A stretch of DNA of 55,933 nt from Euprymna scolopes (taxonomy: Eukaryota), in the NCBI GenBank assembly GCA_053919585.1, contig JBSSHM010000333.1; one strand, 5' to 3'. The position numbers and the translations under genes are program-made. The notes beneath the pieces are model-generated. The model was not told the origin of the DNA and did not search any database. It was given only the letters and a program-made list of their open reading frames with translations. This document shows, piece after piece, positions 1 to 55,933 of this stretch. The stretch's first letter is position 1. The number at the start of each line of letters is the position of its first letter.

Positions 1-311
1 AGACTGCCCAGTTGTCTAAACTGTTTAAGTTGTTCTAATGGGAAATCTTCATAACCACTCAAATACAAAAGCGAATACAACAATGCCGAACCATGCCCGG
101 CAGAAAGTACAAATCGATCACGATTTGCCCATTCAGTATCTAGGGGATAATGGTTTAGAAAGCGTGTAAAAAGCACCGTGGCAACATCTGCCATTCCCAT
201 AGGCAAACCAGGGTGTCCAGAATTTGCTTGTTGTACTGCATCCATAGAAAGAATGCGTATACAATTTGCCATGTGTTGAAGGGAATTATTAAAAAATGAA
301 CAATCAGACAT
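1..311 (-). CDS. tkt: Transketolase, N-terminal part (runs off window start)
   Basis: Manual translation [42 protein letters not shown]...[17 protein letters not shown]; SGHPG and DRFVLSAGH motifs. Alternative start at 272. Confidence 0.95.
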
Positions 312-403
312 CTTGTTTTATATCCTTATTGATTATCGTTAAGATAGCTTAGACAGTAGCCAAATCATGTAGCCTTCAACTGTGTTAAAAAAACAATCAA
401 AGT

Positions 404-480
404 TGGCGGAGCGGACGGGACTCGAACCCGCGACCCCCGGCGTGACAGGCCGGTATTCTAACCAACTGAACTACCGCTCC
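404..480 (-). tRNA. tRNA-Asp(GTC)
   Basis: Reverse complement GGAGCGGTAGTTCAGTTGGTTAGAATACCGGCCTGTCACGCCGGGGGTCGCGGGTTCGAGTCCCGTCCGCTCCGCCA; cloverleaf, GTC anticodon, CCA end. Confidence 0.98.
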
Positions 481-562
481 AAGTAACTGATTCCACAAAA
501 TAGGCTTATCAGAAATTGTACACCATATACCACTAAACAGCTTATTCATGTATTCGTGATTA

Positions 563-638
563 TGGTGGGTGCTACAGGGCTTGAACCTGTGACCCCCGCC
601 TTGTAAGGGCGGTGCTCTCCCAACTGAGCTAAGCACCC
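563..638 (-). tRNA. tRNA-Val(TAC)
   Basis: Reverse complement GGGTGCTTAGCTCAGTTGGGAGAGCACCGCCCTTACAAGGCGGGGGTCACAGGTTCAAGCCCTGTAGCACCCACCA; common Val-Asp tandem. Confidence 0.98.
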
Positions 639-854
639 AAAATAGTAAAGTTATTTCACTACTCATCGTGTGAGACTTTTTTAATACCTCAGGGAAAATT
701 ATAACATTTTTACTAGCTAAATTTAGCAGTTAAGATGATAAAAAAATCCTGAAGATAACTCATAATGCAACACTTAACAACCCTTGGATTAATTTGTGAG
801 TGAAGTAAATGATTCATGCAACATGAATTTATTGTAGAGCTATCCCCTATATTC

Positions 855-890
855 TTTCCTTGTACAAAATATTTTCCTTGTATAAAATAT
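855..890. repeat. 18-bp tandem duplication TTTCCTTGTAYAAAATAT x2
   Basis: 855-872 and 873-890 differ at one base. Confidence 0.8.
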
Positions 891-1058
891 TTAAGGTAAT
901 TATGAAGAATGACTATCAAAACATACCCTATGTTTTGAGGCAATAGGTGCTTGACTTTGTTGTATTTATTATGCCACGCCTTAGCTACAACGTACCATCC
1001 TCGTTTATAATTTAATTTAGTCTTTTGTAAAGATATATTCTTTACATCAATATCCAGT

Positions 1059-1135
1059 CGGAGTGTAGCGCAGCCTGGTAGCGCAACTGCTTTGGGAGCA
1101 GTGGGTCGGGAGTTCGAATCTCTCCACTCCGACCA
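1059..1135 (+). tRNA. tRNA-Pro(TGG)
   Basis: CGGAGTGTAGCGCAGCCTGGTAGCGCAACTGCTTTGGGAGCAGTGGGTCGGGAGTTCGAATCTCTCCACTCCGACCA; anticodon arm ACTGC-TTTGGGA-GCAGT. Confidence 0.98.
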
Positions 1136-1298
1136 CCATACAAATTCAACAAAAATAACAATTAACCACTCATAAGGGCTTTTTTTTATGCCCATAACTT
1201 GTGGCTTTCTTTTACACTTTCTATTTTTGAATTCTAAATAATAGGACCTAAACTACTCATTGGAATATTGCCATTAAAGAATCTTCGCATAAATACAT

Positions 1299-1327
1299 AA
1301 AAAATAGCCGCATAAAAGCGGCTATTT
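1299..1327 (-). terminator. Intrinsic terminator after glnK
   Basis: Inverted repeat AAATAGCCGC-ATAAAA-GCGGCTATTT (1302-1327) with a U-tract on the minus strand, 20 bp past the glnK stop. Confidence 0.85.
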
Positions 1328-1346
1328 CTCAAATTAATAAGCGAAA

Positions 1347-1715
<369 letters not shown>

Positions 1716-3005
1716 TTAATTTTTACCCGTAAATTCTGGATAAGCTTCTATACCACATTCACTAATATCCATGCCTTTTTCTTCCTCTTCTTCAGTAATT
1801 CTAATACCGATGATTAGTTTAAGGATAAACCATAACACAGCACTGGTAATAAATACCCAAACAAATATTGTCAATGCACCGATGATTTGTGCAGAAAAAG
1901 TAACTCCATCATTTGACAATGGTACAGCTAACAGTCCCCAAAGCCCGACTACTCCATGAACAGAGATAGCACCAACTGGATCATCAATCTTCAATATCCG
2001 ATCAAGCACTAAAATTGATACCACTACTAATAACCCACCAATTAAACCAACAAACATAGCCATTGCAGGACTTGGTGCAAGTGGTTCAGCAGTAATTGCT
2101 ACCAACCCAGCTAAAACACCATTTAAAACCATAGATAGATCAACTTTACGGAACCAAATTTTTGATAAAAGAAAAGCTCCAATTGCACCAGCGGCAGCGG
2201 CGGCATTAGTATTTAAAAACACTAATGCAACTGCATTAGCACTTGCAACATCACTAAGCTTCAATACAGAACCACCATTAAAACCAAACCATCCTAACCA
2301 AAGAATGAATGTCCCCAACGCAGCCAAAGGCAAATTAGCACCTAAAATAGGTCTTGCATTGCCGCTTTTATCATATTTCCCTTTTCGCGCACCAAGCAAT
2401 AACACAGCACTCAATGCTGCACTAGCTCCAGCCATATGCACGATGCCTGATCCAGCAAAATCAGAGAAACCGATTTCACCCAAATCAAACAATCCAAAAA
2501 CACTTTTTCCACCCCAAGTCCAAGAACCCTCCATTGGGTAGATAATTGCAGTAAAAATTACTGCAAATACTAAAAATGCTGTCAATTTCATTCTTTCTGC
2601 CACAGCCCCTGATACAATCGACATAGCTGTCGCAACAAACACTACTTGAAAAAAGAAATCTGAGGCATTTGAATAAACTGAATCACCTGCAAAACCTGCT
2701 TCTTTAGATTCTGCAAGAACTGATTTTGTCAAAATAGCCATGCTTTCAGCACCATCTGTAGCAATACCTGCTAACAACATACCACCATCATACATGATGT
2801 CATAACCTATAACTAAATAAGCTGTACAAGAGATGGCAAACAATAGTACATTTTTAGTAAGAATTTCAGCAGTATTCTTACTACGCACTAAACCAGCTTC
2901 CAAAACTGAGAAACCAGCTGCCATCCACATTACTAACGCTCCCATTACTAAAAAATAAAAAGTATCGATAGCGTATTGAAGTTCAAAAATATTATTTTCT
3001 ATCAT
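1716..3005 (-). CDS. amtB: Ammonium transporter (Amt family)
   Basis: DFAGSGIVH, WFGFNGGS and DDPVGAISVHG motifs; both pore histidines present. Confidence 0.95.
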   Translation of the reverse strand: MIENNIFELQYAIDTFYFLVMGALVMWMAAGFSVLEAGLVRSKNTAEILTKNVLLFAISCTAYLVIGYDIMYDGGMLLAGIATDGAESMAILTKSVLAESKEAGFAGDSVYSNASDFFFQVVFVATAMSIVSGAVAERMKLTAFLVFAVIFTAIIYPMEGSWTWGGKSVFGLFDLGEIGFSDFAGSGIVHMAGASAALSAVLLLGARKGKYDKSGNARPILGANLPLAALGTFILWLGWFGFNGGSVLKLSDVASANAVALVFLNTNAAAAAGAIGAFLLSKIWFRKVDLSMVLNGVLAGLVAITAEPLAPSPAMAMFVGLIGGLLVVVSILVLDRILKIDDPVGAISVHGVVGLWGLLAVPLSNDGVTFSAQIIGALTIFVWVFITSAVLWFILKLIIGIRITEEEEEKGMDISECGIEAYPEFTGKN

Positions 3006-3116
3006 TGTTTAAAATAAAAGTTAATCTAAAAATTAATACTCATTACAAAATGAGTTACATTGTTTCTGTTTATCTATTTTTATACTTTCATAATCACCTC
3101 CTTATATATCTAATCA

Positions 3117-4337
3117 TTAATGAAATTCCCAAATTAAATCATTAAGAAAAATTTTTCCTAGATGAGTGGTTTGATAGGTATTAGTTATGTCATTTTTTTC
3201 AATCATTTTTTTTGCTACGGGTATGACCACTTTATCTTCTATATATATCCGAGACAAGCCAGTCATACGTTGACATTCAGCTATTGAAAATGGTCTATTC
3301 AAACGCAAACGATTAAGCATATATTCAAATAAAATTTCCTGCTCTAACACTTCTGTGACAAGCATTCCACTGACACATTTCCCTTGCTTACCAACATTCT
3401 CTAATAAAGATGCAGGCATTTTTGAGATTTTCTCAATTCCCTGCATATAACTCAACGGGGAATTACGGTGCTGAGTACGCATACACACCAATCTATTGCC
3501 TACCTCTTCTTTTTTTATAGAAATTTTTCCATGTGCTCCTGCACCAATGCCAATATAATCACCAAAATTCCAATAATTTATATTGTGCTGACATTGAGCA
3601 TTGTCTTCACGTGCCCATGCAGAAACCTCATAAGAAATAAAACCCTCTTCAGTTAGAAATTTTTCACCCTGATTAGCTATCTTGTATGTCAAGTCATCAT
3701 CAGGGATGCCTTGAGGAGGACGTCGATAAAACCCTGTATTTTCCTCTAAGGTTAGTTGATAGTATGAAAGATGCTCTGTTTCACAAGACACTGCCGCTTG
3801 CAAATCAGCCAAAGCTACTGCTAAAGTCTGCTGAGGCAATGCATACATCAAATCCAGATTAATTCGATCAAATCCTGTTTGATGGGCAAGTTCCACTGCT
3901 TGATAATTATCATCTGAACAATGAATTCTGCCAAGTTGCTTTAGTAAACAGTCATTAAAACTTTGCACACCAATTGATAAACGATTAACCCCTGCCTCAG
4001 CATAGGCTGAAAAATACTGACTATCTATTGCCCCAGGATTTGCTTCTACTGTAACTTCAATCCCTTCATCAGCACACTGAAAAGAGCTAAACACAAATTG
4101 TAATAACCGATGCATCTCCTTCGGTGGATACAGACTAGGTGTTCCACCACCAATAAAGATGGAAGAAATCGTCGAATTTTTAAGGTGAGGAAATAGTGAA
4201 TATTGATGCTTTAAATCGTTAATTAATGCATCAGTATAGCGAGCAAAAGGGGGAGAAGTAGGTAGGCGATGGGAGTTGAAATCGCAATAAGCACATTTTT
4301 TTATGCACCAAGGAATGTGTATATATAGAGCTATCAT
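3117..4337 (-). CDS. hemW: Radical SAM heme chaperone HemW
   Basis: LYIHIPWCIKKCAYCDFNS, GGGTPS and HNINYW motifs; start set at MIALYIH rather than 4388. Confidence 0.9.
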   Translation of the reverse strand: MIALYIHIPWCIKKCAYCDFNSHRLPTSPPFARYTDALINDLKHQYSLFPHLKNSTISSIFIGGGTPSLYPPKEMHRLLQFVFSSFQCADEGIEVTVEANPGAIDSQYFSAYAEAGVNRLSIGVQSFNDCLLKQLGRIHCSDDNYQAVELAHQTGFDRINLDLMYALPQQTLAVALADLQAAVSCETEHLSYYQLTLEENTGFYRRPPQGIPDDDLTYKIANQGEKFLTEEGFISYEVSAWAREDNAQCQHNINYWNFGDYIGIGAGAHGKISIKKEEVGNRLVCMRTQHRNSPLSYMQGIEKISKMPASLLENVGKQGKCVSGMLVTEVLEQEILFEYMLNRLRLNRPFSIAECQRMTGLSRIYIEDKVVIPVAKKMIEKNDITNTYQTTHLGKIFLNDLIWEFH

Positions 4338-4588
4338 TATTTTTTTGAATACTATATGATATGTGCAAACTATCTGCAAACACATCACTTAATATTCATT
4401 CCTCTATATAAACCACTACAAGGCAAATATTATTGATACTTTTTAACTTTCATCCGTATCTTTTCTTTAAAAAAACTCATCAATACGCAAACATAAATAC
4501 GCATATAGCTTATTTTTAAAAGAAGGAAAAAGTAAAAAGATTTTTTTCTACTAAGAATTCATTATACAGTAATATAATCTAAAGTATG

Positions 4589-4636
4589 CTAACTACTCTC
4601 TAACTACTCTCTAACTACTCTCTAACTACTCTCTAA
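4589..4636. repeat. 11-bp tandem repeat (CTAACTACTCT) x4 plus partial copy
   Basis: Perfect copies start at 4589, 4600, 4611 and 4622, then CTAA. Confidence 0.97.
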
Positions 4637-4681
4637 AAATTTTGTGATGTCATACAACATAACGCCAAATACATTCTAACT

Positions 4682-4858
4682 ATGGGAACATTTATTTTTG
4701 TTTTCTTGTTCCTATTATTTATTATTGCTCTCATGAGTATAGGAGTGATTTTTCGTAATAAGCCAATTAAAGGTTCCTGTGGTGGAATACAACAATGCCT
4801 AGACAAAGACACCCCTGCTTCTAAAAAAGAGTCTTGTCCTATTTGCGGAAAGCATTGA
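4682..4858 (+). CDS. nqrM: Na+-NQR maturation factor NqrM (DUF539), 58 aa
   Basis: Manual translation MGTFIFVFLFLLFIIALMSIGVIFRNKPIKGSCGGIQQCLDKDTPASKKESCPICGKH: one TM helix, KPIKGSCGG, Cys-rich tail. Confidence 0.85.
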   Translation: MGTFIFVFLFLLFIIALMSIGVIFRNKPIKGSCGGIQQCLDKDTPASKKESCPICGKH

Positions 4859-4949
4859 TTTTCGCTTATAATTAATTGACTAATAGGTGCTTTTCGTTCC
4901 TTGTGAAATTCTTAATTAAAAACCATCTTAACTTATACATTTATATCTT

Positions 4950-5042
4950 ATGGCAAGTGTTGCAAAAAAAAGACGTAAAAAAATTCGCAAACATAAGCAT
5001 AAAAAATTGCTTAAGCGTACACGTCATAGTCGTCGTAAATAA
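4950..5042 (+). CDS. 30S ribosomal protein bS22 (AURKAIP1/COX24/mS38, DUF1713 family), 30 aa
   Basis: Manual translation MASVAKKRRKKIRKHKHKKLLKRTRHSRRK; fits the bS22 pattern MxSVxKKRRKxxxKxKHxKLLxRTR. Confidence 0.85.
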   Translation: MASVAKKRRKKIRKHKHKKLLKRTRHSRRK

Positions 5043-5152
5043 TTAACAATTATTTAATACACTTTACTGCTGTCTCTATTACTTGTACTTGGATATTTTT
5101 TTCAGGTAAGTTTCTCGTGAATTGTTGACAAGAAAAGTATTATTGCTAATTT

Positions 5153-6337
5153 ATGGATATTTCTCAGCAACTAACACTCATTGAGCGTGGTACAGATGAA
5201 ATCATTCCAAATGATGAGCTTATTTCCAAACTAAAAGAAAATCGTCCGCTTCGAATTAAAGCAGGTTTTGATCCAACCTCTCCTGATTTACATCTTGGAC
5301 ATACCGTCTTAATCAATAAGCTTAAGCATTTTCAAGATTTAGGGCATACAATTATTTTCTTGATTGGAGATTTCACCGCTTCTATTGGCGATCCGAGTGG
5401 AAAAAACACCACACGCCCTCCTCTTTGCAAGGAAGAAATTGAGGCAAATACTGAAACCTATGCCAAACAAATCTTTAAAATCCTTGATCCTGAGAAAACC
5501 ATCGTAGAATACAATTCAACATGGTTTGCTAGCAAAGATGCCTCTGCAATGATCAAACTTGCTGCATCATCAACTGTGGCACGCATGCTTGAGCGTGATG
5601 ATTTTGAAAAACGCTATCATTCCAATCAACCCATTGCTATTCATGAATTTCTTTACCCCTTAGTACAAGGCTGGGATTCTGTGGAACTTAAAGCTGATAT
5701 TGAGCTAGGAGGAACGGATCAGAAATTCAATCTTCTTATGGGAAGAGAATTACAAAAACAACAAGGACAATCACCACAAATAATCATTACCATGCCACTG
5801 ATTGAAGGTTTAGACGGCGTAAATAAAATGTCCAAATCCTTAAATAACTATATTGCCATTGATGATTCCCCTAATGAAATGTTTGCAAAAATCATGTCAG
5901 TATCTGATGAATTAATGTGGCGTTATTATGAATTACTCAGCTTTAAAGATGAGAATGTTATTGAGCAACTCAAAAAACAAGCCAGCACAGGCACAAATCC
6001 TCGAGATATTAAAGCACAATTGGGTCGTGAGATTGTCGCAAGATTTTATAATGAAGAAGTAGCAAAACAAGCTGATGAAACTTTTACCAAACAGTTTCGA
6101 GATCAGCAGATACCAGATGATATTCCGCTTTATAACTACTTAGAACCATTGCCTCTTGCCAATGCTTTAAAAGAGAGCAAATTGTGTCAATCTACCAGTG
6201 AAGCTCGCACAATGATTAAACAAGGTGCCGTAAGAATGGATGGAGAAAAAATCCAAAAAATGATGACATTAGAAAGTGGAACAAATGCCACATTTCAAGT
6301 TGGAAAACGTAAATTTGCTCAAATTATTATTCAATAA
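5153..6337 (+). CDS. tyrS: Tyrosine--tRNA ligase
   Basis: [26 protein letters not shown] and a C-terminal S4-like domain. Confidence 0.97.
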
Positions 6338-6342
6338 AGACC

Positions 6343-6552
6343 ATGATTAGCATCTATTTAAACGGTGAAGCAAAGACCATTAACGAACCCATGACAATCT
6401 CTCATTTATTGAGAAGTTTAGACATTGATTTAGCAAAAAATAAAATTGCAGTTGAAATAAATAATGAAATATGCCCAAAAAGTCAACATGCAAGTACAGA
6501 AATTCATCATCACGATAAGATTGAAATAATCACCGCTGTCGGCGGTGGTTAA
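6343..6552 (+). CDS. thiS: Sulfur carrier protein ThiS
   Basis: 69 aa ending VGGG; upstream of thiG. Confidence 0.95.
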   Translation: MISIYLNGEAKTINEPMTISHLLRSLDIDLAKNKIAVEINNEICPKSQHASTEIHHHDKIEIITAVGGG

Positions 6553-6590
6553 ACACATTAACCAAGCATACTAAATAGGAGTATAAAAAT

Positions 6591-7376
6591 ATGAATGCAC
6601 AAGACACTTTTCAATGTGGTAGCCGCACTTTCACCTCACGCTTACTTGTTGGTACGGGAAAATATAAAGATTTAGAAGAAACTCGCTTAGCTGTTGAAGC
6701 TAGCGGTGCGGAAATTATCACCGTTGCTATTCGTAGAACAAATATCGGGCAAAACAAAGATGAACCAAGTCTTCTTGATGTATTGCCTATGGAAAAATAT
6801 ACCTATCTTCCCAATACTGCTGGCTGCTATAATGTCAAAGATGCTGTACGAACTTGTCAACTAGCTCGAGAACTTCTTGATGGTCATAATCTTGTTAAAC
6901 TTGAAGTATTAGGAGATGAGAAAACCTTATTTCCAGATATTCCACAAACTCTTGAGGCTGCAGAAATTCTTATTAAAGAAGGGTTTGAAGTGATGGCGTA
7001 CACAAGTGATGATCCAATTAGTGCTAGAAAACTTGCTGATATGGGATGCATAGCTGTCATGCCTCTTGCTGCACCTATTGGCTCTGGATTAGGTGTTCGC
7101 AATCCATACAACTTGAAAATCATCTTAGAGCAAGCAACCGTTCCCATTTTAGTTGATGCGGGAGTAGGTTGTGCATCAGATAGTGCTTATGCCATGGAAT
7201 TAGGTTGTGATGCCATCTTAATGAATACTGCTATAGCTGGTGCAGAAAATCCCATTCAAATGGCAAAAGCTATGAAGCTTGCTACTGAAGCCGGACGTTT
7301 ATCTTACCTTTCTGGTCGAATCCCACGCAAACTCTACGCTACCGCCTCCAGCACTATGAATGGGATTTTCTTCTAA
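6591..7376 (+). CDS. thiG: Thiazole synthase
   Basis: [22 protein letters not shown] and [12 protein letters not shown] motifs; AGGAG RBS. Confidence 0.97.
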
Positions 7377-7425
7377 ATAGTTTCCCAAGACTCGTCATAT
7401 TTGCATAATGCATAAGGAGATATAA

Positions 7426-7938
7426 TTGCTTGAGTTAAAAAATAATACGCTCAGAGAAACTGAGCGTATTAGTCATCATTTTGCAGATTTTCTTATCAAT
7501 CATTCTGCACAAATTGTTCAAAATTGTCCACTTATCATCACTTTAGAAGGCAATCTTGGTGCAGGAAAAACAGCTTTTGCTCGAGCATTTATCTACAAAT
7601 TTCATGCTCATTATCAAACTAATACTGAGTTGCCTATAGTCACCAGTCCAACCTATAATATTCTCAATCACTATCCATTAACAATTCCAATCACACATAT
7701 TGACTGCTACCGTTTAGACTATGGAGAAGAATTAGACAGTATTGGTATTAGAGATTACCTCAATACAAAAGGAATTTTTCTTATAGAATGGGCATCAAAA
7801 ATTAACTATAAATGGGGCAATAATTATGTAGAAATTAATTTTTTACACAATTTAGATAAAAGAGCATTACAATTTAATAGGATAGAATTTGACAACACAA
7901 ATTACATAAAATTATTACACAAATGGTTAACAGAGTAA
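7426..7938 (+). CDS. tsaE: t6A biosynthesis ATPase TsaE
   Basis: GNLGAGKT, VTSPTY, HIDCYRL and LIEW motifs; TTG start after AAGGAGA. Confidence 0.93.
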   Translation: MLELKNNTLRETERISHHFADFLINHSAQIVQNCPLIITLEGNLGAGKTAFARAFIYKFHAHYQTNTELPIVTSPTYNILNHYPLTIPITHIDCYRLDYGEELDSIGIRDYLNTKGIFLIEWASKINYKWGNNYVEINFLHNLDKRALQFNRIEFDNTNYIKLLHKWLTE

Positions 7939-9533
7939 ACTACATATCCCATACAAGATTAATTGCCTACTCTATTCTTCTTTTTTCTTTTTCATCAATA
8001 TCTTATGCAAATGAAAAGGGAATCACGATTCTTAGAGGAATTAACATACAATACCCAGATTCAAACTCAAACTTTTCTGAAGTTAATGTTGTCATCAGTG
8101 CAAGTAAAAACTTTGATTACAAAACTTTCAAACTTGCTGCAAACAAAAAAGCCAATAAGCCTACTCGCTATGTTATAGATGCTTATCATTCCAAACCAAA
8201 ATTCTACATTAATGATGATTTTCAACGAATTTTTGACAAAGATAAGATTATTAAGCTTATCCGAGTTGGGAAAAATCATAAGGAGTTTACACGCATTGTT
8301 TTTGATTTAAAACAACCTGTTAATGCACAAATATCTGAACAAAAATCACGCTTTGGTGAAGGCAGTTTATTCGTTATATCATTCACACCAATCAATCAAC
8401 CAGCAAATTCGCCCTCCCCTCAAAAAAGGGATGCATCAGAACTCAATACATTGATTACCCCTAAAGGAGAACATCAAATATCTGAAAGTGGTGCTAACAG
8501 ACTATTACAAGCAAATAAACGAAGCAAATTAGCTAAGGAAAATGCTAAACACGGTGAAATCTTTACTGTTGTTATAGATCCCGGACATGGAGGAAGAGAT
8601 CCCGGAGCCATATCAAAAAATGGAAAAATTAAAGAAAAAAATATTAACCACTCTGTTGCCGTTAAAATAAAGCGGATAATTGATCAAGACCCAAACTTAC
8701 AGGCCTACCTAACGAGGAACTCTGATGTACAAGCTTCATTAGGAAAACGCATCCGCACTAGCCATAACAAAGCAGCTGATATTTTTATCTCTATTCATGT
8801 TGACTCTTTTCCTGCAGGTAATGATATAAATGGTGCTTCCGTTTTTGTACTTGCCGATAAATCTGCAAGTAATCAAATCGCACGATTATTAGCAAAAAAC
8901 GAGAATGAAGTTGATATAAAATACAACTTACAAGGTGTTGATGACATTACCAATAAAGATACCCAATTTATTGTCCGTGATTTACAAAGAAAATCCATTG
9001 ATTATGCCAGTGAAAAACTAGCTAAAGCTGTATTAAAACAGTTAGGCAAAGTGAAAAATTTGTTTTCTCCTATCCCTCGAAAAGGTCCCTTTGCCGTTCT
9101 CAAATCTTCCTATGTTCCTTCTATTCTGCTTGAACTAGGGTATATCACCAATGAAAAAGAAATGCAATCTTTAATTAAAAATTCAGAACAAGAAAAAATA
9201 GCTCGAGCCGTTTATCTAGGAATTAGAGATTATGCCAATGACAACTTAGACATCTCCATTAATAACTCTAAAAAAACCAATTCTACAAAAAAGCAAACAC
9301 AAAAACAAATAACTACTAAGAAAAAAACCATACAGTCTCAGCAAATAAAAAATAAAAAGGTGAAACGCTCATCAACAGTTAAAACAATCACCTATATTGT
9401 GAGAAAAGATGATACCTTTGAAAGTATTTCTCGCAAATTTAATGTGAAAGAAGACATCATAAAAAAGATGAACCCCAAATACCAAGAACTTATTTTTCCA
9501 GGTGATAAACTATCTTTACCTGCCCTACAATAG
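7923..9533 (+). CDS. amiB: N-acetylmuramoyl-L-alanine amidase (AMIN + Amidase_3 + LysM)
   Basis: IDPGHGGRDPGA, FISIH, LLELGYITN motifs; C-terminal LysM (YIVRKDDTFESIS); sits between tsaE and mutL. Confidence 0.9.
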   Translation: MVNRVNYISHTRLIAYSILLFSFSSISYANEKGITILRGINIQYPDSNSNFSEVNVVISASKNFDYKTFKLAANKKANKPTRYVIDAYHSKPKFYINDDFQRIFDKDKIIKLIRVGKNHKEFTRIVFDLKQPVNAQISEQKSRFGEGSLFVISFTPINQPANSPSPQKRDASELNTLITPKGEHQISESGANRLLQANKRSKLAKENAKHGEIFTVVIDPGHGGRDPGAISKNGKIKEKNINHSVAVKIKRIIDQDPNLQAYLTRNSDVQASLGKRIRTSHNKAADIFISIHVDSFPAGNDINGASVFVLADKSASNQIARLLAKNENEVDIKYNLQGVDDITNKDTQFIVRDLQRKSIDYASEKLAKAVLKQLGKVKNLFSPIPRKGPFAVLKSSYVPSILLELGYITNEKEMQSLIKNSEQEKIARAVYLGIRDYANDNLDISINNSKKTNSTKKQTQKQITTKKKTIQSQQIKNKKVKRSSTVKTITYIVRKDDTFESISRKFNVKEDIIKKMNPKYQELIFPGDKLSLPALQ

Positions 9534-9579
9534 TTAGGCACTTACTCAACGCTATCTGTGTACAGCACTAAATAGTAAC

Positions 9580-9606
9580 TATGATGATAAAACACTTATC
9601 ATCATA
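9580..9606. promoter_or_regulatory. 11-bp perfect inverted repeat upstream of mutL
   Basis: TATGATGATAA-AACAC-TTATCATCATA; function unknown. Confidence 0.4.
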
Positions 9607-9647
9607 TATATTATTTTTGTACTAACAGAGTCTTTATTTTTAAACCA

Positions 9648-11450
9648 GTGCGCATCCAAAAACTCTCTTCTCATCTTGCCAACCAAATTGCTGCAGGTGA
9701 AGTTATTGAACGCCCTGCTTCCATTGTTAAAGAACTGTGTGAAAACAGCTTAGATGCAGGAGCTAATCATATTATTATCTACCTCTATAAAGGTGGAATT
9801 GAGGGGATTGATGTCATTGATGATGGCATAGGAATTCATCCTGAGGATCTCAAACTTAGTATACAAAATCATACCACAAGCAAAATTTCTGAAAGCAAAC
9901 ACCTCTTCAATATTCAAACCTTTGGCTTTAGAGGAGAAGCATTAAGCAGCATTCATGCCGTATCTAAGCTTACTATACAATCTAAGCATAAAGAACACGA
10001 TAGTGCATGGGAGATTAACTACAAAGGAAACTTATCCCCTACTGCTATAAAAAAAGGAACACATATAAAAATCCGTGAGTTATTCTATAATATTCCTGCA
10101 AGAAAACATTTTCTGAAGCTTCCTAACACGGAGTACCGACACTGCCTAAAAACAATTTATCGCATTGCCCTCATTCATCCTGATAAAACAATTGAACTCT
10201 ATCATGATCACAAATTGGTACTCGATTGCCCAGCCATTAATCAAAAAGAAAGCGATGGACAAAGCACTCAACAACGACTGAGACAAATCATTAGCAAAAA
10301 TTTTGCACATGATGCCAAACCTATCGACATCACATATCATAATTGGCATCTAAGTGGTTGGCTATTACCTTCATCAACTTCTACAAAAAATACCGATAAA
10401 CAATTTTGGTATGTCAATCACCGACCAGTTAAAGATCGACTGCTCAATGCTGCTGTTCGTCGTGCTTATTCAGATATTATGCATGCTCATAACCAACCCG
10501 AATATTTTCTACACCTTCAACTCCCTCCTGAGGAAATTGATGTTAATGTTCATCCTAGCAAACTAGAAATACGTTTTCGTGAAAATGAGCTTTTTCCATT
10601 TATACAAAGCAGCATTAAAAAATGCCTTTTTCAATCCATTAATGAACAACAAGAGCACTCAAGCACCTCTTATCCATCGCTTTCTCAAGAGCAATATTCA
10701 AACTCTAGGGATACATTGCCACCCAATATATCTAGAGCCTCTTATCACTCCTATACCCCACCTAAAAGCTCCTCCCGATTTGATTATCAAGCGTTTCAAG
10801 ATCTCAACATACAACAAACACTACAGGAAGAAAAAGCAGAATATTTAGAGCAAAATGAACTCATTAACAACTTTCCTCTTGGAGAAGCTATTGCCTATAT
10901 TCATGGTGCATTTATTCTTGCAAATAATACACAGGGTTTAGTCATTGTGGATGCCCATGCAGCACATGAACGCATCATCTACGAGCAATTAAAAATGCAA
11001 CAACCTTTAGATAAACAACCTATACAAACTTTCACAGACCCATATAAAATCGAATTAAACCTTGCTGATTTAACAGCTGCAAAAGAGCTTGCACTATCAC
11101 TTCAAATCATTGGAATTCACTGTACTTTTAATCATTCCTATTGGCTTATTCATAGCATTCCCAATATCCTTAAAGATACAAATATCAGTGAACTACTAAC
11201 TGCCTCATTAAATCAATACAAAAAGGAACAATGTAGTGAACATGTTACAGAGAAACTCTATGAAATTCTTTCTACACAAGCTTGCCATCAAGCCGTTCGT
11301 GCCAATCGACAACTGAGTATTCCTGAAATGAACGCCCTACTGAGGCAGATTGAACACTGTGCTGCTGGAGAACGTTGTAACCATGGTCGCCCAACTTGGC
11401 ATCAAATCACTCTAAAAGAGTTAGATCATTTCTTCCTACGTGGTCAATAA
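9648..11450 (+). CDS. mutL: DNA mismatch repair protein MutL (endonuclease type)
   Basis: NQIAAGEVIERP and GFRGEAL; C-terminal DAHAAHERIIYE, ACH and CNHGRP. Confidence 0.97.
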   Translation: MRIQKLSSHLANQIAAGEVIERPASIVKELCENSLDAGANHIIIYLYKGGIEGIDVIDDGIGIHPEDLKLSIQNHTTSKISESKHLFNIQTFGFRGEALSSIHAVSKLTIQSKHKEHDSAWEINYKGNLSPTAIKKGTHIKIRELFYNIPARKHFLKLPNTEYRHCLKTIYRIALIHPDKTIELYHDHKLVLDCPAINQKESDGQSTQQRLRQIISKNFAHDAKPIDITYHNWHLSGWLLPSSTSTKNTDKQFWYVNHRPVKDRLLNAAVRRAYSDIMHAHNQPEYFLHLQLPPEEIDVNVHPSKLEIRFRENELFPFIQSSIKKCLFQSINEQQEHSSTSYPSLSQEQYSNSRDTLPPNISRASYHSYTPPKSSSRFDYQAFQDLNIQQTLQEEKAEYLEQNELINNFPLGEAIAYIHGAFILANNTQGLVIVDAHAAHERIIYEQLKMQQPLDKQPIQTFTDPYKIELNLADLTAAKELALSLQIIGIHCTFNHSYWLIHSIPNILKDTNISELLTASLNQYKKEQCSEHVTEKLYEILSTQACHQAVRANRQLSIPEMNALLRQIEHCAAGERCNHGRPTWHQITLKELDHFFLRGQ

Positions 11451-12384
11451 AATAAAATCACCAATTATCACCATTTATGGTGCAACAGCAAGTGGAAAAA
11501 GCTCACTAGCTGTAGAACTAGCAAAAACCATTGATGCCGAAATCATCTCCGTTGATTCTGCTCAAATCTATCGCCAAATGGATATTGGCACAGCAAAGCC
11601 AGATTTAGCGATACAAAAATATATCCCTCATCATCTAATTGACCTTATCGAACCACATCAAGACTACTCCGTTGCTCAATTTATTAACGACTCTCAACAA
11701 GCCATTATCAACATTCATAAAAAAAATAAACCAGTAATTTTATGTGGTGGCACAATGCTCTATTTACAAAGACTATTCATTGGTCTATCTCAATTGCCTG
11801 CAAGCGATCCTAAGGTTCGTGAGGAACTTCACAAACAATGGCTAGAAAACCCACAAAAAACCCATCAAAAACTAGCAGAAATCGACCCATCTACTGCAAA
11901 AAAACTGCATCCTAATGATGGTCAACGAGTGATTCGTGCCTTAGAAATTGGACTATACCACCAACCCCTTAGCCTCCTACAAAAAAATAATCAAAAAACA
12001 CCTCTTTTGCAACCTCAACTCAATATTTGTCTCACTGCTAATAAACGAGAGAAACTACATAAAAAAATTCAGAATAGACTGGATGAAATGATTGAAAAAG
12101 GTTTGATTGATGAAGTAAAAAAACTTCATCAAAATCCTAAGCTACATCATGATTTACCAGCTATTCGTTGCGTAGGTTATCGTCAGTTTTGGCAATATCA
12201 TGATCAACAAATTACCCAACAACAAGCCTATGAGAAAACCCTCTATGCCACTCGCCAATTAGCCAAACGACAAAATACATGGATGAAAACCTTATCCACC
12301 CTAGCAAATACCCATACAATTGAACATGATGATTCTCACCGACTAGAAAAAGCCATTACCCTTTACCATCAGCATAAATCATAA
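11440..12384 (+). CDS. miaA: tRNA dimethylallyltransferase
   Basis: GATASGKS, DSAQIYRQMDIGTAKP and TRQLAKRQ motifs. Confidence 0.97.
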   Translation: MVNKIKSPIITIYGATASGKSSLAVELAKTIDAEIISVDSAQIYRQMDIGTAKPDLAIQKYIPHHLIDLIEPHQDYSVAQFINDSQQAIINIHKKNKPVILCGGTMLYLQRLFIGLSQLPASDPKVREELHKQWLENPQKTHQKLAEIDPSTAKKLHPNDGQRVIRALEIGLYHQPLSLLQKNNQKTPLLQPQLNICLTANKREKLHKKIQNRLDEMIEKGLIDEVKKLHQNPKLHHDLPAIRCVGYRQFWQYHDQQITQQQAYEKTLYATRQLAKRQNTWMKTLSTLANTHTIEHDDSHRLEKAITLYHQHKS

Positions 12385-12390
12385 TGTAAT

Positions 12391-15300
12391 ATGCACACAA
12401 ACTCAGCTTTATTCACTGAATTTTTTCAAACACTCTCCTCCTGCAAAAACTTCTGTGGAGAGATCGGAGATTATACCGATTGTGTTGTACAAGCCGTTGA
12501 TAATAGCATTTACGAACGCCAGCCAAAAATGGTCGTTTATCCTAAATCCACACAAGATATTCAAACACTTTTACAACTATCCACCACTACCCCATACGAT
12601 TCACTTAAGCTTCACTTCTCTGCTCGTGGAGGAGGCACAGGAACGAATGCCCAATCACTCACTGATGGCATAGTCATTGATGTATCCAGACATATGAATC
12701 GTATCATCAACTTTGATGAAGAAAAAAAAGAAATTACTGTACAACCCGGCGTTGTTCTTGAGCAACTCAATGCCTTTCTCAAACCCTATGGCTATTTTTT
12801 TCCACCTAATGTCTCCAGTGGAAGTCGTGCAACCATTGGTGGCATGGTTTCTACCGATGCCAGTGGTATGGGATCACGTATTTATGGCAAAACATCAAAC
12901 TGGATACAAACACTCTCTACCCTACTGCATGATGGCACGGCACATACCTTTAAAAGTATTCCACTAAAAAACATTCAGAAATACACAAAATCTGACCATG
13001 CACAACTTAACCAAATCTACCAACAAATTGAACACACGGTTACCACCCATCGCCAAAGAATAGAAAAAACCTTTCCTAAAATGAATCGTGGGCTGACTGG
13101 CTATAACCTCAAGCATACTCTTCAATATCATAATCCAGACAATCCCAAACAACCTACTCACCTCAATCCTTGCTTCCTAATCGCCGGCTCTGAAGGTACA
13201 CTGTGCTTAGTCACTGAAATCACATGCCGTATACAACCCATCCCTAAATATCAAGCTGTGATTGCCGTTGCTTATGAAACACTAAAACAGGCCATTGACT
13301 CCATCCCTCACCTCATCACAGCCAACCCCAGTGCCATTGAATTTATCAATGATAACATCTTAAAAACTGCCCAACAAGATGAATGCTGGCAAAATATTTC
13401 TACACTACTTAACTTCAATGATAAACCATCTACCCATCCAAAAAAAATTAGTGGAATTAACTTTGTGCAACTCATTGCAGAAAATGAACAAGAAATGGCA
13501 CATAATATTGCCAAACTCGAAACATGTCTGAAAGAAAATCAACATAGCTCACATCCTGCCATTGGTTGGCACATCGCTAATTCTCAACAAGCTGTGAAGA
13601 ATGTCTGGGATTTTCGCAAAAAAGCACAAGGACTCATTGCCTCACCAAAAGGAAGAAAACGCTCCATTGCCTTTATTGAAGATACTGCCGTTCCCGTGGA
13701 TAAGCTACCAATTTTTATTGACAAAATGCAACAACTCTTCAGCAAGCACAACATACAGGCAAATATCTATGGACATGCCGATGTGGGTTGTGTACACGTG
13801 CGCCCAGATCTTGATCTCACCAATCCCAAAGAGCAAGCCCTTATCCGACAACTCTCTGACCAAGTATTCTCAATTACCAAAAATCTAGGAGGATTAATTT
13901 GGGGAGAGCATGGTAAAGGAGTTAGAGGTGAATACAACCCACAAGTATTTGGCAAAACCCTCTATCAAGAGCTACAAAAAATCAAAATGGCTTTTGATCC
14001 AAACAACCGCCTTAACCCCGGAAAAGTTGCCACCCCCTATCATCCTGAAAATCATTCTGCTTATTCTCTATTTAAACTGGATAACGTCCCCATGCGAGCA
14101 GAAACGGATGCAAAAATTCTGCCACACTATGAAACTATCTATGCAAATGCCATCTACTGCAATGGCAATGGCACTTGCTACAACTGGAATGCCAATGAAC
14201 CGCTATGCCCCTCATATAAAGTCACACGTGATCACCGACATTCTCCAAAAGGCAGAGCTATGCTACTCAGAGAATGGTTAAAACAATCTCTTAACAATGA
14301 TCAAAGCACTTACCAACAATTTAGCAAAACTATCCTGCCGATTATGAATAACTGCTTTGGCTGTGGAGCTTGTACCCACCATTGCCCTCTGCATGTGAAT
14401 ATTCCTCGACTACGTACCCACTACCTTGCCACCCATTACCAACAAAACAAACGCCCAATTAAAGACTATCTTATTGCCTACATTGAAACCCTTACCCCAC
14501 TTATCGGTGAAAAAACATGGCTAGCCTACCTCATTAATTTCCTACAAAAAAATAATCTAGGAAAAAAACTCATCACACGTATCACTGGCATCATTGACCC
14601 ACCCACATACCAATTCCCTACCCTATCTGAGCAACTCAACAATCATCCCAGCCTAAGATTACCTCATCACTCTCAAGCACCTAAACAAGCACCTAAAGTG
14701 ATCCTCATTCTTGATTGTTTCAATCGCTACTACGATACAAAAGTGGTTATTGCCACCCTCAAGCTGTTTTCTCAACTCAATATTCACACCACCATTGCCC
14801 CACACTTCCCCAGTGGCAAAGCCCAACACATTAAAGGCTTTCTCAAACAATACGATCAAACCATCACCACCACTCACAAACAACTCACTAAACTAGCCAA
14901 ACAAGGGGTAGCACTCATTGGAATTGATAGCTCCATCACCCTAACCTATCAAAATGAATACCCTCAAAAATTTGGCAAAAAAAATACGCCTAAAGTTCAC
15001 CTTCTTCATGAATGGTTAGCTCAACACCTCAACAACCATCCCATCAAAAACGATAAGTTTATTCAGCACAGTCTAACACACACCTACCAACTGGTCCTTC
15101 ATTGTTCTGAACACACAGCAGCCATGCATACTAGCAAACAATGGCAAAGCATCTTTGCCTACTTTAATATTGAACTTGATATCAAAAAATTAGGTTGTTG
15201 TGGAATGGCTGGCTCCTTTGGACACGAAGCCAGTAATATTGAAAGCTCAAAAACAGCCTATGAACTCTCCTGGCAGAAACACATTGATGCAACTCTTGAA

Positions 15301-15444
15301 ACAAACCACCAAGCAAATCAGACAAAAACCAAGCTATTGGCTACAGGATACTCCTGTCGCTCACAAGCACAACGATTCAGTGGCATACGCCTCCCTCATC
15401 CTGTTGAGGAACTGGTGGAAATACTTAACAAAAAACCCACCTAA
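12391..15444 (+). CDS. ydiJ: FAD-binding and Fe-S oxidoreductase, YdiJ / D-2-hydroxyglutarate dehydrogenase-like
   Basis: RGGGTGTNAQSL, GSEGTL, GHADVGCVHVRP, WGEHGKGVRGE, CNGNGTC, CFGCGAC...CP and GCCGMAG motifs. Confidence 0.8.
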   Translation: MHTNSALFTEFFQTLSSCKNFCGEIGDYTDCVVQAVDNSIYERQPKMVVYPKSTQDIQTLLQLSTTTPYDSLKLHFSARGGGTGTNAQSLTDGIVIDVSRHMNRIINFDEEKKEITVQPGVVLEQLNAFLKPYGYFFPPNVSSGSRATIGGMVSTDASGMGSRIYGKTSNWIQTLSTLLHDGTAHTFKSIPLKNIQKYTKSDHAQLNQIYQQIEHTVTTHRQRIEKTFPKMNRGLTGYNLKHTLQYHNPDNPKQPTHLNPCFLIAGSEGTLCLVTEITCRIQPIPKYQAVIAVAYETLKQAIDSIPHLITANPSAIEFINDNILKTAQQDECWQNISTLLNFNDKPSTHPKKISGINFVQLIAENEQEMAHNIAKLETCLKENQHSSHPAIGWHIANSQQAVKNVWDFRKKAQGLIASPKGRKRSIAFIEDTAVPVDKLPIFIDKMQQLFSKHNIQANIYGHADVGCVHVRPDLDLTNPKEQALIRQLSDQVFSITKNLGGLIWGEHGKGVRGEYNPQVFGKTLYQELQKIKMAFDPNNRLNPGKVATPYHPENHSAYSLFKLDNVPMRAETDAKILPHYETIYANAIYCNGNGTCYNWNANEPLCPSYKVTRDHRHSPKGRAMLLREWLKQSLNNDQSTYQQFSKTILPIMNNCFGCGACTHHCPLHVNIPRLRTHYLATHYQQNKRPIKDYLIAYIETLTPLIGEKTWLAYLINFLQKNNLGKKLITRITGIIDPPTYQFPTLSEQLNNHPSLRLPHHSQAPKQAPKVILILDCFNRYYDTKVVIATLKLFSQLNIHTTIAPHFPSGKAQHIKGFLKQYDQTITTTHKQLTKLAKQGVALIGIDSSITLTYQNEYPQKFGKKNTPKVHLLHEWLAQHLNNHPIKNDKFIQHSLTHTYQLVLHCSEHTAAMHTSKQWQSIFAYFNIELDIKKLGCCGMAGSFGHEASNIESSKTAYELSWQKHIDATLETNHQANQTKTKLLATGYSCRSQAQRFSGIRLPHPVEELVEILNKKPT

Positions 15445-15479
15445 AATAGCGTTGCTTTTTATATTCACTCATCCTTAAA

Positions 15480-16508
15480 TTAGGAACGATTACGAAATAA
15501 ATGCGTGATTTTTAGTTTTTGTCCGTAGCCAAGTAGTAATAATACTGAAGCGGTGCCAATAATTGGCATATGTCCTACCAGTTCCATCAATGCTGCTGAA
15601 TTATTACCAATAATTAGAAAGGTAATATTTGAAGCTAGCATAAAGAGTGATACAACCAATGTATTTACTCTCGTAACCGTTCCTATGATTAGGATAATGC
15701 CAAACACAATTTCCATCACGCCAACAGAAAAAACAAATAGACTGTCAGAAAAAGCATCAAATCCTAAAATTTTCATGAAATTCCAATCATACTGTTCTAT
15801 GAAAGCTCCGCCTAATATTGCACCAGATACTTTTTCTGTAATACCAAGTGTGACTAAAGCAATACCAGTAAATATTCTTAATGCATCAACTGCATAAGGC
15901 TCAAACTTTATACGTAAGCGTTCATTAGGCATGTTGCTAAAGATAAAAAATAAGGCAATGCCGATTAAATTACTGTATTCCAAAACACTTATCAGTCCGT
16001 ATTGTATAAAAATACCCAACATTAATACAAACATAAGCAAGGATACTTTCCATACACATCTATTTAGAATAAGTAAGATGCCAATTGCAAATTCCAAAAA
16101 TAAAAAAATCATGCCAATCCAATCATAAGCCGGCATATGTGGAGCAATTAAGTTCCCCTCATACGCTCTTAACATGAGCGACATACCCGTAAAAATTCTA
16201 AGTATTTCAATAACATCATTACGAAAAGTGCTTTTTACAGTCGGGAATTTAGGCAGTTTAGAATCTAAAAAGATAGATAGAGAAATCAAGAAAATTGCAA
16301 CACCTATCCATACCAAAACGGCAGTATCCGTTAGAGAATAAGAATGATAAAAGGAAGGCATAGCCATATTTGAATCCACAAACCATTTCACATGAGCATC
16401 ACTCACGTTTGTGATTACGATTCCTAAAAATAGCACTAGATAAAGTTTATTACTAATTACATTAGATAAAAAATTTGTAACCGTAGTGTTGATTTTAGTT
16501 TGTTTCAT
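15480..16508 (-). CDS. DoxX-like polytopic membrane protein
   Basis: Signal-like N-terminus, AHVKWF motif, two internal LRIFTG repeats, about 9-10 hydrophobic helices, ELVGHMPI. Start uncertain (16508 or 16589). Confidence 0.6.
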   Translation of the reverse strand: MKQTKINTTVTNFLSNVISNKLYLVLFLGIVITNVSDAHVKWFVDSNMAMPSFYHSYSLTDTAVLVWIGVAIFLISLSIFLDSKLPKFPTVKSTFRNDVIEILRIFTGMSLMLRAYEGNLIAPHMPAYDWIGMIFLFLEFAIGILLILNRCVWKVSLLMFVLMLGIFIQYGLISVLEYSNLIGIALFFIFSNMPNERLRIKFEPYAVDALRIFTGIALVTLGITEKVSGAILGGAFIEQYDWNFMKILGFDAFSDSLFVFSVGVMEIVFGIILIIGTVTRVNTLVVSLFMLASNITFLIIGNNSAALMELVGHMPIIGTASVLLLLGYGQKLKITHLFRNRS

Positions 16509-16569
16509 ATTTATGATGGTAGAGTAATCTCCTGATAACAACAGGATAAAGTGTATAAATCTATTTTTC

Positions 16570-17840
16570 CTATTTTTCTTGTAGAGCACGACTCCACGAA
16601 CGTAAAATAGGACCAGTTATGTATGCGAATACCCTCTTTTTACCTGTTAGCATATCAACATCACTTATCATTCCAGGGCGTATTGGATTTTCTTTACTGA
16701 TTTCTTGATCAACCCTAATCTGTACTTGATAAAAATATTGATCAACTTGCCTATTATCTGCGAAACTATCTGCACTAATGATTGTTATTTCACCATCTAG
16801 ACTGCCATAGGTGGTATGATCGTATGCCCGTATTTTTACTTTTACTGGTTGCCCGAGCCATATTTCAGCACGGTCCACCTCACGTACTTTAGCCTCAATA
16901 ACTAAAGATTTTCCTAGTGGGGTTAGGCTAGCTAGCGGCTCTCCTGAACGCACAATCCCCCCTACAGTATTAACCATAAGTTTATTAACAATGCCATTAA
17001 CGGATGCTTCAACATCCGAACGTTGTAAACGATCTTTATAGGCTTGACGTTTTGCATCCACTTTTGCTATTAGCGCTTGAGTTTTAATTAATTCTTCTTG
17101 GAGTTGAAGTTTATAATCCGTTTGAAGTTGCTCATAGCGACTTAATGCCTCTTGCGATTCAGATCTTGCTGTCGGGATGCTAAAAGAAACCCGATCATAT
17201 CGAGTTTTAATCGTTTGATAGCGTTTTTGTGAATCCAGTACATCTCGCTCTGAAGCAGCTCCTTTATTTTTTAACTTTTTATTTAAATCCCATTCTTTTT
17301 TGCTAAACTTAATTCTTTTTTAAGATTTCTTTTTTGTGCAGTAAGCTCTTGAATTCTATATTCCTTTCGTTTCCAAGCAGATTGACGTATCTGTTGTTCT
17401 TTAACATAGTTAAGGTATATATCATTGAGCAGAGTCTGTTCGCTATTTGCCACCTTTGAAGCAAGTTCAAGTAGCTCTTTTGGAAATTTTATTTTTTGTT
17501 CATCTGCAATTTGTGTACGAATTCGATATAGTTTAATGAGTAATGAAATTCTTTCGATTTCTAATGCTTTAAGTTCTGCTATGTTGAATTCATTTTTAAT
17601 TCTAAACAGTACTTGACCTTTCTCAACAATATCCCCTTCTTTGACTAATATTTCTGATATGATGCCACCTTCAAGATGTTGTACGAGTTTATTATTCCCC
17701 GTTGGTATCACTTTTCCTTTAGCTCTTACCACCTGCTGAATTTGTACAAAATAAGACCATAGGATAAGCAATAATACCGACAATGATAATGTCCATAAAA
17801 ATAATCTAGGGCGTCGATTGTTTCTATACCACATAAACAA
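16570..17840 (-). CDS. HlyD-family type I secretion membrane fusion protein (split by a -1 frameshift at about 17300)
   Basis: N-part has GKVIPTG and VQHLEGGII; the -1 frame is open from GAATGG (EWDLNKKLKNKGAASERD...) into the 16570-17061 ORF (TVGGIV, IRPGM...TGKK). Confidence 0.88.
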
Positions 17841-20060
17841 TTAAGGTGATTGATTAGAAGAAATATGTGCAGAGGAGATTGTAGCCGGCTGAAGAGGGGC
17901 ATAATTACTTTCCATTTTATCTGCTCCATTAAAGTATTTTTTTAGCATGCTATCTTTCTTACCCATATCAATGATTTTTCCTTCATTCATAACAATTAAC
18001 TTATTGACTAAAGTTAGCAAGCCAGGTCTATGCGTCACAAGAATAAGTGTTTTACCCTGAGTGTATTGATGTAAGTATTGAATAACTTGATTTTCCAAAT
18101 TCCCATCCATTCCCGATGTTGGTTCATCTAACATATGTATTACTGAATCATTACACATACTACGCATCAAGGCGATTAACTGACGCTGCCCCCCTGATAG
18201 GTTACTTCCTCCTTCACCAACCTCAAAAGATAATCCACCCCCTAGGGTTTTTTGCATCATTAAGCTATTGAGTCCAAATGACTCAACCATGTCTTCAATT
18301 TTTTTCTGATTAGCAAGCTGGCTACTCATACGAATGTTATCATACACACTTCCAGAAAAGAATGCAGGATTTTGTGGCATGTATGCAACATTACGATGGA
18401 ATTCAAATGGATAAATGTCTCGTACACTAAAACCATCTAATTGCACCTCACCCTGCTCTACTTTTTCTAAATTACTAATGATTCTTAACAAGGTACTTTT
18501 CCCTGCTCCACTTGGACCGACAATACCAATACGTTCACCTGGCTGAATTTGTAAATTAATCTCTTGTAACGTGTAATTATCCATATTAGGATACTTAAAG
18601 TGGACATCTTTAAGCATCAAACCACCTTTAAAATGGGTTTTGCTGATAATGTTATCATCAATATCATAATCGGTTTCTTGCGTAAGCGTTGCACGCCATG
18701 ATTTGAGCATATGGCGAGAAGAAAATAGCCTAGTTAGTGCCGATGAAAAGTTTAATACAGGTAAAATTGCACGTGCTGAGAGTAGAGTGAGTGCAATCAT
18801 TTCGCCAACGGTTATTTTTCCAGCAAAAATTTGATAAGCTCCTACAAAAACCACCACTGCACTAACGAGTTGTACAACAATTGGCAAGGTAGTCATCATA
18901 CTGTTATTCCATAATTGTGATGAGCGAGAAAGCCCTAATGTTTGACGAACTTTAGCCTGCCACTGATTAATAACACGTGAGAAACCATTGCTTAATCGCA
19001 GACTTTCTCTGCCACCTAAAACTTGCACTAAATAGCTTTCTTTTTTCTTATTTAAAGGGTAAAGATCCGTGCTGATACTTTTAATGGGAAAATGGTGCAA
19101 GATATTAATTACAACGATGACAATCGCTGCATACAATGGAATCATTGCCACCTCAGGAGAGATGCCGTAAATTACCGCAAAGAAAAGAAAGAAAAAAGGA
19201 AACTCAATTAATTCAACCAGGGTTTTACTAAAAAACCCTACACGATAGTTGTTTACTTCATGAAAGGTATCTGATGTAGCACCTACATCCTCTTTATTAG
19301 ATGAATTAGCTGTTGAGGTTTTCCTCAATAGTCGCATCATTAAGGATTCCCCTACTCGCTCGGACATATTCTCTAAAATAACACTACGCATGAGGCGGAA
19401 AATATAGTCAAGAACAAGAATAATGACAATACCACTAAAAAGCACCCAAAGTGTTTCTTCTGCTTGATTGGGAATCACTTTATCATAAACATTCATCGTG
19501 TATAAGGGTAATGCAATTTGGAATAAATTAACCATTAATGAGGCTAAAAATATCTCGATAATTGAAATCGTCAATGCTCGCTTACTGATCCATTCTGAAA
19601 TACGAATACGATTAGACACAGTTGCTACCTGACTTGCTCCAACTAATAATAACTCACCTGAATACATTTTTTTAAGTGAGTCTAATTGAATTTTAGTTTG
19701 TTGCACTTTACCATTTTTTACTACACTCACTAACGCATAATCAGTATGTAAAGAAAGCAAGGTTACGGCTTTTTTGTTTTTTAACATTAACATTGCTGGC
19801 AATTCTGCAGAAGCAAGATTTTTCCATGAATAATGTTGCCATTGTGTTTGAATATTTAATTGAGAAAAGATATGCGTAATATCTTCACGCAAAATGGACT
19901 CACCATCTTCTGATTTTTCCGCAAGTTGATAAATTTCTTGCGGAGATACCGGATACTGATTCTCAAATAATAGACACTGTATAGGTTCTAATAAACTTAA
20001 TTTATTCTGTGATTGATTCTGCGATGCAGAAGATGATGAGTCTTTTTTTTGTGCTGGCAT
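17841..20060 (-). CDS. Type I secretion ABC permease/ATPase (LapB/HlyB-like, C39-like N-domain)
   Basis: PLYTMNVYDKVIPN, Walker A GPSGAGKST, LSGGQRQ signature, Walker B MLDEPTS, LVTHR. Confidence 0.92.
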   Translation of the reverse strand: MPAQKKDSSSSASQNQSQNKLSLLEPIQCLLFENQYPVSPQEIYQLAEKSEDGESILREDITHIFSQLNIQTQWQHYSWKNLASAELPAMLMLKNKKAVTLLSLHTDYALVSVVKNGKVQQTKIQLDSLKKMYSGELLLVGASQVATVSNRIRISEWISKRALTISIIEIFLASLMVNLFQIALPLYTMNVYDKVIPNQAEETLWVLFSGIVIILVLDYIFRLMRSVILENMSERVGESLMMRLLRKTSTANSSNKEDVGATSDTFHEVNNYRVGFFSKTLVELIEFPFFFLFFAVIYGISPEVAMIPLYAAIVIVVINILHHFPIKSISTDLYPLNKKKESYLVQVLGGRESLRLSNGFSRVINQWQAKVRQTLGLSRSSQLWNNSMMTTLPIVVQLVSAVVVFVGAYQIFAGKITVGEMIALTLLSARAILPVLNFSSALTRLFSSRHMLKSWRATLTQETDYDIDDNIISKTHFKGGLMLKDVHFKYPNMDNYTLQEINLQIQPGERIGIVGPSGAGKSTLLRIISNLEKVEQGEVQLDGFSVRDIYPFEFHRNVAYMPQNPAFFSGSVYDNIRMSSQLANQKKIEDMVESFGLNSLMMQKTLGGGLSFEVGEGGSNLSGGQRQLIALMRSMCNDSVIHMLDEPTSGMDGNLENQVIQYLHQYTQGKTLILVTHRPGLLTLVNKLIVMNEGKIIDMGKKDSMLKKYFNGADKMESNYAPLQPATISSAHISSNQSP

Positions 20061-20075
20061 GTGATTATAAGATGA

Positions 20076-21493
20076 TTAAACCCACTCTCTAACATCTACA
20101 AAATGCCCAGCAACTGCGGCCGCTGCTGCCATGATAGGGCTAACAAGATGCGTTCTGCCACCCTTTCCTTGTCTGCCTTCAAAGTTGCGATTTGACGTTG
20201 ATGCACAATGCTTACCATAAGGAAGTTGATCTTCATTCATGCCTAAACACATTGAACATCCTGCTTCTCTCCATTCAAATCCTGCATCCATAAAAATTTT
20301 ATCTAATCCTTCTTTTTCTGCCTGTTGACGTACTAATCCAGAGCCCGGTACAACCATTGCCCTTTCTATCTTAGCGGAAATTTTTTTGTTTTTTACGATA
20401 CTTGCCGCTTCTCGAAGATCTTCAATACGAGAGTTTGTGCATGAACCAATAAATACGTATTCTACCGGTATATCTTGAATAGCTAATTGCTCAGATAATC
20501 CCATATAATCTAAAGCATTTTGATAAAAATCTCGCTTACTGTCATCCACGTGTTGTAAGCTAGGTAAATTATCATTCACCCCAGACACCATTTCTGGTGA
20601 GGTCCCCCATGTAACTTGTGGTTGAATTTTTGCACCATCTATTTCAACAACTTTATCAAACTCTGCTCCTTCATCAGAATATAGGGTTTGCCAATAAGCT
20701 AATGCCTGTTCCCATTGTTCTCCTTGTGGAGACATTGGACGATTTTTAATGTATTCAACTGTTTTATCATCAACAGCAACCATCCCACAACGGGCTCCTG
20801 CCTCAATAGACATGTTACAAATCGTCATACGACCTTCCATGCTCATGTTTTCAATCACTTCTCCAGCATACTCAAGTGCATAGCCCGTACCACCTGCTGT
20901 ACCTATTGTACCAATAATGTGTAGAATAACATCTTTAGGTGTTACGCCTTTTTGTAACGTACCTGAGATATTTATTTTCATGCTTTTGGCTTCTTTTTGT
21001 AACAAGCATTGAGTTGCCATAACATGTTCCACTTCTGAGGTTCCAATACCTTGTGCCAAACATCCCAAAGCTCCATTAGTTGAGGTGTGTGAGTCCCCAC
21101 AAACTACGGTCATTCCCGGTAATACTGCTCCTTGCTCGGGTCCCATCACATGTACAATACCTTGTCTTTTATCCTGCAAGGGAATTTGAAAGAAACCAAA
21201 ATGGTGTGTATTATCTTCCAGTGCTTGAACTTGCTCACGAGAGACAGAATCTTCAATACCAGCAATACCCTTTTTACGAGCATCACTATCCGTGGAAACA
21301 TTATGATCCGGTACGGCAACAATTGCTTTTTTTCTCCATAATCCACGATTGGATAAGCGCAATCCCTCAAATGCCTGAGGGAAGTTACTTCGTGCACAAT
21401 GTGTCTGTCAATATAGAGCAAGCATGTCCCATCTTCCTGTTGATTAACCGTATGTTCATGAAACAGTTTTTGATATAACGTTTTTTTACTCAC
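20076..21493 (-). CDS. leuC: 3-isopropylmalate dehydratase large subunit (frameshift at about 21380)
   Basis: [14 protein letters not shown] joins PQAFEGLR if one C is restored (TCCC(C)TCAG); CGDSHT, FIGSCTN, GCSMC and NRNFEGRQG motifs. Confidence 0.95.
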
Positions 21494-21547
21494 TGTATAA
21501 CTCTCTTTTTAGGGTTTTTTAGAATTGGCAATTAATTAGAATTTTAT

Positions 21548-21894
21548 TTAATCTCTTTTATCTTTATTAGAAGAAAATTGTGAAGGCAGGATGTCCCAAG
21601 GAATCACTTTGGCAATTAGAGGCAAAATAATCATTCCACCCGGTAAAAGAAAAATACCAAAAGCAGGAATACTCTTGGCTAGATCCTTAGCTTGTTCAAA
21701 TGCTCTCTCTTATCCTCCTGAGAGACTTTATCATTTAAATAAATTCTCCATAAAATCTCTAGCATATCTCCCGTCTCAACAATTTCTCCCCAAGTTTTCA
21801 TGCTGATATCTTTAAACAAAATCTGAATTTTAGACGGATTAGTCAGTAATTCCTGAACGTCACTAATTCCTTGTTTAATATTTTTTACAACCAT
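21548..21894 (-). CDS. LETM1-like domain protein (frameshift at about 21711)
   Basis: ORF 21679-21894 continues in the -1 frame as ERAFEQAKDLAKSIPAFGIFLLPGGMIILPLIAKVIPWDILPSQF..., stop at 21548. True start uncertain. Confidence 0.65.
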
Positions 21895-22026
21895 AAAAGT
21901 TTAAAGGCTATTATTTTTTGAATTTTACTAACTTAATCAGGATTTTAGATACTATCATATTGTTCCAAAAAATCATCCAACCATATAATTTGCAGAAATG
22001 TCCAACTTCATTGGTAATTTTAACCG

Positions 22027-23011
22027 CTATTTGCTCATCACCTTAGGCTGTTGCCTATAACAATTCTGCCAATCAGCATAAGCCGTTTGTAATACTGAAG
22101 CATCATTTAAGTTCTGTAACCAGCTTTTTTCTTTATTTTTTCAATGTTTGCTCATACACCCAACCACTTATCATAATCATATGACTCAAAGGCTTTGAGA
22201 TTATAGGTCAACTTTTGATGAATTAAACGATACAGCCAAATAATATTATTCTCTTTGAGTACCTTCCATTTTTTTGCCATTTCACACTACCAATCTCACC
22301 ATTTTGTAATTTATTCATATCAGCTAACCATTGAGCATATTGCTCAATACTTTCATTTTGTAAAAATTCACGAGCTAATAAGGGAGCATCTGCTGTAAGC
22401 CATAAAGCTTGTTTAATCGCTTTTTCTTGATATATACCTTCTTGTGACAACCATTTCCTAACCTTTTCCCTATCTTCATTGACTATGGATAAAGATAACT
22501 TTTGTACCCGACTTTGTATGGTTAAAGGTATTGGGCCTAATGTATCGGCTAATAATAAAAATAATGTATTATCCGTAGGTTCTTCTAAAGTTTTTAAAAA
22601 AGCATTAAATGCTTGATTGGTTAATCTATGGGCTGTAAATATAATACCTATTTTCCATCCAGATTGATTCGCTGTTTGACTCACTTGAGCAATTAAATAA
22701 CGTATCTCATCAATTTTGATTATCCCACTATCAGAAGTAGAAGAGATAGGATAACAATCAGGATGGCACTGTTGGGTAATATCTTCTTGACAAGCAAACC
22801 ATACACAAGATGGACATTGTCCACATGCTTGATTGCTTTCCTTAGATTGACATAACAACAATCTAGCTAATTCATTCGCTAACACATGTTTCCCAAAACC
22901 ACTTGGAGCATGAATCAGTAACGCATGAGGTAAATTTTTATTTGCTATACAATCAACAAGATAACGCCAAGTTGCTACAAGCCAAGGATAATTTGTGATG
23001 GTAGATGACAT
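22027..23011 (-). CDS. holB: DNA polymerase III delta' subunit (C-terminus frameshifted)
   Basis: YPWL, PHALL, CGQCPSC, HPD, NAFLKTLEEP and TIQSR motifs; follows tmk. The tail continues across frames (MAKKWK...; ...NLNDASVLQTAYADW). End approximate. Confidence 0.88.
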
Positions 23012-23015
23012 AAAA

Positions 23016-23645
23016 CTATTTTTCAAACAAGCATAATAATTCTTTCTGTACATCTACACAAACCTGTTCAATAGACTGATTAGCATTAATCAGTTTAATT
23101 CTTTGTGGATGCTGTTTTGCCAAAGAAAGATATCCTTGCCTCACTTTATTTTGAAAATTATTAGCATGACTATCAAGGCGATTGGTAGCTTCATTTTTTT
23201 TTGCCAAACGTTCATACGAAACAGTTGTGTCAATATCTAATAGCACAGTCAAATCGGGCTGATGCCCTCCATACACCAACTTCGCCAATTGTTCAACAAA
23301 ATATCTTTCTATGCCTCTTCCATATACTTGATAGGCAAAAGTTGAATCAGTAAATCGATCACAGAGTACCCAACTATTTGCTTCCAATGCAGGTAAAACT
23401 TTTCTTTTAAGATGTTCAAAACGTGCAGCAAACATCATCAGAGCCTCTGTTTCACCTGATACAGAAGCTAATGCATCACTGAGCAATACTTCTCGAATGG
23501 TTTCTGCAATAGGTGTTCCGCCTGGTTCTCGACTAAGCATAACATCATTCCCCCTACTTTCAAGAAATTTCTTAGTTTCTTGAATAACAGTACTTTTTCC
23601 TGAACCATCAATCCCCTCAAATGTAATAAACTTTGCTTGTGACAT
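23016..23645 (-). CDS. tmk: Thymidylate kinase
   Basis: FITFEGIDGSGKST, REPGG and CDRFTDSTFAYQ motifs. Confidence 0.97.
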   Translation of the reverse strand: MSQAKFITFEGIDGSGKSTVIQETKKFLESRGNDVMLSREPGGTPIAETIREVLLSDALASVSGETEALMMFAARFEHLKRKVLPALEANSWVLCDRFTDSTFAYQVYGRGIERYFVEQLAKLVYGGHQPDLTVLLDIDTTVSYERLAKKNEATNRLDSHANNFQNKVRQGYLSLAKQHPQRIKLINANQSIEQVCVDVQKELLCLFEK

Positions 23646-23657
23646 CAGCACACCAAA

Positions 23658-24335
23658 TCACTCTTTTTCATCTTGTTCAAAATCAATAATACGCCAACCA
23701 CAACTGAGTGCATAATCTCTTAATTTATCATCAGCATTCACCACAACAGGATTCTCTGCCATGGTTAATAAAGGAATATCATTAAATGAATCCGAATAGG
23801 CAAAACAATCTTTTAAGTGTTTTTTAGATAAGTTATTTTCCTCTAACCATTGATAAATGTTTTTTACCTTATTTTCACCATAATTTGGCAACCCTATATA
23901 TTTTCCTGTATACTGCTCGCCAATGATTTCTAATTGCGTACTAATCACCTCATTAATACCTAAAATATTCGCAATGGGAGAAACAATAAATGAGTTTGTT
24001 GCACTGTGTAAAATCAACCTATCTTCATCTTTTTTATGCTGTGCAATTAATTCATATGATTCTGGGTAAATAATTGGGAGAATCACTGTTTCAACAAATT
24101 CATGATTAAGCGATAATAACTCTTCCGTTTGATGCTTTCCCAAAGGTGCCAAGCTAAAACGCAAATATTCATCATGATCTAACACACCCTGCTGGTAATC
24201 TTGATAAAATTTTTCATTATTTTTTTGATAATCCTCTGCATCAACAAATTTATTAGCAACTAAAAACTCTCCCCAAAGATAGTCACTATCACCTTGAATT
24301 AACGTATTGTCTAAATCAAAAAAAACTAAAGCCAT
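23658..24335 (-). CDS. HAD-IB family hydrolase (SerB/histidinol-phosphatase-like)
   Basis: FFDLDNTL, SAT, and YSDSFNDIPLL motifs. Confidence 0.88.
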   Translation of the reverse strand: MALVFFDLDNTLIQGDSDYLWGEFLVANKFVDAEDYQKNNEKFYQDYQQGVLDHDEYLRFSLAPLGKHQTEELLSLNHEFVETVILPIIYPESYELIAQHKKDEDRLILHSATNSFIVSPIANILGINEVISTQLEIIGEQYTGKYIGLPNYGENKVKNIYQWLEENNLSKKHLKDCFAYSDSFNDIPLLTMAENPVVVNADDKLRDYALSCGWRIIDFEQDEKE

Positions 24336-24342
24336 CTCTATA

Positions 24343-25400
24343 TTATTTTATTTTTGCATGAATTTTTTCTGCTAACTGATTAACTGCCATAGCATAACTA
24401 TTTAGCACATTGTAACGCTTAATCACATTAAAATTATGATACAGTCCCAAAGTTGATAATTTTTTGCTCTAAATAATACTATCTGCTTCACCCCTTTTAA
24501 ATTTTTTTTTGCCTTTTGGTTGATTTTATTTAATCTTCGATGCATCTTTTCTTCCTTATATCTTGAATTCACAGATGAATAACTAAACTCATATAATAAT
24601 TTAGCCACAGGTGCATGAACCTGCCATCCATTTTTAATAAAATAATTGGCAACACTCGCAATAGCATCCTCTTCTGAATGAAATAAGTCAATCAAACCAT
24701 CCTGATTGTAATCTACCGCATAATGCTTATACGAGGTTGGAATGAATTGTCCCATACCCAATGCACCTGCATAAGAACCCTTTTTATCATGCATAAATGA
24801 ATTTTTCTCACCAAGTTGTAAAAAAGTAATCAATTGCCTTTGATAAAAAGGTTTACGATGAGAATCTTTATGAAAACTATTGGTAATTAAAGTATTACGT
24901 ACATGATACTTACCTTGAAACTCCCCAAACTTGGTTTCCACACCTAAAATAGCAACAAGAATAGATACAGGTACACCATATTCTTTTGCAACTTTATCAT
25001 AAATATTTTTATGTTGATAGTAATGTTTGACCCCTAAATCAACCCTTTCTTCTTGAAGAAAAATTTTATTATAAAGTCTCCATGCTACCATATAATGATC
25101 AAAAGCCCTTTTGGTTTTAATCTTGTTACTTGCTTTTTTTTTCTTGCCTTTTTTAATCAGTTCAATAACTTTTGGATTATATTCATATTCCTCATAAAAA
25201 TAACGCCTAAGATCATTTTCATTAACATCTTTTTTAAATCTACCAATAAAGTCTTCCATTGCCCGAACATCTAAATATTTGTGATGTTCTCTACTTTTTT
25301 CCATATTATGTTGCCCTTGCCCAAAAGCAGTTGCATAACAAAAAAGCAAACTAGCAATAAAATAATGATGGAAGTTTCGTATAGATATTTTTTTACTCAT
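24343..25400 (-). CDS. mltB: Lytic murein transglycosylase B family (frameshift at about 24447)
   Basis: GVETKFG, GSYAGALGMGQFIPTSY, IASVANY; restoring one G gives the conserved tail NFNVIKRYN...YAMAVNQLAEKI, stop 24343. Confidence 0.9.
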
Positions 25401-25409
25401 AATTCTATA

Positions 25410-26579
25410 TTATCTTCTGTAATGCGTCGCACTTTTCTCAATAGCATGGCATTTTATTGATGAAAGCAAACCTAAAATAATTGCATAGGCTATTAATGAA
25501 CTTCCTCCATAACTCATTAATGGCAATGGTAAGCCAACAACTGGCAATAAACCTAATACCATACCAATATTAACAGTCATATACATAAAAATCACCACAC
25601 TTAACGTTACCCCTAATACACGAGAAAAATGGCTTGTTGAGGCAATAGAGATAGATAATCCCCTATACATTAATGCTATATAAACCATAATTAATGCTAC
25701 CGAACCTAAAAAGCCAAACTCTTCAGCAATCACTGAAAAGATAAAATCAGTATGCTTCTCAGGGACAAAATCTAAACGTGATTGACCACCTTGCAACCAA
25801 CCACTACCAACCCATCCTCCTGAACCAATAGCAATCATTGACTGAATAACATGATAGCCTGAACCCAAGGGGTCTTGATAGGGATCTAAAAAAGTTAATA
25901 CTCTTTGTTTTTGATAGGCATGCATATTGCTCCACAATAGCGGAAAACTCAAAACCATTACCGTAACCCCTGCCATAATAATTTTCCAAGGCAATCCTGC
26001 TAAAAAAATCACAACTAATCCTGACATTAACACCATCAATGCAGAACCCAAATCAGGCTGAATCGCAATTAATATAACTGATACAGAAATAACCATGCAT
26101 ACCACAATCCAAGCAAACCATCTACTTATTGCATATTCATCAGCCAAATTTAGCCACCACGCCAACATTAATGGGAGAAGAAATTTAAAAAATTCAGAGG
26201 GTTGTAAATTAACCACACCAAAATCAATCCAGCGTTGTGAACCATTGCTTTCAACTCCCCAAAGAAAAACTGCAATAAGCAATAAAATCCCACTTACATA
26301 AAGATAGGGTGAAAATAACTTAACTATGTATATCGGTATTTGACTTACTACAAGAAAAAATACCCATGCCACAAGGTAATTAATTATCTGTTTCTTATAC
26401 AAGTATGATGAGGTTTCTGGGTCATAAATCATGACAACAGAAAAAACAGAAAAGCTTAAAAAGAATAATACTATCCATAAATCAATGGCTGGTTTCCAAG
26501 AGCGAGTACGCCCAACCAACTCCGGAGCAATATAATCTCCTTTGCGACTAGCAATATTTTTATGCAAAAAATCAACCAT
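25410..26579 (-). CDS. rodA: SEDS glycosyltransferase RodA
   Basis: GSQRWI, QPSEF, QPDLG, PEKHTDFIF and SYGGSS motifs. Confidence 0.96.
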   Translation of the reverse strand: MVDFLHKNIASRKGDYIAPELVGRTRSWKPAIDLWIVLFFLSFSVFSVVMIYDPETSSYLYKKQIINYLVAWVFFLVVSQIPIYIVKLFSPYLYVSGILLLIAVFLWGVESNGSQRWIDFGVVNLQPSEFFKFLLPLMLAWWLNLADEYAISRWFAWIVVCMVISVSVILIAIQPDLGSALMVLMSGLVVIFLAGLPWKIIMAGVTVMVLSFPLLWSNMHAYQKQRVLTFLDPYQDPLGSGYHVIQSMIAIGSGGWVGSGWLQGGQSRLDFVPEKHTDFIFSVIAEEFGFLGSVALIMVYIALMYRGLSISIASTSHFSRVLGVTLSVVIFMYMTVNIGMVLGLLPVVGLPLPLMSYGGSSLIAYAIILGLLSSIKCHAIEKSATHYRR

Positions 26580-28432
26580 TAATAATACTGAAAATATTTA
26601 TCCAATACTTTTCTTGCCACTTTACTTGCAATACCTGAACCATTTCCACCATTTTCTATGACCACTGCAATAGCCACTTTAGGATTTTTATAAGGCGCAA
26701 AACCAGCAAACAATGAATGATCTCGAAACTTTTCCTTAAGATTCTCTTTTTGTTTTTCTCGCTTATTAGGATCTTGAGCTAGATTCACAATCTGTGCAGT
26801 TCCAGTTTTACCTGCTAAACTATAAACTGTACCTTTCATGACTTTATGAGCAGTTCCATAAGGTTGGTTAACCGTATCATACAAGGAAGATTTTACACTT
26901 TTCCAATCTTTTTCATCATACCATTTAACTCGATGTGAGGAACGAGATTTTGTTTTTTTAGAATTAAAACTCACCAAAGAAGGAAATACTACTTCTCCAT
27001 GATTAGCTAATGTAGTTATGGCAACAGCCAGCTGCAAAGGAGTGGTTAAAAAATAACCTTGACCAATGGCAGTAATCACCGTTTCACCATCAATCCAACT
27101 TCCTCCATTACTTGCATATTTCCAATCACGACTTGGTAAAATTCCCGAGGATTCTCCAAACACATCAATGCCAGTTTTTTTTCCAAAAACAAATTGATCT
27201 AAAAATGAACTTAATCGATCAATCCCTATACGGTTACCCAAATCATAAAAATACACATCTGAAGATTTTGCCATTGCTTCATGCAAATCTACCCAACCAT
27301 GCCCACCTTTCTTCCAGTCATGAAAACGGCGTTCATTACCCTTTACTTGGTAATATGGCTTTGCCAAAAATTTCTTATTAGCCTCTAAGAGTTTATAATG
27401 CAATCCAGCTAAAGCAACAAAAGGCTTAATGATCGATGCCGGTGGATACTGAGCCTTAATGGCCCGATTAAGTAAAGGCTTATTCTTATTTTGAAATAAC
27501 TCCTTTATGCCAACCCCTGAAATAAACACATTATTGTCATAGTACGGAGCACTACTCATTACTAATATATCGCCATTTGATACATCCATCAAAACAACTG
27601 ATCCCTTTAAGTCTTTAATTTGCTCATCAACATACTTTTGCAATCGTGCATCAATGGTAAGCTGCAAATCTGCACCATCTGTAGCTGGCTCAATTTCAAT
27701 ATCTTTAATTCTTTTACCATTTACATTAACTTCAACAATTTTATGACCTACTTTCCCACGCAATTCACGATCATAATAACGTTCCAATCCGTTTTTTCCC
27801 ACATACGTAAAATTCCTACTATCACTCTGCTTATCAAATAACGCATTATCATTTAAATCTGTATCACCAACAAGTCCAACATAGCCCAATATATGAGCAG
27901 CAACATGATGGTAAGGATAGATACGCACGATTTTATAATCTAAACTAATCTCTGGATAAAGAAAGCTGATATTTGAAAAACGTGCAGCCTCCTCATCATT
28001 AAGAATGGCAAAAGAGACAAATTGCTGTTTGCGTTTATATCGCTTATTTTTCTTATATAAGTACCAAGAATTTTCATCATTTAAACCCAGTTTAATGCTA
28101 ACATCATGGATGATTTTTTTTATTTTATCTCGTTGAATTTTATTGTTAATGCGTAATTCATAACGTGCCTTATTGTCTGCTAAGACTTCACCATTACGAT
28201 CAAATATACGTCCACGATAAGGCGTGATGGGAACAAAAGAAAAACGATTTTTCTCAGATTGTTTCTGAAATTCTATATAGTTTGATACCTGTAAATCAAA
28301 TAAGCGAAAAATCAGTATCAAGACTATTATCAAAGTGAAAAATGCAAGCTGAAACGTCCTATTTCGATAAAGGAAATAAATCGCTCTATAATTTTTTAAT
28401 TGAATCGTTGATTTAGGTTTTCTAAACTTCAT
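26579..28432 (-). CDS. mrdA: Penicillin-binding protein 2
   Basis: RGRIFDRNG, SIIK (SxxK), SSD, KTGTAQ; between mreD and rodA. Confidence 0.95.
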   Translation of the reverse strand: MKFRKPKSTIQLKNYRAIYFLYRNRTFQLAFFTLIIVLILIFRLFDLQVSNYIEFQKQSEKNRFSFVPITPYRGRIFDRNGEVLADNKARYELRINNKIQRDKIKKIIHDVSIKLGLNDENSWYLYKKNKRYKRKQQFVSFAILNDEEAARFSNISFLYPEISLDYKIVRIYPYHHVAAHILGYVGLVGDTDLNDNALFDKQSDSRNFTYVGKNGLERYYDRELRGKVGHKIVEVNVNGKRIKDIEIEPATDGADLQLTIDARLQKYVDEQIKDLKGSVVLMDVSNGDILVMSSAPYYDNNVFISGVGIKELFQNKNKPLLNRAIKAQYPPASIIKPFVALAGLHYKLLEANKKFLAKPYYQVKGNERRFHDWKKGGHGWVDLHEAMAKSSDVYFYDLGNRIGIDRLSSFLDQFVFGKKTGIDVFGESSGILPSRDWKYASNGGSWIDGETVITAIGQGYFLTTPLQLAVAITTLANHGEVVFPSLVSFNSKKTKSRSSHRVKWYDEKDWKSVKSSLYDTVNQPYGTAHKVMKGTVYSLAGKTGTAQIVNLAQDPNKREKQKENLKEKFRDHSLFAGFAPYKNPKVAIAVVIENGGNGSGIASKVARKVLDKYFQYY

Positions 28433-28433
28433 C

Positions 28434-28913
28434 TTAAAATTTAGAAAGGTTTTGGGGTTTAGGAAGAAAATTATGTAAAATTAGTAGCAAAACAATCCCT
28501 AAAAAAGCAGAAAAAATAATTGGCTGATAATGAATGAGAAATATATTTTGATCATATAACCAAGCAAAAAGAAGTACTCTTAACACCTCATAAATCATAA
28601 TAAACAACACGGTTAAAAATACCTTTCCTATACCACCAGAAAAAGAAAAAAACACCATCAAAACTCTAAACAGCAGACCTATGGTTATAAAAAGAAATGC
28701 CTCAGAGCCAAGATAAACATGCGTCAATACATCACTTGCAATACCACATAAAAACATCCATCCAAGTCCAAATTGCAAAGGCAGGCGATACATAAAAAGT
28801 AATCCCATCACCAGCATCCATGGGGGTGTGTATAAAATAATATCATTTGGAAATGGATAAATGCTTAAAAACATCGCACAAATTACCACAATAACGATTG
28901 AAATAAAATTCAT
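28434..28913 (-). CDS. mreD: Rod shape-determining protein MreD
   Basis: 159-aa hydrophobic protein between mreC and mrdA; GIASDVL...LG pattern. Confidence 0.85.
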   Translation of the reverse strand: MNFISIVIVVICAMFLSIYPFPNDIILYTPPWMLVMGLLFMYRLPLQFGLGWMFLCGIASDVLTHVYLGSEAFLFITIGLLFRVLMVFFSFSGGIGKVFLTVLFIMIYEVLRVLLFAWLYDQNIFLIHYQPIIFSAFLGIVLLLILHNFLPKPQNLSKF

Positions 28914-28926
28914 AACTCTAACTTGA

Positions 28927-29742
28927 TTAATCTCTACGAATCAGCACCAACACTTTTCTTAAGCTGGAGAATGGTACAACAGAGCGAATATTGCTGGTAA
29001 TCATATAACGGCCAGTTTCAACTGATTCAACTGTAGCAACAGGAAATCCAGCTGGAAAAACTCCGCCTAAACCTGTAGTGACAAACAAATCATTTGGCAA
29101 AATATTCAATCTCTTATCTGGTGATTGCAAACGCATACCTATTGATGAACCATATGCAATAGCACGCAAGCCATTTCGCTTATTATAAACAGAAATAGAC
29201 ATAGATGGTGCATACAACAATAATACCTGAGAACTATACACACCAACATAACTTACCTGACCAATAACTCCTTGATTATTGATAACTGCCTGCCCAACTT
29301 CTATACCATCCTCAGCATTTAGATTGATACTTATTTCATAGGGAGATTGTCTATTGGCAATTTTCTTAACTTCTGCTAATTTAACCGCAAAATTTGGAAT
29401 TAATGATTTGACTCCCAAAAACTTTAACAATTCTTCATTTTGTTGCTTAATCAAAGACAATTGATAAACTTGTGAAGTCAATAATGTATTTTGATTTTCT
29501 AAATAATCAATACGATCTTGTAAATTCTCCTCCTCACTCAGTCTGATTTTTTCAAACTTTTCATACCAATTTAAAAACGTATCAGGAATGGTTCTAATTG
29601 GTTGAGAAAGCGAATAGAGATAAGCAAAAGAATAATTCCATTGCTTTTGTAAAAAAATCAGCCCAAAACAAACCAAAACCAAAGAAGCATACTTTAAAAA
29701 ATCTCCTCGACGAGCAGCCTTTACAAGATTATGCTTCAGCAT
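28927..29742 (-). CDS. mreC: Rod shape-determining protein MreC
   Basis: TM helix plus coiled coil; GVIGQV and TTGLGGVFPAGFPV motifs. Confidence 0.93.
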   Translation of the reverse strand: MLKHNLVKAARRGDFLKYASLVLVCFGLIFLQKQWNYSFAYLYSLSQPIRTIPDTFLNWYEKFEKIRLSEEENLQDRIDYLENQNTLLTSQVYQLSLIKQQNEELLKFLGVKSLIPNFAVKLAEVKKIANRQSPYEISINLNAEDGIEVGQAVINNQGVIGQVSYVGVYSSQVLLLYAPSMSISVYNKRNGLRAIAYGSSIGMRLQSPDKRLNILPNDLFVTTGLGGVFPAGFPVATVESVETGRYMITSNIRSVVPFSSLRKVLVLIRRD

Positions 29743-29862
29743 TTAACTGTCATTAAAATTCAAGGTGAAAGCAGAGACAAGCGAAATCCCCATAGAGCAA
29801 TGGATATTTTCTTATGTTTTTTTAGATAATTAACATCCATGTAAGCTGATAGAAAACACTTG

Positions 29863-30930
<1,068 letters not shown>

Positions 30931-31163
30931 TTAAAGAAACAGAATCATTCTGTCAAATTTAAGCACTGATGTTAAGTTATGCTTACAAGATTTTCCCTAT
31001 TTCACTAATTTAAAAATCTTATGTAATCCATCCCGTAGTTAACTTATAGAAAGCATCTTTAAAAAAGGTCTCTCCAATAAGTAAAAAATTACTTACCTGA
31101 TATACTCAGAACATCAACATCATCACTGTACAATTATAATGTATGTACTATTTCTTCGATTCC

Positions 31164-31191
31164 TTGAGGATAATGAGTTGAGGATAATGAG
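31164..31191. repeat. 14-bp tandem duplication TTGAGGATAATGAG x2
   Basis: Exact copies at 31164-31177 and 31178-31191 in the mreB/gatC divergent spacer. Confidence 0.85.
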
Positions 31192-31239
31192 AATGCTCCT
31201 CATTTTTATCACTAAACGTAAATTATAAATACTTGCTTC

Positions 31240-31527
31240 ATGTCTGTCTCAATTGAAAACATCAACCAAATTGCACACCTTGCTCGTTTACAATTTAACG
31301 AGTCTGAACTTCCACAATTTACTGAACAATTTAATCAAGTCCTTAATTTAGTGGATAAGATCAACCGAGTCAAGACTGATGATATTGAACCTATGGCAAG
31401 CCCTTTAGAAAGCATTCAGCGTTTAAGAGAAGATGTGATTACCGAAGAAAATCAAAGAGAAAAAATGCAAGAAAATGCCCCGCAAACTGAAGCCGGTTTA
31501 TACCTTGTCCCAACGATTATCGAATAA
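31240..31527 (+). CDS. gatC: Asp/Glu-tRNA amidotransferase subunit C
   Basis: IAHLARL, LRED and NAP...YLVP motifs; precedes gatA. Confidence 0.95.
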   Translation: MSVSIENINQIAHLARLQFNESELPQFTEQFNQVLNLVDKINRVKTDDIEPMASPLESIQRLREDVITEENQREKMQENAPQTEAGLYLVPTIIE

Positions 31528-31544
31528 CTCCCCTACCTAATACA

Positions 31545-33020
31545 ATGGCACAACTACACGAACTTACTGTCCAAGAACTTAGCGAAAAGCTAGCAAAAAA
31601 AGAAATCAGCAGCAAAGAACTCACCATACATTTTATCAACCGTACTGAACGCTTAGATGATAAAACTCGAGCTTATATCAGCATTAACCAAGATAATGCT
31701 TTAAAACAAGCCGAACAAGCTGATAAGCTTTTGGCTAAAGGAGATTGCCATATCATGACAGGTATTCCTATCGCATTGAAAGATATCTATTGTGTGGATG
31801 GTGGACGTACCACCTGTGCAAGCCGAATGCTGGAAAATTTCATTGCACCTTATCATGCAACAGTTACAGCTAAAATCCTATCTGCCAACATGCCTCTACT
31901 TGGCAAACTCAATATGGATGAATTTGCTATGGGGTCAACCACTAAAACCAGTTACTTTGGCTATACCCATAATCCATGGGATTTACAAGCTATTCCTGGT
32001 GGTTCATCTGGTGGGTCAGCCGCCGCCATTGCAGCAGGTTTAACCCCTCTATCAGTTGGCACAGATACAGGCGGCTCTATTCGTCAACCAGCATCATGCT
32101 GTGGTATTACAGGACTGAAACCAACTTATGGTGTGGTTTCTCGTTGGGGACAGATTGCTTTTGCATCCAGTCTGGATCAAGGTGGTCCGATGGCAAAAAG
32201 TGCGGTCGATTGTGCCTTTTTATTAGACGTCATTAGCGGTTACGATGAAAAAGACTCTACCTCAATTGAACAACCTGAAACTAGCACAACTAAACATTTA
32301 GAAGACTCCATTAAAGGATTAAAAATAGGCGTTCCTTATCATCTTTTTGAAGATAACAAAGAAGTTGTTGGAGAAGAAAACATTCAACACTTAAAACAAG
32401 CCATTGAACTCTACCAATCTCTGGGCTGTGAAATTATTGACATCACCATCAACAATTTAGATAGTGCTATTGCCGCATACTATATTATTGCCTCAGCTGA
32501 GGCATCATCAAACCTCTCTCGTTATGATGGCGTGCGTTATGGTTATCGTTGCGAAAACCCTGTAGATTTAACTGATTTATATAAACGAACACGCTCTGAA
32601 GGATTTGGTGAAGAAGTAAAAAGACGCTTAATGATAGGCACCTATGTGCTATCAGCTGGCTACTTTGACGCCTATTATTTACAAGCACAAAAAGTCCGAC
32701 AAATCATCACCAACGAATTTAAACAACTATTTTCACAAGTCAATACCATCCTGCTACCTACCAAGCCGGGATCGGCATTTAATCTTGATAGCAACGATCA
32801 AGATCCAGTCAGTATTTATATGGAAGATATATTTACTATTCCCATTAATCTTGCCGGTTTACCTGCCCTCTCTATGCCTATTGGATTTGATAACATAAAA
32901 AGACCTCTTGGTATGCAACTTATCGGTAACTATAAAGAAGAACACCTTCTACTTAACCTATCCCATCACTATCAAAAAGAGACTGATTGGCATAAGCAAA
33001 CACCTCCTAACTTTAGCTAA
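31545..33020 (+). CDS. gatA: Asp/Glu-tRNA amidotransferase subunit A
   Basis: Amidase signature PGGSSGGSAAA, DTGGSIRQPA, SSNLSRYDGVRYG. Confidence 0.98.
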   Translation: MAQLHELTVQELSEKLAKKEISSKELTIHFINRTERLDDKTRAYISINQDNALKQAEQADKLLAKGDCHIMTGIPIALKDIYCVDGGRTTCASRMLENFIAPYHATVTAKILSANMPLLGKLNMDEFAMGSTTKTSYFGYTHNPWDLQAIPGGSSGGSAAAIAAGLTPLSVGTDTGGSIRQPASCCGITGLKPTYGVVSRWGQIAFASSLDQGGPMAKSAVDCAFLLDVISGYDEKDSTSIEQPETSTTKHLEDSIKGLKIGVPYHLFEDNKEVVGEENIQHLKQAIELYQSLGCEIIDITINNLDSAIAAYYIIASAEASSNLSRYDGVRYGYRCENPVDLTDLYKRTRSEGFGEEVKRRLMIGTYVLSAGYFDAYYLQAQKVRQIITNEFKQLFSQVNTILLPTKPGSAFNLDSNDQDPVSIYMEDIFTIPINLAGLPALSMPIGFDNIKRPLGMQLIGNYKEEHLLLNLSHHYQKETDWHKQTPPNFS

Positions 33021-33077
33021 AAAGTTTAATTGAGTAAAAAAAACCATTATCACTTTTATCATAAACCATAATAAATC

Positions 33078-34514
33078 ATGACTCACTGGCAACCCGTTAT
33101 TGGCTTAGAAATTCACGCTCAATTAGCCACTAAAACAAAAATCTTTTCCCCAGCCTCTACTAAATTTGGCTCACCACCAAACACTCAAGCCTGTGCCATT
33201 GATTTAGGTTTACCCGGTGTACTTCCGGTATTAAACAAAGAAGCACTAAATATGGCAATTCAATTTGCTTTAGCCATTGAAGCAGAGATTGGTAAACGAT
33301 CCATTTTTGCCCGTAAAAACTACTTCTACCCTGACTTACCAAAAGGCTATCAGATCAGCCAGTACGAACACCCCATTGTTGGCAAAGGAAATATTTCCAT
33401 CACTTTAGCTGATAAAACTAACAAAATAGTGGGTATCACACGTGCACATCTAGAAGAAGACGCCGGCAAATCATTACATGAAAACTTCATTAACCAAAGT
33501 GGTATAGATCTAAACCGAGCAGGAACACCTTTGCTGGAAATTGTTTCCGAACCTGATCTGTTCTCTATTGAAGAGACCATTGCTTATGCTAAAAAAATAC
33601 ATGCCATTGTGCAATATCTACATATTTGTGATGGCAATATGCAAGAAGGATCTTTTCGTATGGATGCAAACATCTCCCTACACAAACAAAACGAACCACT
33701 TGGTACTCGAGCGGAAATCAAAAATATCAACTCATTCAAATTCTTAGAAAAGGCACTCGAATATGAAATAGAAAGACAAAGCGAGTTACTCGATAATGGT
33801 AAAGAAGTGATACAAGAAACACGCCTCTTTGACTCAGAAAAAGGAGAAACCCGTTCCATGCGTAGCAAAGAAGAAGCCAATGATTATCGTTATTTCCCTT
33901 GCCCAGATTTACTTCCTGTAGTCATCACTGAAAAAGATATTGATCAAGCAAGAAGTAACTTACCTGAACTCCCTGATGCACGTCGTGAACGCTTCCAAAA
34001 TGATTATGAACTCTCCCAATACGATGCTAACGTCCTCACTGCCTCACGTGAAATTGCTGATTTTTACGAACAAGTCTGTCAAGTTGTTGGCAATCATTAT
34101 AAAATTTGTGCTAACTGGGTCATGGGCGATTTTTCTGGCATGCTCAATCAAGATAACCTCTATATCCATGAAAGCCCCGTAAACTCCACACAACTTGGCA
34201 AACTTATTCAACGCATCACTGATAGCACCATCTCTGGAAAAATAGCCAAAGATATTTTTGAACACATGTGGGAAAATGGTGGAGATGTCGATCAAATCAT
34301 TGAACAAAAAGGACTCAAGCAAATCACCGATGTAGCAGCTATTGAAAAAATGGTTGATGAAGTCATCGCCAACAACCCTGAACAAGTTGCTGCCTACCTC
34401 AGCGGTAAAGACAAATTATTTGGCTTCTTTGTTGGACAAATCATGAAAGCCAGCCAAGGAAAAGCCAATCCTGCTGAAGTTAATAAACTCCTCAAACAAA
34501 AACTTATTCCTTGA
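33078..34514 (+). CDS. gatB: Asp/Glu-tRNA amidotransferase subunit B
   Basis: [26 protein letters not shown] and YRYFP motifs. Confidence 0.98.
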
Positions 34515-34532
34515 TTAGCTATTGACTGCTTA

Positions 34533-36542
34533 ATGTACCGCCTAGACATTTTACTGCCACTAGCGGTAAACACACTAAGTTATCAAGCTGAATCACCCAT
34601 TCCTCAATTCTGTCGTGTTGCCGTTCCTCTTGGAAAAAAAATCAGAATAGGAATTGTTTATACATGCCAAAAAATAGACACAGGAAAACTCTCAAAAAAA
34701 GACACATTCAAGCTAAAAAATATTGCTGAGATAATTGATAAGCAACCTATCATTCCAGCAAAACTCATTCAACTGATACAATGGATGACAAACTATTATC
34801 ATCATTGGGATGGAATTATTTGGCAAACAGCCTTACCTAGACACTTTTGGACAAATAAAAAACCACCCACTGATGAGGAAATAAACCATGCCTCAAAACC
34901 AAGCAAAAATTTAACAAAAGCTCGCCAATTTCATGAACTCAACCCAGATCAGCAACACGCTATTGAACAGGTAATTAATCAACCACGAGGCTTTCATCCT
35001 TGGCTACTCAATGGAGTTACTGGAAGCGGAAAAACCGAAGTTTATCTACAACTCACCCAGCACTATATCAAACAAGGCAAGCACGTTCTTATTCTTATTC
35101 CAGAAATCTCACTCACTCAGCAAAATATTCAACGCTTTAATGAGCGATTTAATGATTTATTTGTCTATCATTCCGAACGCACCGCTAAAAAACGAGAAAT
35201 TACGTGGTATGCCGCCAAGCATGGAAAAGCACAAATCATTCTCGGCACACGCTCGGCAGTGTTTACTCCCTTAGATAACTTAGGTTTAATTATTGTTGAT
35301 GAAGAACACGATGACTCCTACCGTCAACACGATGGCGTACACTATTGTGCCCGTGATGTAGCGGTTATGCGTGCCAAACAAGAAGATATTCCTATTTTAC
35401 TTGGATCAGCCACTCCTTCATTTGAAAGCCTGCACAATGTTCACCAAAAACGCTACCAACAACTTTCTCTACCTAAGCGAGCCGGAGAAAGCCATTTTCC
35501 CAACATCCGTTTTATTGACATGCGTAAAAGACGCTCTGTGCTTAGCGATATACTCATTGATGAAATAACAAACAACCTAAAAAAAGAAGAACAAAGCATT
35601 CTGTTTCTCAATCGCCGTGGCTATTCCCCCGTATTAATCTGTCATTCCTGTGGTTGGATACCAGAATGTCATCACTGCCAACGCCCCCCAACTTACCATC
35701 GCAGAGGCAACCACTTACATTGCCATTTATGTGACTGGCGAGCACCTGCTCATTCTATCTGTCCTGCCTGTCATTCTGATGACTTAAGAACCCTTGGTGA
35801 AGGCACAGAAAAAATTGAAGAACTTATCTGTGAACAATTTCCTGAGGCACGTATTGCTCGCTTAGATCGAGACAGCACCAAACACAAAGGCAGTATGCAA
35901 ACCATCCTAAAACGCATGCACAATCATGAAATTGACATTCTCCTCGGCACACAAATGGTAAGCAAAGGACACGACATGCCCAATGTAACCCTAGTTGGTA
36001 TCATCAACACCGATCAAGGGCTACTCAGCCCCCATTACCGCACAGAAGAAAAACTCATTCAACTCATTACCCAAGTTACCGGACGTGCCGGTAGAGGAAA
36101 AAAACGTGGACAGGTACTCCTACAAACCCATCACCCTCAACACCCAACCCTACAAAATCTATTCCAATATGGCTACCTAAGAAGTGCTGAAATGCTGATG
36201 AATCAACGGAGAGAGAGCCATCTTCCTCCTTATTACCCACAAGCCCTACTTAGAGTTGAATGCCCCAATCAAAGCAAGGCAGAACAATTTATCAAACAAG
36301 CACATCAATTAGCTAATCACTACATTCAGCAACATCAGTTAAGTGATTTTATTATTCTCTACCCTGTGGTACCTGCTAGTATTGAACGCATCAATATCCA
36401 TTTTCGCATACAATTTCTCATCCACAGCAAAAAGAGACAACCCCTACATCAATTACTCAAACACATCATTTCCACCATCAAATACTGGCAACGCCCATCT
36501 AGACTACGCTGGTCTCTCCGTCTAGACCCCACAGAACTATAA
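34533..36542 (+). CDS. priA: Replication restart helicase PriA
   Basis: GVTGSGKTEVY, DEEHD, LNRRGY, four CxxC pairs, QVTGRAGR. Confidence 0.96.
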   Translation: MYRLDILLPLAVNTLSYQAESPIPQFCRVAVPLGKKIRIGIVYTCQKIDTGKLSKKDTFKLKNIAEIIDKQPIIPAKLIQLIQWMTNYYHHWDGIIWQTALPRHFWTNKKPPTDEEINHASKPSKNLTKARQFHELNPDQQHAIEQVINQPRGFHPWLLNGVTGSGKTEVYLQLTQHYIKQGKHVLILIPEISLTQQNIQRFNERFNDLFVYHSERTAKKREITWYAAKHGKAQIILGTRSAVFTPLDNLGLIIVDEEHDDSYRQHDGVHYCARDVAVMRAKQEDIPILLGSATPSFESLHNVHQKRYQQLSLPKRAGESHFPNIRFIDMRKRRSVLSDILIDEITNNLKKEEQSILFLNRRGYSPVLICHSCGWIPECHHCQRPPTYHRRGNHLHCHLCDWRAPAHSICPACHSDDLRTLGEGTEKIEELICEQFPEARIARLDRDSTKHKGSMQTILKRMHNHEIDILLGTQMVSKGHDMPNVTLVGIINTDQGLLSPHYRTEEKLIQLITQVTGRAGRGKKRGQVLLQTHHPQHPTLQNLFQYGYLRSAEMLMNQRRESHLPPYYPQALLRVECPNQSKAEQFIKQAHQLANHYIQQHQLSDFIILYPVVPASIERINIHFRIQFLIHSKKRQPLHQLLKHIISTIKYWQRPSRLRWSLRLDPTEL

Positions 36543-36561
36543 AAATATACAATATGATATT

Positions 36562-36708
36562 CGTAGAGACGCAATTCATTACGTCTTTAAGATTTATCGC
36601 GTTTTCATTTACCGCCTACGAACGAGAGACCAACAATACAAGAGACGCCATAAATGGACGTCTCTACGTTGGTTGTGATAGAAAATGCCAACAATGAGAC
36701 CTCTCTAC
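36562..36708. repeat. GTAG-type REP doublet (REPIN-like) copy 1, plus a degenerate extra REP
   Basis: Terminal inverted repeats CGTAGAGACG/CGTCTCTACG bound 36562-36668; a decayed unit ATAGAAAATGCCAACAATGAGACCTCTCTAC lies at 36678-36708. Confidence 0.85.
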
Positions 36709-36811
36709 AGAATACATTAATTCTAATGGTGAATGGTACATGGATTTTTTATATGCTATGTGTCGTATCACTTAAGCCTGATTGTCTACGTAGTAAAGGA
36801 ATGTACACAAC

Positions 36812-37033
36812 CTAATCAAACTTAGCATAGAATTGACAAGCCTCCTCTGATTTTAAATGACAAGCTTTAGCATATAATTTAGCCGCCTTCGAATAATTTT
36901 GTTCGACTCCATCACCAAGTTCATAGAGTATTCCCAAATTGGAAAACACCTCTACATTACCACCCTCACAAGATTTTTCTAATTCTTTGATAGAATTGCT
37001 TTCTGCATAAGCCACATAGGAAGATAGTAGCAT
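36812..37033 (-). CDS. Small Sel1-repeat protein (possibly degenerate)
   Basis: LGILYELGDGVEQNYSKAAKLYAKAC is a Sel1 repeat; signal-peptide-like N-terminus. Confidence 0.75.
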   Translation of the reverse strand: MLLSSYVAYAESNSIKELEKSCEGGNVEVFSNLGILYELGDGVEQNYSKAAKLYAKACHLKSEEACQFYAKFD

Positions 37034-37071
37034 TAACCATATAATGATTTTTTTATGTTAAATCACATGAT

Positions 37072-38382
37072 TTATAAATTCGTAGCAAGCATGGTGAAAG
37101 GGGATTCTTGCTTAGGTAAGATAAGTTGAGCATCTACCCCTCCTCCTTTAATCTCTTCAATGGGATGACCTTTATGATCTTGTAGATGATCAATCACATG
37201 AAAATAGTTACCATTCGGTGAAATAATCTCCACCTCATCACCCAAACGCATTTTATTTTTACTTAAAATCTTTGTGATGCCTGTTTGTGCTTCATAATCT
37301 ACCACTTCAGCACACACCCGTTGAATCCGATTACGTGAATGTGAGTCAATATAATTTTGATATTCTTGTGATTGATGACGTTGAAAGAAACCATCGGTAT
37401 ACCCCCTATTGGCAAGGTTTTCCAATGTACCTAATAAATTGGGATCAAATTCCCTACCCGCCACAGCATCATCAATGGCTTGACGATAAGTTTGTGCGGT
37501 GCGTGCTACATAATAACATGATTTGGTTCGCCCTTCAATTTTTACACAATCAATACCCATTTCTACCAATCTTGGAATGTGCTGTATGGCTCGCAAATCT
37601 TTTGAATTCATAATATAGGTACCATGATCATCTTCCTCAATGGGCATGTATTCACCTGGGCGATTGGCTTCCTCTAATAAATAGGGTTGTGAAACATTGA
37701 TTGAGTTAATTGGTTTGGGGGCAGTGATATCTTTAATATTCGTATCCACACCTGCCTCTCCTTGATCTTCATGAACGCTATAATTCCAACGGCAAGAGTT
37801 TGTACATGTCCCCTGATTAGGATCTCGATGATTGAAATAACCTGAAAGCAAACAACGCCCAGAATAAGCAATACACAATGCCCCATGCACAAATACTTCC
37901 AATTCCACATCAGGACACTGCTGACGAATTTCAGCAATCTCATCAAAAGAGAGTTCACGGGATAAAATTACCCGTTGGATACCCACTTGATTCCAAAACT
38001 TTACTGCTGCCCAATTCACCGCATTTGCCTGCACAGAAAGATGTATAGGCATCTCGGGAAAATTCTCTCGCACCAACATAATCAACCCTGCATCTGCCAT
38101 AATCAAGGCATCTGGCTTGAGCTTAATAATCTCACCAATATCATGCAAAAATGTTTTGATTTTCGAATTATGTGGCATCAAATTAATGGTTGCAAAAAAC
38201 TGCTTACCTTGTTGATGAGCCTCAGCAATACCAATGCGTAAATTATCAATACCAAATTCATTATTTCTTGCACGCAAAGAATAGCGAGGCGGTCCGGCAT
38301 ACACCGCATCTGCCCCATAAGCAAAGGCAAAACGCATGTGTTTTAAGCTCCCAGCAGGAAGAAGTAATTCAGGAGATTTCAT
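37072..38382 (-). CDS. trhP: U32-family tRNA hydroxylation protein TrhP (YegQ)
   Basis: PELLLPAG, HGALCIAYSGRCLLS, NQGTCTNSCRW and KIEGRTKS motifs. Confidence 0.93.
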   Translation of the reverse strand: MKSPELLLPAGSLKHMRFAFAYGADAVYAGPPRYSLRARNNEFGIDNLRIGIAEAHQQGKQFFATINLMPHNSKIKTFLHDIGEIIKLKPDALIMADAGLIMLVRENFPEMPIHLSVQANAVNWAAVKFWNQVGIQRVILSRELSFDEIAEIRQQCPDVELEVFVHGALCIAYSGRCLLSGYFNHRDPNQGTCTNSCRWNYSVHEDQGEAGVDTNIKDITAPKPINSINVSQPYLLEEANRPGEYMPIEEDDHGTYIMNSKDLRAIQHIPRLVEMGIDCVKIEGRTKSCYYVARTAQTYRQAIDDAVAGREFDPNLLGTLENLANRGYTDGFFQRHQSQEYQNYIDSHSRNRIQRVCAEVVDYEAQTGITKILSKNKMRLGDEVEIISPNGNYFHVIDHLQDHKGHPIEEIKGGGVDAQLILPKQESPFTMLATNL

Positions 38383-38449
38383 TGATTAAACAAATAGTTG
38401 TAAAATGTAATTAATCTTTTAATTTTAAATCAAATCATGTAGCAACTCA

Positions 38450-39709
38450 ATGAATAGCTCAATCACTCAACTGTGGCAAAATATTGCAGAAAATGCGGCT
38501 AATTCTTCGCAAATTATGCGAACATTATCAACGAAACAAAAAAATCAAACTCTTGTAGCATTAGCAAAAGAAATTGATAAAAAACGTGACTTCATTTTGC
38601 AAGAAAATCAAGTCGATCTCAATAATGGTAAAGCCAAGCAACTCAGTGCTGCTCTCTTAGATAGATTAAGTTTAGATAATGCCAAAATTGATCAAATGAT
38701 TGCTGGTATTCACCAAGTTATTGAGTTGCCTGACCCCGTTGGTGAAATAAGCAAGATGAGTTATCGTCCATCTGGCATTCAAGTAGGAAAAATGCGTTCA
38801 CCACTTGGGGTTATTGCCATCATCTATGAATCACGTCCAAATGTCACCATTGATGCCACTATTTTGTGTTTTAAATCAGGTAATACCTGTATTTTACGTG
38901 GTGGCTCTGAAGCGATACATTCCAACATTGCCATTTATCAATGCATTAAAAATACCTTGAATGATACAAATGTTCCTATACACGCTGTACAACTTTTAGA
39001 ACAAACCGACCGCTCCCTCATTCATATGATGGGGCAATCACCTGAGTATGTGGATGTCATTATTCCACGAGGTGGTGAAGGATTAATCCGTGCAGTATGT
39101 GAAAATAGCAAAGTTCCTGTAATGAAACACCTGCACGGAGTTTGTCACACTTATATAGAAAAAACAGCTGATTCAACCATGGCAGAAAATATTGCTTTTA
39201 ATGCAAAAACCCGTCGCTATGGCGTCTGTAATGCCATGGAAACACTATTAATCGACAAAGAAATTGCCCCAAACCTCCTCCCTTCACTGAGTAAACGCTA
39301 TCACGATAAAAACGTTGAACTACGAGGATGTGAACAAACCTGCAAGATTATTGACATCATCCCTGCCACTGAAGAAGACTGGCAAACTGAATATCTTGAT
39401 GCCATACTCTCCATTAAAATCATGGACAATAGCGATCAAGCAATTGCACACATTAATCATTATGGTTCAGCACACTCTGATGCCATTATTACCAATGATT
39501 TCCAGCAAGCTCAAAAATTCATGAAAGAAGTGGATTCTAGTTCGGTAATGGTGAATACCTCAACCGCCTTTGCTGATGGCTTTGAGTATGGACTTGGTGC
39601 TGAAATTGGTATCAGTACCGATAAGCTACACGCAAGAGGACCAATAGGATTAGAAGGTCTCACCAATGAGAAATACATTGTTATTGGGCAAGGAGAAACT
39701 CGCCCCTAA
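38450..39709 (+). CDS. proA: Gamma-glutamyl phosphate reductase
   Basis: IYESRPNV, IIPRGG, CNAMET and GAEIGISTDKLHARGP motifs. Confidence 0.97.
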   Translation: MNSSITQLWQNIAENAANSSQIMRTLSTKQKNQTLVALAKEIDKKRDFILQENQVDLNNGKAKQLSAALLDRLSLDNAKIDQMIAGIHQVIELPDPVGEISKMSYRPSGIQVGKMRSPLGVIAIIYESRPNVTIDATILCFKSGNTCILRGGSEAIHSNIAIYQCIKNTLNDTNVPIHAVQLLEQTDRSLIHMMGQSPEYVDVIIPRGGEGLIRAVCENSKVPVMKHLHGVCHTYIEKTADSTMAENIAFNAKTRRYGVCNAMETLLIDKEIAPNLLPSLSKRYHDKNVELRGCEQTCKIIDIIPATEEDWQTEYLDAILSIKIMDNSDQAIAHINHYGSAHSDAIITNDFQQAQKFMKEVDSSSVMVNTSTAFADGFEYGLGAEIGISTDKLHARGPIGLEGLTNEKYIVIGQGETRP

Positions 39710-39746
39710 AGATACACCAAACGAAACTGGCACAAAATAAATTGCT

Positions 39747-40343
39747 ATGATTCGAGCTTTTCTCGGAGGAAGTTTTAACCCCATTCATCAAGGACACATC
39801 CAATTAGCACTTGAAAGCATCCAATTGCTCAACCTCAACAGCATCACTCTCATTCCTTGCAAAGACAATCCCTTGAAAAAAATTGATACCACTGTGCAAA
39901 CACACGCTAGAATAGAGGCAATCGAACAAGCAATCCAACAACATGATTTTTTACAAGCAGACTATCGAGAAATACACTCTACTCAGGCACAATCTTTTAC
40001 CATTGATACCTTAAAATCTATTAAACAAGACTCTCTACAAGATACCCTTATATTTGTCATGGGAAGTGATGCATTCTATACTATTCATCTATGGAAAGAC
40101 TGGCAAGATATTCTGCAATACTGCCACTTGCTGATTTTTAATCGCTTAGGCTATCGGCAACCCTCATCCATTCCTTCTCCCTTACAATCATGGTTAGAAA
40201 ATTACGCTGTTTCTACCACCACCTTTATAGACAATCTCTCTCTCTCTAAAAATTCTCATCAACATGGGCAACTGTGTATTACCGATATGAAAGAACCTAT
40301 CAATCTTTCCTCATCACACATTCGCCAAACTGCCAAACCCTAA
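39747..40343 (+). CDS. nadD: Nicotinate-nucleotide adenylyltransferase
   Basis: GGSFNPIHQGH, MGSD and SSSHIR motifs; follows proA. Confidence 0.92.
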   Translation: MIRAFLGGSFNPIHQGHIQLALESIQLLNLNSITLIPCKDNPLKKIDTTVQTHARIEAIEQAIQQHDFLQADYREIHSTQAQSFTIDTLKSIKQDSLQDTLIFVMGSDAFYTIHLWKDWQDILQYCHLLIFNRLGYRQPSSIPSPLQSWLENYAVSTTTFIDNLSLSKNSHQHGQLCITDMKEPINLSSSHIRQTAKP

Positions 40344-40362
40344 CTTAACCTCTAATACAAAA

Positions 40363-40986
40363 ATGATGCAACACGGCGATCTCATCTTTTCTTTTATCGG
40401 TCCACCTGATAATGCCATCTCTGAGGTAACCAATGGATACCATGGTGCTCGCATTAACCATATTGGTATTCTCACCATAAATAATGATAATGGAAAAATT
40501 GACGTCTTAGAAGCAGTTGAACCTGAAGTAAAACTCACCTCTATCCAAGACTTTATGCAAGAATCTCAATTTAATCATCAATCTCCACGCTACATGCTCG
40601 GACGCCTCAAATCCCCCTACCGACATCTCATCCCCTCTGCCATTGAATATGGACTTAAACAACTCTCCGTGCCTTATAACACCCTCTATCTCGCAGATAA
40701 AGAGGCTCTTTATTGCAGTGAACTCATTGTCAATATGTTCCGTTTTGCTAATAACAATCAAGAGTTTTTTAAAACCATCCCAATGAATTTTCGAAATGAA
40801 AATGGACACTTGCTCAACCACTGGATAACACTCTATCAAAAACATAATATGAACGTCCCTGAATACGAAATTGGTTCAAATCCCGGAGAAATTAGCTTAG
40901 ATGAAAAAATTGAAATCTACCGTGTGCAAGGCAATATTCCCGGCTATCGTCCTCCTGCTAATGACCTCACCGACTCCACCTTGTAG
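40363..40986 (+). CDS. YiiX/YebB-like permuted NlpC/P60 cysteine hydrolase
   Basis: GDLIF, NHIGI (His), VLEA, PY and LYCSELI (Cys) in circularly permuted order. Confidence 0.85.
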   Translation: MMQHGDLIFSFIGPPDNAISEVTNGYHGARINHIGILTINNDNGKIDVLEAVEPEVKLTSIQDFMQESQFNHQSPRYMLGRLKSPYRHLIPSAIEYGLKQLSVPYNTLYLADKEALYCSELIVNMFRFANNNQEFFKTIPMNFRNENGHLLNHWITLYQKHNMNVPEYEIGSNPGEISLDEKIEIYRVQGNIPGYRPPANDLTDSTL

Positions 40987-41083
40987 AGACGCGATAAATC
41001 GCATCTCCAAGATTCATTGCGTTTTAATTTATCGCCTACGGAGACGTCCGATAATAAGAGACGCCAACAATGGACGTCTCTAC
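40983..41083. repeat. GTAG-type REP doublet (REPIN-like) copy 2
   Basis: GTAGAGACGCGATAAATCGCATCTC...AGAGACGCCAACAATGGACGTCTCTAC; colinear with copy 1. Confidence 0.88.
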
Positions 41084-41092
41084 TTTATTTGA

Positions 41093-42415
41093 TTAAACCA
41101 CCTTCACCCATGTTTTCATTCCTGATGCTTGGTGACCCAGCATATGGCAGTGGAAAAGCCACTTCCCTGGATTGTTGAAAACGCAAGCGATTTTTTGACT
41201 TTCGCCTGATTCCACTAACGTAGTATCTCGCCAAGGAGAAAGTTCCCCTTGTTTATTGAGTATTTGAAAATGATGACCGTGTAGATGAATGGCATGCGGA
41301 AATCGAGTATCATTAATGAGATCAATCACAGCAGTTTGGTTCTTTTTGAATTGGTGAAAAGGTTTTTTATGTATGCCAGCCACACCATTAAACATCCATG
41401 CCTTGCCATTGTTCACATCTTGCATACTAATCTTACCACTCATCGCTCCTCCCTCCATCACCATATCAAGGTTAGTAGCTTGCGAGATATTGGGAGAAAT
41501 CATTTTATTCGGCTCTAGGATAGGGATCGGTAATTTACTTTTTTTAGCTTTACCTTCAATAGCTAAGCTACCAATTTTTATGTTATTTTCTTCTGAATAC
41601 AGCACGGAAATTTCTTTGTTGCTACTCACATCAGCGATAATATCAACACGCTGAGCAGGTGAAATAATCAGTTTCTTAAGTGGTTCTGTTGTACTTAATG
41701 GCATGCCATCGTAGGCAACGATCTTGCCGCTTATTCCAGTTAACGCAATGGGGAATATTCTATCTGTTGCTACGTTAATCAAACGTAGTCTAATGCGTTG
41801 ATTTTGTTTAATTGGTGCATTATTACCACGAAAAAGTGCTTTGGCAAAATTACCCATCCTGCCACTATGTACTTGATCGTGCAAATTATCAAAATCACCT
41901 TCTTGCTTACCTTGAGCATTCAACCGCCAATCATCAATAAAGACAATGATATCATGATCCACCTTAGGAGGATTTTTTTCTTCCACAATTAATGCACCAT
42001 AAAGCCCACGTGCAACTTGCTCCAATGATCGATCGTGTGAATGATACCAATAAGTACCTGAATCAGGTGCAACAAAGTCATATAAAAATTCACCATTTGG
42101 TTTAACTGGAGCTTGAGTTAAATTGGGGACACCATCCATATTATTAGCTATTCTGATGCCGTGCCAATGTACGGAGGAATTCTGTGTGAGTTTATTTTTA
42201 AAGTTAGTCGTTACTTTTCCTCCTTTTTTTATGCGTATACTAGGCCCGGGTGTAGAGCCATTAAACCCCCAAAAATCAATTGCTGGACTATCTGGCAATA
42301 GCTGGCTTTTTACCGCTTCCGCACGAAGCTCCATGGCTTTGGCTGAAATAAGGGGTAGCTTAGAAAGAATGGGTAAAACAGCAATAGTTTTGATAAATTG
42401 ACGACGAGAAAACAT
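41093..42415 (-). CDS. Tat-exported multicopper oxidase
   Basis: SRRQFI Tat motif; Cu ligands HWHG, WYHSH, HAIHLHGH and HCHMLGHQASGM. Confidence 0.93.
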   Translation of the reverse strand: MFSRRQFIKTIAVLPILSKLPLISAKAMELRAEAVKSQLLPDSPAIDFWGFNGSTPGPSIRIKKGGKVTTNFKNKLTQNSSVHWHGIRIANNMDGVPNLTQAPVKPNGEFLYDFVAPDSGTYWYHSHDRSLEQVARGLYGALIVEEKNPPKVDHDIIVFIDDWRLNAQGKQEGDFDNLHDQVHSGRMGNFAKALFRGNNAPIKQNQRIRLRLINVATDRIFPIALTGISGKIVAYDGMPLSTTEPLKKLIISPAQRVDIIADVSSNKEISVLYSEENNIKIGSLAIEGKAKKSKLPIPILEPNKMISPNISQATNLDMVMEGGAMSGKISMQDVNNGKAWMFNGVAGIHKKPFHQFKKNQTAVIDLINDTRFPHAIHLHGHHFQILNKQGELSPWRDTTLVESGESQKIACVFNNPGKWLFHCHMLGHQASGMKTWVKVV

Positions 42416-42550
42416 AGCACATTTTTTATAGTTTTTAGAATTAGTTATTATTTTAATGGATACAGACGTTATCTTTACCTGCATCTTAAGAAGATTTTTC
42501 TAAGAAACAAGGACTCAATATCTCTTAACACCTTAACATATAGATGATTA

Positions 42551-42579
42551 GTAGAGATACCATAAATAGATACCTATAC
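42551..42579. repeat. Degenerate single REP unit
   Basis: GTAGAGATACCATAAATAGATACCTATAC matches GTAGAGACGCCATAAATGGACGTCTCTAC at 22 of 29 positions. Confidence 0.6.
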
Positions 42580-42634
42580 AGAATCAACTGTCATACTGAT
42601 AAAAGGGAAACTTTATGGAATATCCTGTTGAGGA

Positions 42635-44974
42635 TTATTTCTGTAAACTTTTATAAACCTGCTCGAAGGTTGCCGGTGTCTGTAATTTAGCAATATTTTT
42701 TTCTTTATTTTGTGGGGCATAATGAGGTTGAGACTTTGCCGCACTGTAAATGGCATCTTTTATGGCAAGCCAAGCTGAAATAGCAAGCATCAAGGGTGGC
42801 TCACCTACTGCTTTTGAGCGAAAAATGGTGTCTTCTTTAGCCGTAAATTGTTGTTGGATTTTAATGCTAAAATGTTTGGGAATATCACTGACAGAAGGGA
42901 TTTTGTAGGTTGAAGATCCCGTTGTTAATAACTCACCAAGGTCATTATATTTCAATTCTTCCGTACATAACCAACCAAATCCTTGGGTATAAGCACCTAT
43001 AATCTGCCCTTTATCAATAGCTAGATTAATAGATTTACCCACATCATGCAAAATATCCACGGCAGTGAGTTTGTATTCCCCTGTAAGACAATCCAGTAAT
43101 ACCTCACTAACGGCTACCCCATAGGCATAGTAATAAAATGGGCGACCAATGGAGTTTTGTTCATCATAATGAACTTTAGGAGTTTTATAAAAACCATTAC
43201 TAAAAAGCTCCACACGATTCATATAGCATAGCTTGATAAACTCTGTAAATGCTATGCATTGCTTATCAATATTAACCTGACCCTCATCAAAGATAATTGA
43301 TACATCTTTCAAAGCAAAATATTGAGAAGCAAATTTTTGCATATTTTGCTTAATACGTTGACAGGCAATCTGTGCCGCTTTGCCATTTAAATCACAGCCT
43401 GATGAGGCGGCAGTTGCTGAGGTGTTGGGTATTTTAGCTGTGTTGGTTGCAGAAACTTTAACTTGTTCAATCGGTACAGAAAATTCACATGCAACAATAT
43501 GGGCTACTTTGGTTAAAAGCCCCTGCCCCATTTCAGTTCCACCGTGGTTTAAATAAATGCTCCCATCTTTATAAATATGCACCAATGCACCGGCTTGATT
43601 TAAAAATGTATTATTAAAGGAAATACCAAATTTAACTGGAGAAAAAGCTAAGCCTTTTTTAAATATTTGATTTGCATGATTAAATTTCTCAATCGTTTGT
43701 CGTCGCTGATGATAGTTTGAACTTTCCAGCAATTGTGAACTCAGTTGTTGAATAATATTATCTTCAACAGTTTGCTGATATGGAGTGGTATTATTGTGCG
43801 TTAGCTGATAGTAATTTCGTCGACGGATAATACTCGCATCTTCATTAAGGTATTGAGAAATTTCCTGCATGATATTTTCAATTGCTAGCATCCCTTGAGG
43901 ACCACCAAAACCACGAAAGGCAGTATTGGAATGCGTGTGTGTTTTACATAAAAATCCACGAAATTTCGCATGTGCAAAGTAATAGCAATTATCCGCATGC
44001 ATCAAGGCTCGAGACATAATAGCATGCGATAAGTCCAGCGAATAGCCGCAACGAGCATAATAATCTATCATCACCCCTGTTACTACACCATGATTATTGA
44101 AACCTACTTCATAATTCACTTGAAAATCGTGTCGTTTACCTGTCATCAAAAAATCTTCATAACGAGGTAGCTTTGCCTTCACTGGCAGTTGATATTTTCT
44201 TGCAATTAATGCACATAAGCAGGCAATTTGTGAGGCATTGGTTTCCTTGCCACCAAATCCTCCTCCCATGCGTCGAGTAATGACTTCAACAGAGTGCATT
44301 GGCACACCTAATACATCAGCAACAAGATGTTGCACCTCTGTGGGATTTTGTGTAGAGGAATGCACTATCATTTCATCTTTCTCCGAGGGGATAGCACAGG
44401 CATTTTGTGTCTCTAAATAAAAATGCTCTTGCCCACCAATGGATAATGCACCCGTTATTTTATGATCTGATTGGCTAATTGCTGTGTTGACATCACCAGT
44501 GCTGATTACCATCGGATCTTTAAAGTAACTTTGTTTATCAATTGCTTGCTGTATGGTTACAATTGGTTTTAATACTTCTATCTTAACTTGCACAGCAGCC
44601 GCAGCCTGCATAGCTTGTTGGTGAGTTTGGGCAACTACCACACACACAGCTTGACCATAAAATAATACCTCATCTTTAGCAAGCAATGGTTCATCACACG
44701 CTATAGGACCAATCATAAATTGCTGACACTCTTGTTCAATATCTTTTGCTGTTAAGATACTTTTTACTCCAAACATAGAACAGGCATGTTGAGCATCCAC
44801 GGAAATAATGCGACCATGTGCAATCTTGCTTAATACAAATGCTAAATGAAGCGTATTAGATGGAAAATTCTGATCATCAAGATATAAGGCTGAACCACTT
44901 ACATGCCCAATGGCACTCTCATGAGGAACAAAAGGAACAAGAGAATCGGCTTCTAGAGATGTTTTTTTCATCAT
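42635..44974 (-). CDS. xdhB: Xanthine dehydrogenase molybdopterin subunit
   Basis: GGQEHFYLE, RMGGGFGGKE, AFRGFGGPQG and SKAVGEPP motifs. Confidence 0.96.
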   Translation of the reverse strand: MMKKTSLEADSLVPFVPHESAIGHVSGSALYLDDQNFPSNTLHLAFVLSKIAHGRIISVDAQHACSMFGVKSILTAKDIEQECQQFMIGPIACDEPLLAKDEVLFYGQAVCVVVAQTHQQAMQAAAAVQVKIEVLKPIVTIQQAIDKQSYFKDPMVISTGDVNTAISQSDHKITGALSIGGQEHFYLETQNACAIPSEKDEMIVHSSTQNPTEVQHLVADVLGVPMHSVEVITRRMGGGFGGKETNASQIACLCALIARKYQLPVKAKLPRYEDFLMTGKRHDFQVNYEVGFNNHGVVTGVMIDYYARCGYSLDLSHAIMSRALMHADNCYYFAHAKFRGFLCKTHTHSNTAFRGFGGPQGMLAIENIMQEISQYLNEDASIIRRRNYYQLTHNNTTPYQQTVEDNIIQQLSSQLLESSNYHQRRQTIEKFNHANQIFKKGLAFSPVKFGISFNNTFLNQAGALVHIYKDGSIYLNHGGTEMGQGLLTKVAHIVACEFSVPIEQVKVSATNTAKIPNTSATAASSGCDLNGKAAQIACQRIKQNMQKFASQYFALKDVSIIFDEGQVNIDKQCIAFTEFIKLCYMNRVELFSNGFYKTPKVHYDEQNSIGRPFYYYAYGVAVSEVLLDCLTGEYKLTAVDILHDVGKSINLAIDKGQIIGAYTQGFGWLCTEELKYNDLGELLTTGSSTYKIPSVSDIPKHFSIKIQQQFTAKEDTIFRSKAVGEPPLMLAISAWLAIKDAIYSAAKSQPHYAPQNKEKNIAKLQTPATFEQVYKSLQK

Positions 44975-46443
44975 AGTTCTGAATCCGTTAATTGATTACT
45001 GTGTTGTAACAAGGCTCTTTGCACCAATGATGATGCCATATTTAGGCGATATTCTGCTTGGGCACGCACATCACTTAATGGTGTAAATTCTTCTTTAATG
45101 GATTCTAAGATATCAGTAGATAGTTTATTAATATACTGATAATCAAGTTCACGAATATTCACACCTTTGCATTGTGATATAAGCATTCTCATCAGCTTAT
45201 TCGCTTGCTTAGGTATTTCTTCCATACCAGCAAAAACCACGACAAAATCATGATTATTGTTCTCCTGAGAAGTGATCATCATTGCCATGCTCACAATAGA
45301 TATATCATCGGTAAAACGCTTGGATAATTTATGGGTATAAAAATGCTGATTAGCCTGTAATTTTGGAATAATAATACCTTGTATCCATTCTTTATTTTGC
45401 AAAGCGGTTTGCCGATAAGCTATGAAAAAGTCCTTAATTGCCATCTCTCTAGTTTGCTGCTCTTTTCTTAATAATAAACGAGCGTTTAAAGCAATAAAAA
45501 ATGGGGCTAAATCACCTATTGGTGATGCTGTAGCAATATTGCCACATAAGGTTGCATAATTACGAATTTGGGTACTGGCAAAACGATGTAAATACGCTTG
45601 ACTATGAGGAAAATATTTGATGATTAATGGCAATGCTTGATTAAGCGTAACACTTGCTCCAATATGTAATGCTTCAACCTCATCACTAATCATCGATAGC
45701 TCAGGCACATTTTGTAAACTAATGACTTGTTCCAGTTGTTTATTTTGCAAAAGTAAATCAGTCCCCCCGGCAATAATTTTAGCTTTGGAATAATCTGCAA
45801 TATATTGACTACATTGAGCAAGAGAAGTCGGACTAAAGAAAGTTGACATTGTTGACCCACTGGAGGACTCATCAGCAATAGATTTTTGTAATTCTTTTAG
45901 CCTAGTAATCATTTGCTGATTATTATAATTATCTTGATAGTTAGCTTTTTGTTTAATTGCTTGATAACAACTTTCAATAATTGGTTGATAACCTGTACAG
46001 CGACATAAATTACCACTCAATACTTTTTCTATTTCCTCTTGATTAACCTCATCATTTGCTTGATAATTAGTAAACCAAACATACATAGCCATCACAAAAC
46101 CTGGTGTACAATAACCACATTGTGATCCACTACAATTGATCATAGCCTGTTGTATGGGATGCAATTGATTAGGCTTAGCTATTCCCTCAATAGTGACTAA
46201 ACATTTACCTGCTAAGTTATGCACCAAGGTCATACAAGTATTAACACTCTTAAATAGCAAGCTATGTTCTGAATCAGCAAGCTCAATAACTACGGCTGTA
46301 CATGCTCCACAATCCCCTGAAGCACACCCCTCTTTTGTACCAATCAAACCTTGATTTCGTAAAAAATGTAAAGCAGTCGTATTCACATCAACCATTGATA
46401 AATCCACAGCTTGCTCTTGTTGGTTTAGTAAAAATTTAGCCAT
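44971..46443 (-). CDS. xdhA: Xanthine dehydrogenase 2Fe-2S/FAD subunit
   Basis: GTKEGCASGDCGAC, SQCGYCTPGF, GNLCRCTGY and AGGTDL motifs. Confidence 0.96.
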   Translation of the reverse strand: MAKFLLNQQEQAVDLSMVDVNTTALHFLRNQGLIGTKEGCASGDCGACTAVVIELADSEHSLLFKSVNTCMTLVHNLAGKCLVTIEGIAKPNQLHPIQQAMINCSGSQCGYCTPGFVMAMYVWFTNYQANDEVNQEEIEKVLSGNLCRCTGYQPIIESCYQAIKQKANYQDNYNNQQMITRLKELQKSIADESSSGSTMSTFFSPTSLAQCSQYIADYSKAKIIAGGTDLLLQNKQLEQVISLQNVPELSMISDEVEALHIGASVTLNQALPLIIKYFPHSQAYLHRFASTQIRNYATLCGNIATASPIGDLAPFFIALNARLLLRKEQQTREMAIKDFFIAYRQTALQNKEWIQGIIIPKLQANQHFYTHKLSKRFTDDISIVSMAMMITSQENNNHDFVVVFAGMEEIPKQANKLMRMLISQCKGVNIRELDYQYINKLSTDILESIKEEFTPLSDVRAQAEYRLNMASSLVQRALLQHSNQLTDSEL

Positions 46444-46445
46444 GC

Positions 46446-46793
46446 CTAACTGCCTCGATAGGTTGAGTAGCCATAGGGAGAAAGAAGCAAGGGAATATGA
46501 TAATTTTCCTCGCTATTTTCTATATAAAAACGTATCACAATTTCTTTAAAAAAATAATCATGTACGCCATGTTTATGAAAATACGACTCAACTTCAAAAA
46601 CCAATTCATAAGTGACTTGTCGTATAGATTGCTTATCTAATAAAGGCGCATCACAACGACCGTCTTTGTTTGTTATGATTGAATTTATTTTTGTCTTATC
46701 TCCATCCTCAAAAATTTGATATAAATGTATTACCAATCCTTCTGATGGTTTACCACGCATGGTATCAAGAACATGAGTAGAAAGTTTTGCCAT
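46446..46793 (-). CDS. uraH: 5-hydroxyisourate hydrolase
   Basis: LSTHVLD, DGR and C-terminal YHIPLLLSPYGYSTYRGS. Confidence 0.96.
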   Translation of the reverse strand: MAKLSTHVLDTMRGKPSEGLVIHLYQIFEDGDKTKINSIITNKDGRCDAPLLDKQSIRQVTYELVFEVESYFHKHGVHDYFFKEIVIRFYIENSEENYHIPLLLSPYGYSTYRGS

Positions 46794-46803
46794 AATCTAC
46801 TTT

Positions 46804-48117
46804 TTATTGTATTTTTATCTCTTCACCTAAAAGATAGACTTTATCAACTAAGCGGTCATCACCAAGCGTTATTAACGTAAAGAGAAGTTCTTCAATAGTT
46901 TGATCAGGTTGTATTCTCTCATAAATTAAGGGAGTAGCTTGTAAATTTAACGCCACAAAATCTGCCTCTTTACCCTTTTCAAAATTACCTAAACAATGTT
47001 CTAAATTAAGTACTTTTGATGCACCTAATGTGCATAAATATAATGCTTTGATGCTATCTAATTTATACCCTTGTAATGCTCCTATTTTATACGCTTCATT
47101 CATCGCTTTAAATAATGAAAAACTATCACCACCACCCACATCACTTGCAATCGCATAGGGTATATTATGCTCATCTAATCGTTGCATATTAAATAAGCCA
47201 CTTCCTAAAAACAAATTTGAAGTTGGACAAAGTGCAATTTTTGAACCACTTTCTGCCATACGCTTAAACTCTTCATTCTCACAATAAATACAATGCCCAA
47301 AAACAGAATTTTCACCTGATAGATGATGTTTATCATAAATATCAAAGTAATTCTCATATTGTGAGTAAAGCTCTTTTGCCCGACTAATTTCATCTGTGTT
47401 CTCATTTAGATGAGTTTGCATTCTTACCCCATCTTTTGCCTGACTGCCTCCGTTATATTCTCGCATTAGCCGTGCTGCCATGGATAGCTGACTGGATGAA
47501 CTAGTTAAAGCAAAACGTGGCGAAACGCTATAGAGCAGTCGATTTTTATTATGCCATTTCTCAATGAGTTTTTTAGACTGATTGTAGCTACTCTCAACAC
47601 TATCGCATAAAGACTCTGGAGCATGACTATCCATCATCATCTTACCACCTAGCATACGCATCCCATATTTTTGGGCAATATCGAAAAATGCTTCCACTGA
47701 TTGGCTGTGTGAGGTGCAAAAAGACATAGCTGTTGTAGTGCCATTACGTAATAATTCTGTAAAAAACAATTCTGCAATATGTTTAGCATAGTCCTCTTGA
47801 TGAAATTTCTGCTCTTCAACAAAAGTATAATCATTTAGCCATTGTAATAAAGTTTTACCAAAACTTGCAATAACCTTATATTGTGGATAATGCACGTGAG
47901 CATCAATCAATCCAGGAATAATTAAATGGTGTGGAAAGTTTTGCAATTTTTTTTGCAAAACTTCTTGAGGAAATTGATGACAAAGCACATCGTAATCACC
48001 TATTTCTAAGACTTTACCCTCATTAATAACGAGCAATCCATCGGCGTAATACTCACCTTGAATGCTCCCATTTTTTTCAACACAATGAAATAATGAACTA
48101 CGATAAAACTGCATCAC
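46804..48117 (-). CDS. guaD: Guanine deaminase
   Basis: PGLIDAHVHYPQ, PRFA, QTHLNE, CPTSNLFLGSG and SDVGGG motifs. Confidence 0.96.
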   Translation of the reverse strand: MMQFYRSSLFHCVEKNGSIQGEYYADGLLVINEGKVLEIGDYDVLCHQFPQEVLQKKLQNFPHHLIIPGLIDAHVHYPQYKVIASFGKTLLQWLNDYTFVEEQKFHQEDYAKHIAELFFTELLRNGTTTAMSFCTSHSQSVEAFFDIAQKYGMRMLGGKMMMDSHAPESLCDSVESSYNQSKKLIEKWHNKNRLLYSVSPRFALTSSSSQLSMAARLMREYNGGSQAKDGVRMQTHLNENTDEISRAKELYSQYENYFDIYDKHHLSGENSVFGHCIYCENEEFKRMAESGSKIALCPTSNLFLGSGLFNMQRLDEHNIPYAIASDVGGGDSFSLFKAMNEAYKIGALQGYKLDSIKALYLCTLGASKVLNLEHCLGNFEKGKEADFVALNLQATPLIYERIQPDQTIEELLFTLITLGDDRLVDKVYLLGEEIKIQ

Positions 48118-49298
48118 TTCCCTACATTATTTTGATACCATAGCTGTAAAATGTGACGCTCCCCGTCGGTCATATTCGTGATATTTTTTGGTGGCATGAC
48201 TTTACTCCTCACTGCATATTGATAAATCTTTTCTCTATTTTTTTTAATCCATACATCGTTATTGAGCATCAAACCAAGTGGCGGATAAGCAAATCCTACC
48301 TGACTGGGTTTTGAGCTATGACAACTCACACAACGCTGATTAATTACTTGTCGAACTTGACTAAAATCTATAGGTGTATTATCTTGCTTAAGTTGTTGCG
48401 TAGGAGCCATTATCACAATAAGTCCAATAATTAATATACTCACTAATGATACTTCTTTGCGAAAAGTCTTACCTTTTCCTCGCAAATTAAAAATATGCCT
48501 AATTAATACGGCAATAATCACCACAGCCAATACTGTCCAATAAAAGTGATTGTTACTATATAAATGTGGATAATGTCCGCTAATCATCATGGCTATGACG
48601 GGTAAAGTAAAATAGTTATTGTGCCGAGAACGATAATAACCCTTCAATCGAAACCTTGGACTCACCTCTATTTGTTTATCACAGGCTTTAACCAATTTTT
48701 TTTGCATAGGAATAATGACAAAAAACACATTTGCTACCATGATTGTTCCCATCATTGATCCTATTTGGATAAGCACTGCTTTGGGTAAAAAAACTAAGCT
48801 ATATAAATAAGTAAAAACAAGCACTAATGCAAATAAAATTGCCACAAAAACTAATGGATATCGTGGCACACCCAAACGACACATACCATCATAAATAAGC
48901 CACCCACCTACTAGACCTAAAGCACTGACTACTACCGCATACGTGGGTGAAAGAGTAATAAGTGATGAGGATGAAAGCAAATAAAGATCGGCATTAAGAT
49001 AATATAAAAATACCAATAAAGAGAAGCCTGAGAGCCATGTAATATAAGCTTCCCATTTAAACCAGTGTAAATTTTCAGGTTGCTTATCTGGATAAGATTG
49101 ATATTTTTCTACATAATAATAACCACCACCATGTACAGCCCATAAACTACCAGCAATACCCTTTCTCTGATGTTGTCGCTGTAGTTTATTTTCTAACCAA
49201 TTAAAATAAAATGATGAGCCTATCCAAGCAATTCCAACAATAACATGTAGAAACCGCAATAAGAAGCTCAGCCAATCACTAAGATAAACAAGAAACAT
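48114..49298 (-). CDS. puuD: Membrane urate oxidase PuuD (DUF989 + cytochrome c)
   Basis: HVIVGIAWIGSSFYF, LHWFKWEAY, SRHNNYFTLPV; C-terminal CVSCH heme motif with MPP. Confidence 0.93.
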   Translation of the reverse strand: MFLVYLSDWLSFLLRFLHVIVGIAWIGSSFYFNWLENKLQRQHQRKGIAGSLWAVHGGGYYYVEKYQSYPDKQPENLHWFKWEAYITWLSGFSLLVFLYYLNADLYLLSSSSLITLSPTYAVVVSALGLVGGWLIYDGMCRLGVPRYPLVFVAILFALVLVFTYLYSLVFLPKAVLIQIGSMMGTIMVANVFFVIIPMQKKLVKACDKQIEVSPRFRLKGYYRSRHNNYFTLPVIAMMISGHYPHLYSNNHFYWTVLAVVIIAVLIRHIFNLRGKGKTFRKEVSLVSILIIGLIVIMAPTQQLKQDNTPIDFSQVRQVINQRCVSCHSSKPSQVGFAYPPLGLMLNNDVWIKKNREKIYQYAVRSKVMPPKNITNMTDGERHILQLWYQNNVGK

Positions 49299-49351
49299 AA
49301 AAGATAGTTATTTACTCTTAGGTGGTTTGTATAAAAAAAAGTTCAATCATA

Positions 49352-49876
49352 CTACGGTGATGCGTACAACATCTGTAGCCTTAACCAAGCAATTTGATTA
49401 ATTTGCTCTAAAGCAATTTGAATTTCTACTTCCCTATCGTTAGGTAAACGTTGCTCAAAAGCCTCAATTATTTCCTTTTTTGTCTTATTCCTAACTGCCA
49501 TAATAAAATCAAAGCTATTTTTTTTATAGTAGTAATCATTTAGATACTGAATATAGGATAATTCTTCTTCTGAACAATTGGTTAATCCCGCTAAATACTG
49601 TTCATTACTAGAATAACTACTTAACTCTCCCTTCTGAGCTTTTTTCCCTGCAAGAGGAGGATGTGCAAGAATCAATTTCATTTTACATTCATTATCAGCT
49701 TGCATTATTGTTTGACACAAGAGATGATGAAAATCAATAATACTTTCATATTTATCACTTGCATAAACTTCCCAAAAACATCGCTTGACTACCCATACAG
49801 AATTTTCATACAATTGACCAAAAGAGTCGATATATAGTGCTTGAGAATGTTGAGCAATTTGATAGGGGCTACGCAT
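49352..49876 (-). CDS. uraD: OHCU decarboxylase
   Basis: YENSVWV, LILAHPPLAG, SSNEQ..AGL and QIAWLRL motifs; first gene of the purine operon. Confidence 0.9.
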   Translation of the reverse strand: MRSPYQIAQHSQALYIDSFGQLYENSVWVVKRCFWEVYASDKYESIIDFHHLLCQTIMQADNECKMKLILAHPPLAGKKAQKGELSSYSSNEQYLAGLTNCSEEELSYIQYLNDYYYKKNSFDFIMAVRNKTKKEIIEAFEQRLPNDREVEIQIALEQINQIAWLRLQMLYASP

Positions 49877-50137
49877 AGTATTGTGGATACGGTGATAGAG
49901 ATTTAGTTAACTAAAAATAACATACCATTTCACCACTTATGAGGCACAATATTATTTATATTTTATGAGGAGTGTGTTCAACTGATAATCAGCTTCCATC
50001 TTTCATCTTTAAAATCCACTACAATATTATATATATGTTTATATATAATGGAACGCTAGCCTACATAAAAACTACGTTAACCTTTAACTTTAGTAAAACA
50101 CCAAATAATATAATTAGTCAATTATATACTGATTACT

Positions 50138-51340
50138 ATGAAATTAATAAGACAAGCCAAGCACAATAATCTACTTTTATTACTGTTTCTAACGCTAACA
50201 TTTTATAGCGTTGGATCACAATCTGGACCCGGATTTTGTGTTAATCTCACACAAATAAATAACGACTATTTTGAAGAAAGTATTGGTATGGTATGGCATC
50301 CTACTCGAGAAAAATGGTTAGTATGGGAAAAAAAAGGAGATATATACCTACTTAATCCTGCCAATGGTGTTAGTGCCAAAATAGCCAGTTTAACAAAAGA
50401 TATTGACTTGCGAGGAGATGGTGGCCTACTATCCATGGCTATTCATCCTCAATACCCTGATAAGCCATTCATCTTTATTAGTCGCACCATTATATATGAA
50501 AATGCTCGAATGCTGGTGTTAGAAAAATATATCTTAGATAACTATGATATTATTGAGAGAACAAAAAGAGTCCTTTTACGAACAGTTATTGTTGGTACAG
50601 ATAATACTGCTGGCTATCTTGCTTTTGATTTACTTGGTAATCTCTTATTTTCTATCGGTGATGGCAGAAATGAGGAAAGCACTATCCCAACTAGTGCTAC
50701 TAATCCTGAAACCCTCCCTGGATCCTTACTACGCCTTGATGTAGATAGCCATCATAGCAAAGCCTTGCCTGCTCAAAACAATCCTTTTTCAGAACTTCTT
50801 GATGGTGCCGTAGAAAATTATGCTTATGGATTTAAAAATCCTAATCGAGTGACAGTTGATAGTTTAACAGGAGACATATGGCTATCAGATTCTGGACGTA
50901 AAACAGCTGGAGAAATTAACTTCATCCTACCAAAATTCTTTTATGGATGGGCCTGTCGAGATGGAGTTAAAGCAACAAGAGCCATGTCTACAATAGAATG
51001 CAGAGAAGCTACTTCATTAGAGAGTTTTCCTACTTTTGAATACAGTACACGAGTTGGAGTTCAAGCCATTGGGGGGTACATTTACAGAGGGCAAAAGAAT
51101 GAAAACTGGTATGGTCGCTATTTCTTTGCTGATTATGGTAATGGGGCAATATGGAGTGCAGTTCCAAGAGACAATCGACGATTCGCTGCTCTAACTCTTG
51201 CTTACAATGGTCAGCAAATCATTCCGATGTCCTTTGCACAAGATCATAAAAAAGAACTCTTCTTGGTGGATTATCAAGGAAGAACCTTCTCAATGCATGA
51301 TAGAGAATGCCAAGTTCCCCAAAAAATACTCACAAAGTAA
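50138..51340 (+). CDS. Secreted PQQ-dependent sugar dehydrogenase (GSDH)-family beta-propeller
   Basis: Signal peptide; GLLSMAIHP, FSIGDG, AYGFKNP, EIN, GGYIYRG, YFFADY motifs. Confidence 0.8.
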   Translation: MKLIRQAKHNNLLLLLFLTLTFYSVGSQSGPGFCVNLTQINNDYFEESIGMVWHPTREKWLVWEKKGDIYLLNPANGVSAKIASLTKDIDLRGDGGLLSMAIHPQYPDKPFIFISRTIIYENARMLVLEKYILDNYDIIERTKRVLLRTVIVGTDNTAGYLAFDLLGNLLFSIGDGRNEESTIPTSATNPETLPGSLLRLDVDSHHSKALPAQNNPFSELLDGAVENYAYGFKNPNRVTVDSLTGDIWLSDSGRKTAGEINFILPKFFYGWACRDGVKATRAMSTIECREATSLESFPTFEYSTRVGVQAIGGYIYRGQKNENWYGRYFFADYGNGAIWSAVPRDNRRFAALTLAYNGQQIIPMSFAQDHKKELFLVDYQGRTFSMHDRECQVPQKILTK

Positions 51341-51436
51341 AGAACATCAAAAAGAGAATAGAGAAACAATCCCACTCAAATAAAAGCCGGTAGATATGGG
51401 ATTACTACTGTGTAACCTCTTCTAAACTAAGATTTC

Positions 51437-51865
51437 TTAATTTAGACTTCTCTCTTTCTGCTCTAATTGATTTTTTGCCTGTATACATAAATCTGAGGTA
51501 GGACGGGCATCAAGTCGTTCAATGCCAATTTCATCACCAGTAATTTTACAATAGCCATAATCTCCAAACTCAATACGCATAAGCGCTTCATCAATTTTTT
51601 TAAGTAACTTATATTCCCGTCCTCGAGTCTTTAACTCAATGCTCAAGCTATGTTCTTGGCTTGCTCTATCTAAAGAATCTGTTACTTGAGATTCTTCCTC
51701 CCTTATGGAACGCATTGTTCCATCTATCTCATCTTGAATCAATCCTTTCCAAGCAATCAATTTGTTTTTAAAATGCTCAATCTGATCAACATTCATATAC
51801 GATTCATCATCAGATTTAGGACGATAATTTGGTAGATCTTCTAAAGATTTAACATGTTTTTGCAT
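51437..51865 (-). CDS. dksA: RNA polymerase-binding protein DksA (two-Cys type)
   Basis: Coiled-coil tip DSLDRA; YGYCKITGDEIGIERLDARPTSDLCIQAK. Confidence 0.95.
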   Translation of the reverse strand: MQKHVKSLEDLPNYRPKSDDESYMNVDQIEHFKNKLIAWKGLIQDEIDGTMRSIREEESQVTDSLDRASQEHSLSIELKTRGREYKLLKKIDEALMRIEFGDYGYCKITGDEIGIERLDARPTSDLCIQAKNQLEQKERSLN

Positions 51866-51909
51866 ATTCTTATACCATTAAATAACTACCCTAATAAATT
51901 TATAAACTT

Positions 51910-51939
51910 GGCATTTCTCTCTCAAAAGAAAGAAATGCC
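51910..51939 (-). terminator. Hairpin between ilvC and dksA
   Basis: GGCATTTCT...AGAAATGCC inverted repeat just past the ilvC stop; U-tract weak. Confidence 0.4.
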
Positions 51940-51949
51940 TTCATACATA

Positions 51950-53498
<1,549 letters not shown>

Positions 53499-53532
53499 TT
53501 GTAGTGTCTTGCGTAAATCAGATTGTTGAATA

Positions 53533-55224
53533 CTATAATAGAATCATCTCGTCTTGCCCTCCACCAGCTGGAATCATGGGGTAAACATTCTCATGCTGAT
53601 CGGTAATAATATCCATAAAAACAAGTCTATCCTTCATAGCAAAAGCCTCTTTCATCATTGGCTCTAAATCACTTGGCTTTTTAACTGACATACCAACATG
53701 ACCATACGCTTCAACTAACTTAATAAAATCAGGTAAGGACTCCATATAGGACATTGAATAGCGTTTATCATAAAAGAACTCTTGCCACTGTCTGACCATA
53801 CCGAGATAACGATTATTTAAATTAATAATCTTTACTGGTATATGATATTGAGAACACGTAGAAAGTTCTTGTAGCATCATCTGAATGCTTCCCTCTCCGG
53901 TTACACAAGCCACATCAGCATCAGGAAAGGCTTGCTTAACTCCCATTGCTGCAGGAAAACCAAATCCCATTGTTCCCAAACCTCCAGAATTAATCCAACG
54001 ACGAGGTTTATCAAAAGGATAATATTGTGCTGCCCACATTTGGTGCTGCCCCACATCAGAAGTAACATAAGCATCACCTTGGGTAACTTTGTACAAGGTT
54101 TCAATCACTGACTGAGGCTTAATTACTGTATCGCTTTGCTTATACTTCAAACACTTAACACTACGCCATTCATCAATCTGCTTCCACCAATCACTTATAT
54201 CATTTTTTGGCTTGAGATTATTTTTTTTGATAATCTCATTAATATCCTGCATCACACTTTGAATATCCCCAACAATGGGAATAGCTGATTCAATATTTTT
54301 AGATATACTTGATGGATCAATATCAATGTGAATAATTGTGGCATTTGGACAAAAACGCTCCAAATTACCTGTAACACGATCATCAAAACGTGCACCAATA
54401 GCAATCAATACATCGCAATGATGCATACCTAAATTTGCCTCATAAGTACCATGCATCCCTAACATACCCACAAACTGTGAATCAGAAGCAGGATAGGCTC
54501 CTAATCCCATCAAGGTATTCGTAACAGGATAACCTAAGGAATGACAAAACTTAGTAAATTCCTCACTAGCATTACTTAAAATAACACCGCCACCACTATA
54601 AATCATCGGTTTATGGGAGGATAGTATTGCCTCTATTGCCTTATTAATTTGCCCAGAGTGCCCTTTTTTAACTGGAGCAAAGGAACGCATATTAATTTTT
54701 TGCGGATACTGAAACTTGATTTTTTGTGCAGTAATGTCTTTGGGAATATCAATAACCACTGGACCGGGTCTCCCCTCAGTAGCCACATAAAATGCCTGCT
54801 TAATGGTTTCGGCTAATTGCTTAACATCTTTAACAAGAAAATTATGCTTAACTACTGGGCGACTCACCCCAATCATATCCACTTCTTGAAAGGCATCATT
54901 TCCAATTAACTCTCGTGGCACTTGACCACTAATCACGACTAATGGGATAGAGTCCAAATGTGCCGTTGCAATACCGGTTATTGCATTTGTTGCACCAGGA
55001 CCAGATGTTACCAATACCACACCGGGTTTACCAGTTGAACGTGCATAGCCATCTGCGGCATGCACTGCTGCCTGTTCATGTCGAACCAATATATGATCAA
55101 GTTTATCCTGATTATAAAGTGCATCATAAATATGCAAAACCGCACCACCTGGGTATCCATATATTACATCAACCCCCTCTTTTCGTAGAGATTCTATAAT
55201 AATCTCTGCACCTGTTAGCTCCAA
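53533..55224 (-). CDS. ilvB: Acetolactate synthase large subunit
   Basis: GYPGGA, RHEQ, TSGPGATN, GMLGMHG and GMVRQWQ motifs; TTG start after AAGGAG. Confidence 0.97.
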   Translation of the reverse strand: MELTGAEIIIESLRKEGVDVIYGYPGGAVLHIYDALYNQDKLDHILVRHEQAAVHAADGYARSTGKPGVVLVTSGPGATNAITGIATAHLDSIPLVVISGQVPRELIGNDAFQEVDMIGVSRPVVKHNFLVKDVKQLAETIKQAFYVATEGRPGPVVIDIPKDITAQKIKFQYPQKINMRSFAPVKKGHSGQINKAIEAILSSHKPMIYSGGGVILSNASEEFTKFCHSLGYPVTNTLMGLGAYPASDSQFVGMLGMHGTYEANLGMHHCDVLIAIGARFDDRVTGNLERFCPNATIIHIDIDPSSISKNIESAIPIVGDIQSVMQDINEIIKKNNLKPKNDISDWWKQIDEWRSVKCLKYKQSDTVIKPQSVIETLYKVTQGDAYVTSDVGQHQMWAAQYYPFDKPRRWINSGGLGTMGFGFPAAMGVKQAFPDADVACVTGEGSIQMMLQELSTCSQYHIPVKIINLNNRYLGMVRQWQEFFYDKRYSMSYMESLPDFIKLVEAYGHVGMSVKKPSDLEPMMKEAFAMKDRLVFMDIITDQHENVYPMIPAGGGQDEMILL

Positions 55225-55488
55225 TTTAACTCCTTATTTTAATAAAATCAAAATAACAATCAAGCCTAATAAATAAGCTCTCTACTCTCCACACTAAACC
55301 TAAGTTTAATTGTACTGATATTCGTGTAGCCTCTAAACACAAGAAAATAAGACAGACACCTCACAAAGCCACTTAGTCATCATGAAATTATTGATTGGAT
55401 AAATCAAAGCCCTATTTGTTTTTTACGGGTTAAAAACAAAAAGCAACCTGTCTATTATACTCCAAATACCTTACTAATCTGAGCAAAC

Positions 55489-55933
55489 TCATTTTTGAGA
55501 ATTCAACTTATGAAAGACTTCAGCAGCATCTAATTTTCCATTCCCACAAAATAAAAACGTACCCATATTCTCACCTTCTAACACCTTTTCTATACCCATG
55601 TCCTGCTTACCATCTAAAATGACTGTACACGTTCCACTAATTGCTGCTTGACGGGCTGCTAATATTTTTGTATACATACCACCACTACCTAACTTTCCTC
55701 CCTCAGTTGTTGCAATATTAAGCAAATAATCCTCTGTTGCCGATTCCTCACTAATTAATACTGCATTTTTATCAATCCTTGGATTTGCCGAAAACAAACC
55801 CTCTTGATCTGTCATAATAAGTAATGCATCTGCCGAAATCAAATTACAGGCCAAGGCAGCCAAACGATCATTATCGCCAAAGCGAATTTCCTCATCTGCC
55901 ACCACATCATTCTCATTAATTACTGGTATCACT
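55489..55933 (-). CDS. proB: Glutamate 5-kinase, C-terminal part (runs off window end; no PUA domain)
   Basis: PVINENDVV, FGDNDRLAA and GSGGMYTK motifs. Confidence 0.93.
   Translation of the reverse strand, partial: VIPVINENDVVADEEIRFGDNDRLAALACNLISADALLIMTDQEGLFSANPRIDKNAVLISEESATEDYLLNIATTEGGKLGSGGMYTKILAARQAAISGTCTVILDGKQDMGIEKVLEGENMGTFLFCGNGKLDAAEVFHKLNSQK

What the first reader, a model, noticed from the sequence alone, without database searches (positions are those of the whole stretch)
4950..5042. Hidden 30-aa bS22 (COX24/mS38-like) ribosomal protein in a gammaproteobacterium-like genome
Seen: ORF MASVAKKRRKKIRKHKHKKLLKRTRHSRRK, below the ORF-track cutoff, between nqrM and tyrS. Known: bS22 is a tiny basic helix seen in ribosomes of mycobacteria and Bacteroidetes and related to mitochondrial mS38/COX24; E. 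coli has no member of this family. Inference: this lineage may have a ribosome with an extra protein not usually described for Gammaproteobacteria, and gene callers would miss it.
Basis: partly seen in the sequence, partly recalled or inferred. Interest (0 to 1): 0.72.

Follow-up and report, generated by a model that had tools for sequence, protein, structure and literature searches.

The report
bS22 ribosomal protein in gammaproteobacterial symbiont
A 30-residue gene on a bacterial contig inside an animal-sized genome assembly is a genuine, selection-maintained copy of the tiny ribosomal protein bS22, which is otherwise almost unknown in Gammaproteobacteria and was probably gained by gene transfer.

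Summary
The ORF is at 4950-5042(+) exactly as described. It passes the curated cut-offs of NCBIfam NF047430 (ribo_bS22, 43.9 vs 34 bits) and Pfam PF08213 (35.1 vs 23). It aligns end to end, without gaps, with bS22 chains from solved actinobacterial ribosomes (20/30 identical, Lys16 kept).

The window is a whole bacterial contig within a 5.9-Gb eukaryote assembly. Its nearest genome is the octocoral symbiont MAG LS06H_Bin4 (Gammaproteobacteria, probably Ca. Microaerophilica antagonistica; TyrS 78% identical). That MAG has the same nqrM-bS22-tyrS order and an identical peptide. All 12 coding nucleotide differences are synonymous, while the flanks have diverged with indels. This indicates strong purifying selection.

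Six-frame searches found bS22 in only 1 of the 5 genomes of that MAG's family/order, in 1 of 401 sampled genomes of its class and in 1 of 401 of its phylum. The hit was that MAG each time. E. coli and Caulobacter controls were negative.

- The family already has a curated annotation model.
- The identical gene was called and Pfam-tagged in public metagenomes.
- It is the actinobacterial/DUF1713 type, not the Bacteroidetes type.

Ribosome binding and expression remain untested. This is a new member of a known kind in an unexpected lineage, most simply explained by horizontal gain. Interest is moderate.

The parts
4950..5042 (+). bS22 gene (30 codons plus TAA): small, highly basic 30S ribosomal protein of the DUF1713/COX24_C type
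   Evidence: NF047430 43.9 bits (cut-off 34) and PF08213 35.1 bits (GA 23), both over the full length 1-30. Gapless alignment to solved bS22 chains 8crx_X and 5o5j. Identical peptide in G001 despite 12 synonymous coding differences. AF2 predicts helix 2-23, a break at residue 24 and helix 25-29, pLDDT 88.5.
4866..4949 (+). Upstream spacer that should hold the gene's promoter and translation start signals. No Shine-Dalgarno-like motif is present and no consensus sigma-70 site was found.
   Evidence: Sequence read. Promoter scan found nothing on the + strand. The spacer is poorly conserved and 160 nt shorter than in G001. SD scan.
4845..4865 (+). Terminator-like hairpin with a T-rich tail at the end of the nqrM-like gene, suggesting that bS22 is not co-transcribed with it
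   Evidence: Pattern scan found 2 terminator-like sites against 0.2 expected. This is a consensus match only.
4682..4858 (+). NqrM-like small membrane protein gene (upstream neighbour)
   Evidence: PF04400 25.4 bits, cut-off 22, partial match. The orthologue in G001 is 76% identical.
5153..6337 (+). tyrS, tyrosine-tRNA ligase (downstream neighbour, 110 nt after bS22), followed by thiS, thiG, tsaE, an amidase, mutL and miaA
   Evidence: TIGR00234 404.7 bits. The same gene order occurs in the octocoral contigs.

Best explanation
The ORF is a functional gene for ribosomal protein bS22, the bacterial counterpart of the C-terminal DUF1713 domain of mitochondrial mS38/Cox24. It belongs to an uncultured, invertebrate-associated gammaproteobacterium related to the octocoral symbiont Ca. 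Microaerophilica antagonistica. By analogy with solved actinobacterial ribosomes, the 3.8-kDa basic helix should insert into the 16S rRNA pocket formed by h27/h44/h45 next to the decoding centre. There the conserved Lys16 would touch the h44 backbone, and the peptide would reach the 23S rRNA as an extra inter-subunit bridge. Shown here: family membership, purifying selection, shared synteny in two species, and rarity in the class and phylum as sampled. Inferred: ribosome binding, expression, and origin by a single horizontal gain in the common ancestor of the two carrier species, followed by full adaptation to the host's AT-rich codon usage.
For: - Family: NF047430 equivalog 43.9 bits (cut-off 34) and PF08213 35.1 bits (cut-off 23), full length.
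- Solved relatives: gapless 1-30 alignment with the C. acnes and mycobacterial bS22 chains. The non-basic positions S3, V4, H17, L20, L21 and T24 are conserved, as is K16, which PMC10081302 reports as the h44 contact.
- Selection: the peptide is identical in G001, although TyrS is only 78% identical. All 12 coding differences are synonymous. Only 20% of possible single changes are synonymous, so the naive probability is about 4e-9. No other frame is conserved.
- Not a chimera: the same nqrM-bS22-tyrS-thiS-thiG-tsaE order was assembled independently in JGI and ENA octocoral metagenomes.
- Adapted to its genome: ORF GC is 33% against 36.6% for the window, and codon use matches the host genome.
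- Rarity: 1/5 in the family/order with two different models, 1/61 relatives, 1/401 class and 1/401 phylum. The other four family members have hisF-hisE-tyrS and no bS22 anywhere. None of the 79 other beta/gamma tyrS neighbourhoods has it.
- Fold: AF2 predicts a helix-break-helix at pLDDT 88.5.
- Pocket: the G001 16S rRNA is a normal full-length SSU (1552 bits) with the usual decoding-site and 3'-end sequences. This fits the statement in PMC10618245 that the bS22 pocket is structurally conserved.
Against: - No expression or ribosome-association data: no sequencing run could be listed, and the organism is uncultured.
- No recognisable promoter or Shine-Dalgarno motif upstream, although most genes on this contig also lack SD-like motifs.
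- Conservation rests on only two independent lineages, because all the octocoral contigs are one species.
- The genome samples cover about 1-2% of the species of the class and phylum, so other carrier clades may exist.
- The donor is unidentified.
- With 30 residues rich in K and R, part of the HMM score comes from composition.
Confidence: 0.85

Rival explanations
1. The peptide is made but works mainly outside the ribosome, as a free cationic helical peptide. It could be an antimicrobial or bacteriocin-like agent against competitors in the host's microbiome, or a general nucleic-acid binder.
For: PMC10085706 reports that synthetic C. acnes bS22 inhibits growth of E. coli and staphylococci and blocks E. 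coli cell-free translation at 80 uM. The sister species was named for its predicted antagonistic potential.
Against: There is no signal peptide, and no export, immunity or modification gene next to it. The neighbours are housekeeping genes. In every case where a member of this family has been localised, it sits in the 30S pocket. Invariance of all 30 residues fits a tight rRNA interface better than a membrane-active peptide.
Confidence: 0.07
2. The gene is real and ribosomal but was inherited vertically from an old proteobacterial ancestor and lost almost everywhere else, rather than gained by transfer.
For: Its composition and codon use are fully native. No mobile-element gene flanks it. Tiny genes are easily lost or overlooked.
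Against: This would need losses in four of five family members, at least two of them apparently single-contig genomes. It would also need losses in all other sampled members of the class and phylum. The peptide is 83-86% identical to copies on high-GC contigs of a quite different gene content, against 67% to Actinobacteria. That level is too high for a divergence as old as the phylum, but 30 residues give weak resolution.
Confidence: 0.1
3. A chance open frame in an A-rich intergenic spacer that mimics a lysine/arginine-rich profile.
For: The region is AT-rich and short. K/R-rich models attract compositional matches: sub-threshold hits of 24 bits were seen in two unrelated genomes.
Against: The score is about 10 bits above the curated cut-off, and it is the only hit in 5.9 Gb. 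The match runs over the full length from Met1, including the non-basic positions. Twelve of 12 substitutions are synonymous, while the adjoining spacers carry indels and are only about 70-76% identical where they can be aligned.
Confidence: 0.01

Closest known systems
Actinobacterial bS22 (M. smegmatis MSMEG_0945 / M. tuberculosis Rv0550B; C. acnes bS22; PDB 5o5j, 5o61, 8crx)
   Same: Same Pfam/NCBIfam family and the same length class (30 vs 33 aa). Gapless alignment with 20/30 identical residues, including Lys16 and the S-V...K-H..L-L..R-T-R pattern. Highly basic. Predicted helix-break-helix.
   Different: Host is a low-GC gammaproteobacterium rather than an actinobacterium. It lacks the C-terminal L/G-K tail. 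It has A2, A5, H15, H26 and S27 in place of G, I, K, V/I and Q. Binding to a ribosome has not been shown here.
Mitochondrial mS38 / Cox24 / AURKAIP1 C-terminal domain (PF08213)
   Same: The Pfam domain is shared. The mS38 chains align to residues 3-30.
   Different: The similarity is weak (E 0.1-3, against 6e-5 for the actinobacterial chains). mS38 proteins are 70-340 aa with long N-terminal parts. A host-to-symbiont origin is therefore not favoured.
Bacteroidetes and Borrelia bS22 (F. johnsoniae Fjoh_1533, B. burgdorferi bb0822)
   Same: Same size, same charge and, according to the papers, the same rRNA pocket.
   Different: There is no detectable sequence match: they are absent from the PDB hits at E<=10. 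NF047430 and PF08213 do not ring in the Bacteroides thetaiotaomicron control.
Unnamed bS22 copies on high-GC metagenome contigs (P0001-P0008, loci L089-L103)
   Same: These are the closest sequences found: 77-86% identical, sharing the KKRRKK(I/M)RKHKH and RTRH motifs.
   Different: The contigs have 56-70% GC and carry sigma-54 activators, PomA/MotA-type stators, DciA and DUF1573 proteins. They show no synteny with the window. Their taxon could not be determined.

Membership tests
bS22 (NCBIfam NF047430, equivalog) | Whole-protein score above the curated cut-off of 34 bits | tested here: met
   43.9 bits, E 1.9e-11, residues 1-30 on model positions 1-30 of 31. The six-frame search gave 42.4 bits.
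bS22 / COX24_C (Pfam PF08213, formerly DUF1713) | Score above the gathering threshold of 23 bits | tested here: met
   35.1 bits, E 1.2e-8, residues 1-30 on model positions 1-30 of 33.
bS22 | Stand-alone peptide of about 30-33 residues, more than 55% Lys+Arg, pI above 12 | tested here: met
   30 aa, 17 K/R (57%), computed pI about 12. The papers give 55-65% basic residues and pI 12.7-12.9.
bS22 | Conserved Lys16, which contacts the h44 backbone (PMC10081302) | tested here: met
   K16 aligns with K16 of the mycobacterial and C. acnes chains. It is invariant in alignment A2.
bS22 | Alpha-helical peptide with a bend | tested here: met
   AF2 predicts helix 2-23, a break at residue 24 and helix 25-29, mean pLDDT 88.5. 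The model was not superposed on solved chains, so the position of the bend was not compared.
bS22 | Physically bound in the 30S pocket between h27, h44 and h45, bridging to 23S rRNA | not testable with these tools
   The organism is uncultured and no reads or proteomics were available.
bS22 | Gene expressed | not testable with these tools
   No public run could be listed for the locus. Purifying selection is indirect support only.
Bacteroidetes-type bS22 (Fjoh_1533-like) | Sequence similarity to the F. johnsoniae or P. gingivalis chains | tested here: not met
   No such chain appears among the PDB matches at E<=10.

The most novel reading that the evidence does not exclude
A ribosomal protein that the gammaproteobacterial ribosome never had was acquired by horizontal transfer in the ancestor of a small clade of marine-invertebrate symbionts. 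It became a fixed, invariant ribosome component. This would show that the bS22/eL41/mS38 pocket is a universal 'plug-in' site that can be filled by transfer of a single 93-nt gene. The benefit might be a change in decoding-site or aminoglycoside-site geometry in a holobiont rich in antibiotic producers.
Probability: 0.5. Interest if true: 0.6.

Novelty: new member of a known kind. Interest (0 to 1): 0.45.

Why it matters
The structural literature treats bS22 as specific to Actinobacteria, with distant structural counterparts in Bacteroidetes and Borrelia and none in E. coli. A selection-maintained copy in a gammaproteobacterium shows that ribosome composition can differ within this otherwise well-studied class. 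Its rRNA should be much nearer to E. coli's than an actinobacterium's is, but no such comparison was made here. It is also a likely case of horizontal gain of a ribosomal protein. And it makes a question directly testable: does the empty pocket of an E. coli-type ribosome accept bS22, and what does that do to decoding? It is also a reminder that genes of about 30 codons are worth annotating in symbiont MAGs.

Tried and rejected
- The exhaustive representative search gave only 4 hits at E<=0.001. A 30-aa query has little score to spare against 1.8 billion proteins. The library is also clustered at 50% identity, so most bS22s hide behind a few over-long representatives. It therefore cannot be used to size the family or name a donor.
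- The contigs carrying the nearest homologues are not in the genome collection. NCBIfam scans of their neighbours gave no lineage-specific family. Their taxon stays open.
- The Atlas look-up confirmed COX24_C clusters but records no taxa.
- I tried a Bacteroidota positive control through a locus labelled Flavobacteriaceae (G786). It gave 0 of 81. This is uninformative: the models also miss the Bacteroides control, and the phylum of G786 is not disclosed.
- A second class sample with n=383 listed the same handles as the first, so it adds nothing independent.
- No public sequencing run was listed.
- The Rfam SSU search of the 5.9-Gb assembly failed. Searching it with the G001 16S found only host rDNA repeats at about 75% identity. 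The symbiont's own 16S is therefore not in the assembly, and the G001 16S was read instead.
- The sub-threshold hit in G381 has no matching ORF, and the one in G436 lies inside a 406-aa open frame. Both were dismissed as noise.
- A tyrS leader-peptide or attenuator role was rejected: the peptide has no Tyr codon and belongs to a ribosomal protein family.
- Transfer from the host's nuclear mS38 gene was considered and not favoured.

Full report
**Observation.** The window has an ATG at 4950 and a TAA at 5040-5042. The ORF encodes MASVAKKRRKKIRKHKHKKLLKRTRHSRRK. It sits 91 nt after a small NqrM-like gene (4682-4858; PF04400 25.4 bits) and 110 nt before tyrS (5153-6337; TIGR00234 404.7 bits). Downstream come thiS, thiG, tsaE, an Amidase_3/LysM amidase, mutL and miaA. 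From my own knowledge, not tested here, the tsaE-amidase-mutL-miaA run is a typical gammaproteobacterial arrangement.

**What the contig is.** The window is the whole of contig C255 of an assembly of 5.9 Gb in 925 contigs. It is densely packed with bacterial genes at about 36% GC. It is therefore a bacterial symbiont or contaminant contig in a eukaryote assembly. No bacterial 16S like that of its nearest relative is present in the assembly; only host rDNA repeats matched.

**Nearest relative.** TyrS finds one close relative at 78% identity. The next best are about 62% identical and scattered over beta- and gammaproteobacteria. The close relative is CAKMZV01, MAG LS06H_Bin4.
- According to Keller-Costa et al. 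2022 (PMC9502895) and its supplement, it comes from healthy tissue of the octocoral Leptogorgia sarmentosa.
- It is 1.97 Mb, 37.5% GC, 96.5% complete and 0.2% contaminated.
- It was classified as Gammaproteobacteria; PS1; novel Ca. Thioglobaceae.
- By GC and size it is one of the four MAGs named Ca. Microaerophilica antagonistica.

**Identity of the ORF.** NCBIfam NF047430 (ribo_bS22, equivalog) scores 43.9 bits against a cut-off of 34. Pfam PF08213 (COX24_C, formerly DUF1713) scores 35.1 against 23. Both cover residues 1-30.
- In a six-frame search of the entire 5.9-Gb assembly it is the only match, at E 6.5e-7.
- Against the PDB, the best matches are bS22 chains from actinobacterial ribosomes, including C. 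acnes (8crx_X, E 6e-5) and M. smegmatis (e.g. 5o5j). They align 1-30 without gaps.
- I count 20 of 30 identical residues. These include the non-basic S3, V4, H17, L20, L21 and T24, and also Lys16, which PMC10081302 reports as contacting the h44 backbone.
- Mitochondrial mS38 chains match only weakly (E 0.1-3).
- The F. johnsoniae and Borrelia bS22 chains do not appear at all.
- AlphaFold2 with a small alignment predicts a helix (2-23), a break at residue 24 and a short helix (25-29), at pLDDT 88.5.

So the protein belongs to the actinobacterial/DUF1713 sequence type of bS22.

**Selection.** The sister MAG has the same nqrM-bS22-tyrS order and an identical peptide.
- The two ORFs differ at 13 of 93 nucleotides: 12 in coding codons, all synonymous, and one in the stop codon (TAA/TAG).
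- Only 20% of possible single changes in this ORF are synonymous, so 12 of 12 has a naive probability of about 4e-9.
- No other reading frame is preserved.
- TyrS is 78% and NqrM 76% identical at the protein level. The flanking spacers carry a 160-nt length difference and are only 70-76% identical where they can be aligned.
- ORF GC (33%) and codon choice match the rest of the contig.

All other public contigs with the exact peptide (8 were read) come from the same octocoral study and are one species. Conservation therefore rests on two lineages.

**Distribution.** The GTDB family and order of the sister MAG are the same five species genomes. Only the MAG has bS22, with either the NCBIfam or the Pfam model.
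- The other four have hisF-hisE-tyrS instead, and no hit anywhere in the genome. Two of these had their tyrS hit at about 1.77 Mb on contig 1.
- The MAG was also the only hit above cut-off among 61 relatives, 401 genomes drawn evenly from its class and 401 from its phylum.
- Two sub-threshold hits (24 bits) are noise.
- Among 80 tyrS neighbourhoods of the best beta/gamma TyrS relatives, only the MAG has the ORF.
- Of 14 named control genomes, only Corynebacterium glutamicum rings. E. coli, Caulobacter, Bacillus, Thermus, Deinococcus, Synechococcus, Thermotoga, Lactococcus and Bacteroides do not.

These are samples, so the correct wording is 'not found in those searched'. A repeat draw gave the same genomes.

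**Literature.**
- bS22 was found in mycobacterial ribosomes and is described as conserved throughout Actinobacteria and absent from E. coli (PMC10081302).
- PMC10085706 calls it Actinobacterium-specific and reports a 37%-identical counterpart in F. johnsoniae.
- Jha et al. described the Bacteroidetes protein (PMC7797042).
- The Borrelia ribosome paper found an unannotated one and predicted more would turn up (PMC10618245).
- A search for bS22 together with Gammaproteobacteria returned only unrelated strain names.

**Origin.** The most parsimonious reading is one gain in the common ancestor of the window organism and the octocoral symbiont, followed by full compositional adaptation.
- The nearest other sequences are 77-86% identical. 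They share KKRRKK(I/M)RKHKH and RTRH.
- They lie on 56-70% GC metagenome contigs with sigma-54 activators, PomA/MotA stators, DciA and DUF1573 proteins.
- I could not name their taxon.
- Because the representative library is clustered at 50% identity, they cannot be taken as the donor.
- Vertical inheritance with massive loss is not excluded, but it needs many losses.

**Mechanism (inferred).** By homology, the peptide should occupy the h27/h44/h45 pocket by the decoding centre and bridge to the 23S rRNA, as in the solved structures. The sister MAG's 16S rRNA is a full-length ordinary SSU. Its decoding-site stretch and 3' end read as expected, including the CCTCC anti-SD. Expression and binding could not be tested, because no run was listed. 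The gene has no SD-like motif and no consensus promoter, but only about 6 of 44 starts on this contig have an SD-like motif.

The gene is not invisible to pipelines. It was called and Pfam-tagged in JGI/ENA/NCBI records, and NCBI has an equivalog model for it. The 'Bacteroidetes' comparison is structural only.

**Verdict.** This is a real bS22 gene and a new member of a known family. It sits in a lineage where the family is otherwise not found in about 860 genome searches (the three samples overlap in part). It was probably gained by transfer. Interest is moderate.

Noticed in passing
window 1-55933 (all predicted starts): Only about 6 of 44 predicted gene starts have an SD-like motif (AGGAG/GGAG/GAGG) within 22 nt upstream. 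The sister species' 16S rRNA nevertheless keeps the canonical CCTCC 3' end (L104 3030-3043). This looks like an SD-poor gammaproteobacterium. The start codons were not curated, so the fraction is rough.
   Followed up: partly
whole contig (G000:C255): The window is an entire 55.9-kb bacterial contig inside a 5.9-Gb, 925-contig eukaryote assembly. No matching bacterial 16S is in the assembly, so only part of the symbiont or contaminant genome seems to be present.
   Followed up: partly
L002 323-574 versus window 4859-4949: The nqrM-bS22 spacer is 251 nt in the octocoral MAG but 91 nt here. The extra 160 nt in the MAG has no counterpart in the window.
   Followed up: no
L087 (G006:C22:12294-13458): In one of the four bS22-less family members, tyrS matches in two overlapping pieces, with 2 TGA and 1 TAA inside the first. 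It is a possible frameshift, pseudogene or assembly error.
   Followed up: no
window 36562-42579: A first-reader note on this window reports a GTAG-type REP/REPIN repeat family at accessory-gene junctions. I did not examine it.
   Followed up: no
L089, L091, L101 (P0001, P0003, P0004, P0007): Several metagenome gene calls for bS22 homologues are over-extended at the N-terminus (47-61 aa). The true 30-33-aa protein starts at an internal Met/Leu-Gly-Ser-Val, so a TTG/CTG-type or mis-set start is likely. These long forms are the ones that stand as cluster representatives.
   Followed up: no
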